Assembly (NCBI GenBank): GCA_049647625.1
Contig: JBARYA010000186.1
Span: 1 to 51,787 of the forward strand
DNA length: 51,787 nucleotides
Origin: Microbacteriaceae bacterium
GTDB lineage: Bacteria > Actinomycetota > Actinomycetes > Actinomycetales > Microbacteriaceae
Reading direction: 5' to 3'
Shown: one piece after another, positions 1 through 51,787 of the stretch
Layout: each line of letters starts with the position of its first letter
Numbering within the stretch: the first letter of the stretch is position 1
Translations under genes and position numbers: made by a program
The notes under the pieces: model-generated
Seen by the model: only the letters and a program-made list of their open reading frames with translations
What the model was told of the DNA's origin: nothing
Database searches by the model: none

Positions 1-69
1 GTATGCTTCCACGCCTCGAACTGCCTGAAAACCTTCTGGGGATACTTTCGAAAAGATTAAGCGTGACAT
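1..69 (-). CDS. 5' end of a gene that runs off the window (possibly a carboxymuconolactone decarboxylase/AhpD-like family protein)
   Basis: An ATG at 69..67 (minus strand) opens a frame with no stop down to position 1: MSRLIFSKVSPEGFQAVRGVEAY. This resembles N-termini of CMD/AhpD-like proteins. Only 23 codons are visible and the SD is weak. It is absent from the ORF track because it is truncated. Confidence 0.3.
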   Translation of the reverse strand, partial: MSRLIFSKVSPEGFQAVRGVEAY

Positions 70-155
70 GGGCTCAATTCTACGCCGCTCGGGGTATTTG
101 TCCAGAGCCGTTCGGGGTGCATAACAGTTTCATACACCCTCGAACGATTGCAGAG

Positions 156-1694
156 TTAGTTTGCCTTTTTGAGGGCGAAACTCGCATATATTGCGCCAAA
201 AAGCATCAATCCGGCAGCGATCCCACTGGTCAGCAGCACGCCGCTATCAAAGGCCATTACGGCACTATCACGCAAAAGCTGCGCTGTATCGGCTGGCAGC
301 GTTTCGGAAACATTGAGTGCGCCAGCGAGAGTCTCGGTGGCAATATATTGCTGCGCCTGATCCAGCCCCTCAGGGAGGACCAAATTGTTCCGATAAGACG
401 CCATCAGGATGCTGCCAAGCACCGCTGTTCCGAGCACTGTACCCACCTCGTAGGCGGTTTCAGATACGGCCGATGCCGCTCCTGCTTTCTCTGGTGGTAC
501 TGCGGCAACAATTTGATCATTGGAGAGTGTTTCTGAGATGCCGATACCGATACTCAGCAGCACGAAGGTTCCGGCAATGAGCAAGGCTGAGCCGCCATCG
601 GCGAGCACCGCAATAAGTGCATAGGCGATTGCGGTGAGCAGCAATGATCCAGAAACGAGCCAGCGGATGGGCACTCGGCGCGAAAGGTTGACCGCCCATA
701 ACCCAAAGAGAATCATGAACACCAGTCCTGGCAGCAGCATGAGGCCGGCATTGAGCGGGCTGAGCTCCAAGATGAGCTGAAGATGCTGCGAACCAAAGTA
801 GAGGAATCCCACCAGGCTAAAGATGGCAAGCAGGTTTACAATCACGGAGCCTCGGAACACCGTATTGCTGAAGAGCGACATATCCAGCATCGGTATTGGG
901 CGGCTGAGTTGCCGTTTCACAAAGAGCCAAGCCGAGACTGCACTCAAGAGCAGAGCAGCGAGGGCTAAGCCGTTCAATCCATTGGATGCCAGCGATTTGA
1001 TACCAAAGGCCAATGGTGCCAAGGCAAGCACCGAGAGCATCATACTGATGAGATCTATTGGGCCGGGTGCACTATCGCGAGATTCTGGGACAATCCACGG
1101 GGTCAAGATCAGCATCAGAAGCAGGAGGGGTACGGCGATCAGGAAGACGGAACCCCAATGGAAGTGCTCGAGGAGCAGCCCACCCAAGATTGGTCCAATT
1201 GCAGAGCCGGCTGCGAATCCGGCAGCCCAGATTGCGAGGGCTTTTCGGCGCTGAATTTTGTCATGAAAGATATTTCGGATGATGGATAGGGTCGGTGGCA
1301 TGAGCATCGCTCCGAAGAACCCAAGCCCGATTCGGTAGCCGACCAATGCTTCGGCACTGGGGGAGAAGGCCGCCAAAGCAGAGAGCACCGTGAAGCCGGT
1401 ACCGCCGATGAGGAGCATCCTCCTTCTGCCATAACGGTCGCCAAGGCTTCCCATGGTGATGAGGAGGCCGGCGAGGACCAGCGCATAGGAGTCAACAATC
1501 CAGAGCAGCATGGCACCGGTGGTGTTGAACTCGAGGGATATTACCGGCAGGGCAAAACTCAGTACCGTGTTGTCGATTGAGACGAGCAGAACCGGAATCA
1601 AGAGCACAGCAAGGGCAAACCACTCTCGGGTCGTGGCTTTTGGTGATTCTGTGATGGTTCCGATACTCAGATTGTTCTGCTTGGTTTTTCGCAT
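156..1694 (-). CDS. MFS transporter, EmrB/QacA-type (14-TMS-like) drug/H+ antiporter
   Basis: The product is long and hydrophobic, with repeated TM segments and MFS motifs (GSLGDRYGRRRMLL, the D-R-x-G-R-R loop). I chose the ATG at 1694 (MRKTKQ...) over the track start at 1793, because the upstream extension would translate the palindromic operator. A -10-like TATAGT lies 7 nt upstream of this ATG, consistent with a leaderless mRNA. Confidence 0.85.
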   Translation of the reverse strand: MRKTKQNNLSIGTITESPKATTREWFALAVLLIPVLLVSIDNTVLSFALPVISLEFNTTGAMLLWIVDSYALVLAGLLITMGSLGDRYGRRRMLLIGGTGFTVLSALAAFSPSAEALVGYRIGLGFFGAMLMPPTLSIIRNIFHDKIQRRKALAIWAAGFAAGSAIGPILGGLLLEHFHWGSVFLIAVPLLLLMLILTPWIVPESRDSAPGPIDLISMMLSVLALAPLAFGIKSLASNGLNGLALAALLLSAVSAWLFVKRQLSRPIPMLDMSLFSNTVFRGSVIVNLLAIFSLVGFLYFGSQHLQLILELSPLNAGLMLLPGLVFMILFGLWAVNLSRRVPIRWLVSGSLLLTAIAYALIAVLADGGSALLIAGTFVLLSIGIGISETLSNDQIVAAVPPEKAGAASAVSETAYEVGTVLGTAVLGSILMASYRNNLVLPEGLDQAQQYIATETLAGALNVSETLPADTAQLLRDSAVMAFDSGVLLTSGIAAGLMLFGAIYASFALKKAN

Positions 1695-1696
1695 AC

Positions 1697-1730
1697 AGAT
1701 TACTATACCGTCTAGTCGGTATAGTAATCT
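1697..1730. promoter_or_regulatory. Palindromic operator (14-bp perfect inverted repeat, 6-bp spacer) in the divergent TetR/MFS promoter region
   Basis: AGATTACTATACCG-tctagt-CGGTATAGTAATCT. Each arm carries an outward-facing TATAGT -10-like hexamer. The site lies between the MFS ATG (1694) and the TetR ATG (1755). Confidence 0.7.
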
Positions 1731-1754
1731 GAGCATTTGCACTATGATGAAGCT

Positions 1755-2300
1755 ATGTCCAATGCCAAAGAGACCATCCTCGATGCTTTTCAAGAACTCT
1801 TAGCCAGTGAAGGCGAACGCAGTGCCACCCTCGATGCCACAGCTCTGAGCGCGGGAGTGTCGAAAGGGGGACTGCTCTATCATTTTCCCAATAAGGAGAG
1901 CTTGGTCGCAGCCCTCTGCCAAAGACTCACAGTCTTGGTTCAGGAGGACCTGGCACTGATGCGCCATGCAGCAGAGGGGCCAGCACGCTACTACGTTCGC
2001 ACCTCACGCTATTTGGGTACCGTACTCGATAAGGCTTTGATTGCGGTTTCAAAGCTTCGTCAGGCAGGTTTCGAAGAGGCACGCAGCGCACTTGAACTCG
2101 CCGAAGAAGGCTGGCTTGATGAAATATCGATTGCGGTCAAAAATCCGGCGGCAGCACTCGCGGTGAAACTCATTGGTGATGGCCTCTACTATGAAGCCTT
2201 GCTTGACCATGAAGAAGTGCTCCTCGCCTCCGGCCGAAAGCGGGAAGAGCAGGTTGCCGGACTGCTCACCATTGTCGACGAGATCACCCGTTCTCATTGA
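1755..2300 (+). CDS. TetR/AcrR family transcriptional regulator
   Basis: N-terminal TetR HTH (ATLDATALSAGVSKGGLLYHFPNKESLV). It is divergent from the MFS gene. The ATG at 1755 is preferred over the track's TTG at 1737. Confidence 0.85.
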   Translation: MSNAKETILDAFQELLASEGERSATLDATALSAGVSKGGLLYHFPNKESLVAALCQRLTVLVQEDLALMRHAAEGPARYYVRTSRYLGTVLDKALIAVSKLRQAGFEEARSALELAEEGWLDEISIAVKNPAAALAVKLIGDGLYYEALLDHEEVLLASGRKREEQVAGLLTIVDEITRSH

Positions 2301-2345
2301 AATGCCGCTCATTCGTTCAAAAGGAAACAGGCTAAACTATCTCCG

Positions 2346-3029
2346 ATGGAACATGTGAATGACGAAGCGCTCTTTCAAGCGGTCAATATTAATGATGCCC
2401 CAGAACAGTGGATCGATGGCATTGCCCAAGAGATGCGCAATGGCTTTGCACAACTGAGTCGGATTCAGCGTGGGGTTTCGGTGTTTGGTTCCGCACGGCC
2501 AAAGGCGGGTAGCGATGATTATGAGCTCGGCGTTCAGGTCGGCAAAGCCCTTGCAGAGCAGGGATATGACGTCATCACCGGTGGTGGGCCTGGTCTCATG
2601 GAGGCGGCAAATCGCGGTGCTTCCCTCGTCGGAGGGGTGTCTGTCGGGCTGGGGATAGAACTCCCACACGAGCAAGGATTCAACGAATTCGTCAATCTTG
2701 GTGTGCCTTTTCAGCACTTTTTTACCCGTAAGCTCATGTTCGTTCGATATGCCAAGGCCTATGTTGTGCTTCCAGGTGGATTCGGCACTATGGACGAGCT
2801 CTTCGAGGCGTTGACCCTCATCCAGACCGACAAAATCCATGATTTTCCGGTGGTGTTGATGGGGACTTCGTTCTGGAATCCGCTACTCACCTGGTTCGAG
2901 GAACAGTTGGTGATGCGCGGATACATTCACCAGGCAGACTTACGTCTCTTTACCGTCACCGACGATATCCAGCTCATGCTCAAAATCGTCCGTGCATTCA
3001 TTGATGCGGATGGAACCCGGAGCCTCTAA
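2346..3029 (+). CDS. LOG family (TIGR00730) nucleotide phosphoribohydrolase
   Basis: Carries the LOG signatures GGGPGLMEAANRGA and PGGFGTMDELFE. Confidence 0.85.
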   Translation: MEHVNDEALFQAVNINDAPEQWIDGIAQEMRNGFAQLSRIQRGVSVFGSARPKAGSDDYELGVQVGKALAEQGYDVITGGGPGLMEAANRGASLVGGVSVGLGIELPHEQGFNEFVNLGVPFQHFFTRKLMFVRYAKAYVVLPGGFGTMDELFEALTLIQTDKIHDFPVVLMGTSFWNPLLTWFEEQLVMRGYIHQADLRLFTVTDDIQLMLKIVRAFIDADGTRSL

Positions 3030-3107
3030 GCAGAAGCCCTCAGAACCACAGCTCCCTCAGAACCGTAATCTCTGAAGATGTTTTCTCCTGAGAAGCTTGT
3101 GAGAGGC

Positions 3108-3515
3108 TTACTTTTTCTGAGCTGCCAGTAGGTCACGGATCTCGATGAGCAGGTCTAGCTCATTCGCCGGTACAACCTCAGCCTCAGGGGTGCCCTTCTT
3201 CGCGTCGATGCGCTTGTGCAGCGCATTCAGTGGATAGACGAAGGCAAAATAGACAACCGCTGCGGTGAGCACAAATTGGATGATTGCTGCCAGAACCGCA
3301 CCGAATTTGAGTTCTGCAACGCCTGCGATCAGTGGAATCTCTAGGATAAACGCACTATTCAGGCTATCGGCCTGGAAGAGTGCACCAATCAACGGGTTGA
3401 ACAGAGAATCAATCAGCACATTGACGATTGCGGTGAACGCTGCGCCGATAACGACGGCTACGGCAAGATCAATAACATTTCCGCGGAGAAGAAATTCTTT
3501 GAAACCTTTAATCAT
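3108..3515 (-). CDS. mscL: Large-conductance mechanosensitive channel
   Basis: The N-terminus MIKGFKEFLLRGNVIDLAVAVVIGAAF is typical of MscL. The product is 135 aa with two TM helices. Confidence 0.92.
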   Translation of the reverse strand: MIKGFKEFLLRGNVIDLAVAVVIGAAFTAIVNVLIDSLFNPLIGALFQADSLNSAFILEIPLIAGVAELKFGAVLAAIIQFVLTAAVVYFAFVYPLNALHKRIDAKKGTPEAEVVPANELDLLIEIRDLLAAQKK

Positions 3516-3634
3516 GGGGAAATTTTCTTTCGTTTTATTTTCGTGCCGCAGAATTCGGTTCGTTCAGCTGCACTTAATAGTGTAGCGGCTGTGGGGGAGC
3601 CTCCTTGGCGAGAAAAATCGGTTAAGCTGATTGA

Positions 3635-4213
3635 ATGGAAGAGAAGCAAGCGCAGGCGGTGTCACACGCGATTTTCACCGTGCCAAACCTGTTGAGCTTC
3701 TTGAGGCTTGCGCTCGTTCCGGTATTTATTGTTTTGCTTCTGCAAGGGAATGATCTCTGGGCACTGGCAGTGTTGATTTTTGCCAGCATCTCGGATTTTG
3801 CCGATGGGTGGATTGCCCGGCGGTTTAATCTCATCACCCGATTGGGGCAACTCCTCGATCCGGCTGCTGATCGTCTCTATATTTTCGCGGCCCTGATTGG
3901 ATTGGCTTTCCGGGACTTTGTACCCTGGTGGTTGGTTGCAATTATTATCGGTCGGGATGTTTCGCTCTTCATTTGTGGTATTTGGTTGGCAAATATTGGC
4001 TACGGTCCCTTGCCGGTGCACCATATGGGCAAAGCGGCAACTTTCGCACTGTTCTATGCCATCCCGATCATCATGTTGGGCAAAGCACTGCCTGAATTGG
4101 CCGTGGTTGCCGAGCCGATTGGCTGGGCGTTTGTGCTCTGGGGAGCATTGCTTTATTGGTGGGCTGGAATTATTTATTGGCGTGAGACCGCCCGCCTCGC
4201 AAAAAAAGCGTAA
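3635..4213 (+). CDS. pgsA: CDP-alcohol phosphatidyltransferase (PgsA2-like; phosphatidylglycerophosphate/cardiolipin synthase type)
   Basis: The motif D-x2-D-G-x2-A-R-x8-G-x3-D-x3-D is present as DFADGWIARRFNLITRLGQLLDPAADR. The protein is polytopic. Confidence 0.85.
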   Translation: MEEKQAQAVSHAIFTVPNLLSFLRLALVPVFIVLLLQGNDLWALAVLIFASISDFADGWIARRFNLITRLGQLLDPAADRLYIFAALIGLAFRDFVPWWLVAIIIGRDVSLFICGIWLANIGYGPLPVHHMGKAATFALFYAIPIIMLGKALPELAVVAEPIGWAFVLWGALLYWWAGIIYWRETARLAKKA

Positions 4214-4263
4214 TACGCACACCCCAAAAATCTACTAGGCTACAAGAGTAAGGAGGCAGAGCT

Positions 4264-4689
4264 TTGGACGTAGAAAATACCAGTGCATTTGGCGATGAGT
4301 TCGTTGAAAGCATGCAAACAACCGATGAGGTTGGCTTCGAAGAGCGGGATGCAATCCTTGCCCTCCCAAGTGGCTCTGCTCTGCTTATTGTGCGCCGAGG
4401 ACCAAACCTTGGTGCCCGTTTCTTGCTTGATTCAGACCGAGTCCTCGTCGGACGGCACCCGGATGCCGATATTTTCCTTGACGATGTAACTGTTTCACGC
4501 AATCACGTCGAGTTTCTGCGTCACGGAACCGCATTTGAAGTGCGTGACTTGGGTTCCTTGAATGGAATTTTCTTCGACGGTGTTCGAATTGATCAGGCAC
4601 TCCTCGACAATGGAGCCGAAGTGCAGATAGGGAAGTACCGGATGACATTTTATGCTTCGCCTCTGGATATGCCAGGAGCCGTCGAGTAG
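4264..4689 (+). CDS. garA: FHA-domain regulator, GarA/OdhI-like
   Basis: C-terminal FHA domain (VGRHPDADIFLDDVTVSRNHVEF...LGSLNGIF) and an N-terminal acidic peptide with a TT pair (ESMQTTDEVGFE). The TTG start is preceded by AAGGAGG at a 7-8 nt spacing. It sits directly upstream of a MerR gene, as in Corynebacterium and Mycobacterium. Confidence 0.8.
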   Translation: MDVENTSAFGDEFVESMQTTDEVGFEERDAILALPSGSALLIVRRGPNLGARFLLDSDRVLVGRHPDADIFLDDVTVSRNHVEFLRHGTAFEVRDLGSLNGIFFDGVRIDQALLDNGAEVQIGKYRMTFYASPLDMPGAVE

Positions 4690-5403
4690 ATGGTCGCTCA
4701 AGCAGCTGCAGGTGGGCCGAATCGCTCTCCTGCACTAACTCGAAATTTGTTAAGTATTGGGCAGGTTCTTGCGAAACTCTCCGCTGAGTTTCCAGATTTG
4801 ACTCCTTCGAAGCTTCGTTTTTTCGAAGATCAGGGGCTCATTACCCCGTCTCGTACAGAGTCCGGTTATCGGAAATTTTCGGCTCAAGATCTTGAACGAC
4901 TCCGCTTTATTTTGGCCCTGCAGCGCGACAATTATCTTCCGCTGAAGGTCATCAAGAAATACCTTGACGAGGTTGATCAGGGGCTGAATCCGAAGCTTCC
5001 AATCAATTCTGCTCCGAGTGCGGAGAGCATTCTGGTGCGGGGAACGCAGCTGAGTAAAGATGAACTCATCAAGCGTGCCGGCGCCACCGCAATGCTCTTC
5101 CAAGAGGCTGTTTCTTCATCGCTCATCCCTGCTGCTGAGGTCTTTAACGAAGACGCTCTGCATATTTTGAAGGCCCTGGTTGAGTTGCAACATTCGGGTA
5201 TTGAACCGCGACATCTTCGTGGTTATCGGGCCGCAATCGACCGTGATTTGGGTTTGATTGAGGTTGCGTTGTTGCCCTATTCGAGACGAAAAGACGCTTC
5301 AAATCGGGCAAAAGCGGCCGAGCTTGCCAAGGAGCTCACCGTGCAATTGGAGACCGTGAGAAACACCCTCTTGCGCTCCGCTATCAATAAGTTTGGAAGT
5401 TAG
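4690..5403 (+). CDS. MerR family transcriptional regulator (FtsR/Rv1828-like)
   Basis: MerR HTH (LSIGQVLAKL...LRFFEDQGLITPSRTESGYRKFSAQDLERLRFILALQ). The start codon abuts the garA-like stop. Confidence 0.8.
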   Translation: MVAQAAAGGPNRSPALTRNLLSIGQVLAKLSAEFPDLTPSKLRFFEDQGLITPSRTESGYRKFSAQDLERLRFILALQRDNYLPLKVIKKYLDEVDQGLNPKLPINSAPSAESILVRGTQLSKDELIKRAGATAMLFQEAVSSSLIPAAEVFNEDALHILKALVELQHSGIEPRHLRGYRAAIDRDLGLIEVALLPYSRRKDASNRAKAAELAKELTVQLETVRNTLLRSAINKFGS

Positions 5404-5533
5404 AGTTTCACGTTAAACTTGAAACTTCGACACGCCGCAAAAGAATCGTCGATATCCCTCTATGAGTGAGGAACAGTCGCTACGCTAGAGGTGAGTTGTT
5501 CATCCACGAGAGTATCGAGAGAAGGAAGCGTTC

Positions 5534-6112
5534 ATGAGTGAATTGGGGGCATCATCCCAGGCGCCGCTAAGCTCCGAAGCAGACGGTTCTTCCCAGTACG
5601 AACGCGGGCTTCTCTTCACCGATGGTCTGTTGAACATTGATGATGATCACGGCTTCAGCGGCACCGTTGCTGCAAAAGCTGCCGGTATTACTTACCGTCA
5701 ACTCGACTATTGGGCCCGTACCCAGCTGGTAGAGCCCTCTCTGCGCATCGCCGATGGTTCTGGGTCACAACGTCTCTACGGCTTCCACGATGTTCTTGTA
5801 CTGCGCTTGGTTAAGCGATTGCTTGACACCGGAATTTCTTTGCAACAGATTCGTATCGCAGTAAATCAACTTCACGAATCAGGAATTCAAGATTTAGCGC
5901 AAATTACCCTGATGAGCGACGGCGCAAGTGTTTATCTGTGTGGCACTGCCGATGAGGTTATTGACCTGGTCAATCAAGGCCAGGGCGTTTTTGGAATCGC
6001 TGTAGGCAAGGTGCTCCGCGAGGTCGAGAGCAATCTGGTGCATCTTGATACCGTCCGGGTACAGCCGCTTGATGAACTTGCTGAGCGTCGTGCACGCAAA
6101 GCAAGTAGCTAA
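5534..6112 (+). CDS. MerR family transcriptional regulator (Rv1830-like)
   Basis: MerR HTH (VAAKAAGITYRQLDYWARTQLVEPS...RLYGFHDVLVLRLVKRLLDTGISLQQIR). A GAAGGAAG SD lies upstream of the ATG. Confidence 0.8.
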   Translation: MSELGASSQAPLSSEADGSSQYERGLLFTDGLLNIDDDHGFSGTVAAKAAGITYRQLDYWARTQLVEPSLRIADGSGSQRLYGFHDVLVLRLVKRLLDTGISLQQIRIAVNQLHESGIQDLAQITLMSDGASVYLCGTADEVIDLVNQGQGVFGIAVGKVLREVESNLVHLDTVRVQPLDELAERRARKASS

Positions 6113-6161
6113 ACACGCCGTCAGCAAAATTCTGTTTGTGAATATTCACAAAGCGAGAATA

Positions 6162-6950
6162 TTAGCGAATATTGCCAGTTCTCATGATTCGATCGAGTAA
6201 TTGATCGAACTTTTCCGCGGTTTCAGTGGCGCTGAGGCTTGGCCAAGCGTGTAGCGGACGGCCGGCACCCTGGGCCTGTTGGAGCGAAGTGCGCTCATTG
6301 AGCTGCGGTGTGAGTACCAGCGGGCCGAACATATCTTTGAGCTCTTTGATTCGAAATTGGTGCTCTAAAGACTGAGGCCGGACGCGGTTCACAATGATTC
6401 CGAGTGGTTGCAATCGGGGGGAGAGCACACGGCGCAATTCGTCCATTGCCTTGAAGGCGCGCTCAGCGGCAGAGACCGAAAAAAGCCCGGGTTCACTGAC
6501 AATTGCAACCCTATCGCTGGCTGCCCAGGCGATTCGGGTGAGTGCATTCAGTGATGGTGCAGAGTCAATAATGACCAAATCGTAGTCGTCTTCAACGAGA
6601 GCCAAAGCCTCTTCAAGTTTCCAAACATCCTGCAAACTTGGACGCGGAACATCGAAGTTAATAGCGTTTGGACTGCCAATCATCACATCAAGTTTGTTCT
6701 TACGGCCCTCAACCCAACCGCTTGGCGCAATCGCATTTTGGACTATTCTTGGTCTTGGCGATAATAAAACGTCAGCGATATTTCCTTTACCGGAAATATC
6801 GACGTTGAGGCCGGTGGAGACATCGGCTTGCGGATCAGCATCGACAACCAATGTCGAAATTCCGCGCGCGAAAGCAGCAGACGCTAAACCGAGCGTTACG
6901 GTAGTCTTTCCCACGCCACCCTTGAGTGAGCTAATACTTAAAACATGCAC
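6162..6950 (-). CDS. Orphan ParA/Soj-type P-loop ATPase
   Basis: Deviant Walker A KGGVGKTT, plus DADPQ and DSAPS motifs. The track ORF extends to the ATG at 7022, which leaves only 8 bp to the divergent pyc ATG. An in-frame GTG at 6950 (VHVLSISSLKGGVGKTT) gives the usual ParA N-terminal length and an 80-bp divergent promoter region. The start therefore remains uncertain. Confidence 0.75.
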   Translation of the reverse strand: MHVLSISSLKGGVGKTTVTLGLASAAFARGISTLVVDADPQADVSTGLNVDISGKGNIADVLLSPRPRIVQNAIAPSGWVEGRKNKLDVMIGSPNAINFDVPRPSLQDVWKLEEALALVEDDYDLVIIDSAPSLNALTRIAWAASDRVAIVSEPGLFSVSAAERAFKAMDELRRVLSPRLQPLGIIVNRVRPQSLEHQFRIKELKDMFGPLVLTPQLNERTSLQQAQGAGRPLHAWPSLSATETAEKFDQLLDRIMRTGNIR

Positions 6951-7030
6951 AGTACTATCCAGACTACCGTCAAAATAACCACAACCCACAAAATGAACCG
7001 TGAATTTGTTGAATTGAGGCATCAGAAATA

Positions 7031-10000
7031 ATGTTCAAGAAAATCCTTGTAGCAAATAGAGGCGAAATCGCGATTCGCGCTTTCCGTGCAGCATTTGAGC
7101 TAGGAGCAAAAACGGTTGCAGTCTATCCGTTCGAGGACCGAAATTCACTGCACCGGATGAAGGCTGATGAGGCCTATCAGATTGGTGAAGAGGGCTATCC
7201 TGTACGGGCATACCTCAATGTGGACGAGATTATTCGGGTTGCAAAACTTTCTGGTGCCGATGCGATTTATCCCGGCTACGGATTTCTTTCTGAGAACCCT
7301 GAGCTTGCTCGTGCTGCGGCCGAAAACGGCATCACTTTTATCGGCCCACGTGCGGATATTCTCGAGATGGCAGGGAACAAGGTCACCTCAAAAGAGAACG
7401 CAATCAAGGCCGGTATTCCGGTGCTCAATTCAACAGCGGCTACAAATGATATTGAACTATTGATGAGCCAATCAGAAGAAATCGGTTTTCCGCTCTTCGC
7501 CAAGGCAGTAGCCGGTGGTGGAGGGCGTGGGATGCGCCGTGTTGATAGCAAAGAGCAGCTTCGTGAAGCGCTGGTCGCCTCCATGCATGAAGCGAAATCT
7601 GCTTTCGGCGATGACACGATGTTCTTGGAGCAGGCGGTTTTACGCCCCCGCCATATTGAGGTCCAAATCCTGGCTGATAATGCGGGGAACACTATCCACC
7701 TTTTTGAACGCGATTGCTCAGTTCAGCGTCGTCACCAGAAGGTTGTTGAAATTGCGCCTGCACCAAATCTCAGCGATGAGCAACGTGCTGCACTCACCTC
7801 AGATGCGGTGAAATTTGCTCGGTCAATCGGCTATATCAATGCCGGAACTGTTGAGTTCTTGGTTGATACTGTGGGACCGCGTGCCGGCCAACACGTATTT
7901 ATTGAAATGAACCCGCGCATTCAGGTCGAGCACACCGTGACCGAAGAAATCACCTACGTCGATCTCGTTGCTTCGCAAATGCTGATCGCATCGGGATCAA
8001 CCTTGGAAGAATTAAACCTCCGTCAGGAAGAGATTCAGATTCACGGTACAGCCATGCAATTCCGAATCACAACTGAAGACCCCTTCTCTGATTTCCGCCC
8101 CGATACTGGCATTCTCAATACCTATCGCTCTGCCGGTGGAGCCGGAATCCGCCTGGATGGTGGAACTGTCAACCCGGGTGCTTTGATTAGCCCACACTTC
8201 GACTCACTTTTGGTAAAGCTCACCTGCCGTGCCTCGACCTTCAAGGGAGCAGTCCGCAGGGCACGACGGGCTCTGGCCGAATTCCGCATCCGCGGCGTTG
8301 CAACCAACATTCCTTTCCTCCAAGCTGTGGTTGAAGACCAGGACTTCATTGACGGAGATCTGAGCACCGCTTTCATCGAGGAACGACCCGAGCTCTTTGA
8401 GCGCAAGGTAACCCGCGACCGTGGAACGAAGATCATGACCTGGTTGGCCGAGACCACGGTGAACAAGCCATGGGGCGAGTCTCCGGTCACAGTAGATCCG
8501 GCTGAGAAGCTCCCAACACTTGATCTTTCTCTGGCGGCTCCATCCGGATCACGACAGAAGTTGTTGTCATTAGGACCGGTTGGCTTTGCAGAAAGCCTGA
8601 GAGCTCAGAAAGAGCTTGCCGTCACCGATACGACCTTTAGGGACGCTCACCAATCACTTTTGGCGACCAGAGTGCGCTCTCGTGACCTTATCGCTGTAGC
8701 GCCATATCTGAGCCGCCTGACGCCGGAATTACTCTCTATCGAAGCTTGGGGCGGAGCAACCTACGATGTTGCCCTCCGTTTCCTCGGTGAGGATCCCTGG
8801 GAACGTTTGGCTGCGCTTCGTGAGGCTGTGCCGAATATCAACCTGCAGATGCTGCTCCGTGGGCGTAATACGGTTGGCTATACCCCGTATCCAGAAATCG
8901 TAACAAAATCATTCGTAGCTGAGGCTTCCCGCACCGGTGTCGATATTTTCCGAATCTTTGATGCGTTGAATGATGTTGAACAAATGCGCCCGGCGATTGA
9001 CGCTGTATTGGAGACTGGTTCAGCACTGGCAGAGGTTGCTCTCTGCTACACCGGAGATATGCTCAATCCGAAAGAGGATATTTACACACTCGATTATTAT
9101 TTGAAACTGGCTGAACAGATCGTTGATTCCGGTGCTCATGTGCTGGCAATTAAAGATATGGCTGGATTGCTGAAACCACCTGCCGCCTCAGCCTTGGTTA
9201 CGGCGCTCAGGGAGAACTTTGACCTCCCGGTCCATCTCCACACCCATGACACTGCCGGTGGACAACTTGCTACCCTGATTTCTGCAAGCCGAGCTGGTGT
9301 GGATGCGGTGGATGTTGCCAGCGCCCCAATGTCCGGTACCACCAGCCAACCAAGTGCCTCGGCTCTGGTGGCAGCGCTCGAACACTCTGAGCGTGAAACC
9401 GGCATCAATCTGGACAATGTTTCAGCACTTGAACCGTACTGGGAAGCTGTGCGTAGCACCTACAAGCCATTTGAGTCTGGCTTGCCAAGCCCAACCGGCC
9501 GGGTCTACCATCATGAAATTCCTGGTGGACAACTTTCAAATCTACGCCAGCAAGCAATTGCTCTCGGCCTTGGCGATAAGTTCGAAATGGTTGAAGATTA
9601 CTACGCTGCGGCAAACAATATCCTCGGACGCCCACCAAAGGTAACCCCGTCTTCGAAAGTTGTTGGAGATCTGGCGCTGTCATTGGCTGCCAGTGGTGCA
9701 GATCCTGCAGATTTTGAGGCTAACCCGCACAAATACGATATTCCGGATTCGGTGGTCAATTTCATGGCCGGCGAATTGGGCAATATCCCTGGGGGATGGC
9801 CAGAGCCATTCCGCACCAAAGTGCTCGAGGGTCGTACCTTCAAGTTCTCTGATCAGACCATTAGCGCAGAGGACGAGGCCCTCCTGGCAAAGCCGGGTCG
9901 CGAGCGTCAACATGCGCTAAACCGCTTGCTGTTCCCAGAACCAAGCAAGCTCTATCAGAATGTCACTGATCAATATGGTGACCTCTCTGTTCTCGAAACG

Positions 10001-10432
10001 GTTGATTATCTCTATGGTTTGAAGCCAGGCGTGGAGCGGGCCATTGAGGTCTCGAAGGGCGTTCGACTCTTTGTATTGCTTGAAGCAATTGGCGAGGCCG
10101 ATGAACGCGGAATGCGCACTGTTATGGCTCAATTGAACGGCCAACTGCGGCCGGTCACTGTGCTCGATAAGAGCATAAAGGTTGATGTCAAACAAGCTGT
10201 GAAGGCAAATCCAAGTGTGCCTGGTGAAGTTGCTGCTCCTTTTGACGGAGTCGTGACACTCAAGGTTGAGCTGGGACAAAACGTTCAGGCTGGAGATGTT
10301 GTTGCCAGTATTGAAGCCATGAAAATGGAAGCGGCGATTACCGCACCGGTCTCTGGTACTATCGCTTCTCTTGCGATTAAAGCAACGCAACAGGTGACCG
10401 GCGGTGATTTGCTGGTAGAAATTTCCAGCTAG
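7031..10432 (+). CDS. pyc: Pyruvate carboxylase
   Basis: The 1133-aa product has a biotin carboxylase N-terminus (MFKKILVANRGEIAIRAFRA), a carboxyltransferase TIM domain and a C-terminal biotinyl domain with the EAMKME motif. Confidence 0.95.
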   Translation: MFKKILVANRGEIAIRAFRAAFELGAKTVAVYPFEDRNSLHRMKADEAYQIGEEGYPVRAYLNVDEIIRVAKLSGADAIYPGYGFLSENPELARAAAENGITFIGPRADILEMAGNKVTSKENAIKAGIPVLNSTAATNDIELLMSQSEEIGFPLFAKAVAGGGGRGMRRVDSKEQLREALVASMHEAKSAFGDDTMFLEQAVLRPRHIEVQILADNAGNTIHLFERDCSVQRRHQKVVEIAPAPNLSDEQRAALTSDAVKFARSIGYINAGTVEFLVDTVGPRAGQHVFIEMNPRIQVEHTVTEEITYVDLVASQMLIASGSTLEELNLRQEEIQIHGTAMQFRITTEDPFSDFRPDTGILNTYRSAGGAGIRLDGGTVNPGALISPHFDSLLVKLTCRASTFKGAVRRARRALAEFRIRGVATNIPFLQAVVEDQDFIDGDLSTAFIEERPELFERKVTRDRGTKIMTWLAETTVNKPWGESPVTVDPAEKLPTLDLSLAAPSGSRQKLLSLGPVGFAESLRAQKELAVTDTTFRDAHQSLLATRVRSRDLIAVAPYLSRLTPELLSIEAWGGATYDVALRFLGEDPWERLAALREAVPNINLQMLLRGRNTVGYTPYPEIVTKSFVAEASRTGVDIFRIFDALNDVEQMRPAIDAVLETGSALAEVALCYTGDMLNPKEDIYTLDYYLKLAEQIVDSGAHVLAIKDMAGLLKPPAASALVTALRENFDLPVHLHTHDTAGGQLATLISASRAGVDAVDVASAPMSGTTSQPSASALVAALEHSERETGINLDNVSALEPYWEAVRSTYKPFESGLPSPTGRVYHHEIPGGQLSNLRQQAIALGLGDKFEMVEDYYAAANNILGRPPKVTPSSKVVGDLALSLAASGADPADFEANPHKYDIPDSVVNFMAGELGNIPGGWPEPFRTKVLEGRTFKFSDQTISAEDEALLAKPGRERQHALNRLLFPEPSKLYQNVTDQYGDLSVLETVDYLYGLKPGVERAIEVSKGVRLFVLLEAIGEADERGMRTVMAQLNGQLRPVTVLDKSIKVDVKQAVKANPSVPGEVAAPFDGVVTLKVELGQNVQAGDVVASIEAMKMEAAITAPVSGTIASLAIKATQQVTGGDLLVEISS

Positions 10433-10449
10433 TCACGCTAGTATTCTCT

Positions 10450-10486
10450 GGGGCTCGACGAAGAAAAGTCGGGCCCCATATTATTT
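10450..10486 (+). terminator. Rho-independent terminator after pyc
   Basis: A 10-bp stem GGGGCTCGAC / GTCGGGCCCC (one G-U pair) with an 8-nt loop, followed by the U-rich tail ATATTATTT. Confidence 0.6.
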
Positions 10487-10533
10487 GCAGATTAGTATTG
10501 TTAGATACCAAGTGTTTAACGAGTGAGGAAAAC

Positions 10534-11712
10534 GTGGCATTGAAGAAGAAGGATAGTGGTGAAGAAACTTCACTTGAGAATTCCTTAACTGCAGATCGTC
10601 CGTTCGAAGGCGCTGTCGAAGAATTCGTCGATGTTGAAGTTGTGGCTGAAGAGCTCACGGAAGAGGCCCCTGAGGTTGATCCAACAGCTATTTTCAGTGA
10701 TACCCGGTCCATCTCGTTAACCGCGATTGCCAACGAGCAGACAGCGATGCCATCACGTCGGGGCAAGGGTGAGAACGGGGACTTTGAAGAAACCGCTGCG
10801 ATGCTTACCGCAGACCGTCTCATTGACCCGAAGCGCCTCAAGCGCCTTGCTCCTGAGGGAGCGCTACAACGCTTGCTCTATGAAGTAACCTTCCATAGCG
10901 TGAACATCGGTGATTCAGCGAAGGTTCGGGCCCGTAAAGCTCAGGATGTTCGTATTTCACGCAAGCTTGAGGGTGGCGCCCGGTTTGTGCCAGTTTTGAC
11001 CCGTAAAGGTGGTGTGGGAAAAACCACCGTAACCACTCTCTTGGGCATGGCTTTGGCAGATGTGCGTGAAGATCGCATTATTGCAATCGATGCCAATCCT
11101 GACCGCGGTACCCTTTCTGAGCGTGTACCGAAACAAACACGCTCAACGGTTCGTGATGTGGTGAATCGGGCAGCTTCGATTACCGGTTTCTCCTCCTTGG
11201 ATTCTATGGTTTCTCGTGATGAGACGCGTCTTGACGTTCTCGCGAGTGACACCGACCCGCTGCTTTCCGATGCATTCAACGAAGATGATTACAATATTGT
11301 CGCCAATATTGTTGAGCGTTATTACTCCATTGTTTTGACCGATTGCGGTACCGGTATTGTTCACTCGGTCATGCGTGCAACGCTGAATCGGGCTGATGGT
11401 CTGGTTATCGTTTCTGGTGGCAGCATTGACGAGGCTCGTCTCGCATCAGAAACCATCACCTGGTTAGAGGCTAATGGTTATGGTGAGCTGGTCAAGCGGT
11501 CGATCGTGGCGCTTAACACAGCGACCCAGGCAACCAATATGATCAAGATCGATGAAATCGAGAGTCATTTCCGTAGCCGAGTACGCGATGTTGTTCGTAT
11601 TCCTTATGATCGCAGTCTGGCTGCCGGTTCGGTTATTGATTACAAGAACCTAGACCAGATAACCAAGCAGGCTGCACGCGACCTGGCTGCACTTGTGGTT
11701 GACGGTCTCTAA
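10534..11712 (+). CDS. MinD/ParA-family P-loop ATPase with an acidic, low-complexity N-terminal extension
   Basis: Deviant Walker A RKGGVGKTTV, plus DANPDRGTL and LTDCGTG motifs. I chose the GTG at 10534 because it is preceded by GAGGAA at a 4-nt spacing; the track start is the TTG at 10498. The N-terminal ~150 aa are rich in E/D. Confidence 0.8.
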   Translation: MALKKKDSGEETSLENSLTADRPFEGAVEEFVDVEVVAEELTEEAPEVDPTAIFSDTRSISLTAIANEQTAMPSRRGKGENGDFEETAAMLTADRLIDPKRLKRLAPEGALQRLLYEVTFHSVNIGDSAKVRARKAQDVRISRKLEGGARFVPVLTRKGGVGKTTVTTLLGMALADVREDRIIAIDANPDRGTLSERVPKQTRSTVRDVVNRAASITGFSSLDSMVSRDETRLDVLASDTDPLLSDAFNEDDYNIVANIVERYYSIVLTDCGTGIVHSVMRATLNRADGLVIVSGGSIDEARLASETITWLEANGYGELVKRSIVALNTATQATNMIKIDEIESHFRSRVRDVVRIPYDRSLAAGSVIDYKNLDQITKQAARDLAALVVDGL

Positions 11713-11725
11713 GCGTTTCACGCTT

Positions 11726-11767
11726 CATCAAAAAAGGATTGGCCGAGAGGCCAATCCTTTTTTGATG
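11726..11767. terminator. Bidirectional rho-independent terminator
   Basis: A perfect 19-bp inverted repeat, CATCAAAAAAGGATTGGCC-gaga-GGCCAATCCTTTTTTGATG. It has A6/T6 tracts on both sides and lies between convergent genes. Confidence 0.85.
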
Positions 11768-11778
11768 TGAGCACTGTG

Positions 11779-13602
11779 CTACTGCTGCATTGAGGTGCCC
11801 TCGGTGGCAGGAGTCGAGCTGTAGATCGAGTCAATGACATCAGCATAGTCGTGCATGATCACGTGACGCTTGATCGACAGCTTCGGGGTGAGGTGTCCCG
11901 ACTCAATGGAGAGTTCATCAGGAACAACAACAAACTTGCGGATCGACTCGGCCCGAGAAACGGTGCCATTTGCCTTATCGATTGCTCGCTGGAGTTCGGC
12001 GAGAACCTTCGGGTTCCGGGATGCCTCTTCAAGAGACATTTCTGGATTTTCATCATTGTTCTTCAACCAGACTGGAAGCATCTCAGTGTCCAGAGAAATC
12101 AGCGCCGCAATGAATGGCTTTTGATCGCCAACGACGACTACCTGGTTCACCAGAATGTTGCCACGTATTGGATCTTCCAATGCTGCTGGTGCAACGTTCT
12201 TTCCACCGGCAGTAATAATGATTTCCTTCTTGCGACCGGTAATGGTCAGATAACCATCATCATCCAAGCTGCCGATATCACCGGTCTTGAACCACTCGCC
12301 ATCGAAAGCTTCTTTCGTAGCTTCCTCGTTATTCCAGTATCCCTTGAACACATCGATGCCCTTGACCAGAACTTCGCCGTCTTCGGCAATCTTGATGCCA
12401 ATGCCTGGAAGTGTTGGGCCAACGGTACCAATCTTGAACTTGCTCGGTACGTTTACGGTTGCGGGAGCGGTTGTTTCGGTCAGACCGTATCCTTCGAGCA
12501 CACGCAAGCCGTGGCTACGGAAGAAGTGTCCGAGACGCAAACCCAATGGGGCAGAACCGGAGATAGCGTATTTCACATTTCCGCCAAGAGCTGCTTTGAG
12601 CTTGCTATAGACCAGAATGTCAAAGAGCTTGAACTGGAGTGCGAGACCGAAGGGTACCTTGCCGGCATCGAGTGCCTTCGAGTGCTCGACAGCGACGCCT
12701 GCTGCCTTGCGGAAAATCTTGCCCTTACCGCCAGCCTCAGCCTTTTGCTCAGCAGAGTTGTATACCTTCTCGAATACGCGAGGGACTGCCAAGAGGAATG
12801 TTGGTTTGAAGCTACCAAGTGATGGGAGCAACTGGGTGGTATCAGCCTGGTGTCCAACTTTGACACCACTGGTAACAGCCAGGACGGCAATGAAGCGGGC
12901 AAAAATATGCGCGATGGTGACGAAGAGTAGGGTCGAAGATCCGCGGGCGACAACCTCAGGCATCGCAGCAGCAGAGTTTCGGCACAGTTCAACAAAGTTC
13001 GAGTGGGTCAGCACACAACCCTTTGGAGCACCAGAAGAGCCAGAAGTGTAGATCAGTGTCGCCATATCATCACCATTGGCAATATTGCGACGGCGCTCAA
13101 TCTCTTCATCACTGACATCGGTGCCAGATGCGCTGAGTTTTTCGAGGTCACCCAATTCGATCTGCCAGTGCTTCTTCACGCCACTCAGATCAGCCTGGAC
13201 CTCATCGAAACGGCTGAAGTGTTCGGCGGTTTCAAGAATGAAGTAGTGCGCACCAGAGTCAGCAATGATGTGATGAATCTGTGAGGGGGATGAGGTCTCA
13301 TAAACCGGCACCAAGAGGGCGCCCGCAAACCAGGCTGCAAAATCAATCAGGGTCCACTCATAGCGGGTCTTGCACATAATGGCGATCTTTTCACCGGGCT
13401 CAACACCCTGGGCAACCAGACCCTTGGCCAGGGCGATGACCTGATCATAAAATTCACGGGTTGTGACGTCTTTCCAACCATCGCCATCAGGCAGGGAGAA
13501 TAGGGCATCATCCGGGGTCAATGCGAGCCGATCAACTAAAAGCTGAGTGGCATTGTCCTGAGGTGCTGCAGGAACAATTGCAGGTACAACAAACTCTTTC
13601 AC
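11779..13602 (-). CDS. fadD: Long-chain fatty-acid--CoA ligase (AMP-dependent synthetase, FadD15-like)
   Basis: AMP-binding motif LIYTSGSSGAPKGCVLTH, plus GYGLTET and a C-terminal GWFKTGDIG...GRKKEII block. Confidence 0.9.
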   Translation of the reverse strand: MKEFVVPAIVPAAPQDNATQLLVDRLALTPDDALFSLPDGDGWKDVTTREFYDQVIALAKGLVAQGVEPGEKIAIMCKTRYEWTLIDFAAWFAGALLVPVYETSSPSQIHHIIADSGAHYFILETAEHFSRFDEVQADLSGVKKHWQIELGDLEKLSASGTDVSDEEIERRRNIANGDDMATLIYTSGSSGAPKGCVLTHSNFVELCRNSAAAMPEVVARGSSTLLFVTIAHIFARFIAVLAVTSGVKVGHQADTTQLLPSLGSFKPTFLLAVPRVFEKVYNSAEQKAEAGGKGKIFRKAAGVAVEHSKALDAGKVPFGLALQFKLFDILVYSKLKAALGGNVKYAISGSAPLGLRLGHFFRSHGLRVLEGYGLTETTAPATVNVPSKFKIGTVGPTLPGIGIKIAEDGEVLVKGIDVFKGYWNNEEATKEAFDGEWFKTGDIGSLDDDGYLTITGRKKEIIITAGGKNVAPAALEDPIRGNILVNQVVVVGDQKPFIAALISLDTEMLPVWLKNNDENPEMSLEEASRNPKVLAELQRAIDKANGTVSRAESIRKFVVVPDELSIESGHLTPKLSIKRHVIMHDYADVIDSIYSSTPATEGTSMQQ

Positions 13603-13743
13603 GGTAACTCCTTCGGCACCAATATGGCGTTGTATGTGTCAGTTAAAGTTATCAAAGATTCAACTTCACCATCCACTGTACCGCCTGATTCCATGCCCTC
13701 GCTTCATCTTGTAAGCTAGGAGGATAAATTTCGAAAGGAAATC

Positions 13744-14436
13744 TTGGTCTACTGGATCCTGAAGAACATTATCGTCGGACCAATCATGCGTCTGATTTTC
13801 CGCCCATGGGTGGTCGGTATGGAGAATATCCCCAAAGATGGGGCAGCAATTTTGGCGAGCAACCACCTCTCCTTTGTCGATTCGATTTTCTTACCGCTCA
13901 TGACGAAGCGTCGTATTTATTTCTTGGCGAAGAGTGAATATTTCTCGGGCAAGGGTTTGAAGGGATATTTCACCAAACTCTTCATGGAAGCTACCGGACA
14001 ATTGCCGATTGACCGATCAGGCGGAAAAGCTTCGGAGGCCTCATTGAACACAGGTCTTCGTGTCCTGAGTGAGGGAAAACTCTTAGGTATCTATCCCGAA
14101 GGCACCCGAAGCCCAGACGGCATTATGTACCGTGGCCGCACCGGCGTTGCCCGGATGATTTTGGAGGGGCACGTACCGGTTATTCCGGTTGCGATGATCG
14201 ACACCGAAAAGGTCATGCCAATCGGTTCGAAATTGCCCAAAATCAGACGCCTGGGAATCATCGTCGGAGAGCCCCTCGATTTCTCGCGATATCAGGGCCA
14301 AGAGGGAGATCGATTCATTCTGCGTTCCATCACCGATGAAATCATGTATGAACTCAACCAGCTCAGTGGCCAGGAATACCATGATGTATACGCCACAACC
14401 GTGAAAAACCGGCCACAGGCAAAACTCAAGAACTAA
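13744..14436 (+). CDS. plsC: 1-acyl-sn-glycerol-3-phosphate acyltransferase
   Basis: HX4D motif (NHLSFVDS) and the YPEGTRS motif. The start codon is TTG. Confidence 0.85.
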   Translation: MVYWILKNIIVGPIMRLIFRPWVVGMENIPKDGAAILASNHLSFVDSIFLPLMTKRRIYFLAKSEYFSGKGLKGYFTKLFMEATGQLPIDRSGGKASEASLNTGLRVLSEGKLLGIYPEGTRSPDGIMYRGRTGVARMILEGHVPVIPVAMIDTEKVMPIGSKLPKIRRLGIIVGEPLDFSRYQGQEGDRFILRSITDEIMYELNQLSGQEYHDVYATTVKNRPQAKLKN

Positions 14437-14552
14437 AAGCTTAAAAAGCGCTGCACTTCGTTCAGAGCTTCTGCGTTTCTCAGTCAGCGCAGGTAGACTT
14501 TATTAGGGCATTTAAGCCCCCAAACCCCTTCAAGACAAAGTAGGAAAAATAA

Positions 14553-15935
14553 TTGGTAGAAGAATTGGGAAACGTTCGAGCATCAGAAGCAGAAATCTTG
14601 GCTTCTCTTGACTCATGGCGGAATCTTCCCATCAAACAGCAACCGCAATGGTCGGACCCGGTAGAGGTCGCAGAAGCATCGGCGAAGCTGGCCAGTTATC
14701 CACCGTTAGTGTTCGCCGGTGAGGTTGATCAATTGCGAGAGCGAATTGCTCTTGCAGCACAGGGCAAAGCTTTCTTCTTGCAGGGCGGCGATTGCGCAGA
14801 AACCTACGCTGGGGCCAAAGCGGACAATATCCGGGAGCGGATCAAGACCATTCTGCAAATGGCTGTTGTGCTCACCTACGGCGCCTCAATGCCGGTTGTC
14901 AAGGTCGGCCGCATGGCAGGACAATTTGCCAAGCCGCGATCAAACGACACCGAAACCCGTGGCGAAGTAACGTTGCCCGCTTACCGTGGCGATATCGTGA
15001 ACGGCTACGATTTCACTCCTGAGTCCCGGAGAGCCGATCCTGCTCGTATGGTGCAGGGCTACAATATTTCAGCGTCAACGCTCAACCTGATTCGTGCCTT
15101 CACTCAGGGGGGATTCGCCGATTTGCGCGAAGTGCACTCATGGAACCAGGGATTTTCGAGAAATCCTGCCTACAACCGTTACGAGAAACTTGCCGGCGAA
15201 ATTGACCGTGCAATGAAGTTCATGGATGCGGCCGGAGCAGATTTCGACGAGCTGAAGCGGGTTGACCTATACACCAGCCATGAAGGTTTGCTGATGGACT
15301 ATGAGCGCCCGATGACCAGGATTGATTCCCGGACCGGTATGCCATACAACACCTCGGCACACTTCATTTGGATTGGTGAGCGAACACGTGACCTTGATGG
15401 GGCACATGTTGATTTCTTCTCGAAGATTCGGAACCCGATTGGTGTGAAGCTCGGACCGAGTGTTGATCGTGACACCGTTTTGCGTTTGATTGACAAGCTT
15501 GATCCTGAGCGTGAGCCGGGTCGTTTGACTTTCATTACCCGGATGGGTGCTGGTGTGATTCGCGATGCGCTTCCTCCACTGCTTGAACTGGTTAAGGGCA
15601 CTGATGCGAACCCGCTGTGGATTACCGATCCAATGCACGGTAATGGCATTACTACCCCGAATGGTTACAAGACCCGTCGTTTCGATGATGTCGTGGATGA
15701 GGTTCGTGGCTTCTTTGAGTCACACCGCGAGGTTGGTACCTTCCCTGGTGGCATCCACGTCGAGCTGACCGGTGACGATGTGACCGAGTGCTTGGGTGGC
15801 TCAGAATTTATCGATGAGGCAACACTGGCAACCCGTTACGAGTCTCTTTGTGATCCTCGTCTGAACCACATGCAGTCGTTGGAATTGGCCTTCTTGGTTG
15901 CTGAGGAACTTTCGCACTCACACGGCAAGAAGTAG
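14553..15935 (+). CDS. aroG: Class II 3-deoxy-7-phosphoheptulonate (DAHP) synthase
   Basis: The 460-aa product has class II features (GGDCAE, KPRS, DPMHGN, HVELTG). The TTG start follows an AGGA SD. Confidence 0.92.
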   Translation: MVEELGNVRASEAEILASLDSWRNLPIKQQPQWSDPVEVAEASAKLASYPPLVFAGEVDQLRERIALAAQGKAFFLQGGDCAETYAGAKADNIRERIKTILQMAVVLTYGASMPVVKVGRMAGQFAKPRSNDTETRGEVTLPAYRGDIVNGYDFTPESRRADPARMVQGYNISASTLNLIRAFTQGGFADLREVHSWNQGFSRNPAYNRYEKLAGEIDRAMKFMDAAGADFDELKRVDLYTSHEGLLMDYERPMTRIDSRTGMPYNTSAHFIWIGERTRDLDGAHVDFFSKIRNPIGVKLGPSVDRDTVLRLIDKLDPEREPGRLTFITRMGAGVIRDALPPLLELVKGTDANPLWITDPMHGNGITTPNGYKTRRFDDVVDEVRGFFESHREVGTFPGGIHVELTGDDVTECLGGSEFIDEATLATRYESLCDPRLNHMQSLELAFLVAEELSHSHGKK

Positions 15936-15956
15936 TAAACACTCAAGGTTTACAAA

Positions 15957-16004
15957 AATGCTCGTTCATTCTGGCTCATATCTGAGCTTCGATGAACGAG
16001 CATT
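15957..16004. terminator. Bidirectional terminator hairpin between aroG and the kinase gene
   Basis: A 13-bp perfect inverted repeat AATGCTCGTTCAT / ATGAACGAGCATT encloses an inner GCTCA-tatc-TGAGC hairpin. An A5 tract lies upstream and a T4 tract downstream. Confidence 0.65.
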
Positions 16005-16057
16005 TTGCTGTGCCGGCTAGCGCCGAGAAAAACGTATCTTCACCCGTTCAAATACTG

Positions 16058-17968
16058 CTAGAGGGAGAAAGATATTTTGAGTTTTGTTCCTCTTGGTACA
16101 GTTTTTCCGGGGGCAGGATCAATCGCTGAAATGGTATAAAAAGCTGGGAATGCATCAGCTATCTGGTTGTAATCAAGACTGAACCCGGCATCGAGGAGTT
16201 GTTGTTTGATTTTATTACTCCACTTCTTGCCCACGAGGTCATCTGGAATTTTGACGGGAGCGGGACCCTTCGAGACGATGAGGGTTGGAGTGTCGCCGAC
16301 ACTCAGGACATCCGCTGCAACAAGGCTGACAACGTTGCCAGCAACAATATTGTCACTGTAGGCATCCTCGCCTCGAACCGGCTCAAGACCGACAGCCCGA
16401 AGTTCTGACTCGGCTGCGCCCAGAGAGAGATCAACAACACTTGGCACAGCACCTGCTGAAATCAGAAGAGAAATGGGGGCTTTCTCGAAGTAGTCTTTGC
16501 CCGCTTCGAGCAGATTCCCTTCTGCGTCATAGGCTGCAATGACGGTATCCTTTGGTACATCTGCACTAAATTGACGGACGAGGTCATTGCCAACGCTAAA
16601 GTCTGATGAAGTGATGAGCGCTTTTGCCACATCTACAGTGAGTCCACTGAACATTGGCAACTCAATCGGTTTTGGTCCGAGTGAGAGCACAATGGTGATC
16701 GTGCTTCCCTTTTGAACTTGTTCCCCGGCCGCCGGATCAGTACGTGAGACCTTGCCTAGATCTGTGCTGTAGTCATAGCTCTCATCAAAGTCATATTTCA
16801 GATCAAGTTTTGCCAATTGGGCTTCGACCAAAGCCTGTTCTTGATTCTGGAATTCTGGGATGGTCACCATGGCTCCGGGGCCGCTGCCAAAATACCAGCC
16901 AGTGCCACCGGCAAAGAGCGCGAGAACCATGACGATTGCAAAGAGAATTTTGCCCCGACGGTTTCTCTTCAGAGTGCGCTGTTCCAAAACACCGGTGGAT
17001 GTGCGGGTACTCCGAGCCGGCGCAATGCGCTCCTGAATAATTTCTGTGGCTTGGTTGCCGCGTGAGAACTGATCAGCGGCTGGTTCCAAGACCATGGTTT
17101 GGTCCATGTGGGAGACCGCACTTGGAAGAATAAGGCTACGGACTTCGCGGAGTGCGGTCAGAAGCTCGCCTGCATTGGCCGGGCGATCATCCGGGTCCTT
17201 TGCTGTTGCCCAAAGAACTAATTCGTCAAGCTCTTGAGGAATTCCGGGAACAATCAGGCTCGGGGCACCAACACTATCATTGGCATGCTGGTAGGCGATC
17301 TGCATCGGCTGTTCGCCAACAAAGGGCTGCTTCCCGGTAATCATTTCATAGAGCATGATGCCGATGGCATAAATGTCGCTCCGAACATCCGCGACACCCC
17401 GGGTGAGAAGTTCGGGGGAGAGGTAAGCGATTGTTCCAAGCAAAGCTTGACCGGTTGCGGTTGCCGAAGATGATGGGCGAGCCAGTCCAAAGTCGGAGAG
17501 TTTGATCCGTCCGTCGTCGGCAAGCAAAACGTTCTCGGGCTTGATATCCCGGTGAACGATACCGGCCTGGTGCGCTGCTGCAAGTCCTGAAAGCACCGCT
17601 TCCATAATGTCCAGGGCCTGCTCGGCAGTGAGCTGGCCGTGTTCTTCAAGCAGTTCTCTCAGGGTAATCCCGGGGAGATATTCCATGACCAAATAGGCCA
17701 TATCCTGATCTTGACCCTGATCAAAGACGCTAACCACATTTGGATGAGCCAAACGGGCAGCAGAATGTGCCTCCCGAATGAATCGTTCTCTAAATCCTGC
17801 ATCATCGGTGAGATGGTGGTGCATGACCTTCAGAGCGACACGACGTTCGAGGCGTTCATCGGTTGCTAAATAAACCGTCGCCATACCGCCACGGGCAATT
17901 TTGGACAAGACCCGATATCGAGCGTCGATTCGACGACCTATGACCGGATCAGTGTTTGAAGGCTCCAC
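16058..17968 (-). CDS. Ser/Thr protein kinase with a single TM segment and about four extracellular PASTA repeats (PknB/PknL-type)
   Basis: Kinase motifs (GGMATVYLA, HRDIKPENVLL, DFGLA), a TM segment (ILFAIVMVLALFAGGTGWYF), then four repeats of about 65 aa that end in GP/G-type PASTA signatures. Confidence 0.92.
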   Translation of the reverse strand: MEPSNTDPVIGRRIDARYRVLSKIARGGMATVYLATDERLERRVALKVMHHHLTDDAGFRERFIREAHSAARLAHPNVVSVFDQGQDQDMAYLVMEYLPGITLRELLEEHGQLTAEQALDIMEAVLSGLAAAHQAGIVHRDIKPENVLLADDGRIKLSDFGLARPSSSATATGQALLGTIAYLSPELLTRGVADVRSDIYAIGIMLYEMITGKQPFVGEQPMQIAYQHANDSVGAPSLIVPGIPQELDELVLWATAKDPDDRPANAGELLTALREVRSLILPSAVSHMDQTMVLEPAADQFSRGNQATEIIQERIAPARSTRTSTGVLEQRTLKRNRRGKILFAIVMVLALFAGGTGWYFGSGPGAMVTIPEFQNQEQALVEAQLAKLDLKYDFDESYDYSTDLGKVSRTDPAAGEQVQKGSTITIVLSLGPKPIELPMFSGLTVDVAKALITSSDFSVGNDLVRQFSADVPKDTVIAAYDAEGNLLEAGKDYFEKAPISLLISAGAVPSVVDLSLGAAESELRAVGLEPVRGEDAYSDNIVAGNVVSLVAADVLSVGDTPTLIVSKGPAPVKIPDDLVGKKWSNKIKQQLLDAGFSLDYNQIADAFPAFYTISAIDPAPGKTVPRGTKLKISFSL

Positions 17969-18026
17969 GATTTTTAGTCTAATTCCTGGGGACTCAGTAA
18001 TTCATTCAGACCGTCGGCGAGCCTTA

Positions 18027-19292
18027 TTACTTGAGCAAACTCAGCCAGTGGCGAGCAGATGCTTCCCACTTGGCATAGGCCTCCGGGAAGCCAGAAATCT
18101 GGACAGCTTGGGCTGCCTTGGTCACGGACATCCCTTCCCAGCCACGAATATCGAGCAAACCACGAGTTTTTCCTGGATTCGGATTTACCGAACCGCCAAA
18201 GAATGCTTTCGCAGAACGGTATGGATCCATGATTTGCTCGACAGTTCCCCATCCGGTGGATGGACGCTGTTGGAACAGGCCTACAGAATCACGATCACCG
18301 TAGTTGATATTACGAAGTCCAGATTCCTGAGCGGCGGTCGCTAAAGCTATGACCAAGCCGTAGTCGGAGACGCCGGCGCTGCGGCCAACCTCAACAATAA
18401 TTCGTGCATTAATCAGCATTTCAGTGCTGAGTTCGGCGTGTACTTGGCAATCATCACTAACGAGGGTAGCGCCTGGGATTGTAAGCTTTTGCCCGGCAAA
18501 AATGAGGCTGTTCAGACCAAGACCATTCGCGCTCAGAACAGTTTGCACCTTGACGCCAAATTTCGATGCAATCCGGCTCACCGTATCACCCGGCATAATC
18601 GTATAGCTCACTGCGGTGCAGCTTGCTGGCGCTGGGGCGGAGGTTGCCGGTGGTGCTGGCTGCGCAGCGTTGTCATTGGATGGGGCAGTGGCACTAGCCG
18701 GAACTTTGAGTACCTGCTTGGGATAAATAATGCTCTTCCAATTCAGACCATTCAGATCCAAAATCCCTTGGGTGGATACGCCGAACTTGGCTGCGATACC
18801 GCTGACCGTATCGCCAGCTTTTACGGTGTAGCTATCGCTGCTATTTCCGGGTTGTGGAGCAGGTGCAGGTGTAGGAGCTGGTGTAATCGGGGTAACGCTC
18901 CCTTTCGAAAGGAGCAGTTGTTGGCCTGGGAAAATCAAACTTGACCAGCCGAGCCCGTTCAAAGCCAGGATACTTGCGGTAGAAATTCCATGTTGTTGAG
19001 CAATTCCGCTGACAGTATCGCCCTTTTTGACCGTGTAGCTGAGCTGGCTAGTGGCAACGCTGATTGCAGCAGTGTCGTTCGGGCTGGCTTCACTCTGAAG
19101 TGGAATAACACTTGCCTTGTTTTCGCCCTTGATCTGCTTATCCTTTTCAGGGGATGGTTGAGCTTTGGCCGAATCAACTCCGGCAAGATTGAGGCTCAGC
19201 ACCAAGGAAGATGCCATCACCAATGGCATGGTTTGCATGAGCTTCCGCGAAACTTGGTGCTGCGGGGAAGCAGTTTTCTTTTCGTTCAACAT
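18027..19292 (-). CDS. Secreted 3x LysM protein with a C-terminal SLT-like (lytic transglycosylase-like) domain
   Basis: The signal peptide ends in AKA. There are three LysM repeats (YTVKKGDTVSGIAQQHG..., YTVKAGDTVSGIAAKFG..., YTIMPGDTVSRIASKFG...). The C-terminal domain carries AAQESG and GLFQQ motifs, which recall the SLT E-S / GLMQ blocks. I chose the ATG at 19292 (MLNEKK) because GGAG lies 8 nt upstream; the track start is 19319. Confidence 0.75.
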   Translation of the reverse strand: MLNEKKTASPQHQVSRKLMQTMPLVMASSLVLSLNLAGVDSAKAQPSPEKDKQIKGENKASVIPLQSEASPNDTAAISVATSQLSYTVKKGDTVSGIAQQHGISTASILALNGLGWSSLIFPGQQLLLSKGSVTPITPAPTPAPAPQPGNSSDSYTVKAGDTVSGIAAKFGVSTQGILDLNGLNWKSIIYPKQVLKVPASATAPSNDNAAQPAPPATSAPAPASCTAVSYTIMPGDTVSRIASKFGVKVQTVLSANGLGLNSLIFAGQKLTIPGATLVSDDCQVHAELSTEMLINARIIVEVGRSAGVSDYGLVIALATAAQESGLRNINYGDRDSVGLFQQRPSTGWGTVEQIMDPYRSAKAFFGGSVNPNPGKTRGLLDIRGWEGMSVTKAAQAVQISGFPEAYAKWEASARHWLSLLK

Positions 19293-19433
19293 ATCAAACA
19301 CTCCGCACTGGCCGGCCATGAGGCAATCGTTTACAGGTCTTCATAGATGTTAACAGACCATACTTAAGTATTCTACTGTGAAAATTTGTTACTAATGTGA
19401 AAAGAGTTAATATGTTCGAAACATTAGCGTTGT

Positions 19434-19826
19434 GTGCTGGAGAGCAATTTCATCAAAGATAGAGGTGTGGTTATAGATTCGACAACTCCCTGGGTCCAGC
19501 AAACAGAATGGCTTACCGTTCCTGATTTGACCGAAATATTAAATCTCAGTCCGGGGCGCATCCGGAGGCTTTTTGAAGAAAAGCAGCTCTTGGCTGTCCG
19601 GATTGAGAACGTTCTCAAGGTCCCTGCGCTCTTTCTGAAGGACGATCTTCCTCTCGAAAAGCTTGCCGGTACGATTACTTTGCTCTTTGATAGTGGCTAC
19701 AGTAACGATGAGGTCGTGCAATGGCTACTTGAGCCGAATGAGCTCCTTGGCAATACACCGATCGAATCGCTCCGTGCCGGACGCAAGAGCGAAGTTCGAC
19801 GTGTTGCGCAAAGTCTCGCTTTTTAG
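19434..19826 (+). CDS. Rv2175c-like winged-HTH DNA-binding protein
   Basis: The N-terminal WLTVPDLTEILNLSPGRIRRLFEEKQLLAV block is typical of this family. The gene neighbourhood (kinase, polyprenyl synthase, DUF3040, mraZ) matches the mycobacterial locus. The start codon is GTG and is uncertain. Confidence 0.7.
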   Translation: MLESNFIKDRGVVIDSTTPWVQQTEWLTVPDLTEILNLSPGRIRRLFEEKQLLAVRIENVLKVPALFLKDDLPLEKLAGTITLLFDSGYSNDEVVQWLLEPNELLGNTPIESLRAGRKSEVRRVAQSLAF

Positions 19827-20932
19827 GCTTCTCGTTTTGCGGCAGCAATCGCGAGTTCGCGAAGTTGCTGGATAGCTTTTTCAGCGAGCGGAGCTTCATC
19901 GAGAGCTGCATTTGCCTGGAGGAGCTGGTGACTAATCAGTCGTTCCAGCCGCTCAACGGCGCCGCTCAGTTTGATTTCGCTTTGGAGAAGTCCGATTTGA
20001 ACATCCGTGAGCATCGCATCACCGAGGAGTTCGTCAATCAAACGAGCTACAGAACGTGTCGCTGAGGTCTTTGCCAGAGCAATCAAAATGGTTCGCTTAC
20101 CCTCTCGAAGATCATCGCCACTAGGTTTTCCTGTGACGGTGCTATCTCCGTAAACCCCAAGTAAATCATCGCGAAGCTGGAAAGCAATACCCAATGGCAT
20201 GCCATACTCGCTGAGTGCATTGAGCTGAGCGGCGGAGGCTCCGGCAATTGCGGCACCAATTCGTAACGGTGCTACAACAGAATACTTTGCCGATTTATAA
20301 GTAATAATGCGTTTCGCCCGCCCAATGGCCTCTTCATCGCTATGGAATGGCCAAACCTGTTCTTCGAGGATGTCCAGGTATTGTCCGGCGGTTACTTCAT
20401 TCCGCATCCGGATGAATTCTTGACGTGCAGAAGCAATCGTCGATGCGTTGCTGAGCTGGGCCAGAGCTTGATCGAAGAGATCATCACTGAAACCGAGCAA
20501 CAGATCACCGAGGAGGAGCGCGGTATTTCGACCAAATTCTGCTGCATTGCCTCGCCATTCGGAATTTCGGTGCAGATCCTCGAAATGTTTGTGAGCTGCT
20601 GGCTGTCCACGCCGGGTATCAGAATTATCAATCAAATCATCGTGTACCAACGCTGCTGCGTGGAAGATTTCTAAAGCACTGGCTGTGTCGACAATGGCTT
20701 GGAGCTGCTGCTTTGGTGTGAGCAGGGGGTCGATCTGATCAGAGAAGACTGCGAACCAACCCCAGTATGCGAATCGTGCGCGGAACCGCTTGCCAGAGCT
20801 GAGCAGAGTGGTTGCGTAATCGGTGAGGGCAAGAAGTTCTGGAGTGATAAGTTCAAACACTTCAGATTTTGAAATGAGGAATTGGTTGAGTCTTTGCTGA
20901 ACTAATTCGGTGAGTTTCTCATTTTCTTGCAC
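19823..20932 (-). CDS. Polyprenyl diphosphate synthase (geranylgeranyl diphosphate synthase, IdsA-like)
   Basis: First and second Asp-rich motifs: LVHDDLIDNSDTRRG and QLRDDLLGVYGD. Confidence 0.9.
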   Translation of the reverse strand: MQENEKLTELVQQRLNQFLISKSEVFELITPELLALTDYATTLLSSGKRFRARFAYWGWFAVFSDQIDPLLTPKQQLQAIVDTASALEIFHAAALVHDDLIDNSDTRRGQPAAHKHFEDLHRNSEWRGNAAEFGRNTALLLGDLLLGFSDDLFDQALAQLSNASTIASARQEFIRMRNEVTAGQYLDILEEQVWPFHSDEEAIGRAKRIITYKSAKYSVVAPLRIGAAIAGASAAQLNALSEYGMPLGIAFQLRDDLLGVYGDSTVTGKPSGDDLREGKRTILIALAKTSATRSVARLIDELLGDAMLTDVQIGLLQSEIKLSGAVERLERLISHQLLQANAALDEAPLAEKAIQQLRELAIAAAKREA

Positions 20933-21018
20933 ATCCCTAGCCTACCCTCAGAAAAGCCCGGTAGAATAAGACACAGCCGATGAAGTAGAGGCTGAAAACC
21001 GATGTAGGAGCATAAAAC

Positions 21019-21393
21019 GTGGCACTATCCGAAGAAGAGCAGCGCTTACTTGATGAGATGGAACGAAATCTCTACAAGAACGACGTTGACTATGTCGCCA
21101 CCAATGGGGTTCCCCGTGCGCTTGACTATCGTCGCCTCGTTATCGGTCTGCTGATTGCAGTTGTTGGTATCGTTGGGCTTTTCTTGGCTATTTTCTTCCA
21201 ACAATTACTCATCGGTGTAGCCGGTTTTGCGGTGATGTTCTTTGGTGTGGTGTTTGCTCTTTCGGGCGGAAAGCCGGATCCGAAGCAGGGTGCAGGAACT
21301 CAAGCGAATCGTCGCTCGCACACTCCATCCTCACAATCAGAGACCTGGGAACAGCGCGCAAACCGTCGCTGGGATGAGCGCAACCAGAGATAA
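21019..21393 (+). CDS. DUF3040 family membrane protein
   Basis: N-terminal LSEEEQRLLDEMERNL, followed by two TM helices. The position upstream of mraZ is conserved. Confidence 0.8.
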   Translation: MALSEEEQRLLDEMERNLYKNDVDYVATNGVPRALDYRRLVIGLLIAVVGIVGLFLAIFFQQLLIGVAGFAVMFFGVVFALSGGKPDPKQGAGTQANRRSHTPSSQSETWEQRANRRWDERNQR

Positions 21394-21429
21394 GCTTCTT
21401 CGGCGATAGCGCCTGAGACAAAAAATGTA

Positions 21430-21453
21430 GAGCCCCTCGGGGCTCTTTTTTTT
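21430..21453 (+). terminator. Rho-independent terminator
   Basis: The hairpin GAGCCC-ctcg-GGGCTC is followed by T8. Confidence 0.8.
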
Positions 21454-21510
21454 GTGCCCAAATTTCTGAAAATTGGACGATTGCCCAAAATATCTTCAAA
21501 ATATGTATGA

Positions 21511-21550
21511 AAGTGGATGAAAATGGAGTAAAGTGGAGCATAATGGAGTA
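21511..21550 (+). promoter_or_regulatory. Four tandem 10-bp direct repeats (candidate MraZ boxes) in the dcw promoter/leader
   Basis: AAGTGGATGA AAATGGAGTA AAGTGGAGCA TAATGGAGTA, with consensus AA[G/A]TGGAG[T/C]A and an exact 10-bp period. The array ends 31 nt upstream of the mraZ ATG. Confidence 0.65.
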
Positions 21551-21581
21551 AGTTCCTGATTTGGCCGGAAGGAGGAACGCG

Positions 21582-22013
21582 ATGCTCTTAGGAGAGTTCA
21601 ATCCAAAACTGGATGAAAAGAATCGCTTGATCCTTCCTGCCAAACTGCGTGCAGATTTCGCTGATGGCATGGTGCTCACGCGTGGCCAGGAGAAATGCGT
21701 CTATGCATTTCCTCCTAAAGAGTTTCAGGAACTGTACGACAAAGTCCGTCAGGCTCCGGTTTCGAGCAAACAGGCTCGAAACTATTTGCGGCTCTTTCTC
21801 TCGGGCGCCAGTGATGAAGCCATGGACAAACAGAATCGCGTGACCATCCCGCAAACGCTTCGGGACTATGCCGGTCTTGATCGTGAATTGGCAGTTGTAG
21901 GGCTCGGAACTCGGATTGAAATCTGGGATGCCGAAGCTTGGAAGGCCTTCGTTTCCGAAGAAGAAGACAATTATTCAGCAATCGAGGAGGAGGTGATTCC
22001 TGGTCTGATCTAG
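21582..22013 (+). CDS. mraZ: Transcriptional regulator MraZ
   Basis: The N-terminus MLLGEFNPKLDEKNRLILPAKLR is canonical for MraZ, and there are two SpoVT/AbrB-like halves. The ATG at 21582 has a GGAGGA SD; the track's TTG at 21561 was rejected. Confidence 0.93.
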   Translation: MLLGEFNPKLDEKNRLILPAKLRADFADGMVLTRGQEKCVYAFPPKEFQELYDKVRQAPVSSKQARNYLRLFLSGASDEAMDKQNRVTIPQTLRDYAGLDRELAVVGLGTRIEIWDAEAWKAFVSEEEDNYSAIEEEVIPGLI

Positions 22014-22126
22014 TCGGTGGGTTCCGACTCCCAGCCAACCATCCTGAGTTATCTTCCCCGATCTCAGGCGGAATGGATGGGAATCAGAATTCATCGGTAG
22101 TTTTCGAAGAATAGACCACAGATATT

Positions 22127-23083
22127 ATGGCCACCTCCGACTTGCATATCCCAGTAGCACTCGAACGCTGCCTCACCCTGCTCGCTCCGGCGATTTCAGC
22201 ACCTGGAGCGATTCTCATTGACGCCACCTTGGGCATGGGTGGACACACCGAGGCTGCACTGCAGCGCTTTCCTGAACTCAGCGTTATCGGAATCGATAGA
22301 GATCCAGAAGCCCGCGCACTAGCGGGGGAGCGATTGGCAGTATTTGGCCAGAGAATTCGCATTGTTGATGCGGTCTACGATGAAATATTTGACGTACTCG
22401 ACCGTTTCAGCCTTGATTCGGTACAGGGCATCCTTTTTGATTTAGGAGTATCCTCCCTTCAGCTCGACAAGGTTGAGCGTGGTTTTAGTTATTCGAAAAA
22501 TGCGCCACTGGATATGCGCATGGATTCGAGTAAAGGAATAACCGCTGCTGAGGTACTTCAGAATTATGAGCTCGGCGATCTGATACGAATTTTCCGAAAC
22601 TATGGTGAGGAAAAGCTCGCACCTCGGTATGCGCGAGCAATTGTTGCGGCTCGAGAACGCGAACCCTTTGTCGAGTCTGCGCAATTGGTAGACATTATTG
22701 ACAGGGCGACACCGGCTGCTCTTCGCCGAGCCGGGCATCCGGCAAAGCGGGTATTCCAGGCTCTTCGTATTGAGGTTAACCGTGAGTTGAGCGTGCTCGA
22801 AGAAGCGATTCCGGATGCGGTGAGCAGTCTCGCACTTGGCGGTCGCATTGTGGTTTTGAGCTATCACTCCCTTGAAGACCGCATTGTCAAGCGGGCATTG
22901 CAGGCGAAGGCAGTTTCTTCTGCTCCGCACGGTCTTCCGGTCGAGCTACCAGAGCATCGACCAGAGCTCAAACTTTTGGTTCGTGGTTCAGAACAAGCAA
23001 GTGAAGAAGAGATTCTTCAAAACTCACGCGCAAAGTCGGTTCGACTTCGCGCCGCAGAACGTATTCGGGAGGTGAACGCATGA
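22127..23083 (+). CDS. rsmH: 16S rRNA (cytosine1402-N4)-methyltransferase
   Basis: HIPVAL...[12 protein letters not shown]-binding block, plus [10 protein letters not shown] and the RsmH fold signature. Confidence 0.93.
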
Positions 23084-23736
23084 GTGCTTCAGCTATTCGT
23101 CGACCTCAATTCGCGCCATCCGAAGCAGCAGAACAGCGCAAACTCCCGTTCCAGCTGATTGCTGGTGGCAGAAAACAATCTGCGCCGGAGGTGCAGGCAC
23201 AGAAAGCTACCCGTCCGCGGGTTCATTACGCAATCATGATCATGGTTGGCTTGGCCGTAGTATTGGCCTCACAACTCATGATGAGTATTTTGTTGGCTCA
23301 AGGTGCTTACGAAATTTCTGCGCTTAAGGGCGATCTTCGTGAAGCGAGCCGAACAGCCGAATCCTTGGGAGAAGATATTGCTCTCTTGTCTTCTCCACAG
23401 TATCTTTCTGCGAATGCAAGCTCTCTTGGGATGGTGCCAAGCAAAAATGTTGCTTTCCTGCGGCTGAGTGATGGCCTCATTTCCGGCTCTCTGGCCGTGG
23501 CTGGAAGCAATAATGCAATCTCAAATCCGGTGGTAAAAAACTCCTTGCTCGAAAAAGAGTCAGCCTATCTTTCGGGTGTCTTAAATCTGACCCAGCCGGC
23601 AGGTCTTTTGATTGGCGAAACACCGCTGCCAGGAACCGATTCTGGGTCTTCCGCTGAGGTATCCTCGAGTGACGCAACCAGGGGACTATCACCGGTTGTC
23701 GCACCACCAGAGACTATTCCGGTCGCCCAACAATAG
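23080..23736 (+). CDS. ftsL: FtsL-like bitopic cell-division protein
   Basis: The position lies between rsmH and ftsI. It has a single TM segment ([24 protein letters not shown]) followed by a coiled-coil-like segment. Its start overlaps the rsmH stop in an ATGA. Confidence 0.7.
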
Positions 23737-23748
23737 GAATTCTGCTTT

Positions 23749-25524
23749 ATGTCGCTCAACTCAGACCCACAGTTTCAGGTGAGACGACGCCAGCTTGTGG
23801 TGTTGTTCGCAGTTTTGGTTTTATGCCTGCCAATTATTTTTCGCTTGGTCGATTTCCAAGTTGTTCGGGCTGCGGATTTGAACCAAGAGGCATTGCAGCG
23901 GCGCTCAATTCCGGTGACGATCTATGGCACTCGGGGTAATATCTACGATGCTGATGGCAAAGTGATGGCGAGTTCGGTGATGCGTTATAACATCACCAGT
24001 TCTCCCCGTTTTGCAACCGAGAGTTTCAAGCGTGTGAGCGATGAGGGCGTGCGTGAAACGGTCAGTCGTGATCAGGCTATTACTGAGTTAGCCGAAGTGA
24101 CTGGTGTTTCGGCTGAATCGATTCGCGAAGCCCTGAACAAGAATCCCGAAAGTGACTTTGCTTTTCTTGCCCAGAATGTCGATGTTGAAGTACTTCGGGC
24201 TGTGCAGAATCTCGCAATTCCTTGGGTATATTCTGAACAGACTCCGGCACGAACGTATCCCAATGGGGCAGTTGCGGGTAATCTCATCGGCTTTATGTCG
24301 AAGGATGGGCCTGGCGCAGGAATAGAGCTGCTGCTCAATGAGACCTGCCTTGCACCGCAAAACGGTACCGAAACATATGAGCGCGGCCTAGACGGTGTGC
24401 GTATTCCTGGCTCTACCGTAGTGACTGAGCAGGTCAAAAATGGAGCGGATGTTCAGCTCACCATCAGCTCTGATTTGCAGTGGTACGCTCAGGAGGCCTT
24501 AGCCGCCGGCGCGCAAGATGCGAGGGCCGAGTGGGCGACAGCGATTGTTATTGAGGTTGAAACTGGAAAGATTCGTGCCGTAGCAGAGTATCCAACAGCC
24601 GATTCAAATAATCCCGGTGCGACCCATCCCGATACCTGGACTTCTCGCTCGTTTACCAGCCCATATGAGCCCGGTTCTACCATGAAGACCCTCACACTGG
24701 CAGCAGCGATGAGCGAGGGAGCAATTACCTCGACCACCGGTGTGACTGTTCCATGGCGGGTCAACTTTGGGAATGATATTGTGATTGGCGATTCCTTCCA
24801 GCACGGTGATACCAAATGGACCGCTGCCGGTGTTATGGCTCAATCTTCGAATATTGGTACCATATTCCTTTCACAGAATATCCCCTCGAGTGTGCGTTAT
24901 GACTATATGGTGAAGACCGGTTTCGGCAGCAAAACCGGAGTCAACTTCTTAGGTGAATCACGGGGTATTTTCAATGGTCCCGGCAAGTGGGATAAGCACA
25001 CTGAGCTGGCAACGAACTATGGTCAGGGTATTTCTGTCACAGCCATGCAGATGGCCGCCAGCTATCAGGTGATTGGCAATGATGGCAAGAAGATTCCGCT
25101 GTCACTGGTTGAAGGCTGCTCCTGGGAAGATGGCACGGTCACTGATACCCCAGATTTGAGCGGTACAGAACAGGTCTTCACTCCGGCAGCAGCCCAAGCC
25201 GCACAGGACCTCCTTGAAACCACGGTGAATTCGAGCTGGTTGGAGCCACAACTTTCTATCGCCGGATACCGAGTTGGCGCAAAAACAGGAACTGCTCAGG
25301 TCGCCGAGAACGGCCGTTATGGTGATAAAGCGGTCACTTCGATCATTGGTATGGTTCCGATGGACAATCCAAAATACGTCGTAGCAGTCACTCTTGGATA
25401 TCCGGTCAATAAGAGCACACGCGCTGTCGCGCCGATCTTTCGCGATATTATGACTCAGGTGCTCAAAACCTATAAAATTGAGCCGTCTACCGAACCGGTA
25501 GTAAAGCTACCTACCACTTGGTAA
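23749..25524 (+). CDS. ftsI: Class B penicillin-binding protein / peptidoglycan D,D-transpeptidase FtsI
   Basis: Carries the STMK, SSN and KTGT motifs and an N-terminal TM anchor. The position in the dcw cluster fits. Confidence 0.93.
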   Translation: MSLNSDPQFQVRRRQLVVLFAVLVLCLPIIFRLVDFQVVRAADLNQEALQRRSIPVTIYGTRGNIYDADGKVMASSVMRYNITSSPRFATESFKRVSDEGVRETVSRDQAITELAEVTGVSAESIREALNKNPESDFAFLAQNVDVEVLRAVQNLAIPWVYSEQTPARTYPNGAVAGNLIGFMSKDGPGAGIELLLNETCLAPQNGTETYERGLDGVRIPGSTVVTEQVKNGADVQLTISSDLQWYAQEALAAGAQDARAEWATAIVIEVETGKIRAVAEYPTADSNNPGATHPDTWTSRSFTSPYEPGSTMKTLTLAAAMSEGAITSTTGVTVPWRVNFGNDIVIGDSFQHGDTKWTAAGVMAQSSNIGTIFLSQNIPSSVRYDYMVKTGFGSKTGVNFLGESRGIFNGPGKWDKHTELATNYGQGISVTAMQMAASYQVIGNDGKKIPLSLVEGCSWEDGTVTDTPDLSGTEQVFTPAAAQAAQDLLETTVNSSWLEPQLSIAGYRVGAKTGTAQVAENGRYGDKAVTSIIGMVPMDNPKYVVAVTLGYPVNKSTRAVAPIFRDIMTQVLKTYKIEPSTEPVVKLPTTW

Positions 25525-25541
25525 GTCAAAGATTTGTGAGA

Positions 25542-27107
25542 ATGTCGAAGAGTTTAGATTTTCGCCCCATCGGGGTACCTGAGATTCGCTTATCTCAGCT
25601 CGCCGAAGCCCTCGGTGGCACGGTACATAATACGGATTCAGACCCGCAAATTCGGGGGATAAGCCTCGATAGTAAACAACTGCGCCCGGGTGATGTTTTC
25701 GCAGCACTGGCTGGCAAATTTCAGCACGGTGCTAAATATGCAGAACAAGCGTTGAGTGCCGAGGCCGTGGCAATTTTGACGGATGCTGAGGGTCTCGGTC
25801 ATATCCTTGACCAGGGGCTGGCCTTGCCGGTTCTTGTGGTGGAGCGTCCTCGCCTCGCTGCGGCGACAGCTGCGGAATTGCTGTATACCCGTGGAAAGAC
25901 TTTGCCCCAGCTTTTTGGCGTCACCGGAACCAATGGCAAGACCATGACAATGTATCTGCTCGATGAGATCGCGCGTTTGTGCGGTCAGAAAACTGCACTT
26001 TCCACCACTGCGGAACGTCGGATTGGCGATATAAACCTTGTTGGTGGTTTGACCACTCCGGAATCAACTGAATTACATGCCCTGATCGGGGTGATGGCCG
26101 AACAGAATGTGGATACAGCACTCATCGAGGTCAGCGCCCAAGCGGTCACGCATAATCGTCTCTTGGGGCAACATTTTTCGGTGATGTCATTTCTGAATCT
26201 CAGCCATGACCATCTCGATGATTACGCCAGTATGGAGGAGTACTATCGGGCGAAAGCACGGTTATTCCATAGCGATATTTCGGCAGCAGCGGTTATCTCA
26301 CTCGACACTGAATGGGGCGAACGGCTCTATGCTGAAACCCACATCCCCAAGCTCAGTATCGATTGGTCTGATTCGCCCCGAAATCCTGATTGGACGGTAG
26401 AAATCGTCTCGCAGGATCTCGAGCTCAGTGAACTGCTGTTATCGAATGCAAAGACCGGGGAGCAATTGAATGCCCGCGTAGAGCTTTTTGGCGAGCAAGT
26501 GCTTTTTGATACAGCTATTGCAATCCTGATGTTTTTGAGCGCTGGGGTGAACTTCGATCGCCTGAAGTCTGTTCTTGGAGAACACAGTATTCCATGGACC
26601 TCACCGGGCCGGATGGAAATTTTGCGTACTCCTCATGCCGGGGGCGTTGCGGGGCCAACGATGATTCTTGATTATGGTCACACCCCGGAAGCATTCACAC
26701 ACTCATTAAAGGCGATTAATTCTGTACATTCGGGCCCGGTCATCATGCTCTTTGGGGTCGATGGCGACCGAGACACCACCAAGAGGGCTGCTATGGCTGA
26801 GAATGCGGCAGCGCAGAGCGACATTGTGATCATTACCGATTACAACCCTCGCTTCGAGGATCCGGGGGCTATCCGAGGTGTGCTTCTTGAAGCCATCAAG
26901 AGCACGTATCCCGAGCGTGAATTGCACGAGGAAGCTGATCCTGCAAGTGCAATACGCCTCGCAATTCGCCTTGCTGGGGATAATGGATTGATTTTCTGGG
27001 CAGGTCCGGGCCACGAGGACTATCGTGAAGTGCAGGGGCAACGGTTGGACTATTCATCACGAGAAGATTCTTTAGCGGCGCTAGCCGAGGCAGGTTGGCT
27101 ACCATGA
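25542..27107 (+). CDS. murE: UDP-N-acetylmuramoyl-L-alanyl-D-glutamate--diamino acid ligase MurE
   Basis: P-loop VTGTNGKTMT, all three Mur-ligase domains, and a C-terminal DGDRD block. The amino-acid specificity motif reads DYNPR. The ATG at 25542 is preferred over the TTG at 25518. Confidence 0.9.
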   Translation: MSKSLDFRPIGVPEIRLSQLAEALGGTVHNTDSDPQIRGISLDSKQLRPGDVFAALAGKFQHGAKYAEQALSAEAVAILTDAEGLGHILDQGLALPVLVVERPRLAAATAAELLYTRGKTLPQLFGVTGTNGKTMTMYLLDEIARLCGQKTALSTTAERRIGDINLVGGLTTPESTELHALIGVMAEQNVDTALIEVSAQAVTHNRLLGQHFSVMSFLNLSHDHLDDYASMEEYYRAKARLFHSDISAAAVISLDTEWGERLYAETHIPKLSIDWSDSPRNPDWTVEIVSQDLELSELLLSNAKTGEQLNARVELFGEQVLFDTAIAILMFLSAGVNFDRLKSVLGEHSIPWTSPGRMEILRTPHAGGVAGPTMILDYGHTPEAFTHSLKAINSVHSGPVIMLFGVDGDRDTTKRAAMAENAAAQSDIVIITDYNPRFEDPGAIRGVLLEAIKSTYPERELHEEADPASAIRLAIRLAGDNGLIFWAGPGHEDYREVQGQRLDYSSREDSLAALAEAGWLP

Positions 27108-28546
27108 TTGCAATGACACTGGCTGAGATTGCGGAGGCCGTGCAAGGCACCGTAGTTGATTCGCATTCCGAAAGCACCGTGGTATCCGGTGTCGTCCAAA
27201 CCGATTCCCGTCTCGTGAGCGCCGGGGACATTTTTTTTGCTCTGCGCGGGGCTGAAGCAGACGGTCACGATTTTGCGCCGGGTGCGGCGAGCCGAGGCGC
27301 AGCATTGCTCATTGTTGAGCGAGAACTGACCGAGCTCACTCAGGCACAGATTGTCGTCAGTGATGGCTTGGTGGCTCTGGCCGCCCTAGCAAAAAATGTG
27401 TTGGCAAGAGTTCGCGCAAAAGGCCAGGTCCGCGTCGTGGCGGTTACCGGTTCAAACGGCAAGACAACCACAAAAAACATGTTGCAGCAGATGCTTGAGG
27501 TCTTTGGGGAAACAGTTTCACCAATCGAGTCGTTCAACAACGAGGTTGGGATGCCAATCTCAGTTCTCAAAGTTACCGATACCACTGAATTCTTGGTGGT
27601 TGAGATGGGTGCCAGCGCGCGGGGTGAAATTGCCAGCATGGTAGACATCGCACCACCGGATGTGGCCCTGGTCTTGAAAGTTGGATTGGCACATCTCGGA
27701 GATTTTGGCGACATTCGCGATACCCAACAGGCGAAGGCCGAAATGGTTCGTAGCTTGCCACAGAGTTCAACAGCAATCCTCAACCTCGATGATGCGATGG
27801 TTCGTGAAATGGCTGATTGGACCGAGGCCGAAGTTCGCTTCTTCAGCCTGAACAACCCGGCTGCCGATGCGCATACCACCACAATCGATAGCGGAATCTG
27901 GGGAACCCGGTTCGGGCTCGAGCTGAAACCACATCCTGAACGAGAAGTTTCATTACAGATTTTGGGTGAGCACCATGTCTACAATGCTTTGGCCGCACTC
28001 CTCGCTGTTGAAGCGCTCGGTCTGGATCTTCCAAAGGCAATTGATGCGCTCGGAAAGATGACTCGTGCAGAACGTTGGCGCATGGAAAAGTTTGTTTTGC
28101 CAAATGGTGCCATCGTAATCAATGATGCCTATAACGCCAGCCCTGATTCCGCCGCCGCCGCACTCAAAACCTTGGCAATCCTTGCCCGTCAAGAGGGACG
28201 TCGTGCCGTCGCCGTTTTCGGCGAAATGGCAGATCTCGGTGAAGCGAGCTGGCAGGAGCACAAAGACCTCGGTATTTTAGCGGTTCGTCTCAATATTTCG
28301 CAGCTCTATGTTGTTGGTGAGGGGGCGAAGATGTTGCACAACTCCACCAGTTTTGAGGGGTCCTGGGATGGTGAATCGATTTACTGTGAAACCATCGAGG
28401 AGTGTGAAGCGTTGCTCCAGGATGCTATCCAGGCAAATGACATGGTTCTTTTTAAGTCGAGTAAATCCGCCAATATCCGCTTCCTCGGTGACAGAATTAC
28501 AGGAGTAGCTCTTGACGGTTCTCGAGCACAGGAGGAGAGCTTGTGA
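27104..28546 (+). CDS. murF: UDP-N-acetylmuramoyl-tripeptide--D-alanyl-D-alanine ligase
   Basis: P-loop VTGSNGKTTTKNML. The ATG at 27104 overlaps the murE stop in an ATGA. Confidence 0.92.
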   Translation: MIAMTLAEIAEAVQGTVVDSHSESTVVSGVVQTDSRLVSAGDIFFALRGAEADGHDFAPGAASRGAALLIVERELTELTQAQIVVSDGLVALAALAKNVLARVRAKGQVRVVAVTGSNGKTTTKNMLQQMLEVFGETVSPIESFNNEVGMPISVLKVTDTTEFLVVEMGASARGEIASMVDIAPPDVALVLKVGLAHLGDFGDIRDTQQAKAEMVRSLPQSSTAILNLDDAMVREMADWTEAEVRFFSLNNPAADAHTTTIDSGIWGTRFGLELKPHPEREVSLQILGEHHVYNALAALLAVEALGLDLPKAIDALGKMTRAERWRMEKFVLPNGAIVINDAYNASPDSAAAALKTLAILARQEGRRAVAVFGEMADLGEASWQEHKDLGILAVRLNISQLYVVGEGAKMLHNSTSFEGSWDGESIYCETIEECEALLQDAIQANDMVLFKSSKSANIRFLGDRITGVALDGSRAQEESL

Positions 28547-29640
28547 TTGCCCTGATTTTTGCTGGCGCATTTGGCCTCGCTTTTTCCCTCTTTCTGACGC
28601 CGGTGTTTGCCAAGATGTTCCGCAGGATGAACCTGGGGCAATATATCCGGGCGGATACTCCAACCTCGCACCAGCTGAAACGTGGCACCCCGAGTATGGG
28701 CGGCGTGGTATTCATCGCTGCAGCCACCCTCGGCTACTTCCTGGCCAAACTCCTCAGCCAACAGCTGCCAAGCGTGCCGGCTCTTCTGGTCATTATGATG
28801 ATGGTAGGCCTCGGGCTTATCGGCTTCTTAGACGATTGGTTGAAAGTACGTCGCAGCAATAGCCTAGGGCTGAACCACTGGTTCAAGATTCTGGGCCAAT
28901 TGATTGTTGGGGCCGCTTTTGCGATTCTGGCTCTCGGCTATCAAGACAGCAATGGAACCACTGCCGCAACCACGGCGATTTCGCTCTTCCGCGATTTAGA
29001 CTTCGATTTTGTTGTCACCTTTGGCGTTGTCTTGGGAATTGCGCTCTTCGTGGTGTGGATTGTTTTGCTCACCGTTTCTGTTTCCAATGCGGTGAACCTT
29101 ACCGATGGACTTGATGGTCTGGCCGGTGGGGCCTCAATCTTTGCTATTGGCTCTTACATCATTATTGGTTTTTGGCAGGCGAATCAGTCCTGCTTCAATG
29201 TGAATCTCGATCCGGCAGTGATGGAGAAGTGTTATATCGTCTCTAGCCCGCTCGATTTGGCTGTTATTGCAGCGGCAATTGTTGGCGCCCTTGTTGGTTT
29301 CCTCTGGTGGAACACTTCGCCAGCACAAATCATGATGGGAGATACCGGGGCACTCGGTCTTGGTGGGGCACTCACCGCACTGGCTGTAATGAGCCGCACC
29401 GAGCTGCTTCTCGTTCTTCTTGGTGGCCTTTTCGTCTGGATCACCATGACGGTCATTATCCAGCGTATTTATTTCAAAGCGACCAAGGGCAAGCGCATTT
29501 GGTTGAGCACCCCGATTCACCATCACTTTGAGCTGAAGGGGTGGCAGGAAGTCACAATTGTGGTGCGCTTCTGGATTATTCAGGGCATGTGTGTGGCTTT
29601 GGGCGTGGGGCTGTTCTATCTCGAGTGGACATCCATCTAA
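28543..29640 (+). CDS. mraY: Phospho-N-acetylmuramoyl-pentapeptide transferase
   Basis: Carries NLTDGLDGLA and GDTGALGLGG motifs in a polytopic protein. The start overlaps the murF stop in a GTGA. Confidence 0.95.
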   Translation: MIALIFAGAFGLAFSLFLTPVFAKMFRRMNLGQYIRADTPTSHQLKRGTPSMGGVVFIAAATLGYFLAKLLSQQLPSVPALLVIMMMVGLGLIGFLDDWLKVRRSNSLGLNHWFKILGQLIVGAAFAILALGYQDSNGTTAATTAISLFRDLDFDFVVTFGVVLGIALFVVWIVLLTVSVSNAVNLTDGLDGLAGGASIFAIGSYIIIGFWQANQSCFNVNLDPAVMEKCYIVSSPLDLAVIAAAIVGALVGFLWWNTSPAQIMMGDTGALGLGGALTALAVMSRTELLLVLLGGLFVWITMTVIIQRIYFKATKGKRIWLSTPIHHHFELKGWQEVTIVVRFWIIQGMCVALGVGLFYLEWTSI

Positions 29641-30669
29641 GTGGCAGAGTCAGATCAATCATTGCCGCTTGGCACCAGTAGAGAATTTTGGAAGAATCGC
29701 CGAGTTCTTATCCTGGGTGCGGGGGATACTGCATTCAGCGCTGCAGATACCCTGGCAGAATTGCAAGCCGAACTTTTGGTAGTAGCACTCAGTGCGAACC
29801 CTGATTTATTGCCACTATTCCAAGTGATTGGTGCTGATCCTCGTCTGGGTTTGAGTGAAGATGAAATGCTCGAGGCGGCACTCGAATTCAATCCAGAATT
29901 TATTATTGCCTCGCCAAGTTTCTCGCCCGAGCATCCGGTTCTCACACATTTTGTTTCACATGCAGACACAGAAGTGCTCTCTGAAGCAGAGTTGGCCTGG
30001 CGACTTCGGGCCGTGTTTTCAGAACACCCCGCAGAGTGGATTACTCTGAGCGGAGAACACGCACGGAGGGTTGCCGAACTTGCCGAGAATATGCTCTCGA
30101 CTGCAGGGATTGCCGCCATCCGCCTTGGTTTTGGCTCGGCTCCGGTACTTGATGGAATTAGAAATCCCGAGAAGTTTGACTATTTTCTGATCGTGTTGAG
30201 CCCTGAGCAATTACACTTTCAGCACAGGGTTCAGCCTTTGATGAGTCTCTTCCTATCGCCAGATGTTCAGCCGAGTTGGCATGAGGATGCAGCTGCTCGT
30301 CTCGTTGACCAGGGCAAGATTTTTTCGAATACGCAAAAATTTGCACTCTACAACCGATCTGATGAACTGGCTGAAATTCTATTGCGGGAGGCAGATGTTA
30401 TCGACGGCTGCCGAGCCATTGGATTTTGGTTGGCAAGCCCCGGCCCGGGGGATCTTGGCGTGGTTGAAGAGTTGGTTGTTGATCGTGCCTACCTCGAGGA
30501 CCGCCGAAATTCTGCCCTAGAAATCAGTACCCTGGATGAACTTCAGCGTGCGGGTTTTGAAGGACAAGAGCAGTTTGAAATATTTTTGGCTGCCGCCGCC
30601 CTGGTACGAGGTCTCGGGGTTACACCAGAAGAAATCACACTATTTTTGAGCCAACGCTCAGCTTTCTAA
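29641..30669 (+). CDS. MurD-like Mur-ligase homolog lacking catalytic motifs and the C-terminal domain (pseudoenzyme or decaying gene)
   Basis: It sits in the murD slot between mraY and ftsW. MurD-like blocks are retained (VLILGAGDTAFSAA, IIASPSFSPEHPVL, SEAELAWRL, VVDRAY). The P-loop position reads ITLSGEHARR instead of GTNGKT. The ORF is 342 aa, against roughly 450-500 aa for MurD. The GTG start immediately follows the mraY stop. Confidence 0.7.
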   Translation: MAESDQSLPLGTSREFWKNRRVLILGAGDTAFSAADTLAELQAELLVVALSANPDLLPLFQVIGADPRLGLSEDEMLEAALEFNPEFIIASPSFSPEHPVLTHFVSHADTEVLSEAELAWRLRAVFSEHPAEWITLSGEHARRVAELAENMLSTAGIAAIRLGFGSAPVLDGIRNPEKFDYFLIVLSPEQLHFQHRVQPLMSLFLSPDVQPSWHEDAAARLVDQGKIFSNTQKFALYNRSDELAEILLREADVIDGCRAIGFWLASPGPGDLGVVEELVVDRAYLEDRRNSALEISTLDELQRAGFEGQEQFEIFLAAAALVRGLGVTPEEITLFLSQRSAF

Positions 30670-30816
30670 GAAATATCCCTCATTAATGTGGCTTTCAAGC
30701 TTCACGTTAAGGTTTAGGGAGTGTCATTATCGATTTCTGCGAGAAATCAGCGAACAATTGAAGTGTTCGAAAATATGCCAGGTACGGCTACAGGATTTTA
30801 AAGAGAGGAATGATCT

Positions 30817-32007
30817 ATGACGCAAACCCTGCGACAGAATGCCTCCCTCTCTGAAAATCCCAGAACCAGGGTTCGTGTCAAAGCACTGTTCAGCGTAGAG
30901 CATCGGAACTATTTTTTCCTTCTTGGCGTTGTCATTCTGCTTATCCTTTTCGGCACCATTATGGTCTTTTCGTCATCATCGGTTTCAGACTTTGCCAGCA
31001 CCGGAAATGCCTTCACTGGGCTAATCAGTCAGGGACGCTTCGTCATCATTGGTATCCCCATCATGCTCCTCGCATCCCGCATGCCAATTATTTTTTGGAA
31101 AAAATGGGCACTGGTCATTTTGGGTGGAGCCTGTGCCTTCCAGTTGCTCATTTTGACGACCCATATGGGCTCTGCAACCGGTGGTAATCTCAACTGGGTA
31201 ACCATTGCGGGGGTGACCTTTCAACCCTCGGAGTTGATTAAGGTCGGTATTGCTTTATGGCTAGCACTCTCCTTTACCCGATTGAATGCACAAACTAGCG
31301 ATTGGCGCCGGATGATAGGCCCAATCGTTCTGGTTCCGGGTGCTGCAATTGGACTGGTCATGCTGGGCTGGGATCTCGGCACCTCGCTCATTCTTGGTTT
31401 GATTCTCTTCGCCGGAGCGTATTTTGCCGGAGTGAAATTACGCTACCTTGCTGTTTCCGCGGTGATTGCCGGCATTGCCGTTTTTCTGATGGTGATCTCG
31501 AGTACTTCACGTATGCAGAGAATCATGGCATTCGCTGATAAAGGCGGTTGTATTGACTATGAGGGGAGCTGCTGGCAGGTAACACATGCGAGTTATGCTC
31601 TCTCGGCCGGAAATATTTTTGGAGTTGGGCTCGGGAACTCAAAGGCGAAGTGGAATTGGTTACCGACGGCCGAAAACGATTTCATCTTCGCAATTATCGG
31701 CGAGGAGCTTGGCCTAGCCGGTGCGATAACCGTTATTGCTCTCTTTGTGCTGTTGGCTATTGCGCTTATCCGGGTCATTGATGCGAATAAGTCTGACCCC
31801 TTTATCCGGGTCTTTACCGGTTCTGTACTGGTTTGGCTTGTTGGGCAAGCATTCATCAATATTGCCGTTGTACTGCAATTGGCGCCGGTGCTCGGGGTTC
31901 CACTTCCGTTTATTTCTGCCGGTGGATCCTCCCTGATAGCGACAATGATAGCCATCGGTATTGTGCTCTCATTTAGCAAATCCGGAAAAGACGTGGTTCA
32001 ACTATGA
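30817..32007 (+). CDS. ftsW: SEDS-family peptidoglycan glycosyltransferase FtsW
   Basis: About 10 TM segments, SEDS motifs (QPSELIKV, NDFIFAIIGEELG, PFISAGGSS), and the expected dcw position. Confidence 0.92.
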   Translation: MTQTLRQNASLSENPRTRVRVKALFSVEHRNYFFLLGVVILLILFGTIMVFSSSSVSDFASTGNAFTGLISQGRFVIIGIPIMLLASRMPIIFWKKWALVILGGACAFQLLILTTHMGSATGGNLNWVTIAGVTFQPSELIKVGIALWLALSFTRLNAQTSDWRRMIGPIVLVPGAAIGLVMLGWDLGTSLILGLILFAGAYFAGVKLRYLAVSAVIAGIAVFLMVISSTSRMQRIMAFADKGGCIDYEGSCWQVTHASYALSAGNIFGVGLGNSKAKWNWLPTAENDFIFAIIGEELGLAGAITVIALFVLLAIALIRVIDANKSDPFIRVFTGSVLVWLVGQAFINIAVVLQLAPVLGVPLPFISAGGSSLIATMIAIGIVLSFSKSGKDVVQL

Positions 32008-33086
32008 CCCGATATCTCCTCGCAGGCGGAGGTACCGCTGGACATGTCAATCCGCTGCTTGCAGTAGCCGATACGATCCGCCGCAGAGAGCCAGAATCGA
32101 CAATCCTGATTCTGGGAACCGAAGAAGGGCTTGAAGCACGATTGGTGCCGGAACGCGGTTATCAATTGCTGACCGTGCCGAAGGTGCCATTTCCGAGGCG
32201 TCCGGGACCTGAGCTTCTGACTTTCTTACCAAAGCTCCGCCGTGCAATTCGCCGTTCTGTAGCCCTCATGCGCAAACATGAAATTGATATTGTGGTGGGA
32301 TTCGGCGGATTCGCTTCTGCCCCCGCCTATCTGGCTGCGAAAAAGCTCGGTCTTCCTTTGGTTATCCATGAAGCAAATATTAAGCCCGGGATGGCAAACA
32401 AACTTGGTGCGAGGTATACCCAGTATTTGGGGGTCTCGTTTGCAGAAACCCGTTTTGGTAACGCCCGATTGATCGGTACCCCACTGAGGTCTGAGCTCGA
32501 AAACTTTGATCGTGAACAACTCCGTGTTGAGGCGCGTTCTTTCTTCGATTTGGGGAAGCGGAAGACCCTGTTAGTGACCGGTGGCTCTCAGGGCGCCCTC
32601 AGAATCAATCAAACTATTGAGCAACGGCTTGCAGCCATTATTGATCAGGGCTATCAAATCATCCATCTCATCGGTGGGAAAAATACCGCAGCAGATTTCA
32701 AACACGAGTGGTATCGTCCGTTGAATTATCTCGATCGGATGGAGCTGGCCTTGGCCCTGGCGGATCTCGCGATCGCTCGCGCCGGAGCAACAACAGTTTC
32801 AGAGTTCGCAGCAATCGGTCTACCGGCTGTTTTTGTACCATTGCCACACGGGAATGGTGAACAAAGACTCAACGCCAGAGAGATGATTGAGACGGGAGGC
32901 GCAATTGCGGTTGAGAACTCAGAGTTCACCCCAGAATGGATTGACCGAGAACTGTTGCCCTTGCTCAGGGATGATAATCGTTTAAGCAAGATGCATGCTG
33001 CTGCCCAAAATATTGGCATCCCAGATGGCGCGAGCCGAATGTTTGACCTCATCCAGGATGCTTTGCACGCTCGTCCCATCCAATGA
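32004..33086 (+). CDS. murG: UDP-GlcNAc--lipid I N-acetylglucosamine transferase
   Basis: GGGTAGHVNP motif and a GT28 fold. The start overlaps the ftsW stop in an ATGA. Confidence 0.93.
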   Translation: MTRYLLAGGGTAGHVNPLLAVADTIRRREPESTILILGTEEGLEARLVPERGYQLLTVPKVPFPRRPGPELLTFLPKLRRAIRRSVALMRKHEIDIVVGFGGFASAPAYLAAKKLGLPLVIHEANIKPGMANKLGARYTQYLGVSFAETRFGNARLIGTPLRSELENFDREQLRVEARSFFDLGKRKTLLVTGGSQGALRINQTIEQRLAAIIDQGYQIIHLIGGKNTAADFKHEWYRPLNYLDRMELALALADLAIARAGATTVSEFAAIGLPAVFVPLPHGNGEQRLNAREMIETGGAIAVENSEFTPEWIDRELLPLLRDDNRLSKMHAAAQNIGIPDGASRMFDLIQDALHARPIQ

Positions 33087-33129
33087 CCAGCACACGATGC
33101 GAGAATAGAACGACGAGAAAGGTTTTTCG

Positions 33130-34551
33130 GTGACTCAAGATATTGCCTTCGCCCCTGAATTCCCTACAGCACTTCAGCGGGTGCATTTTATTGGCATCGG
33201 TGGCGGCGGGATGAGCGGCATCGCTTCTTTGATGATTGCTGCGGGTATCGAAGTATCCGGTTCAGATTTGCGCGACTCTGCGGCCACGCAGGCATTACAG
33301 GGTCTTGGGGCTACCGTCTTTGAGGGCCACAGGGCAGAAAATCTTGGAGCAGTGGATGCCGTTGTCGTCACGAGTGCTATGCCGAGTGACAATCCGGAAT
33401 ATCTTGCCGCTCGTGAACAGAACCTTCCTATTCTGCACCGTTCGCAGGCCCTCGCTTGGCTGGCAAATAGGCAACGATTGATTTCGATCGCTGGAGCTCA
33501 CGGGAAGAGCACCTCAACTGGTATGATGGTTACGGCTCTTGAGGCGCTGGGGCGTTATCCAAGCTATGTCTCCGGCGCGATCTTGATGGATAGAGGCAAT
33601 AGTGCCGGTGTCGGTGATGACGAACTCTTTGTCGTTGAGGCCGATGAGTCTGATGGCAGCTTTTTGCGTTACGAAACCGACATCGCTCTCATCACAAATG
33701 TTGATGCTGATCATCTTGACTATTTTGGCAGCCAAGAAAACTTTGAAAGCGCCTTCGTTGAATTCGCTGAAAAAGCAAATGAACTCATCGTTATTTCTTC
33801 TGATGATCCGGGTGCCGTTCGGGTCACCGAAAAGTTAGATCCAAGTGCACACCGTATTCGCACCTTCGGCTTTGCAGCTGGTGCCGATTATCGAATTGTC
33901 GGTTTTGAAAATGGACTCCAAGCGCAGTTCACCTTGCGTGTGCAAGACACCGACTATCAGGGAACCATCTCGATGCCTGGTCGACACAATGTTCTCAATG
34001 CTATCGGCATTGTTGCCATCCTGGTCGAGCTTGGATTCGCACCGGATGATGCAATTTCGGCAGTGTCTGGCTATGGAGGCACCCAGCATCGCTTTGAGCT
34101 GAAGGGTGAAGTTGCAAATATCCGGGTTGTTGACGATTACGCTCACCATCCAACAGAGGTAACGGCAACATTGGCGATGGTACGGGAGATAGCCGGCGAC
34201 GCTCGGGTTATAGCGATCTACCAACCGAAGCGGTACACCCGCACCCAGATACTAGCCGGAGAGTTCGCTGCCGCCTATGAGAATGGTGCGGATATGACGG
34301 TCATTCTTGATATTTATCCGGCCATGGAACCGGTGATTCCGGGTATCTCAGGTCAGACGGTTCTGGATCGGTTCGAGGATCCGAGTCGTGCAGTCTTCCT
34401 TGCGGACTGGGACGAGGCTTCCAACTTTGTTGCAAAACTTGCAGAACCGGGCGATTGGATTATTTCCTTCTCGAGCGGGGATAAGACGATGATTATCCCT
34501 CAGGTGCTTGATGCATTGAAGCTGCAGCACGGTGTGGCCGCAGCAAAGTAA
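33130..34551 (+). CDS. murC: UDP-N-acetylmuramate--L-alanine (or glycine/serine) ligase
   Basis: GIGGGGMSGIA motif and P-loop GAHGKSTSTG, with all three domains present. The start codon is GTG. Confidence 0.92.
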   Translation: MTQDIAFAPEFPTALQRVHFIGIGGGGMSGIASLMIAAGIEVSGSDLRDSAATQALQGLGATVFEGHRAENLGAVDAVVVTSAMPSDNPEYLAAREQNLPILHRSQALAWLANRQRLISIAGAHGKSTSTGMMVTALEALGRYPSYVSGAILMDRGNSAGVGDDELFVVEADESDGSFLRYETDIALITNVDADHLDYFGSQENFESAFVEFAEKANELIVISSDDPGAVRVTEKLDPSAHRIRTFGFAAGADYRIVGFENGLQAQFTLRVQDTDYQGTISMPGRHNVLNAIGIVAILVELGFAPDDAISAVSGYGGTQHRFELKGEVANIRVVDDYAHHPTEVTATLAMVREIAGDARVIAIYQPKRYTRTQILAGEFAAAYENGADMTVILDIYPAMEPVIPGISGQTVLDRFEDPSRAVFLADWDEASNFVAKLAEPGDWIISFSSGDKTMIIPQVLDALKLQHGVAAAK

Positions 34552-35450
34552 TGAAAAGACCAAGCGGATTTGATCCGACTCCGGAGAAAGCGCCAAAGAA
34601 AAAGTCCGCACTCATCACTCCGCTTCGCTCCAAACAGAAGCTAGAAGATGAGAGCACGAATAGCTCTATTCCCAGGCCAGCTATTCCAAACGAGCCTCTC
34701 AAAGAGCAGCGCATCTTGGAGAAGGAACGTCGTCGAGTCGAAAAATCAGAATATCGTAAATTCACTCGTGACCGGCAACGGCGCCGAAGGAACTTTTTTG
34801 TTGTCGTTTCGGTCGTACTTGTTTTTGTGATTGCACTCTCGATTGCGGTTTTCTCGCCGCTTTTTGCCATCCGAAAAATAGAGATCATCGGTACTGAACG
34901 AATCGATAGCGCAGATATAGACGCGGCCTTGGCTAGTGAGTACGGCCTCCCTCTGCCGCTCTTGAATCAGAGTGAGGTTTCAGAGAAACTGGCGCAGTTT
35001 ACCCTGATCGAGAGTTACGCCATTGAAAGTCACCTTCCGGATACCCTGGTGCTTCGCATTGTTGAACGGACGCCGCTGCTCATCCAGCAGACTGCCGAGG
35101 GATTCGTGCTTTTTGATGCAGCCGGTGTGGTGATGGCGGTTTCTCCTGAACGCCAAAGTGGTTTCCCGCTTTTGCAAGCTGATGCTATTGGTGCAGAGGC
35201 CAGTGGTTTTATGCCGGCTGTTTCGGTTCTTCGGGCTTTACCGCCGAGTCTTCTGGCAGAGGTGGACAGCATTGTTGCCACAACAAAAGATGATGTGAGC
35301 TTCTGGTTGAATGACTCTGAAAAGCAGGTAATTTGGGGGGATTCTAGTCAGACAAGCCTCAAGGTTACCCTTCTTGCGCAATTGTTGAAAAACATCCCAC
35401 AGGGCAAGGTCTACGACGTTTCTTCCACGACTTCACCCTCGGTTCGGTAG
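34551..35450 (+). CDS. ftsQ: Cell division protein FtsQ
   Basis: Basic N-terminal tail, a single TM segment and a POTRA domain (IRKIEIIGTERIDSADIDAAL). The start overlaps the murC stop in a TAATG. Confidence 0.88.
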   Translation: MKRPSGFDPTPEKAPKKKSALITPLRSKQKLEDESTNSSIPRPAIPNEPLKEQRILEKERRRVEKSEYRKFTRDRQRRRRNFFVVVSVVLVFVIALSIAVFSPLFAIRKIEIIGTERIDSADIDAALASEYGLPLPLLNQSEVSEKLAQFTLIESYAIESHLPDTLVLRIVERTPLLIQQTAEGFVLFDAAGVVMAVSPERQSGFPLLQADAIGAEASGFMPAVSVLRALPPSLLAEVDSIVATTKDDVSFWLNDSEKQVIWGDSSQTSLKVTLLAQLLKNIPQGKVYDVSSTTSPSVR

Positions 35451-35651
35451 TTCCCTCGAAGCGTAGCTCACACCCGGGTGCGCAGAGTTTCAGCTAATGG
35501 TTGAACCTTCTTTGGTGCCAACATGCAACACGCCCAGTACCACTGGCTGGTTTCGTTTCTTCAGCGACGTAATCTTTCAGGTAAATAGATACCGAGTACA
35601 ACATTACACTTCAACATGAAGTTTAAGGTTTCTGAACAAGGGATAGGCACA

Positions 35652-36830
35652 GTGTCAAAACAAAATTACCTCGCTGTTATCAAGGTCGTTGGTATCGGTG
35701 GTGGCGGCGTTAACGCCGTAAACCGCATGATCGATATGGGCCTCAAGGGCGTCGAATTTATTGCGATTAATACTGATGCTCAGGCGCTGCTACTCAGTGA
35801 CGCCGATGTAAAACTCGATGTGGGACGAACCCTCACTCGCGGGCTTGGCGCTGGCGCTGACCCAGAGGTTGGTCGACGCGCTGCAGAAGATCATGCCGAT
35901 GAAATTGAAGAAGTAATCAAGGGTGCCGATATGGTGTTCGTTACCGCGGGTGAAGGCGGCGGCACCGGTACCGGTGGAGCCCCGGTCGTTGCAAGAATTG
36001 CAAAATCACTTGGCGCATTGACCATCGGTGTAGTCACCAAACCTTTTGGTTTTGAAGGCAAGCGTCGGATGGATCAGGCCGATGCCGGCATTGAACGACT
36101 CAAAGAAGAAGTCGATACCCTTATTGTGGTCCCGAACGATCGCCTGCTCGATATTAGCGACCAGGGCATCAGCGTGACCGATGCATTTGCTACCGCAGAC
36201 CAGGTACTCCTGGCCGGTGTTCAGGGCATTACCGATTTGATCACCACACCAGGTTTGATCAACCTCGACTTTGCCGATGTGAAGTCAGTTATGCAGGGTG
36301 CCGGATCGGCACTGATGGGTATTGGCTCCGCACGGGGCACAGATCGCGCGCTCAAGGCCGCGGAACTTGCTGTAGCCTCTCCATTGCTTGAAGCTTCAAT
36401 CGATGGCGCACACGGCGTACTCCTTTCGATTCAGGGAAGCTCAAATCTGGGCATTTTCGAAATCAACGATGCAGCCAGCCTGATCCGCGAAACCGTACAC
36501 CCAGAAGCAAACATTATCTTCGGTGCAGTAATCGACGATACTCTCGGCGACGAAGTTCGGATCACCGTTATTGCGGCAGGTTTCGACGAGGGGAAATTAC
36601 ACGCGGTGAAAACCGAAAGCCCACGCCGGAGCAATTTCGTCGAGGGTAACCAGACTGGAGAGGCACCGAGCATTCACACCACCGGTGAGCAGGAAAGCTA
36701 TACTGCTGCATCCAATTTTGAAAATGATGAAGAAGCAACCCCGCTGCTTATTTCTCAGACCGCGAATGTACACCCTGAGTATGGTGAAGATCTTCTGGGT
36801 GACCTCGATGTTCCAGATTTCCTCAAGTAG
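35652..36830 (+). CDS. ftsZ: Cell division GTPase FtsZ
   Basis: [22 protein letters not shown], the tubulin signature [10 protein letters not shown], and the C-terminal peptide DLDVPDFLK. The GTG at 35652 has an AAGGGA 8 nt upstream and gives a typical N-terminal length. The track ATG at 35616 has no SD and would add 12 aa. Confidence 0.93.
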
Positions 36831-36911
36831 TTCGACACGCCAAAGGAAAGTCAGCCGAAAAGGGCAAAGTGCGGTTAATCTTGCTCTAAGTTCATAATTA
36901 TCGGAGGAACA

Positions 36912-37364
36912 ATGTCTAATCCATTTCGCAACGCGATGGCGTATCTCGGTCTCGTCGAAGAGGGAGCAGAGTATGAGTCAGCACCGGTTGCCCCGATTCA
37001 GCAGAGCGCGCCTCAGCAATCGAATCGTGCCCAGGTGACTCCGATCCGTCGTGCCCAGAATCGGGTAGCGGTACAGAGTGAAATGAATGAAATTCTGACC
37101 GTTCATCCAAAGCAGTACAGCGATGCTCGTGTTGTAGCTGAGAACTTCCGTGAGGGAATTCCAGTCATCATCAATCTTTCTCAGATGGGCGAAGCAGATG
37201 CTCGTCGACTCATTGATTTTGCCAGTGGCCTTTCACAGGGTCTCTATGGCAAAATTGAGCGCGTAACTTCAAAAGTCTTTTTGCTCTCACCGGCCCATAT
37301 CGCGGTTTCTGGTGATAGCAACGAAGAGGTGCTGGACGATGCAGCCTTCTTTGACCAACACTAA
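36912..37364 (+). CDS. sepF: Cell division protein SepF
   Basis: An N-terminal amphipathic [14 protein letters not shown] and a C-terminal SepF domain ([21 protein letters not shown]...[10 protein letters not shown]). A GGAGGA SD is present. Confidence 0.92.
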
Positions 37365-37380
37365 GGTCTAAATACCACCC

Positions 37381-37689
37381 TTGATTATTATTGAGTCCAT
37401 AGCGGGAATCCTTTCTTTTCTGCTCCTGCTATTTCAAATATTGCTTTGGGTATATTTCGGTATTTCTCTTTTCATGACGATTCGCCGTGATTGGCGACCT
37501 CGTGGAGCTGTGCTGTTTATTGTTGATTTGAGTTTCCGTATTGTCGAGCCACCCCTCAAGCTGGTTCGGAAATTTGTTCCCTCACTCGATCTCGGTGGAT
37601 TCAGGCTCGATCTTGCTTGGATGATTTTGTTATTCGCCACGATTATTTTGCGGGGCATGGTGGGTGCATTACCGGCATTTTTCAGTTGA
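37381..37689 (+). CDS. YggT family membrane protein
   Basis: A small two-TM protein in the conserved position between sepF and divIVA. The start codon is TTG. Confidence 0.8.
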   Translation: MIIIESIAGILSFLLLLFQILLWVYFGISLFMTIRRDWRPRGAVLFIVDLSFRIVEPPLKLVRKFVPSLDLGGFRLDLAWMILLFATIILRGMVGALPAFFS

Positions 37690-37836
37690 CCGCGAGCGAT
37701 ATTGGGGTGAAAACTGTGAATGATTTCATCGCTTCAAAGGTGTTTTCGGTAAACGTCAGGTAATGTAACTTAGAGAGTGTATCTCGAGTAGTGTTTCAAC
37801 GAAGCACGCTAAGACGTAAAGATTAAGGATTGTGAA

Positions 37837-38478
37837 ATGGCTCTTTCCCCGGAAGATGTATTCAACAAAAAGTTCACATCGACCAGGCTTCGTGAAGGTT
37901 ACGACCAGGACGAGGTAGATGATTTCCTTGATGAAATTGTTGTTGAATTCCGTTCTCTGAACCAGCAAGAAGAAGAACTGCGCCAGCGTCTGGTTGCCAG
38001 CGATTCACGGATCAACGAGCTTCAGCGTCAAAATGGCCAGGTCATTGCCGAGCAGCTTCAAGAGCACATTTCAGAAACCGGGCAACAGAGTGGCTTGCCT
38101 TTCCCATCACAAACAGTTGATGCCAGCATTCTTGAACCAAGCAATACTTCAAATCTTTTGCAGCTTGCCCGTCGCCTCCATGAAGAGCATGTCCAAGAAG
38201 GCATTCAGAAGCGTGATGCCCTCATTGCTGAAGGACACGCTACTGCGGCCCGTCTCGTATCTGAGGCAGAGGCTGAGCACAAGGCAGGCCTTCGTGAACT
38301 TGAGCAGGAACAAGCACTGGTTCAGAACCGCATTGATGAGCTGAAGAGCTTTGAGCGCGAATACCGGAATAAGCTTCGTGGATTCATTAAGGGTCAGCTC
38401 GATGAGCTTTCTCAGGGCGGCGCTGATGAGGCTCCAGATGCTGGAGTTGCACCACAGGCCGCTGTACAGGCCAACTAG
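37837..38478 (+). CDS. divIVA: DivIVA/Wag31 polar growth and division scaffold
   Basis: N-terminal LSPEDVFNKKFTSTRLREGYDQDEVDDFLDEIV, followed by coiled coil. Confidence 0.93.
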   Translation: MALSPEDVFNKKFTSTRLREGYDQDEVDDFLDEIVVEFRSLNQQEEELRQRLVASDSRINELQRQNGQVIAEQLQEHISETGQQSGLPFPSQTVDASILEPSNTSNLLQLARRLHEEHVQEGIQKRDALIAEGHATAARLVSEAEAEHKAGLRELEQEQALVQNRIDELKSFEREYRNKLRGFIKGQLDELSQGGADEAPDAGVAPQAAVQAN

Positions 38479-39113
38479 TGCCTTCTGAGGTTCATAACCG
38501 TTCTCGACCTAAATGGTCATATATCGTCCTGATTGTGGTCATTGCCGGAGCTGTGCTTGGCATCGATCAACTCTCAAAGTTGGCGATTGAAAGCCAGATG
38601 AAGATTCACGAGACCTGGGAGATCATTCCGGGGCTCTTCAATTTCTTCTATGTTTTGAACCCGGGCGCAGCATTTTCCATCGGTTCCGGCGCTACGTGGA
38701 TTTTCACCATCATTATTTCTGTGGTGATAGTTGCCATCATTTGGTTTGCACCGCGTATCCGATCAATTCCTTGGGCATTGATGTTAGCTTTCCTGCTGGG
38801 TGGAACCATGGGAAACCTTTACGATCGCCTCTTTCGTGAGCCAGGCTTTGCCATTGGTCATGTGGTCGATTTCTTGCAAATCACTTTTTTCCCAGCAATC
38901 TTCAACGTTGCCGATGTATTCATCGTCAGCAGCATGTGTCTATTTGTCTTGTTGACCATCCTCGGTCTGAATATTGATGGAAGTCGCCACAAACGACCTT
39001 CGGCAAATTCGGAGCTTGATGGGGAAGAGACCGTCGAAGAAACTCTTGCCGAGACGGTCGAAGCGACTTCCGAAGATTCTAGCGGAGCTGAGCTCAGCCA
39101 AGAACAGGCATAA
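38478..39113 (+). CDS. lspA: Lipoprotein signal peptidase II
   Basis: NPGAAFS, VVDFL and FNVADVFI motifs with four TM segments. An acidic C-terminal tail is present. Confidence 0.9.
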
Positions 39114-39115
39114 TC

Positions 39116-40042
39116 GTGCCTATTCGTGAACTCCCCATACCGGATGGTCTTGAAGGGGAACGGGCCGATTCAGCTATTGCCCGACTCCTTGGTCTCTCCA
39201 GAAATCAGATTGCCCAAATTATTGAACAGGGCGGGGCAGAACAGAACGGCACTGTCCTCGTGAAATCTGATCGACTGCAGGCAAATTCTTGGCTGCGGGT
39301 TGAATGGGAAGAAGCCAAGCCGCTTGAAATTGTCGCTGAAGATATTAAAGATCTGAAAATTATTTTTCAGGATGAGCACCTGGTTGTGGTTGACAAACCG
39401 GTCGGCGTCGCAGCACATCCTGCACCCAGTTGGAAAGGGCCAACCGTTCTCGGTGGCCTCCAAGCCTTGGGGGTTCGGGTGACAACCTCTGGGGCGCAGG
39501 AGCGGCAGGGGATTGTGCAGCGGCTTGATGTCGGAACCAGCGGCATTATGGTTGTCGCCAAGTCTGAGCAGGGCTATAGCGTGCTCAAGCGCATGTTCCA
39601 TGATCGCGAAGTAAAAAAGATTTATCACGCCCTCGTTCAGGGTCGCCCTGATCCGCTTCGCGGAACCATCGAAGCGCCGATAGGGCGTCACACCAAGCAC
39701 GATTGGAAATTTGCTGTCCGTCCCGATGGGAAACGCTCAATAACCCACTACGAGACTATTGAGGCGTTTCCTTACGCATCGTTGCTGGAGATCGAACTTG
39801 AAACGGGTCGTACACATCAAATTCGTGTGCATATGGCGGCCCTCAATCATCCCTGTGTTGGCGATCCTCTGTATGGAGCCGATCCAAAGTTGGGGGAGAA
39901 GCTTGGCCTCACCCGGCAGTGGTTGCATGCCTGTGCGCTCTTTTTTGATCATCCGATTTCCGGAGAACCGATGGAGTTTCATTCCGAGTATCCGGCTGAT
40001 CTAGCGGAGGCTTTAGATCGTCTGCGAGAATTTTCGCTTTAG
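39116..40042 (+). CDS. rluD: RluA-family 23S rRNA pseudouridine synthase (RluD-like)
   Basis: An S4 domain, then the catalytic HRLDVGTSG block and a GRTHQIRVH block. Confidence 0.88.
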
Positions 40043-40121
40043 CTTTTCCGCACCGTACACTAAGAGGCACGGATAGAGACCAGAACCCAGAAATAGATGC
40101 AGCAGAAATCGGTGATAGTAG

Positions 40122-43100
40122 TTGAGTAAAGATTCTTTCGTCCACTTACATGTGCACAGCGAATACTCAATGCTTGATGGTGCTGCCCGGGTAAAACCGT
40201 TGATTAATGCGGCCATTGAGCAGGGGATGCCGGCCATCGCGATCACCGATCATGGCAATATGTTTGGCGCCTATGATTTTTGGAAGACGGCGACCGAGGC
40301 TGGAATCAAGCCAATTATCGGCACTGAAGCCTATATCACTCCGGGCACAAAGCGCGGAGAACGCGTTCGCGTGCGCTGGGGTGATGGCGGCGAAGACGAT
40401 GTTTCCGGCGCCGGTGCATACACGCATATGACAATGCTTTCGGAAACAACCGAGGGCATGCACAATCTCTTTCGGCTGAGCTCCTTGGCTTCTATCGAGG
40501 GCTATTATTACAAGCCACGGATGGACGAGGAGTTACTGAGTCGCTACTCCAAAGGGATTATCGCCACCACCGGTTGTGCCAGTAGTGAGATCCAAACCAG
40601 ACTCCGCCTCGGGCAGTACGAGGAAGCCATTGCTGCAGCCGCGAAGTATCGCGATATCTTTGGCAAGGACAATTACTACGTTGAAATTATGGACCACGGT
40701 CTGGAAATCCAACGGCGGGTGATGTCTGAGCTGCTCAACATTGCCAAAGACCTTGGTCTTCAAACGGTAGCTACGAACGATTTGCACTATACCCACGCCG
40801 AGGATGCTCATGCGCATGAAGCTTTGCTCTGTGTGCAATCGGGCAGCACACTGAACGACCCGAAACGATTCAAGCTTGATTCGCACGAGTTTTATTTGAA
40901 AACTCCGGCACAGATGCGTCACCTATTCCGTGACTATCCGGGAGCCTGTGATAACACGCTGCTGATTGCTGAGCGTTGTGAGATAGGTTTTGAAAAGCGT
41001 GACCTCATGCCTCGCTTCCCAGTTCCTGAAGGGGAGACTGAAGCAAGTTGGTTTGAAAAAGAAGTTTTGAACGGTGTCGCTTCGCACTTCAACGGTCAGG
41101 TACCGGAAGCCCATGCGGCTCAGGCGCGCTACGAAATCGATGTTATTAACCAGATGGGCTTCCCAAGCTACTTCTTGGTGGTTGCTGATTTTATTAATTG
41201 GTCCCGTGAACAGGGCATCCGGGTGGGTCCAGGACGCGGCTCCGCTGCGGGATCTTTGGTTGCTTGGGCACTCGGAATTACCGGTCTGGATCCGCTGAAA
41301 CACGGTCTGATTTTTGAGCGATTCTTGAACCCCGATCGTGTGTCAATGCCCGATATCGATATCGACTTTGACGATCGTCGACGCTCAGAAGTTATCCGCT
41401 ATGTCACCGAAAAATACGGGGATGATCGGGTTGCGCAAATCATTACCTACGGAAATATCAAGGCGAAACAGGCGCTGAAAGATAGCGCCAGAGTGCTTGG
41501 AATGCCTTACTCTGTAGGCGAAAAACTTACCAAAGCAATGCCGCCAGCGGTAATGGGTAAAGAAGTTTCTTTGAGTGACCTGGTTGAAACGAGCAGTAGC
41601 CGCTACAAAGAGGGCAGTGAGTTCCGGGAACTGCTTCAAATCGACGAGGATTCACAGCTCGTTTTTGATACCGCCCGTGGCATTGAGAATTTGAAGCGTC
41701 AATGGGGTGTTCACGCCGCAGGTGTGCTCATGTCTGCCGAGCCATTGCTTGATATTTTGCCGGTGATGAAGCGCGAAGAAGATGGCGCAATCATTACCCA
41801 ATTTGATCAGCCTCCACTCGAAGATCTTGGCCTGCTCAAGATGGACTTTTTGGGTCTTCGGAACCTGACCGTTATTCAGGATGCGCTGAACATGATCAAA
41901 CAGAGCACCGGACAAGACCTGGTGCTCGAAGACCTTGATCTCGATGCCGATGAAAAGACCTACCAGTTGCTCGGCCGCGGTGAAACACTGGGCGTATTCC
42001 AGCTCGATGGTGGCCCGATGCGCAGCCTGCTGCGTCAGCTGAAACCAACCCATTTCGAAGATATTTCTGCGGTTATCGCACTCTATCGCCCCGGTCCGAT
42101 GGGTATGAACTCGCACACAAACTATGCGCTACGCAAGAACGGTTTACAAGAAAGCGAGGGCATTCATCCGGAACTTGAAGAGCCTCTGCGCGACATTCTT
42201 GGTGGAACCTACGGTCTGATTGTCTATCAGGAACAGGTGATGGCCGCAGCGCAAAAGGTGGCTGGCTTTAGTCTCGGTCAAGCTGATATTTTGCGTCGCG
42301 CAATGGGTAAGAAGAAAAAAGAAGAACTGGACAAACAGTTCGAAAGTTTCGAAGCCGGTATGCAATCGAATGGCTATAGCAATGCTGCTGTAAAGGCGCT
42401 CTGGGACACTTTGCTGCCCTTCGCTGATTATGCCTTCAATAAAGCGCACAGTGCCGCCTACGGGGTATTGAGCTATTGGACGGCCTATCTCAAGGCAAAC
42501 TACCCGGCGGAGTATATGGCCGCATTGCTCACCAGTGTGGGGGATGCGAAAGACAAGCTTGGTATGTACCTCAATGAGTGCCGCCGGATGGGCATTCAAG
42601 TCTTACCTCCCGATGTGAACGTTTCTTCGGGGAACTTCACCGCTGATGGGCAGAATATTCGTTTTGGTCTCGGGGCAGTCCGAAATGTGGGATCACAGGT
42701 TGTTGATGGCATCGAACAGGCCCGCGTTCGTGAGGGTGGTTTCACCTCTTTCCATGATTTCTTGAACAAGGCTCCCTTGCAATCATTGAATAAGCGCACT
42801 ATTGAGTCGCTCATCAAGGCCGGTGCTTTTGACCAGTTCCAGGGTACGCGGCGCGCTATGGCTGAGATTCATGAGGATGCCGTTGATGCAGCTGCATCGA
42901 AGAAGCGAAATGAGGCGGCTGGTCTGGTAGATCTCTTCGACGGGATTTTTGCCCTCGATGAGATGGCAGAGACGGTACCCGATCGTCCAGAATGGGCGAA
43001 AAGTGACAAGTTGAGTTTTGAACGCGAGATGCTTGGACTGTATGTCTCTGACCATCCACTGGCCGGTCTTGAACGAGATTTAGCCAAACATGCCTCAATG

Positions 43101-43628
43101 TCTATCGGTGACTTGCAAGAAGCAGATAGCGGCATTGACGGTCAGGTAATTACCCTTGCCGGATTGATTACGGCGGTTGAACACCGGGTAGCCAGAAATT
43201 CTGGCAACGCTTTTGGTCGTATCACGCTCGAAGATTTTGATGGTGAAATCTCGCTGATGGTCCTGGGGCGGAGCTATACGGAGTTTGGCCCGATCCTGAA
43301 AAACGACGCGATTGTTTCTGTTCGGGCACGGGTGAATCTTCGCGAAGATGAAATCGGCCTTCATGCTCAACAAATTCGTACACTGATGCTCAGTGGCGCC
43401 GGAAATTCGCTGCCACTGACGATCATTATGGCCGAACGTCGAGCTAACTCGGTCACCGTGCAGGATCTCGATTCTGTGCTCAAACGACACAGTGGTCAGG
43501 TCGAAGTGAAATTGCGATTGATCGGCTCCGGTCCGGACCGAAATTTTGAACTTCCTCACCGGGTAGAACTTTCAGCCGGACTCTTTGGCGAGCTGAAGAC
43601 ACTGCTCGGACCAAATTCGATCGAATAA
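40122..43628 (+). CDS. dnaE: DNA polymerase III alpha subunit (DnaE1)
   Basis: The 1168-aa product has a PHP domain (FVHLHVHSEYSMLDGA), a polymerase core and an OB fold. No intein-sized insertion is evident. Confidence 0.96.
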   Translation: MSKDSFVHLHVHSEYSMLDGAARVKPLINAAIEQGMPAIAITDHGNMFGAYDFWKTATEAGIKPIIGTEAYITPGTKRGERVRVRWGDGGEDDVSGAGAYTHMTMLSETTEGMHNLFRLSSLASIEGYYYKPRMDEELLSRYSKGIIATTGCASSEIQTRLRLGQYEEAIAAAAKYRDIFGKDNYYVEIMDHGLEIQRRVMSELLNIAKDLGLQTVATNDLHYTHAEDAHAHEALLCVQSGSTLNDPKRFKLDSHEFYLKTPAQMRHLFRDYPGACDNTLLIAERCEIGFEKRDLMPRFPVPEGETEASWFEKEVLNGVASHFNGQVPEAHAAQARYEIDVINQMGFPSYFLVVADFINWSREQGIRVGPGRGSAAGSLVAWALGITGLDPLKHGLIFERFLNPDRVSMPDIDIDFDDRRRSEVIRYVTEKYGDDRVAQIITYGNIKAKQALKDSARVLGMPYSVGEKLTKAMPPAVMGKEVSLSDLVETSSSRYKEGSEFRELLQIDEDSQLVFDTARGIENLKRQWGVHAAGVLMSAEPLLDILPVMKREEDGAIITQFDQPPLEDLGLLKMDFLGLRNLTVIQDALNMIKQSTGQDLVLEDLDLDADEKTYQLLGRGETLGVFQLDGGPMRSLLRQLKPTHFEDISAVIALYRPGPMGMNSHTNYALRKNGLQESEGIHPELEEPLRDILGGTYGLIVYQEQVMAAAQKVAGFSLGQADILRRAMGKKKKEELDKQFESFEAGMQSNGYSNAAVKALWDTLLPFADYAFNKAHSAAYGVLSYWTAYLKANYPAEYMAALLTSVGDAKDKLGMYLNECRRMGIQVLPPDVNVSSGNFTADGQNIRFGLGAVRNVGSQVVDGIEQARVREGGFTSFHDFLNKAPLQSLNKRTIESLIKAGAFDQFQGTRRAMAEIHEDAVDAAASKKRNEAAGLVDLFDGIFALDEMAETVPDRPEWAKSDKLSFEREMLGLYVSDHPLAGLERDLAKHASMSIGDLQEADSGIDGQVITLAGLITAVEHRVARNSGNAFGRITLEDFDGEISLMVLGRSYTEFGPILKNDAIVSVRARVNLREDEIGLHAQQIRTLMLSGAGNSLPLTIIMAERRANSVTVQDLDSVLKRHSGQVEVKLRLIGSGPDRNFELPHRVELSAGLFGELKTLLGPNSIE

Positions 43629-43775
43629 AGCGTTTCAGACACAAAAAAGAGCACAATTATATTTTTGCTAACAAATGTTATTAAACTGTGTTGGTTTTCA
43701 CATGTATCTCTTCATCATGTTCGGGCAAACTAGAGTGGTACTCCTCAAAGAACTAAAAGGGCACTCACGTAAATC

Positions 43776-44405
43776 ATGATTCGTTCAAAATTTCCTCGAC
43801 CATTCCTCCTGTCTGGTGTCGTTCTTTCTGCACTCATTTTGGCGGGATGCGCATCCGATCCGCCAAATGAGCTGCCACCAACTTCGACTGAGACCCCAAC
43901 CGAAACAACTCAGGAAACTCAGAAGCCTGAAGAAACCGTGGCTCCTAAAGAGTGGGACACCATGAGTGTTGAGGAACGTTGCAAAATTGTGCTGGATCAA
44001 ATTCCTGAGGCAAGTGCAGATGATCTGATTCCACTCAGTGAATTCATGCTCGCGGAGCCCCTGAGTGGATCACTTACCCCAGATTGCCTGATCAAGATGG
44101 AATCTGGCAGTCTCCCCAAGCAAATGAGTATCTATTTGAACGGCAATGTCGGCCTGAAAGATGAAATCGTACGCGCATTGGGAACTATTTCTTTCTTCCC
44201 GTTCTCGAATTCAGCGACTCTCGCATCCTTGCAAAGTCAAGAAATTCCGGGAAATATGTTAGTCGAACACTGGGAAGCTGGAGCATTACTCGCCAATAGC
44301 CAAGCGGTAAAAGATATTAACCTCGATGGAAAAATCATCGTGATTCTGACGGCAATTTATGATCCAAACTTTGACCCAGAACTCCTGAACCAAAATAATG
44401 GTTAA
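43776..44405 (+). CDS. Hypothetical lipoprotein
   Basis: The signal peptide carries the lipobox LILAGC, followed by a T/E/P-rich linker. I recognise no family. The 3' end overlaps the hisD start by 8 nt. Confidence 0.6.
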   Translation: MIRSKFPRPFLLSGVVLSALILAGCASDPPNELPPTSTETPTETTQETQKPEETVAPKEWDTMSVEERCKIVLDQIPEASADDLIPLSEFMLAEPLSGSLTPDCLIKMESGSLPKQMSIYLNGNVGLKDEIVRALGTISFFPFSNSATLASLQSQEIPGNMLVEHWEAGALLANSQAVKDINLDGKIIVILTAIYDPNFDPELLNQNNG

Positions 44406-45708
44406 TCGCTTAGATCTACGCGGCAAAGAGGGCGATTCAACAACACTCTTGCCCCGTGCAGAATTCAGCATGGTTGAAGCAATTCCTTTGGCCCAGGCTG
44501 TGCTTGACGATGTAAGAACACGCGGCAGTATCGCGCTGCTCGAACAGGCAGAAAAATTCGATGGTGTGCGACCAGACTCAATTCGTGTTCCTTTAGAGGA
44601 AATTGAGCAGGCCCAAGAAACCCTTGATCCTCAGGTGCTTGCGGCATTAAACGAGTCAATATTTCGTGTGTCTGAGGCCGCCAAGAACCAGGTGCCACCG
44701 TTTCGGGAGACTCGCTTCAACGATGGAGCAATCGTTCAACAGCGCTGGCAAGCGGTCGAACGGGTGGGGCTCTATATCCCCGGTGGGAAAGCGGTATTGG
44801 TTTCTAGCGTTGTGATGAATGCTGTGACTGCCCAGGCCGCTGGAGTGAAAAGCATTGCTTTAGCCTCACCAGCTCAGGCGGAGTACGGTGGGCTTCCACA
44901 CCCGACCATTCTTGCAGCGGCCGGAATTTTGGGAATTACCGAGGTTTATGCCATGGGTGGGGCTGGTGCTATCGGCGCCTTTGCCTACGGTGTTGCAGAT
45001 CTCGGGCTTGAACCCGTGAGCGTGATTGCCGGTCCTGGAAATATTTTTGGTGCAGCTGCGAAGCGCATCGTTTCCTCAATGGTCGGAATCGATGCTGAAG
45101 CAGGTCCAACCGAGATTTTGATCATCGCCGATAACACTGCCGATGCAGAATTCATTGCGGCTGATCTATTGAGCCAGGCTGAGCACGACGAATTGGCTGC
45201 GGCTGTGTTGCTCAGCGATTCCGCAGAGCTGATTGATCGGGTAGAGCAGGCTCTTTCCCGGCAATTGGCTGAAACTCCAAATCGCGAGCGTGCTGCTATA
45301 GCACTCAGCGGTAAACAATCAGCCCTCATCCAGATGGATTCTCTGGCGGCCTGTGCCGAGCTCAGCAATGCGTATGCGCCGGAGCATCTTTCGTTGATTA
45401 CGCAGGATAATGATGCACTCCTCGAGCTCATCCAAAATGCCGGTGCAATCTTCATGGGCCCACACTCTCCGGTTTCTCTCGGGGATTATTTGGCCGGTTC
45501 AAATCACGTTCTTCCTACCGGAGGACAGGCACGGTATCGCTCTGGACTCTCGGTAGCGACTTTCCTCAGGCCTCAACAGATTATTCGTTATAACCAGGCA
45601 GGTCTGGCGGAGGTGGCGAAATTCACCCAAGACCTCGCCGAGGCAGAACACCTTCCTGCCCATGGCAATGCGATCGCCGTACGGTTTCTGCAAGATAAAG
45701 GTCAGTAG
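44398..45708 (+). CDS. hisD: Histidinol dehydrogenase
   Basis: Conserved HisD blocks (RVGLYIPGG, SQAEHDE, APEHL, YLAGSNHVLPTGG) in a 436-aa product. Confidence 0.93.
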   Translation: MVNRLDLRGKEGDSTTLLPRAEFSMVEAIPLAQAVLDDVRTRGSIALLEQAEKFDGVRPDSIRVPLEEIEQAQETLDPQVLAALNESIFRVSEAAKNQVPPFRETRFNDGAIVQQRWQAVERVGLYIPGGKAVLVSSVVMNAVTAQAAGVKSIALASPAQAEYGGLPHPTILAAAGILGITEVYAMGGAGAIGAFAYGVADLGLEPVSVIAGPGNIFGAAAKRIVSSMVGIDAEAGPTEILIIADNTADAEFIAADLLSQAEHDELAAAVLLSDSAELIDRVEQALSRQLAETPNRERAAIALSGKQSALIQMDSLAACAELSNAYAPEHLSLITQDNDALLELIQNAGAIFMGPHSPVSLGDYLAGSNHVLPTGGQARYRSGLSVATFLRPQQIIRYNQAGLAEVAKFTQDLAEAEHLPAHGNAIAVRFLQDKGQ

Positions 45709-45717
45709 AATAGCACT

Positions 45718-46188
45718 ATGTTCTGCCCCTTTTGCCGGCATCCAGATAGCCGGGTTGTAGATTCACGCACCAGTGATGATGGCACTTCGATTCGTCGGCG
45801 CCGTCAATGTCCTGAGTGCGGACGCAGATTTTCGACCACAGAAACTGCCTCACTCTCCGTTGCAAAACGGAACGGGGTTGTTGAACCCTTTAGTCGTGAG
45901 AAAATCGAATCTGGTATTCGCAAAGCCTGCCAGGGTCGTCCTGTGACCGATAGCGATCTCGCGGTATTGGCGCAAAAAGTTGAAGAAACCTTGCGAATGA
46001 CCGGTGCAAATCAGATCGACTCTGACGATATTGGGCTGGCAATTCTCGAGCCACTTCGAGATCTCGATGAGGTAGCATATCTGCGCTTCGCGAGTGTTTA
46101 CCAAGGCTTTGATTCGCTCGATGATTTTGAAAAATCTATTGCACAATTGCGATTGGATCATTCGCATCGTAACCAGGAAGAACTCTAA
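45718..46188 (+). CDS. nrdR: Transcriptional repressor NrdR
   Basis: Zinc ribbon MFCPFCRH...[12 protein letters not shown] followed by an ATP-cone. Confidence 0.95.
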
Positions 46189-46197
46189 AACTCGATT

Positions 46198-47181
46198 ATG
46201 TATTCTCTGCTGTTCAATACCGTAATTTCGAGGCTGGACGCCGAATTTGCTCACAAGCTTGCCGGATTAGTCTTGCGCGTCCTTCCTAGAACAAAGATTT
46301 CAACTGAGCCTCGTGGCGGATCGGTCGAGACTCTTGGTCTCACCTTTCAAAACCGCCTGGGCATGGCCGCCGGTTTTGATAAAGATGGTCGCTATCTTGC
46401 TGCACTCTCTCGTCGAGGATTCGGGCATATCGAGATCGGCACTGTAACTGCTGAGGCACAAGCGGGTAACCCTCAGCCACGATTGTTCCGTTTGGTTGAA
46501 GAACGGGCAATTATTAATCGAATGGGATTCAACAACCGCGGCGCCGCGGCGCTGGCTTCCCGCTTGAAGAAATTTCGGCCAAAACATCCGAATATTATTA
46601 TTGGGGCCAATATCGGCAAAACGAAGAACGTCGAAATTGAACACGCGATTGCGGATTACCTCACCAGCACCGATCTTCTTGCCGGACTCTGCGACTATCT
46701 GGTCGTGAACGTCAGCTCTCCGAATACCCCAGGATTGCGTGGTCTGCAGGAACTCGACCATCTAGAACCACTGCTGAAAGCAATTCGGGAACGGGCTGGC
46801 AAGACGCCACTTTTGGTAAAGATTGCTCCCGACCTGCCGGATGAGCAAGTGGAGAAAATTGCCGAGCTTGCAGTGTCACTTGGGCTGAATGGGATTATTG
46901 CGACCAATACCACCATCTCGCGTGAAGACATTCCTTTGGGTCGGAAGAATCGAGACGAGGCTGGCGGTCTTTCTGGGCCTCAATTGTCGAAACGCTCAGT
47001 AGAGATCTTGCGCATTTTGCGAAGCCACGTTCCAGAAGAGTTCTGCCTTATTTCGGTGGGCGGAATAAGCAATCAAGCAGATTTTGAAGAGAGAATTGCA
47101 CACGGTGCCACCCTGGTTCAGGGGTATACCGGATTTATCTACCAGGGTCCACAATGGCCGAAACAGATTCTCCAGCCCTAA
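46198..47181 (+). CDS. pyrD: Dihydroorotate dehydrogenase (quinone), class 2
   Basis: Blocks GFDKDG, IEIGTVT, NPQPRLFRL, NVSSPNTPGLR and GGLSG. Confidence 0.92.
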   Translation: MYSLLFNTVISRLDAEFAHKLAGLVLRVLPRTKISTEPRGGSVETLGLTFQNRLGMAAGFDKDGRYLAALSRRGFGHIEIGTVTAEAQAGNPQPRLFRLVEERAIINRMGFNNRGAAALASRLKKFRPKHPNIIIGANIGKTKNVEIEHAIADYLTSTDLLAGLCDYLVVNVSSPNTPGLRGLQELDHLEPLLKAIRERAGKTPLLVKIAPDLPDEQVEKIAELAVSLGLNGIIATNTTISREDIPLGRKNRDEAGGLSGPQLSKRSVEILRILRSHVPEEFCLISVGGISNQADFEERIAHGATLVQGYTGFIYQGPQWPKQILQP

Positions 47182-47188
47182 ACCTTAA

Positions 47189-47229
47189 ATATTTTGGCCC
47201 AAGCGCTTAAGCACTTGGGCCAAAAATAT
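47189..47229. terminator. Bidirectional rho-independent terminator
   Basis: ATATTTTGGCCCAAG-loop-CTTGGGCCAAAAATAT, with near-perfect arms flanked by T/A tracts. It lies between convergent pyrD and the DUF3043 gene. Confidence 0.75.
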
Positions 47230-47240
47230 AAAGTCGGAAA

Positions 47241-47804
47241 CTAGCTTGGCCACTGGCCATACTTGGTCTGTGGTTTCGGCAAGCGCAGGATACGCATCTG
47301 TACCGCCCGCATCGCTGCATACCACTTGGTACCCTTTTGGATTTTATCGGCACCAAATTTTACACTGAGTCGTTTGGTGAGCTGGCGACCCATAATGAGT
47401 GCATCAACAATGGCGGCAAGTACGAATGCCCACATCGAGATCATGGCGTAATAGACAATGGTTTCGTTCGGAATAGACATCACCAAAATCACCACAATCA
47501 TGACCGGTATCAGCACTTCACCGATGCTAAAACGCGCATCCACCCAATCACGGATAAAACGACGCTGTTCGCCCTTGTCACGAGGGAGAAGGAATCGCTC
47601 TTCGCCTCGGGCCATGCCTTCCTGAGCCTTGGCTCGGGAAGCTTTGACCTGATCCTTGTGTGCTTTTTTATCCACAATAAGTGGACGTCGGTTCTGGGCC
47701 TCGCGCTCAGCGCGGGTAGGAGTTGGTCGACCCTTTTTGTCTTGTGGGTTCTGCGGCGAATCTGCCACGACTGCCGGGGTTACTTCTTTATTGTTCTTAG
47801 ACAC
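47241..47804 (-). CDS. DUF3043 family membrane protein
   Basis: A basic N-terminal region (KKGRPTPTRAEREAQNRRP) followed by two TM helices, which is the typical actinobacterial DUF3043 layout. Confidence 0.75.
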   Translation of the reverse strand: MSKNNKEVTPAVVADSPQNPQDKKGRPTPTRAEREAQNRRPLIVDKKAHKDQVKASRAKAQEGMARGEERFLLPRDKGEQRRFIRDWVDARFSIGEVLIPVMIVVILVMSIPNETIVYYAMISMWAFVLAAIVDALIMGRQLTKRLSVKFGADKIQKGTKWYAAMRAVQMRILRLPKPQTKYGQWPS

Positions 47805-47887
47805 GCTTCATCCTCAAAGTTCTTCAATCATGAATAAGATTAGCAGTAGGAACTGAAGCCATATTCAAAAATGATGGAGAGCACACT

Positions 47888-49273
47888 ATGAGCCAAGAGA
47901 TTTCGGGAAATGAACTGCATAATGCTGTTGAGTTGAACTTTGCACACACGATTGCAGAACTTTCGAATCTGGTGAGAATTCCTTCAGTCTCATGGGATGG
48001 CTATGACCAAGAACAGGTGCAGCACAGTGCTGAATATGTTGCCAATCTCTTCTCAGAGCTCGGAGTTTTCGAGCGAGTCACTATTGAACGATCCACCGAA
48101 AGCAATGGAAATCTGGGACGCCCAGCCGTATTGGCCAGCCGAAAGGCAAAGAATGGCCGGCCAAGCATCCTGCTCTATGCACACCACGATGTTCAACCCT
48201 GGGGAAATGAAGCAGATTGGTTGACTCCTCCTTTTGAGCCAAGCCTCAAGGGGGAGCGTCTGTACGGACGAGGCGCCTCGGATGATAAGGCCGGCGTGAT
48301 GGTTCACTATGCAGCGATTCAAGCCCTCAGTGAAAGCCAAGGAGCCGATTTTGATCTCGGCATTACCGTATTTATTGAGGGCGAAGAAGAACACGGTTCC
48401 CGATCATTCGCCAATTTCTTGAGCGACCATGCGGATGTTCTGAACGCTGAGGTCATTATTGTGGCAGATTCAGATAACTGGGACACCGAAACCCCCTCGT
48501 TGACTGTTGCGCTTCGCGGCAATGTGGCTTTTGTGCTCACGGTGAAAACTCTTGAACACGCTTCTCATTCAGGAATGTACGGCGGTGCAGCCCCGGATGC
48601 TCCACTGGCTGCAATCCGGTTGCTCAACTCGCTCTGGAACGAAGATGGCTCAGTGGCCGTTGCCGGGCTCATCAGCCGGGAAGGGGCGGTTCCTGAATTC
48701 ACTGAAGCAGAACTCGCAACTGATGCGGGATTCTCTACCGGAGTGCAGAGCATTGGTAGCGGGGAAGTGCTGAGCAGAATTTGGAATCAAGCAGCCATAA
48801 CCGTCACCGGCATGGATATTCCCAGTGTCCGGGACGCTTCGAACACGCTGACCCCCGAGGTTCGGGTCAAGATTTCAGCCCGAATTGCACCGGGTCAGGA
48901 TGCTGCTGAGGCGTATCAGAGTCTGAAAGCCCATCTCGAAGCGAACGCCCCGTTCGGTGCTCATCTCGAGTTCAACGACATTGATCTTGGCAACCCATTC
49001 CTCGTCGATACTTCAGGTGAATACGTAGCCGAGATGAAAACAGCAATGGCAGAAGGCTGGGGTAAGGAGCCGGTTGAGACGGGAATCGGTGGTTCAATCC
49101 CGTTCATTGCTGATCTGGTACGGATGTTCCCGGCAGCACAAATTCTGGTAACCGGTGTTGAAGATCCGGGAACCATGGCTCATAGTCCCAATGAATCCCA
49201 GCATCTCGGTGTGCTCAGAAAAGCGATCCATACTGAGGCCATTCTGCTAGCCCGATTGAATCAAAAGTCTTAG
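47888..49273 (+). CDS. M20 family metallopeptidase (dipeptidase, Rv2141c-like)
   Basis: Metal-binding blocks YAHHDVQP, GRGASDDKAG and EGEEEHGS. A GGAGAG SD is present. Confidence 0.85.
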   Translation: MSQEISGNELHNAVELNFAHTIAELSNLVRIPSVSWDGYDQEQVQHSAEYVANLFSELGVFERVTIERSTESNGNLGRPAVLASRKAKNGRPSILLYAHHDVQPWGNEADWLTPPFEPSLKGERLYGRGASDDKAGVMVHYAAIQALSESQGADFDLGITVFIEGEEEHGSRSFANFLSDHADVLNAEVIIVADSDNWDTETPSLTVALRGNVAFVLTVKTLEHASHSGMYGGAAPDAPLAAIRLLNSLWNEDGSVAVAGLISREGAVPEFTEAELATDAGFSTGVQSIGSGEVLSRIWNQAAITVTGMDIPSVRDASNTLTPEVRVKISARIAPGQDAAEAYQSLKAHLEANAPFGAHLEFNDIDLGNPFLVDTSGEYVAEMKTAMAEGWGKEPVETGIGGSIPFIADLVRMFPAAQILVTGVEDPGTMAHSPNESQHLGVLRKAIHTEAILLARLNQKS

Positions 49274-49280
49274 GGCTGCT

Positions 49281-49307
49281 GGTTGAGCGAATAAGCACGG
49301 CTCAACC
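49281..49307 (+). terminator. Possible terminator hairpin after the M20 peptidase gene
   Basis: An 8-bp stem GGTTGAGC / GCTCAACC with an 11-nt loop. No clear U-tract follows. Confidence 0.35.
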
Positions 49308-49367
49308 CTGCAAAATTTCCGCCAAGCGGGTAGAATTGCTTTCGAAGACATTCATGAAAGGTACGAA

Positions 49368-49712
49368 ATGACTGTACAAAATCTGGGTCACGGGGTAACC
49401 ATTAGCGATACCGCTGCACAAAAGGTTCGTAGCCTCCTTGAACGCGAGGGTCGTGACGATTTACGTCTGCGTTTGGCGGTACAGCCCGGGGGATGCTCTG
49501 GTCTTATCTACCAACTCTATTTTGATCAAACTCTGTCCGATGATGATGCCCTGATGGATTATGACGGTGTTGAGGTCGTTGTCGACAAAATGAGTGTTCC
49601 TTATCTTGAGGGTGCATCGGTTGACTACGAAGACACCATTATGAAGCAAGGTTTTACCATCGATAATCCAAATGCTGATGGAAGTTGTGCTTGTGGGGAT
49701 TCTTTCCACTAA
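49368..49712 (+). CDS. HesB/IscA-family iron-sulfur cluster insertion protein (ErpA-like)
   Basis: The 114-aa product has GGCSG and a C-terminal CACGDSF cysteine motif. Confidence 0.88.
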   Translation: MTVQNLGHGVTISDTAAQKVRSLLEREGRDDLRLRLAVQPGGCSGLIYQLYFDQTLSDDDALMDYDGVEVVVDKMSVPYLEGASVDYEDTIMKQGFTIDNPNADGSCACGDSFH

Positions 49713-49867
49713 ATTCAAGCAAAATCTGGGATTTATCTGCAGGGAAACGGTAGATGATTCCAGACATTGATGCCTGTCGTGTCAGCGGCAGGGCAAATCT
49801 AGCGCTAGGCTAGAAGGTAGTCGTTAGTGGCTATCAGAAGTTAAAAAGACATTGCGAAGGGTTGGAA

Positions 49868-50737
49868 GTGCGATCTAATCGTAAGGCCAAATTATTGGCT
49901 CTACCAGGTGCGGGGCTCGCGGCTCTATTCTTAGCGGGATGTTCATCCGAACAAATCGCTCGTGGATGGATGCCAGGCGAAGCCGGGGTAACAAATCATA
50001 CCGATGCGATCACCGGACTCTGGGTTAACGCCTGGATCATTTTGCTCGGTGTTGGCGTCATTGTTTGGGGCCTCGTAATCTTTGCAGTCATTGCGTATCG
50101 CAGGCGCAAGGGACAGACTGGTCTGCCTCCTCAGATGCGCTACAACATGCCGGTTGAAATCTTTTTCACCCTGGTGCCACTCATCCTCATCTTGGGCATG
50201 TTTGCCTTTACCCTTCGGGTACAGACCCCTCTCGAGGTTCGTCATGAAAGCCCGGATGTAACAGTTGAGGTCTACGCAAAGCAGTGGGCTTGGGACTTTA
50301 ACTACCTCAACAAAGATGGCACTCCGAATGTCTATGACACCGGTATCCAGATTCAACCCACCGATGGCGTCGGAGCGTACTATCAGGATGAGAACCTTCC
50401 AAGACTGTATCTTCCCGTTGGCAAGCAGGTTGAACTTCAGCTCAAGTCTCGTGACGTAGCTCACTCATTCTGGGTCATTGAATTCTTGTACAAGAAGGAC
50501 TTGATTCCGTTCAAGACCAACTACATGTCCTTCATCCCTCAAAAAGAGGGTGTCTATATGGGCAAGTGTGCTGAGCTTTGTGGCCAGTACCACTCTGCAA
50601 TGCTTTTTGAAATCGTCGTTGTATCAGAGGCCGAGTATGAGGCGCACCTCAAGAGTCTGCCAGAAGGCCGTCTTGGCGATGAATACAACCGTGACGTTAT
50701 CACTTGGGAACAGCCTTGGCTGGAGGAAAGTAAGTAA
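49868..50737 (+). CDS. ctaC: Cytochrome c oxidase (aa3) subunit II
   Basis: CuA motif [12 protein letters not shown]. The N-terminal signal carries the lipobox LAGC, followed by two TM segments. The GTG at 49868 lies 7 nt after AAGG; the track's TTG at 49862 is too close to the SD. Confidence 0.9.
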
Positions 50738-50739
50738 AC

Positions 50740-51787
50740 ATGTCTATCGCAACACATAACAAGGGCAATAAGTTGGTCAAGTGGTTTACCTCCACTGATC
50801 ACAAGACCATCGGGTTAATGTACCTGGTGACCTCCTTCATCTTCTTCCTTCTCGGTGGCGTTATGGCACTGGTTATTCGTGCACAGCTCTGGGCGCCTGG
50901 TATCCAGGTCGTTCAGAACGAAGAGCAGTACAACCAGCTCTTTACCATGCACGGAACGATCATGTTGCTGATGTTTGCTACCCCACTCTTTGCGGGCTTC
51001 GCGAACTATATCTTGCCGCTGCAAATTGGTGCTCCTGACGTTGCGTTCCCAAGACTCAACGCCTTTGCCTACTGGCTCTTCACTTTCGGTTCCTTGATCG
51101 CACTGAGCGGATTCCTCACCCCACAGGGTGCGGCATCCTTCGGCTGGTTTGCGTATGCTCCGCTCTCTACTGAGACCTACTCTCCAGGCCTTGGCGGGAA
51201 CTTGTGGGTACTGGGCCTTGGCCTATCCGGTTTCGGAACCATTCTCGGTGCGGTGAACTTCATTACCACCATCATCACCATGCGTGCTCCAGGTATGACC
51301 ATGTGGCGTATGTCGATCTTCAGCTGGAATACGCTGATCACCTCGATTCTCGTATTGATTGCGTTCCCAGTTCTGGCCGCAGCCATGCTGGCATTGGCGA
51401 GTGATCGAGTGTTTGGTTCCCATGTCTATACGGGGGATGGCGGAGCTATTCTCTGGCAGCACCTCTTCTGGTTCTTCGGACACCCCGAGGTGTACATTAT
51501 TGCGCTGCCGTTCTTCGGTATCGTTTCTGAAGTGTTCCCGGTCTTCTCACGCAAGCCAATCTTCGGATACAAGACTCTGGTCTATGCAACGATCTCCATT
51601 GCCGCTCTTTCGGTAACCGTATGGGCACACCATATGTATGTCACCGGTTCGGTCATGCTACCGTTCTTTGCTCTGATGACCATGCTGATTGCTGTGCCGA
51701 CGGGTGTGAAGATCTTTAACTGGATTGGTACCCTCTGGCAGGGCTCCATCACCATGGAAACTCCAATGCTTTGGGCTATCGGGTTCC
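50740..51787 (+). CDS. ctaD: Cytochrome c oxidase subunit I (5' portion, continues beyond the window)
   Basis: Hand translation from the ATG at 50740 gives [30 protein letters not shown]...[12 protein letters not shown]...[10 protein letters not shown]...WAHHMYV, with no stop before the window end. It is missing from the ORF track because there is no stop codon. Confidence 0.93.

Follow-up and report, generated by a model that had tools for sequence, protein, structure and literature searches.

MurD is regarded as a universal, essential enzyme and an antibiotic target, and its gene serves as a fixed point of reference in the dcw operon. Catalytically inactive homologues of other cell-wall enzymes are well known: CwlM of mycobacteria is an inactive amidase homologue that regulates MurA, EnvC and NlpD are dead LytM factors, and the functions of all three have been shown experimentally. 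The affinity of MurD for MurE-MurF (KD about 0.8 uM) does not depend on nucleotide, and MurD-FtsW fusion proteins occur in Actinobacteria (PMC10214165). In some Actinobacteria the canonical MurD step is replaced by the MurD2/MurL pathway, in which L-Glu is added and then epimerised; its reported actinobacterial distribution takes in Micromonospora, Actinoplanes, Verrucosispora and Salinispora and does not include Microbacteriaceae (PMC8788868).

The gene between mraY and ftsW

The window, i.e. the whole 51,787-nt contig of a Microbacteriaceae bacterium analysed here, is an ordinary actinobacterial chromosome segment. Genes for an MFS transporter, pyruvate carboxylase, DAHP synthase, a PASTA kinase, a LysM protein and a polyprenyl synthase come first, then the dcw genes in the order PBP (23749-25524), murE, murF, mraY, the ORF under study, ftsW, murG, murC, ftsQ and ftsZ, followed by genes for SepF, DivIVA, LspA, RluD, DnaE, HisD, PyrD and CoxB. 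A first-pass annotation, made from the letters alone, had pointed to the ORF flanked by mraY and ftsW as being only 342 aa long, with a GTG start abutting the mraY stop. Both observations hold (342 codons; mraY stop TAA at 29638-29640, GTG at 29641), and all of the peptides quoted at that stage (ITLSGEHARR, VLSPEQL, SPDVQPSWH, GVVEELVVDRAY and LAAAALVRGLGV) were found in place. The features discussed below are:

28543-29640, + strand: mraY, the 5' neighbour, whose stop adjoins the GTG of the truncated murD
29641-30669, + strand: truncated murD homologue without an ATP site; the N-terminal Rossmann-like and central domains are kept and domain 3 is absent
30040-30069, + strand: degenerate P-loop position, ITLSGEHARR (residues 134-143) where the canonical protein has VTGTNGKTTT
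30391-30621, + strand: most conserved block, residues ~251-327, ADV.DGCRAIGF...PGPGD.GVVE..VVDRAY..DRRN.ALE...LAAAALVRGLG
30670-30816, + strand: spacer where domain 3 would lie, 147 nt, GC 0.395, with no domain-3 remnant
30697-30730, + strand: conserved non-coding block in the spacer, from alignment with the two closest relatives
30817-32007, + strand: ftsW, the 3' neighbour, without an N-terminal extension bearing MurD domain 3

That the ORF aligns to the N-terminal and central blocks of MurD, at first a judgement by eye, is borne out by profile and tblastn searches. The NCBIfam profile TIGR01087 (murD) matches it with E=6.6e-17 over profile positions 1-296 of 441, scoring 61.7 bits against a curated cutoff of 211.95, so that the MurD family cutoff is not reached; canonical MurDs match by tblastn at E about 1e-65 to 1e-70, and identity to Microbacteriaceae MurD is ~40% over domains 1-2 (the first ~330 residues of the canonical protein). 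Judged by these matches, whose likeness is far beyond chance, the product is a MurD homologue. The Pfam profile MurD-like_N hits it at E=0.038, under its cutoff, and neither Mur_ligase_M nor Mur_ligase_C was detected in it; the MurE, MurF and MurC proteins of the window have all three Pfam Mur-ligase domains. A PDB sequence search with the product alone gave nothing useful. Structure prediction, like the HMM searches a check proposed at the outset, gave an AlphaFold2 model with pLDDT 94.9 and pTM 0.92, for which the best 33 Foldseek matches in the PDB are all MurD (TMq 0.69-0.77; among the best is 3lk7, with E=1.4e-17 and TMq 0.77), followed by MurC. The model meets the criterion for the MurD N-terminal Rossmann-like UDP-binding and central-domain fold, and the product is on this prediction a stably folded two-domain protein, folding as MurD domains 1-2.

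Catalytic positions were mapped by alignment with E. coli and canonical actinobacterial MurD. The P-loop GTNGKTT is aligned to SG-EHARR, which agrees with the initial reading of ITLSGEHARR at nt 30040-30069, and no G..GK[ST] pattern is present anywhere in the product. The replacement of the Mg-binding Glu block and of the DHLD-x-H block (by VLSPEQL and SPDVQPSWH) was likewise recognized correctly: the Mg-binding positions Glu157 and His183 of E. coli MurD have become Val and Gln. The position of the carbamylated Lys198 is Gln, that of Asn138 is Phe, and the HxxN adenine-binding motif reads E..I. A shifted register would have overturned this picture, and none that restores the catalytic residues was found in the alignments with E. 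coli and actinobacterial MurD. The product ends at canonical HMM position 333 of 504, just ahead of domain 3, where the first-pass annotation had placed its end. Since the ATP/Mg site and the D-Glu-binding domain 3 are both lost, the product cannot ligate D-glutamate, nor bind ATP and Mg as MurD does, as far as this can be decided by alignment and without an enzyme assay; with all catalytic motifs substituted and domain 3 absent, the early view that it is not a working D-Glu-adding enzyme is supported. It is MurD by descent, fails the catalytic criteria tested in its sequence, and on those grounds should not be annotated as a MurD enzyme.

The spacer before ftsW had been described as too short for domain 3 and as having stops in all frames. 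Only part of this stands. There is neither room for nor trace of domain 3, tblastn finding no remnant in the spacer (where there was only noise at E>2) or elsewhere in the window, but stops occur in just two of the three frames, the third being closed slightly upstream by a stop at 30647-30649. The conserved block within the spacer, which includes TTTAGGGAGTGTCA at 30713-30726, is common to the window and the loci L001 and L002 although their synonymous sites are saturated; its exact 14-mer occurs once in the window and, among 87 loci, only in these two. The block may be an ftsW promoter or operator. No convincing consensus RNA fold and no Rfam family was found in the spacer, and a terminator and promoter scan around the truncated murD gave nothing relevant above shuffle expectation. 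A tblastn search of the 51.8-kb contig with four canonical MurDs revealed no second murD, only cross-matches to MurC, MurE and MurF and noise, and there is no MurD2- or MurL-like gene in the window.

Relatives, selection and origins

The two closest homologues, P0002 from a Logan assembly and P0003 from a JGI metagenome, are each 59% identical to the window protein; they are 328-329 aa long, lack the P-loop and are also placed between mraY and ftsW. The arrangement mraY-X-ftsW with a truncated X was found in L001, L002, L003, L057, L042, L088, L090, L092-L095, L096, L097 and L099, on contigs from Logan, JGI, ENA and NCBI MAGs, and the murD slot is occupied by a family member in the window and in 16 of 16 distinct related loci inspected. 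Further relatives were found by a search with the window MraY: L088 and L090, whose MraY is 81% and 71% identical to that of the window, have a truncated-type gene, and L089 and L100 (70-72%) have a canonical murD.

When 1.84 billion cluster representatives were searched exhaustively with a profile, 48 complete truncated representatives (50% identity clustering) of 302-364 aa emerged, all without GxxGK[ST] and all ending at canonical profile positions 333-345, the domain 2/3 boundary; their median pairwise identity is 37%. We define the family here by a length of 300-365 aa, an end at the domain 2/3 boundary, the absence of a P-loop and the conserved 251-327 block, and the window protein, one of the 48, meets this definition. 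Word-indexed protein searches badly undercount the family (6 members). A scan of GTDB representative genomes with the single window protein gave no match, and with a three-sequence alignment (lineage-specific peptides) it gave only canonical Rothia MurD; a JGI metagenome scan found 76 of 80 loci to be canonical and revealed the truncated forms in L042 and L057.

Within the 251-327 block, V253, G256, P267, G273, D281, R282, E294 and R323 are fully conserved (1.00) among the 48 representatives, and R258, A259, R288 and A292 nearly so (0.98); A283 and F284 also belong to the nearly invariant set. Conservation at the P-loop columns is >=0.94 in canonical MurD against <=0.25 in the truncated family, and the active-site columns (P-loop, N163, E184, N205, D209, H210, W213, H214, Y220) are at >=0.9 and <0.4, respectively. 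Intermediates of two kinds were found: (i) full-length dead forms with a dead P-loop and degenerate domain-3 motifs, of which P0371 is in the slot on L098, and (ii) a truncated form retaining a GK[ST] remnant, P0359, in the slot on L099.

Family members range in GC from 48% to 74%. One clade turns up often in marine data, Tara metagenomes among them, on contigs of up to 472 kb, and includes the NCBI MAGs GCA_002414525.1 and GCA_002325105.1. PGAP labels members in an Actinomycetia MAG and in Propionibacteriaceae MAGs as 'hypothetical protein', and IMG labels some members as MurD. None of 36 truncated clusters comes from a named isolate, compared with about a fifth of the canonical MurD clusters in the same match lists. 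No description of a dead or truncated MurD family was found in the literature that could be searched. The first-pass annotation, which treated a single gene, underestimated the scope: the window gene belongs to a large family that has evolved repeatedly and is apparently undescribed.

Two orthologue pairs allow dN/dS to be estimated. For L001 and L002 it is 0.063 in X (dS about 1.7), with 0.02 at the adjacent mraY end (dS 1.1-1.6). For L057 and L042, whose proteins are the most degenerate forms seen, with further internal deletions, and are yet constrained, it is 0.07-0.10 in X (dS 0.3-0.4) and 0.075-0.13 at the neighbouring ftsW start (dS 0.27-0.47). Between the window and L001 dS is saturated and only dN can be compared, giving 0.36 for X, 0.29 for murE, 0.21 for murF and 0.10 for mraY; the truncated proteins of this pair are 59% identical and the MraY proteins 86%. 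The marine copies L092-L095 have identical DNA and are uninformative for synonymous differences. Where MraY is 81-86% identical, identity is 40-60% between X pairs and 76-79% between canonical MurD pairs, so by sequence comparison the truncated murD evolves faster than working MurD yet is clearly constrained. The gene does not qualify as a unitary pseudogene, as the frame is intact in all relatives, dN/dS is <=0.10 and the invariant motifs are kept. Purifying selection, as estimated from these two pairs and not from the window's own, keeps the truncated protein. The first-pass annotation had left a choice between a decaying copy and a retained pseudoenzyme, and had asked for the orthologous loci to be compared; that independent contigs have the truncation in this slot too, and that dN/dS is as low as 0.06-0.10, supports the second option, which it preferred, and this constraint together with a frame intact across lineages contradicts the first.

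In bootstrapped neighbour-joining trees of concatenated MraY and FtsW, none of 200 replicates brought all the truncated lineages together. The canonical L014/L015 are the sister group of L057 in 289 of 300 replicates, and L013/L016, also canonical, are that of the window plus L001 in 297 of 300. An enlarged tree also interleaves truncated and canonical lineages, with several deeper nodes weak. Trees of canonical MurD track the host tree, which argues for separate degenerations and against a single loss with later regains. At least two are implied, and there were probably four or five, in so far as distance trees of two proteins can tell.

Degeneracy extends to murF in some relatives. What occupies the murF slot of L096 and L097 is only a C-terminal-domain stub of 150-157 aa, and in L089 and L100, where murD is canonical, murF lacks the N-terminal domain and most of the catalytic core. 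Taken with the degeneracy of murD, this means that the two D-amino-acid-adding ligases decay repeatedly in this group and that MurC and MurE do not. A simple single extra copy of murD does not by itself explain the degeneracy of murF.

Why the truncated gene may be kept

The explanation we favour, with only slightly better than even confidence, is that the protein is a pseudoenzyme descended from MurD and retained for a structural or regulatory role, and that an active ligase is encoded elsewhere; both the role and the second ligase are inferred. The truncated murD would still be translated within the dcw operon, its start coupled to the mraY stop, and selection would preserve a non-catalytic job already present in actinobacterial MurD. 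Perhaps that job is docking within, or regulating, the cytoplasmic Mur ligase/MraY/MurG/FtsW machinery, in which case the contact surface could be the nearly invariant charged 251-327 block (DRA[FY], R288, E294, R323). The D-Glu-adding activity would come from another ligase outside the contig, because the intact MurC, MurE, MurF, MraY, MurG, FtsW and PBP need its product. Its simplest source would be a relocated or acquired MurD, the alternative being a route of the MurD2/MurL type, which remains on our analysis a possible origin of the missing activity. Neither the contig nor the flanks (up to 10 kb on each side, less on short contigs) of other carriers contained an active murD. Substrate binding is unlikely, from the residues concerned, to be the retained function: the UDP-MurNAc-L-Ala-contacting positions N138 and H183 are lost in the window protein, and L057 and L042 have lost the SPG loop, which makes binding or channelling doubtful.

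There are no interaction, expression or localisation data for the scaffold proposal. The absence of named isolates from the 36 truncated clusters is a hint about lifestyle that the scaffold idea does not predict.

It is possible, though in our view unlikely, that these bacteria have no MurD activity at all. The L-Ala-D-Glu part of the stem peptide would then, for instance, be made by an unrecognised enzyme or be scavenged from other bacteria as muropeptides or peptides, and the remnant would be kept for binding, the defect being tied to the uncultured state. The zero of 36 clusters from a named isolate, against around one in five for canonical MurD, fits this, as do the murF stubs of L096 and L097 and the degenerate murF of L089 and L100 beside intact MurC and MurE. 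To our knowledge, however, no salvage route bypasses MurD alone, and the window encodes ordinary biosynthesis (DAHP synthase, HisD, PyrD, pyruvate carboxylase, cytochrome oxidase), unlike a reduced symbiont. We would give no more credence to the wider proposal that many uncultured Actinomycetota have lost the D-Glu-adding ligase, and some the D-Ala-D-Ala-adding ligase too, and that they gain this portion of the stem peptide by salvage from neighbours or with an unrecognised enzyme, the MurD and MurF stubs belonging to the new machinery. Neofunctionalisation, i.e. a new ligand-binding or catalytic activity without ATP or domain 3, by way of the invariant Asp, Arg and Glu residues of the 251-327 block, seems quite improbable. 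Low dN/dS would be expected of it, and charged residues are more conserved in the truncated than in the canonical proteins (D36, 0.98 vs 0.40; E294, 1.00 vs 0.77; R323, 1.00 vs 0.77), but the contrast is inflated by a canonical set drawn from a wider range of taxa. In canonical actinobacterial MurD, too, most of them are conserved, so they are inherited and not new, and no new motif or domain was detected with Pfam or NCBIfam.

The remaining explanations deny the protein any function or the gene its integrity. That the gene is a decaying pseudogene, or that its frame stays open merely to couple translation of ftsW to that of mraY, the protein itself being under no selection, could account for its faster evolution relative to its neighbours (59% identity against 86% for MraY between the window and L001) and for the extra internal deletions in L057 and L042. 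We consider it very unlikely, given dN/dS of 0.06-0.10 even in the most degenerate pair, a frame that stays intact across lineages with saturated synonymous sites, and a common end point in 48 diverged representatives; moreover, a spacer of 35-230 nt precedes ftsW in most carriers (in L099 it is only 1 nt), so that most of them lack stop-start coupling to ftsW. That a normal murD has been split by a sequencing or assembly indel is barely conceivable: we found no evidence in its support, no domain-3 coding potential lies downstream in any frame, every catalytic motif is substituted and none is shifted, and the same gene is present in independent assemblies from different sources. An assembly artefact was rejected, the same architecture being found on independent Logan, JGI, ENA and NCBI MAG contigs.

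Implications and comparison with known systems

A dead, shortened MurD thus stands in the murD slot of a free-living-looking actinobacterium, and the same is repeated in dozens of diverged uncultured lineages. If the protein is a retained pseudoenzyme, it may be inferred that actinobacterial MurD does something besides catalysis that is worth keeping, and that the D-Glu step, and in some cases the D-Ala-D-Ala step too, depends on an enzyme or route as yet unidentified. The family offers a natural dissection of the catalytic and non-catalytic constraints on MurD, and makes the long-postulated idea of a Mur-complex scaffold testable. Should these lineages truly have lost the D-Glu and D-Ala-D-Ala ligases, the defect would help explain the lack of cultures. 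In metabolic reconstructions from MAGs, MurD labels such as those given by IMG overstate the completeness of the pathway.

Canonical MurD (EC 6.3.2.9; TIGR01087; PDB 1UAG, 3LK7) is homologous to the ORF product, has the same fold and occupies the same slot between mraY and ftsW; unlike it, the ORF product has no P-loop, Mg ligands, carbamylated-Lys position, HxxN motif or C-terminal domain. The interaction logic that we invoke for a dead remnant beside ftsW is that of the MurE-MurF and MurD-FtsW complexes and chimeras, although the MurD parts in these are catalytically intact and the window has no fusion. MurD2 is a full-length ATP-dependent ligase, whereas the ORF product lacks the ATP site and domain 3 and has no murL-like neighbour. 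With CwlM, EnvC and NlpD the truncated MurD would share the fate of a cell-wall enzyme homologue that is without catalysis and is kept as a regulator or adaptor, a role that is only inferred for the ORF. Those three proteins differ from it in fold and ancestry and do not sit in the slot of an essential parent enzyme. Pseudoenzymes of the cell wall are as a concept already known; what appears to be undescribed is one derived from a Mur ligase that replaces an essential gene in situ.

Full-length homologues and the truncated MurD clusters

P0371, P0398, P0438 and P0463 are full-length MurD homologues (451-508 aa) whose P-loops are dead and whose domain-3 motifs have degenerated. These look like intermediates in which loss of catalysis preceded truncation, and P0371 occupies the murD slot, i.e. 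the position between mraY and ftsW, of a related dcw locus:

L098:2108-3625, P0371, full-length dead MurD homologue

Of 36 truncated-MurD clusters that were examined (from the protein clusters of P0352-P0421), not one traces to a named cultured isolate; they derive from metagenomes and MAGs, among them Tara Oceans, an Actinomycetia MAG and Propionibacteriaceae MAGs. Several truncated-MurD clusters carry the IMG label MurD, by which pathway completeness would be overstated.

The murF slot in related lineages

The murF slot is also degenerate in related uncultured lineages:

L096:8440-8892, murF stub, MurF C-terminal domain only (150-157 aa in L096 and L097)
L097:8449-8922, murF stub of the same form
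L089:8618-9541, murF without an N-terminal domain and with little of its catalytic core left (307-311 aa in L089 and L100)
L100:9066-10001, murF of the same reduced form

The stub occurs alongside a truncated murD in L096 and L097; L089 and L100 bear a canonical murD despite the reduced murF. The window itself has an intact murF (27095-28546).

Non-coding block before ftsW

The spacer preceding ftsW contains a conserved non-coding block of ~30 nt (TTTAGGGAGTGTCA plus flanks), which is kept in the three closest relatives (the window, L001 and L002) despite saturated synonymous sites, and is missing in the 84 other loci compared:

window 30697-30730, spacer block (core 30713-30726)
L001:11018-11031, counterpart of the core
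L002:1407-1420, counterpart of the core

The search for an RNA fold in the block gave nothing convincing; the block could serve ftsW as a promoter or operator.

Surroundings of the dcw cluster

YggS/YlmE (PF01168) and YggT are encoded between ftsZ and divIVA in the related loci L092, L096, L097 and L100. No YggS gene follows ftsZ in the window (36830-37840), where sepF comes directly next, suggesting a streamlined dcw tail. The window also carries:

16058-17968, - strand, PASTA-domain Ser/Thr kinase (PknB-like), just upstream of the dcw cluster
18027-19319, - strand, LysM protein (three repeats), shortly before the dcw cluster
22009-22106, + strand, Rfam RF01746 (mraW RNA motif), whose score of 50.7 bits sits at the gathering threshold

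The pairing of LysM protein and PASTA-domain kinase recurs in L097 and L100, and the kinase could be a regulator of Mur proteins. The RNA motif precedes rsmH/mraW, its expected position in Actinobacteria.
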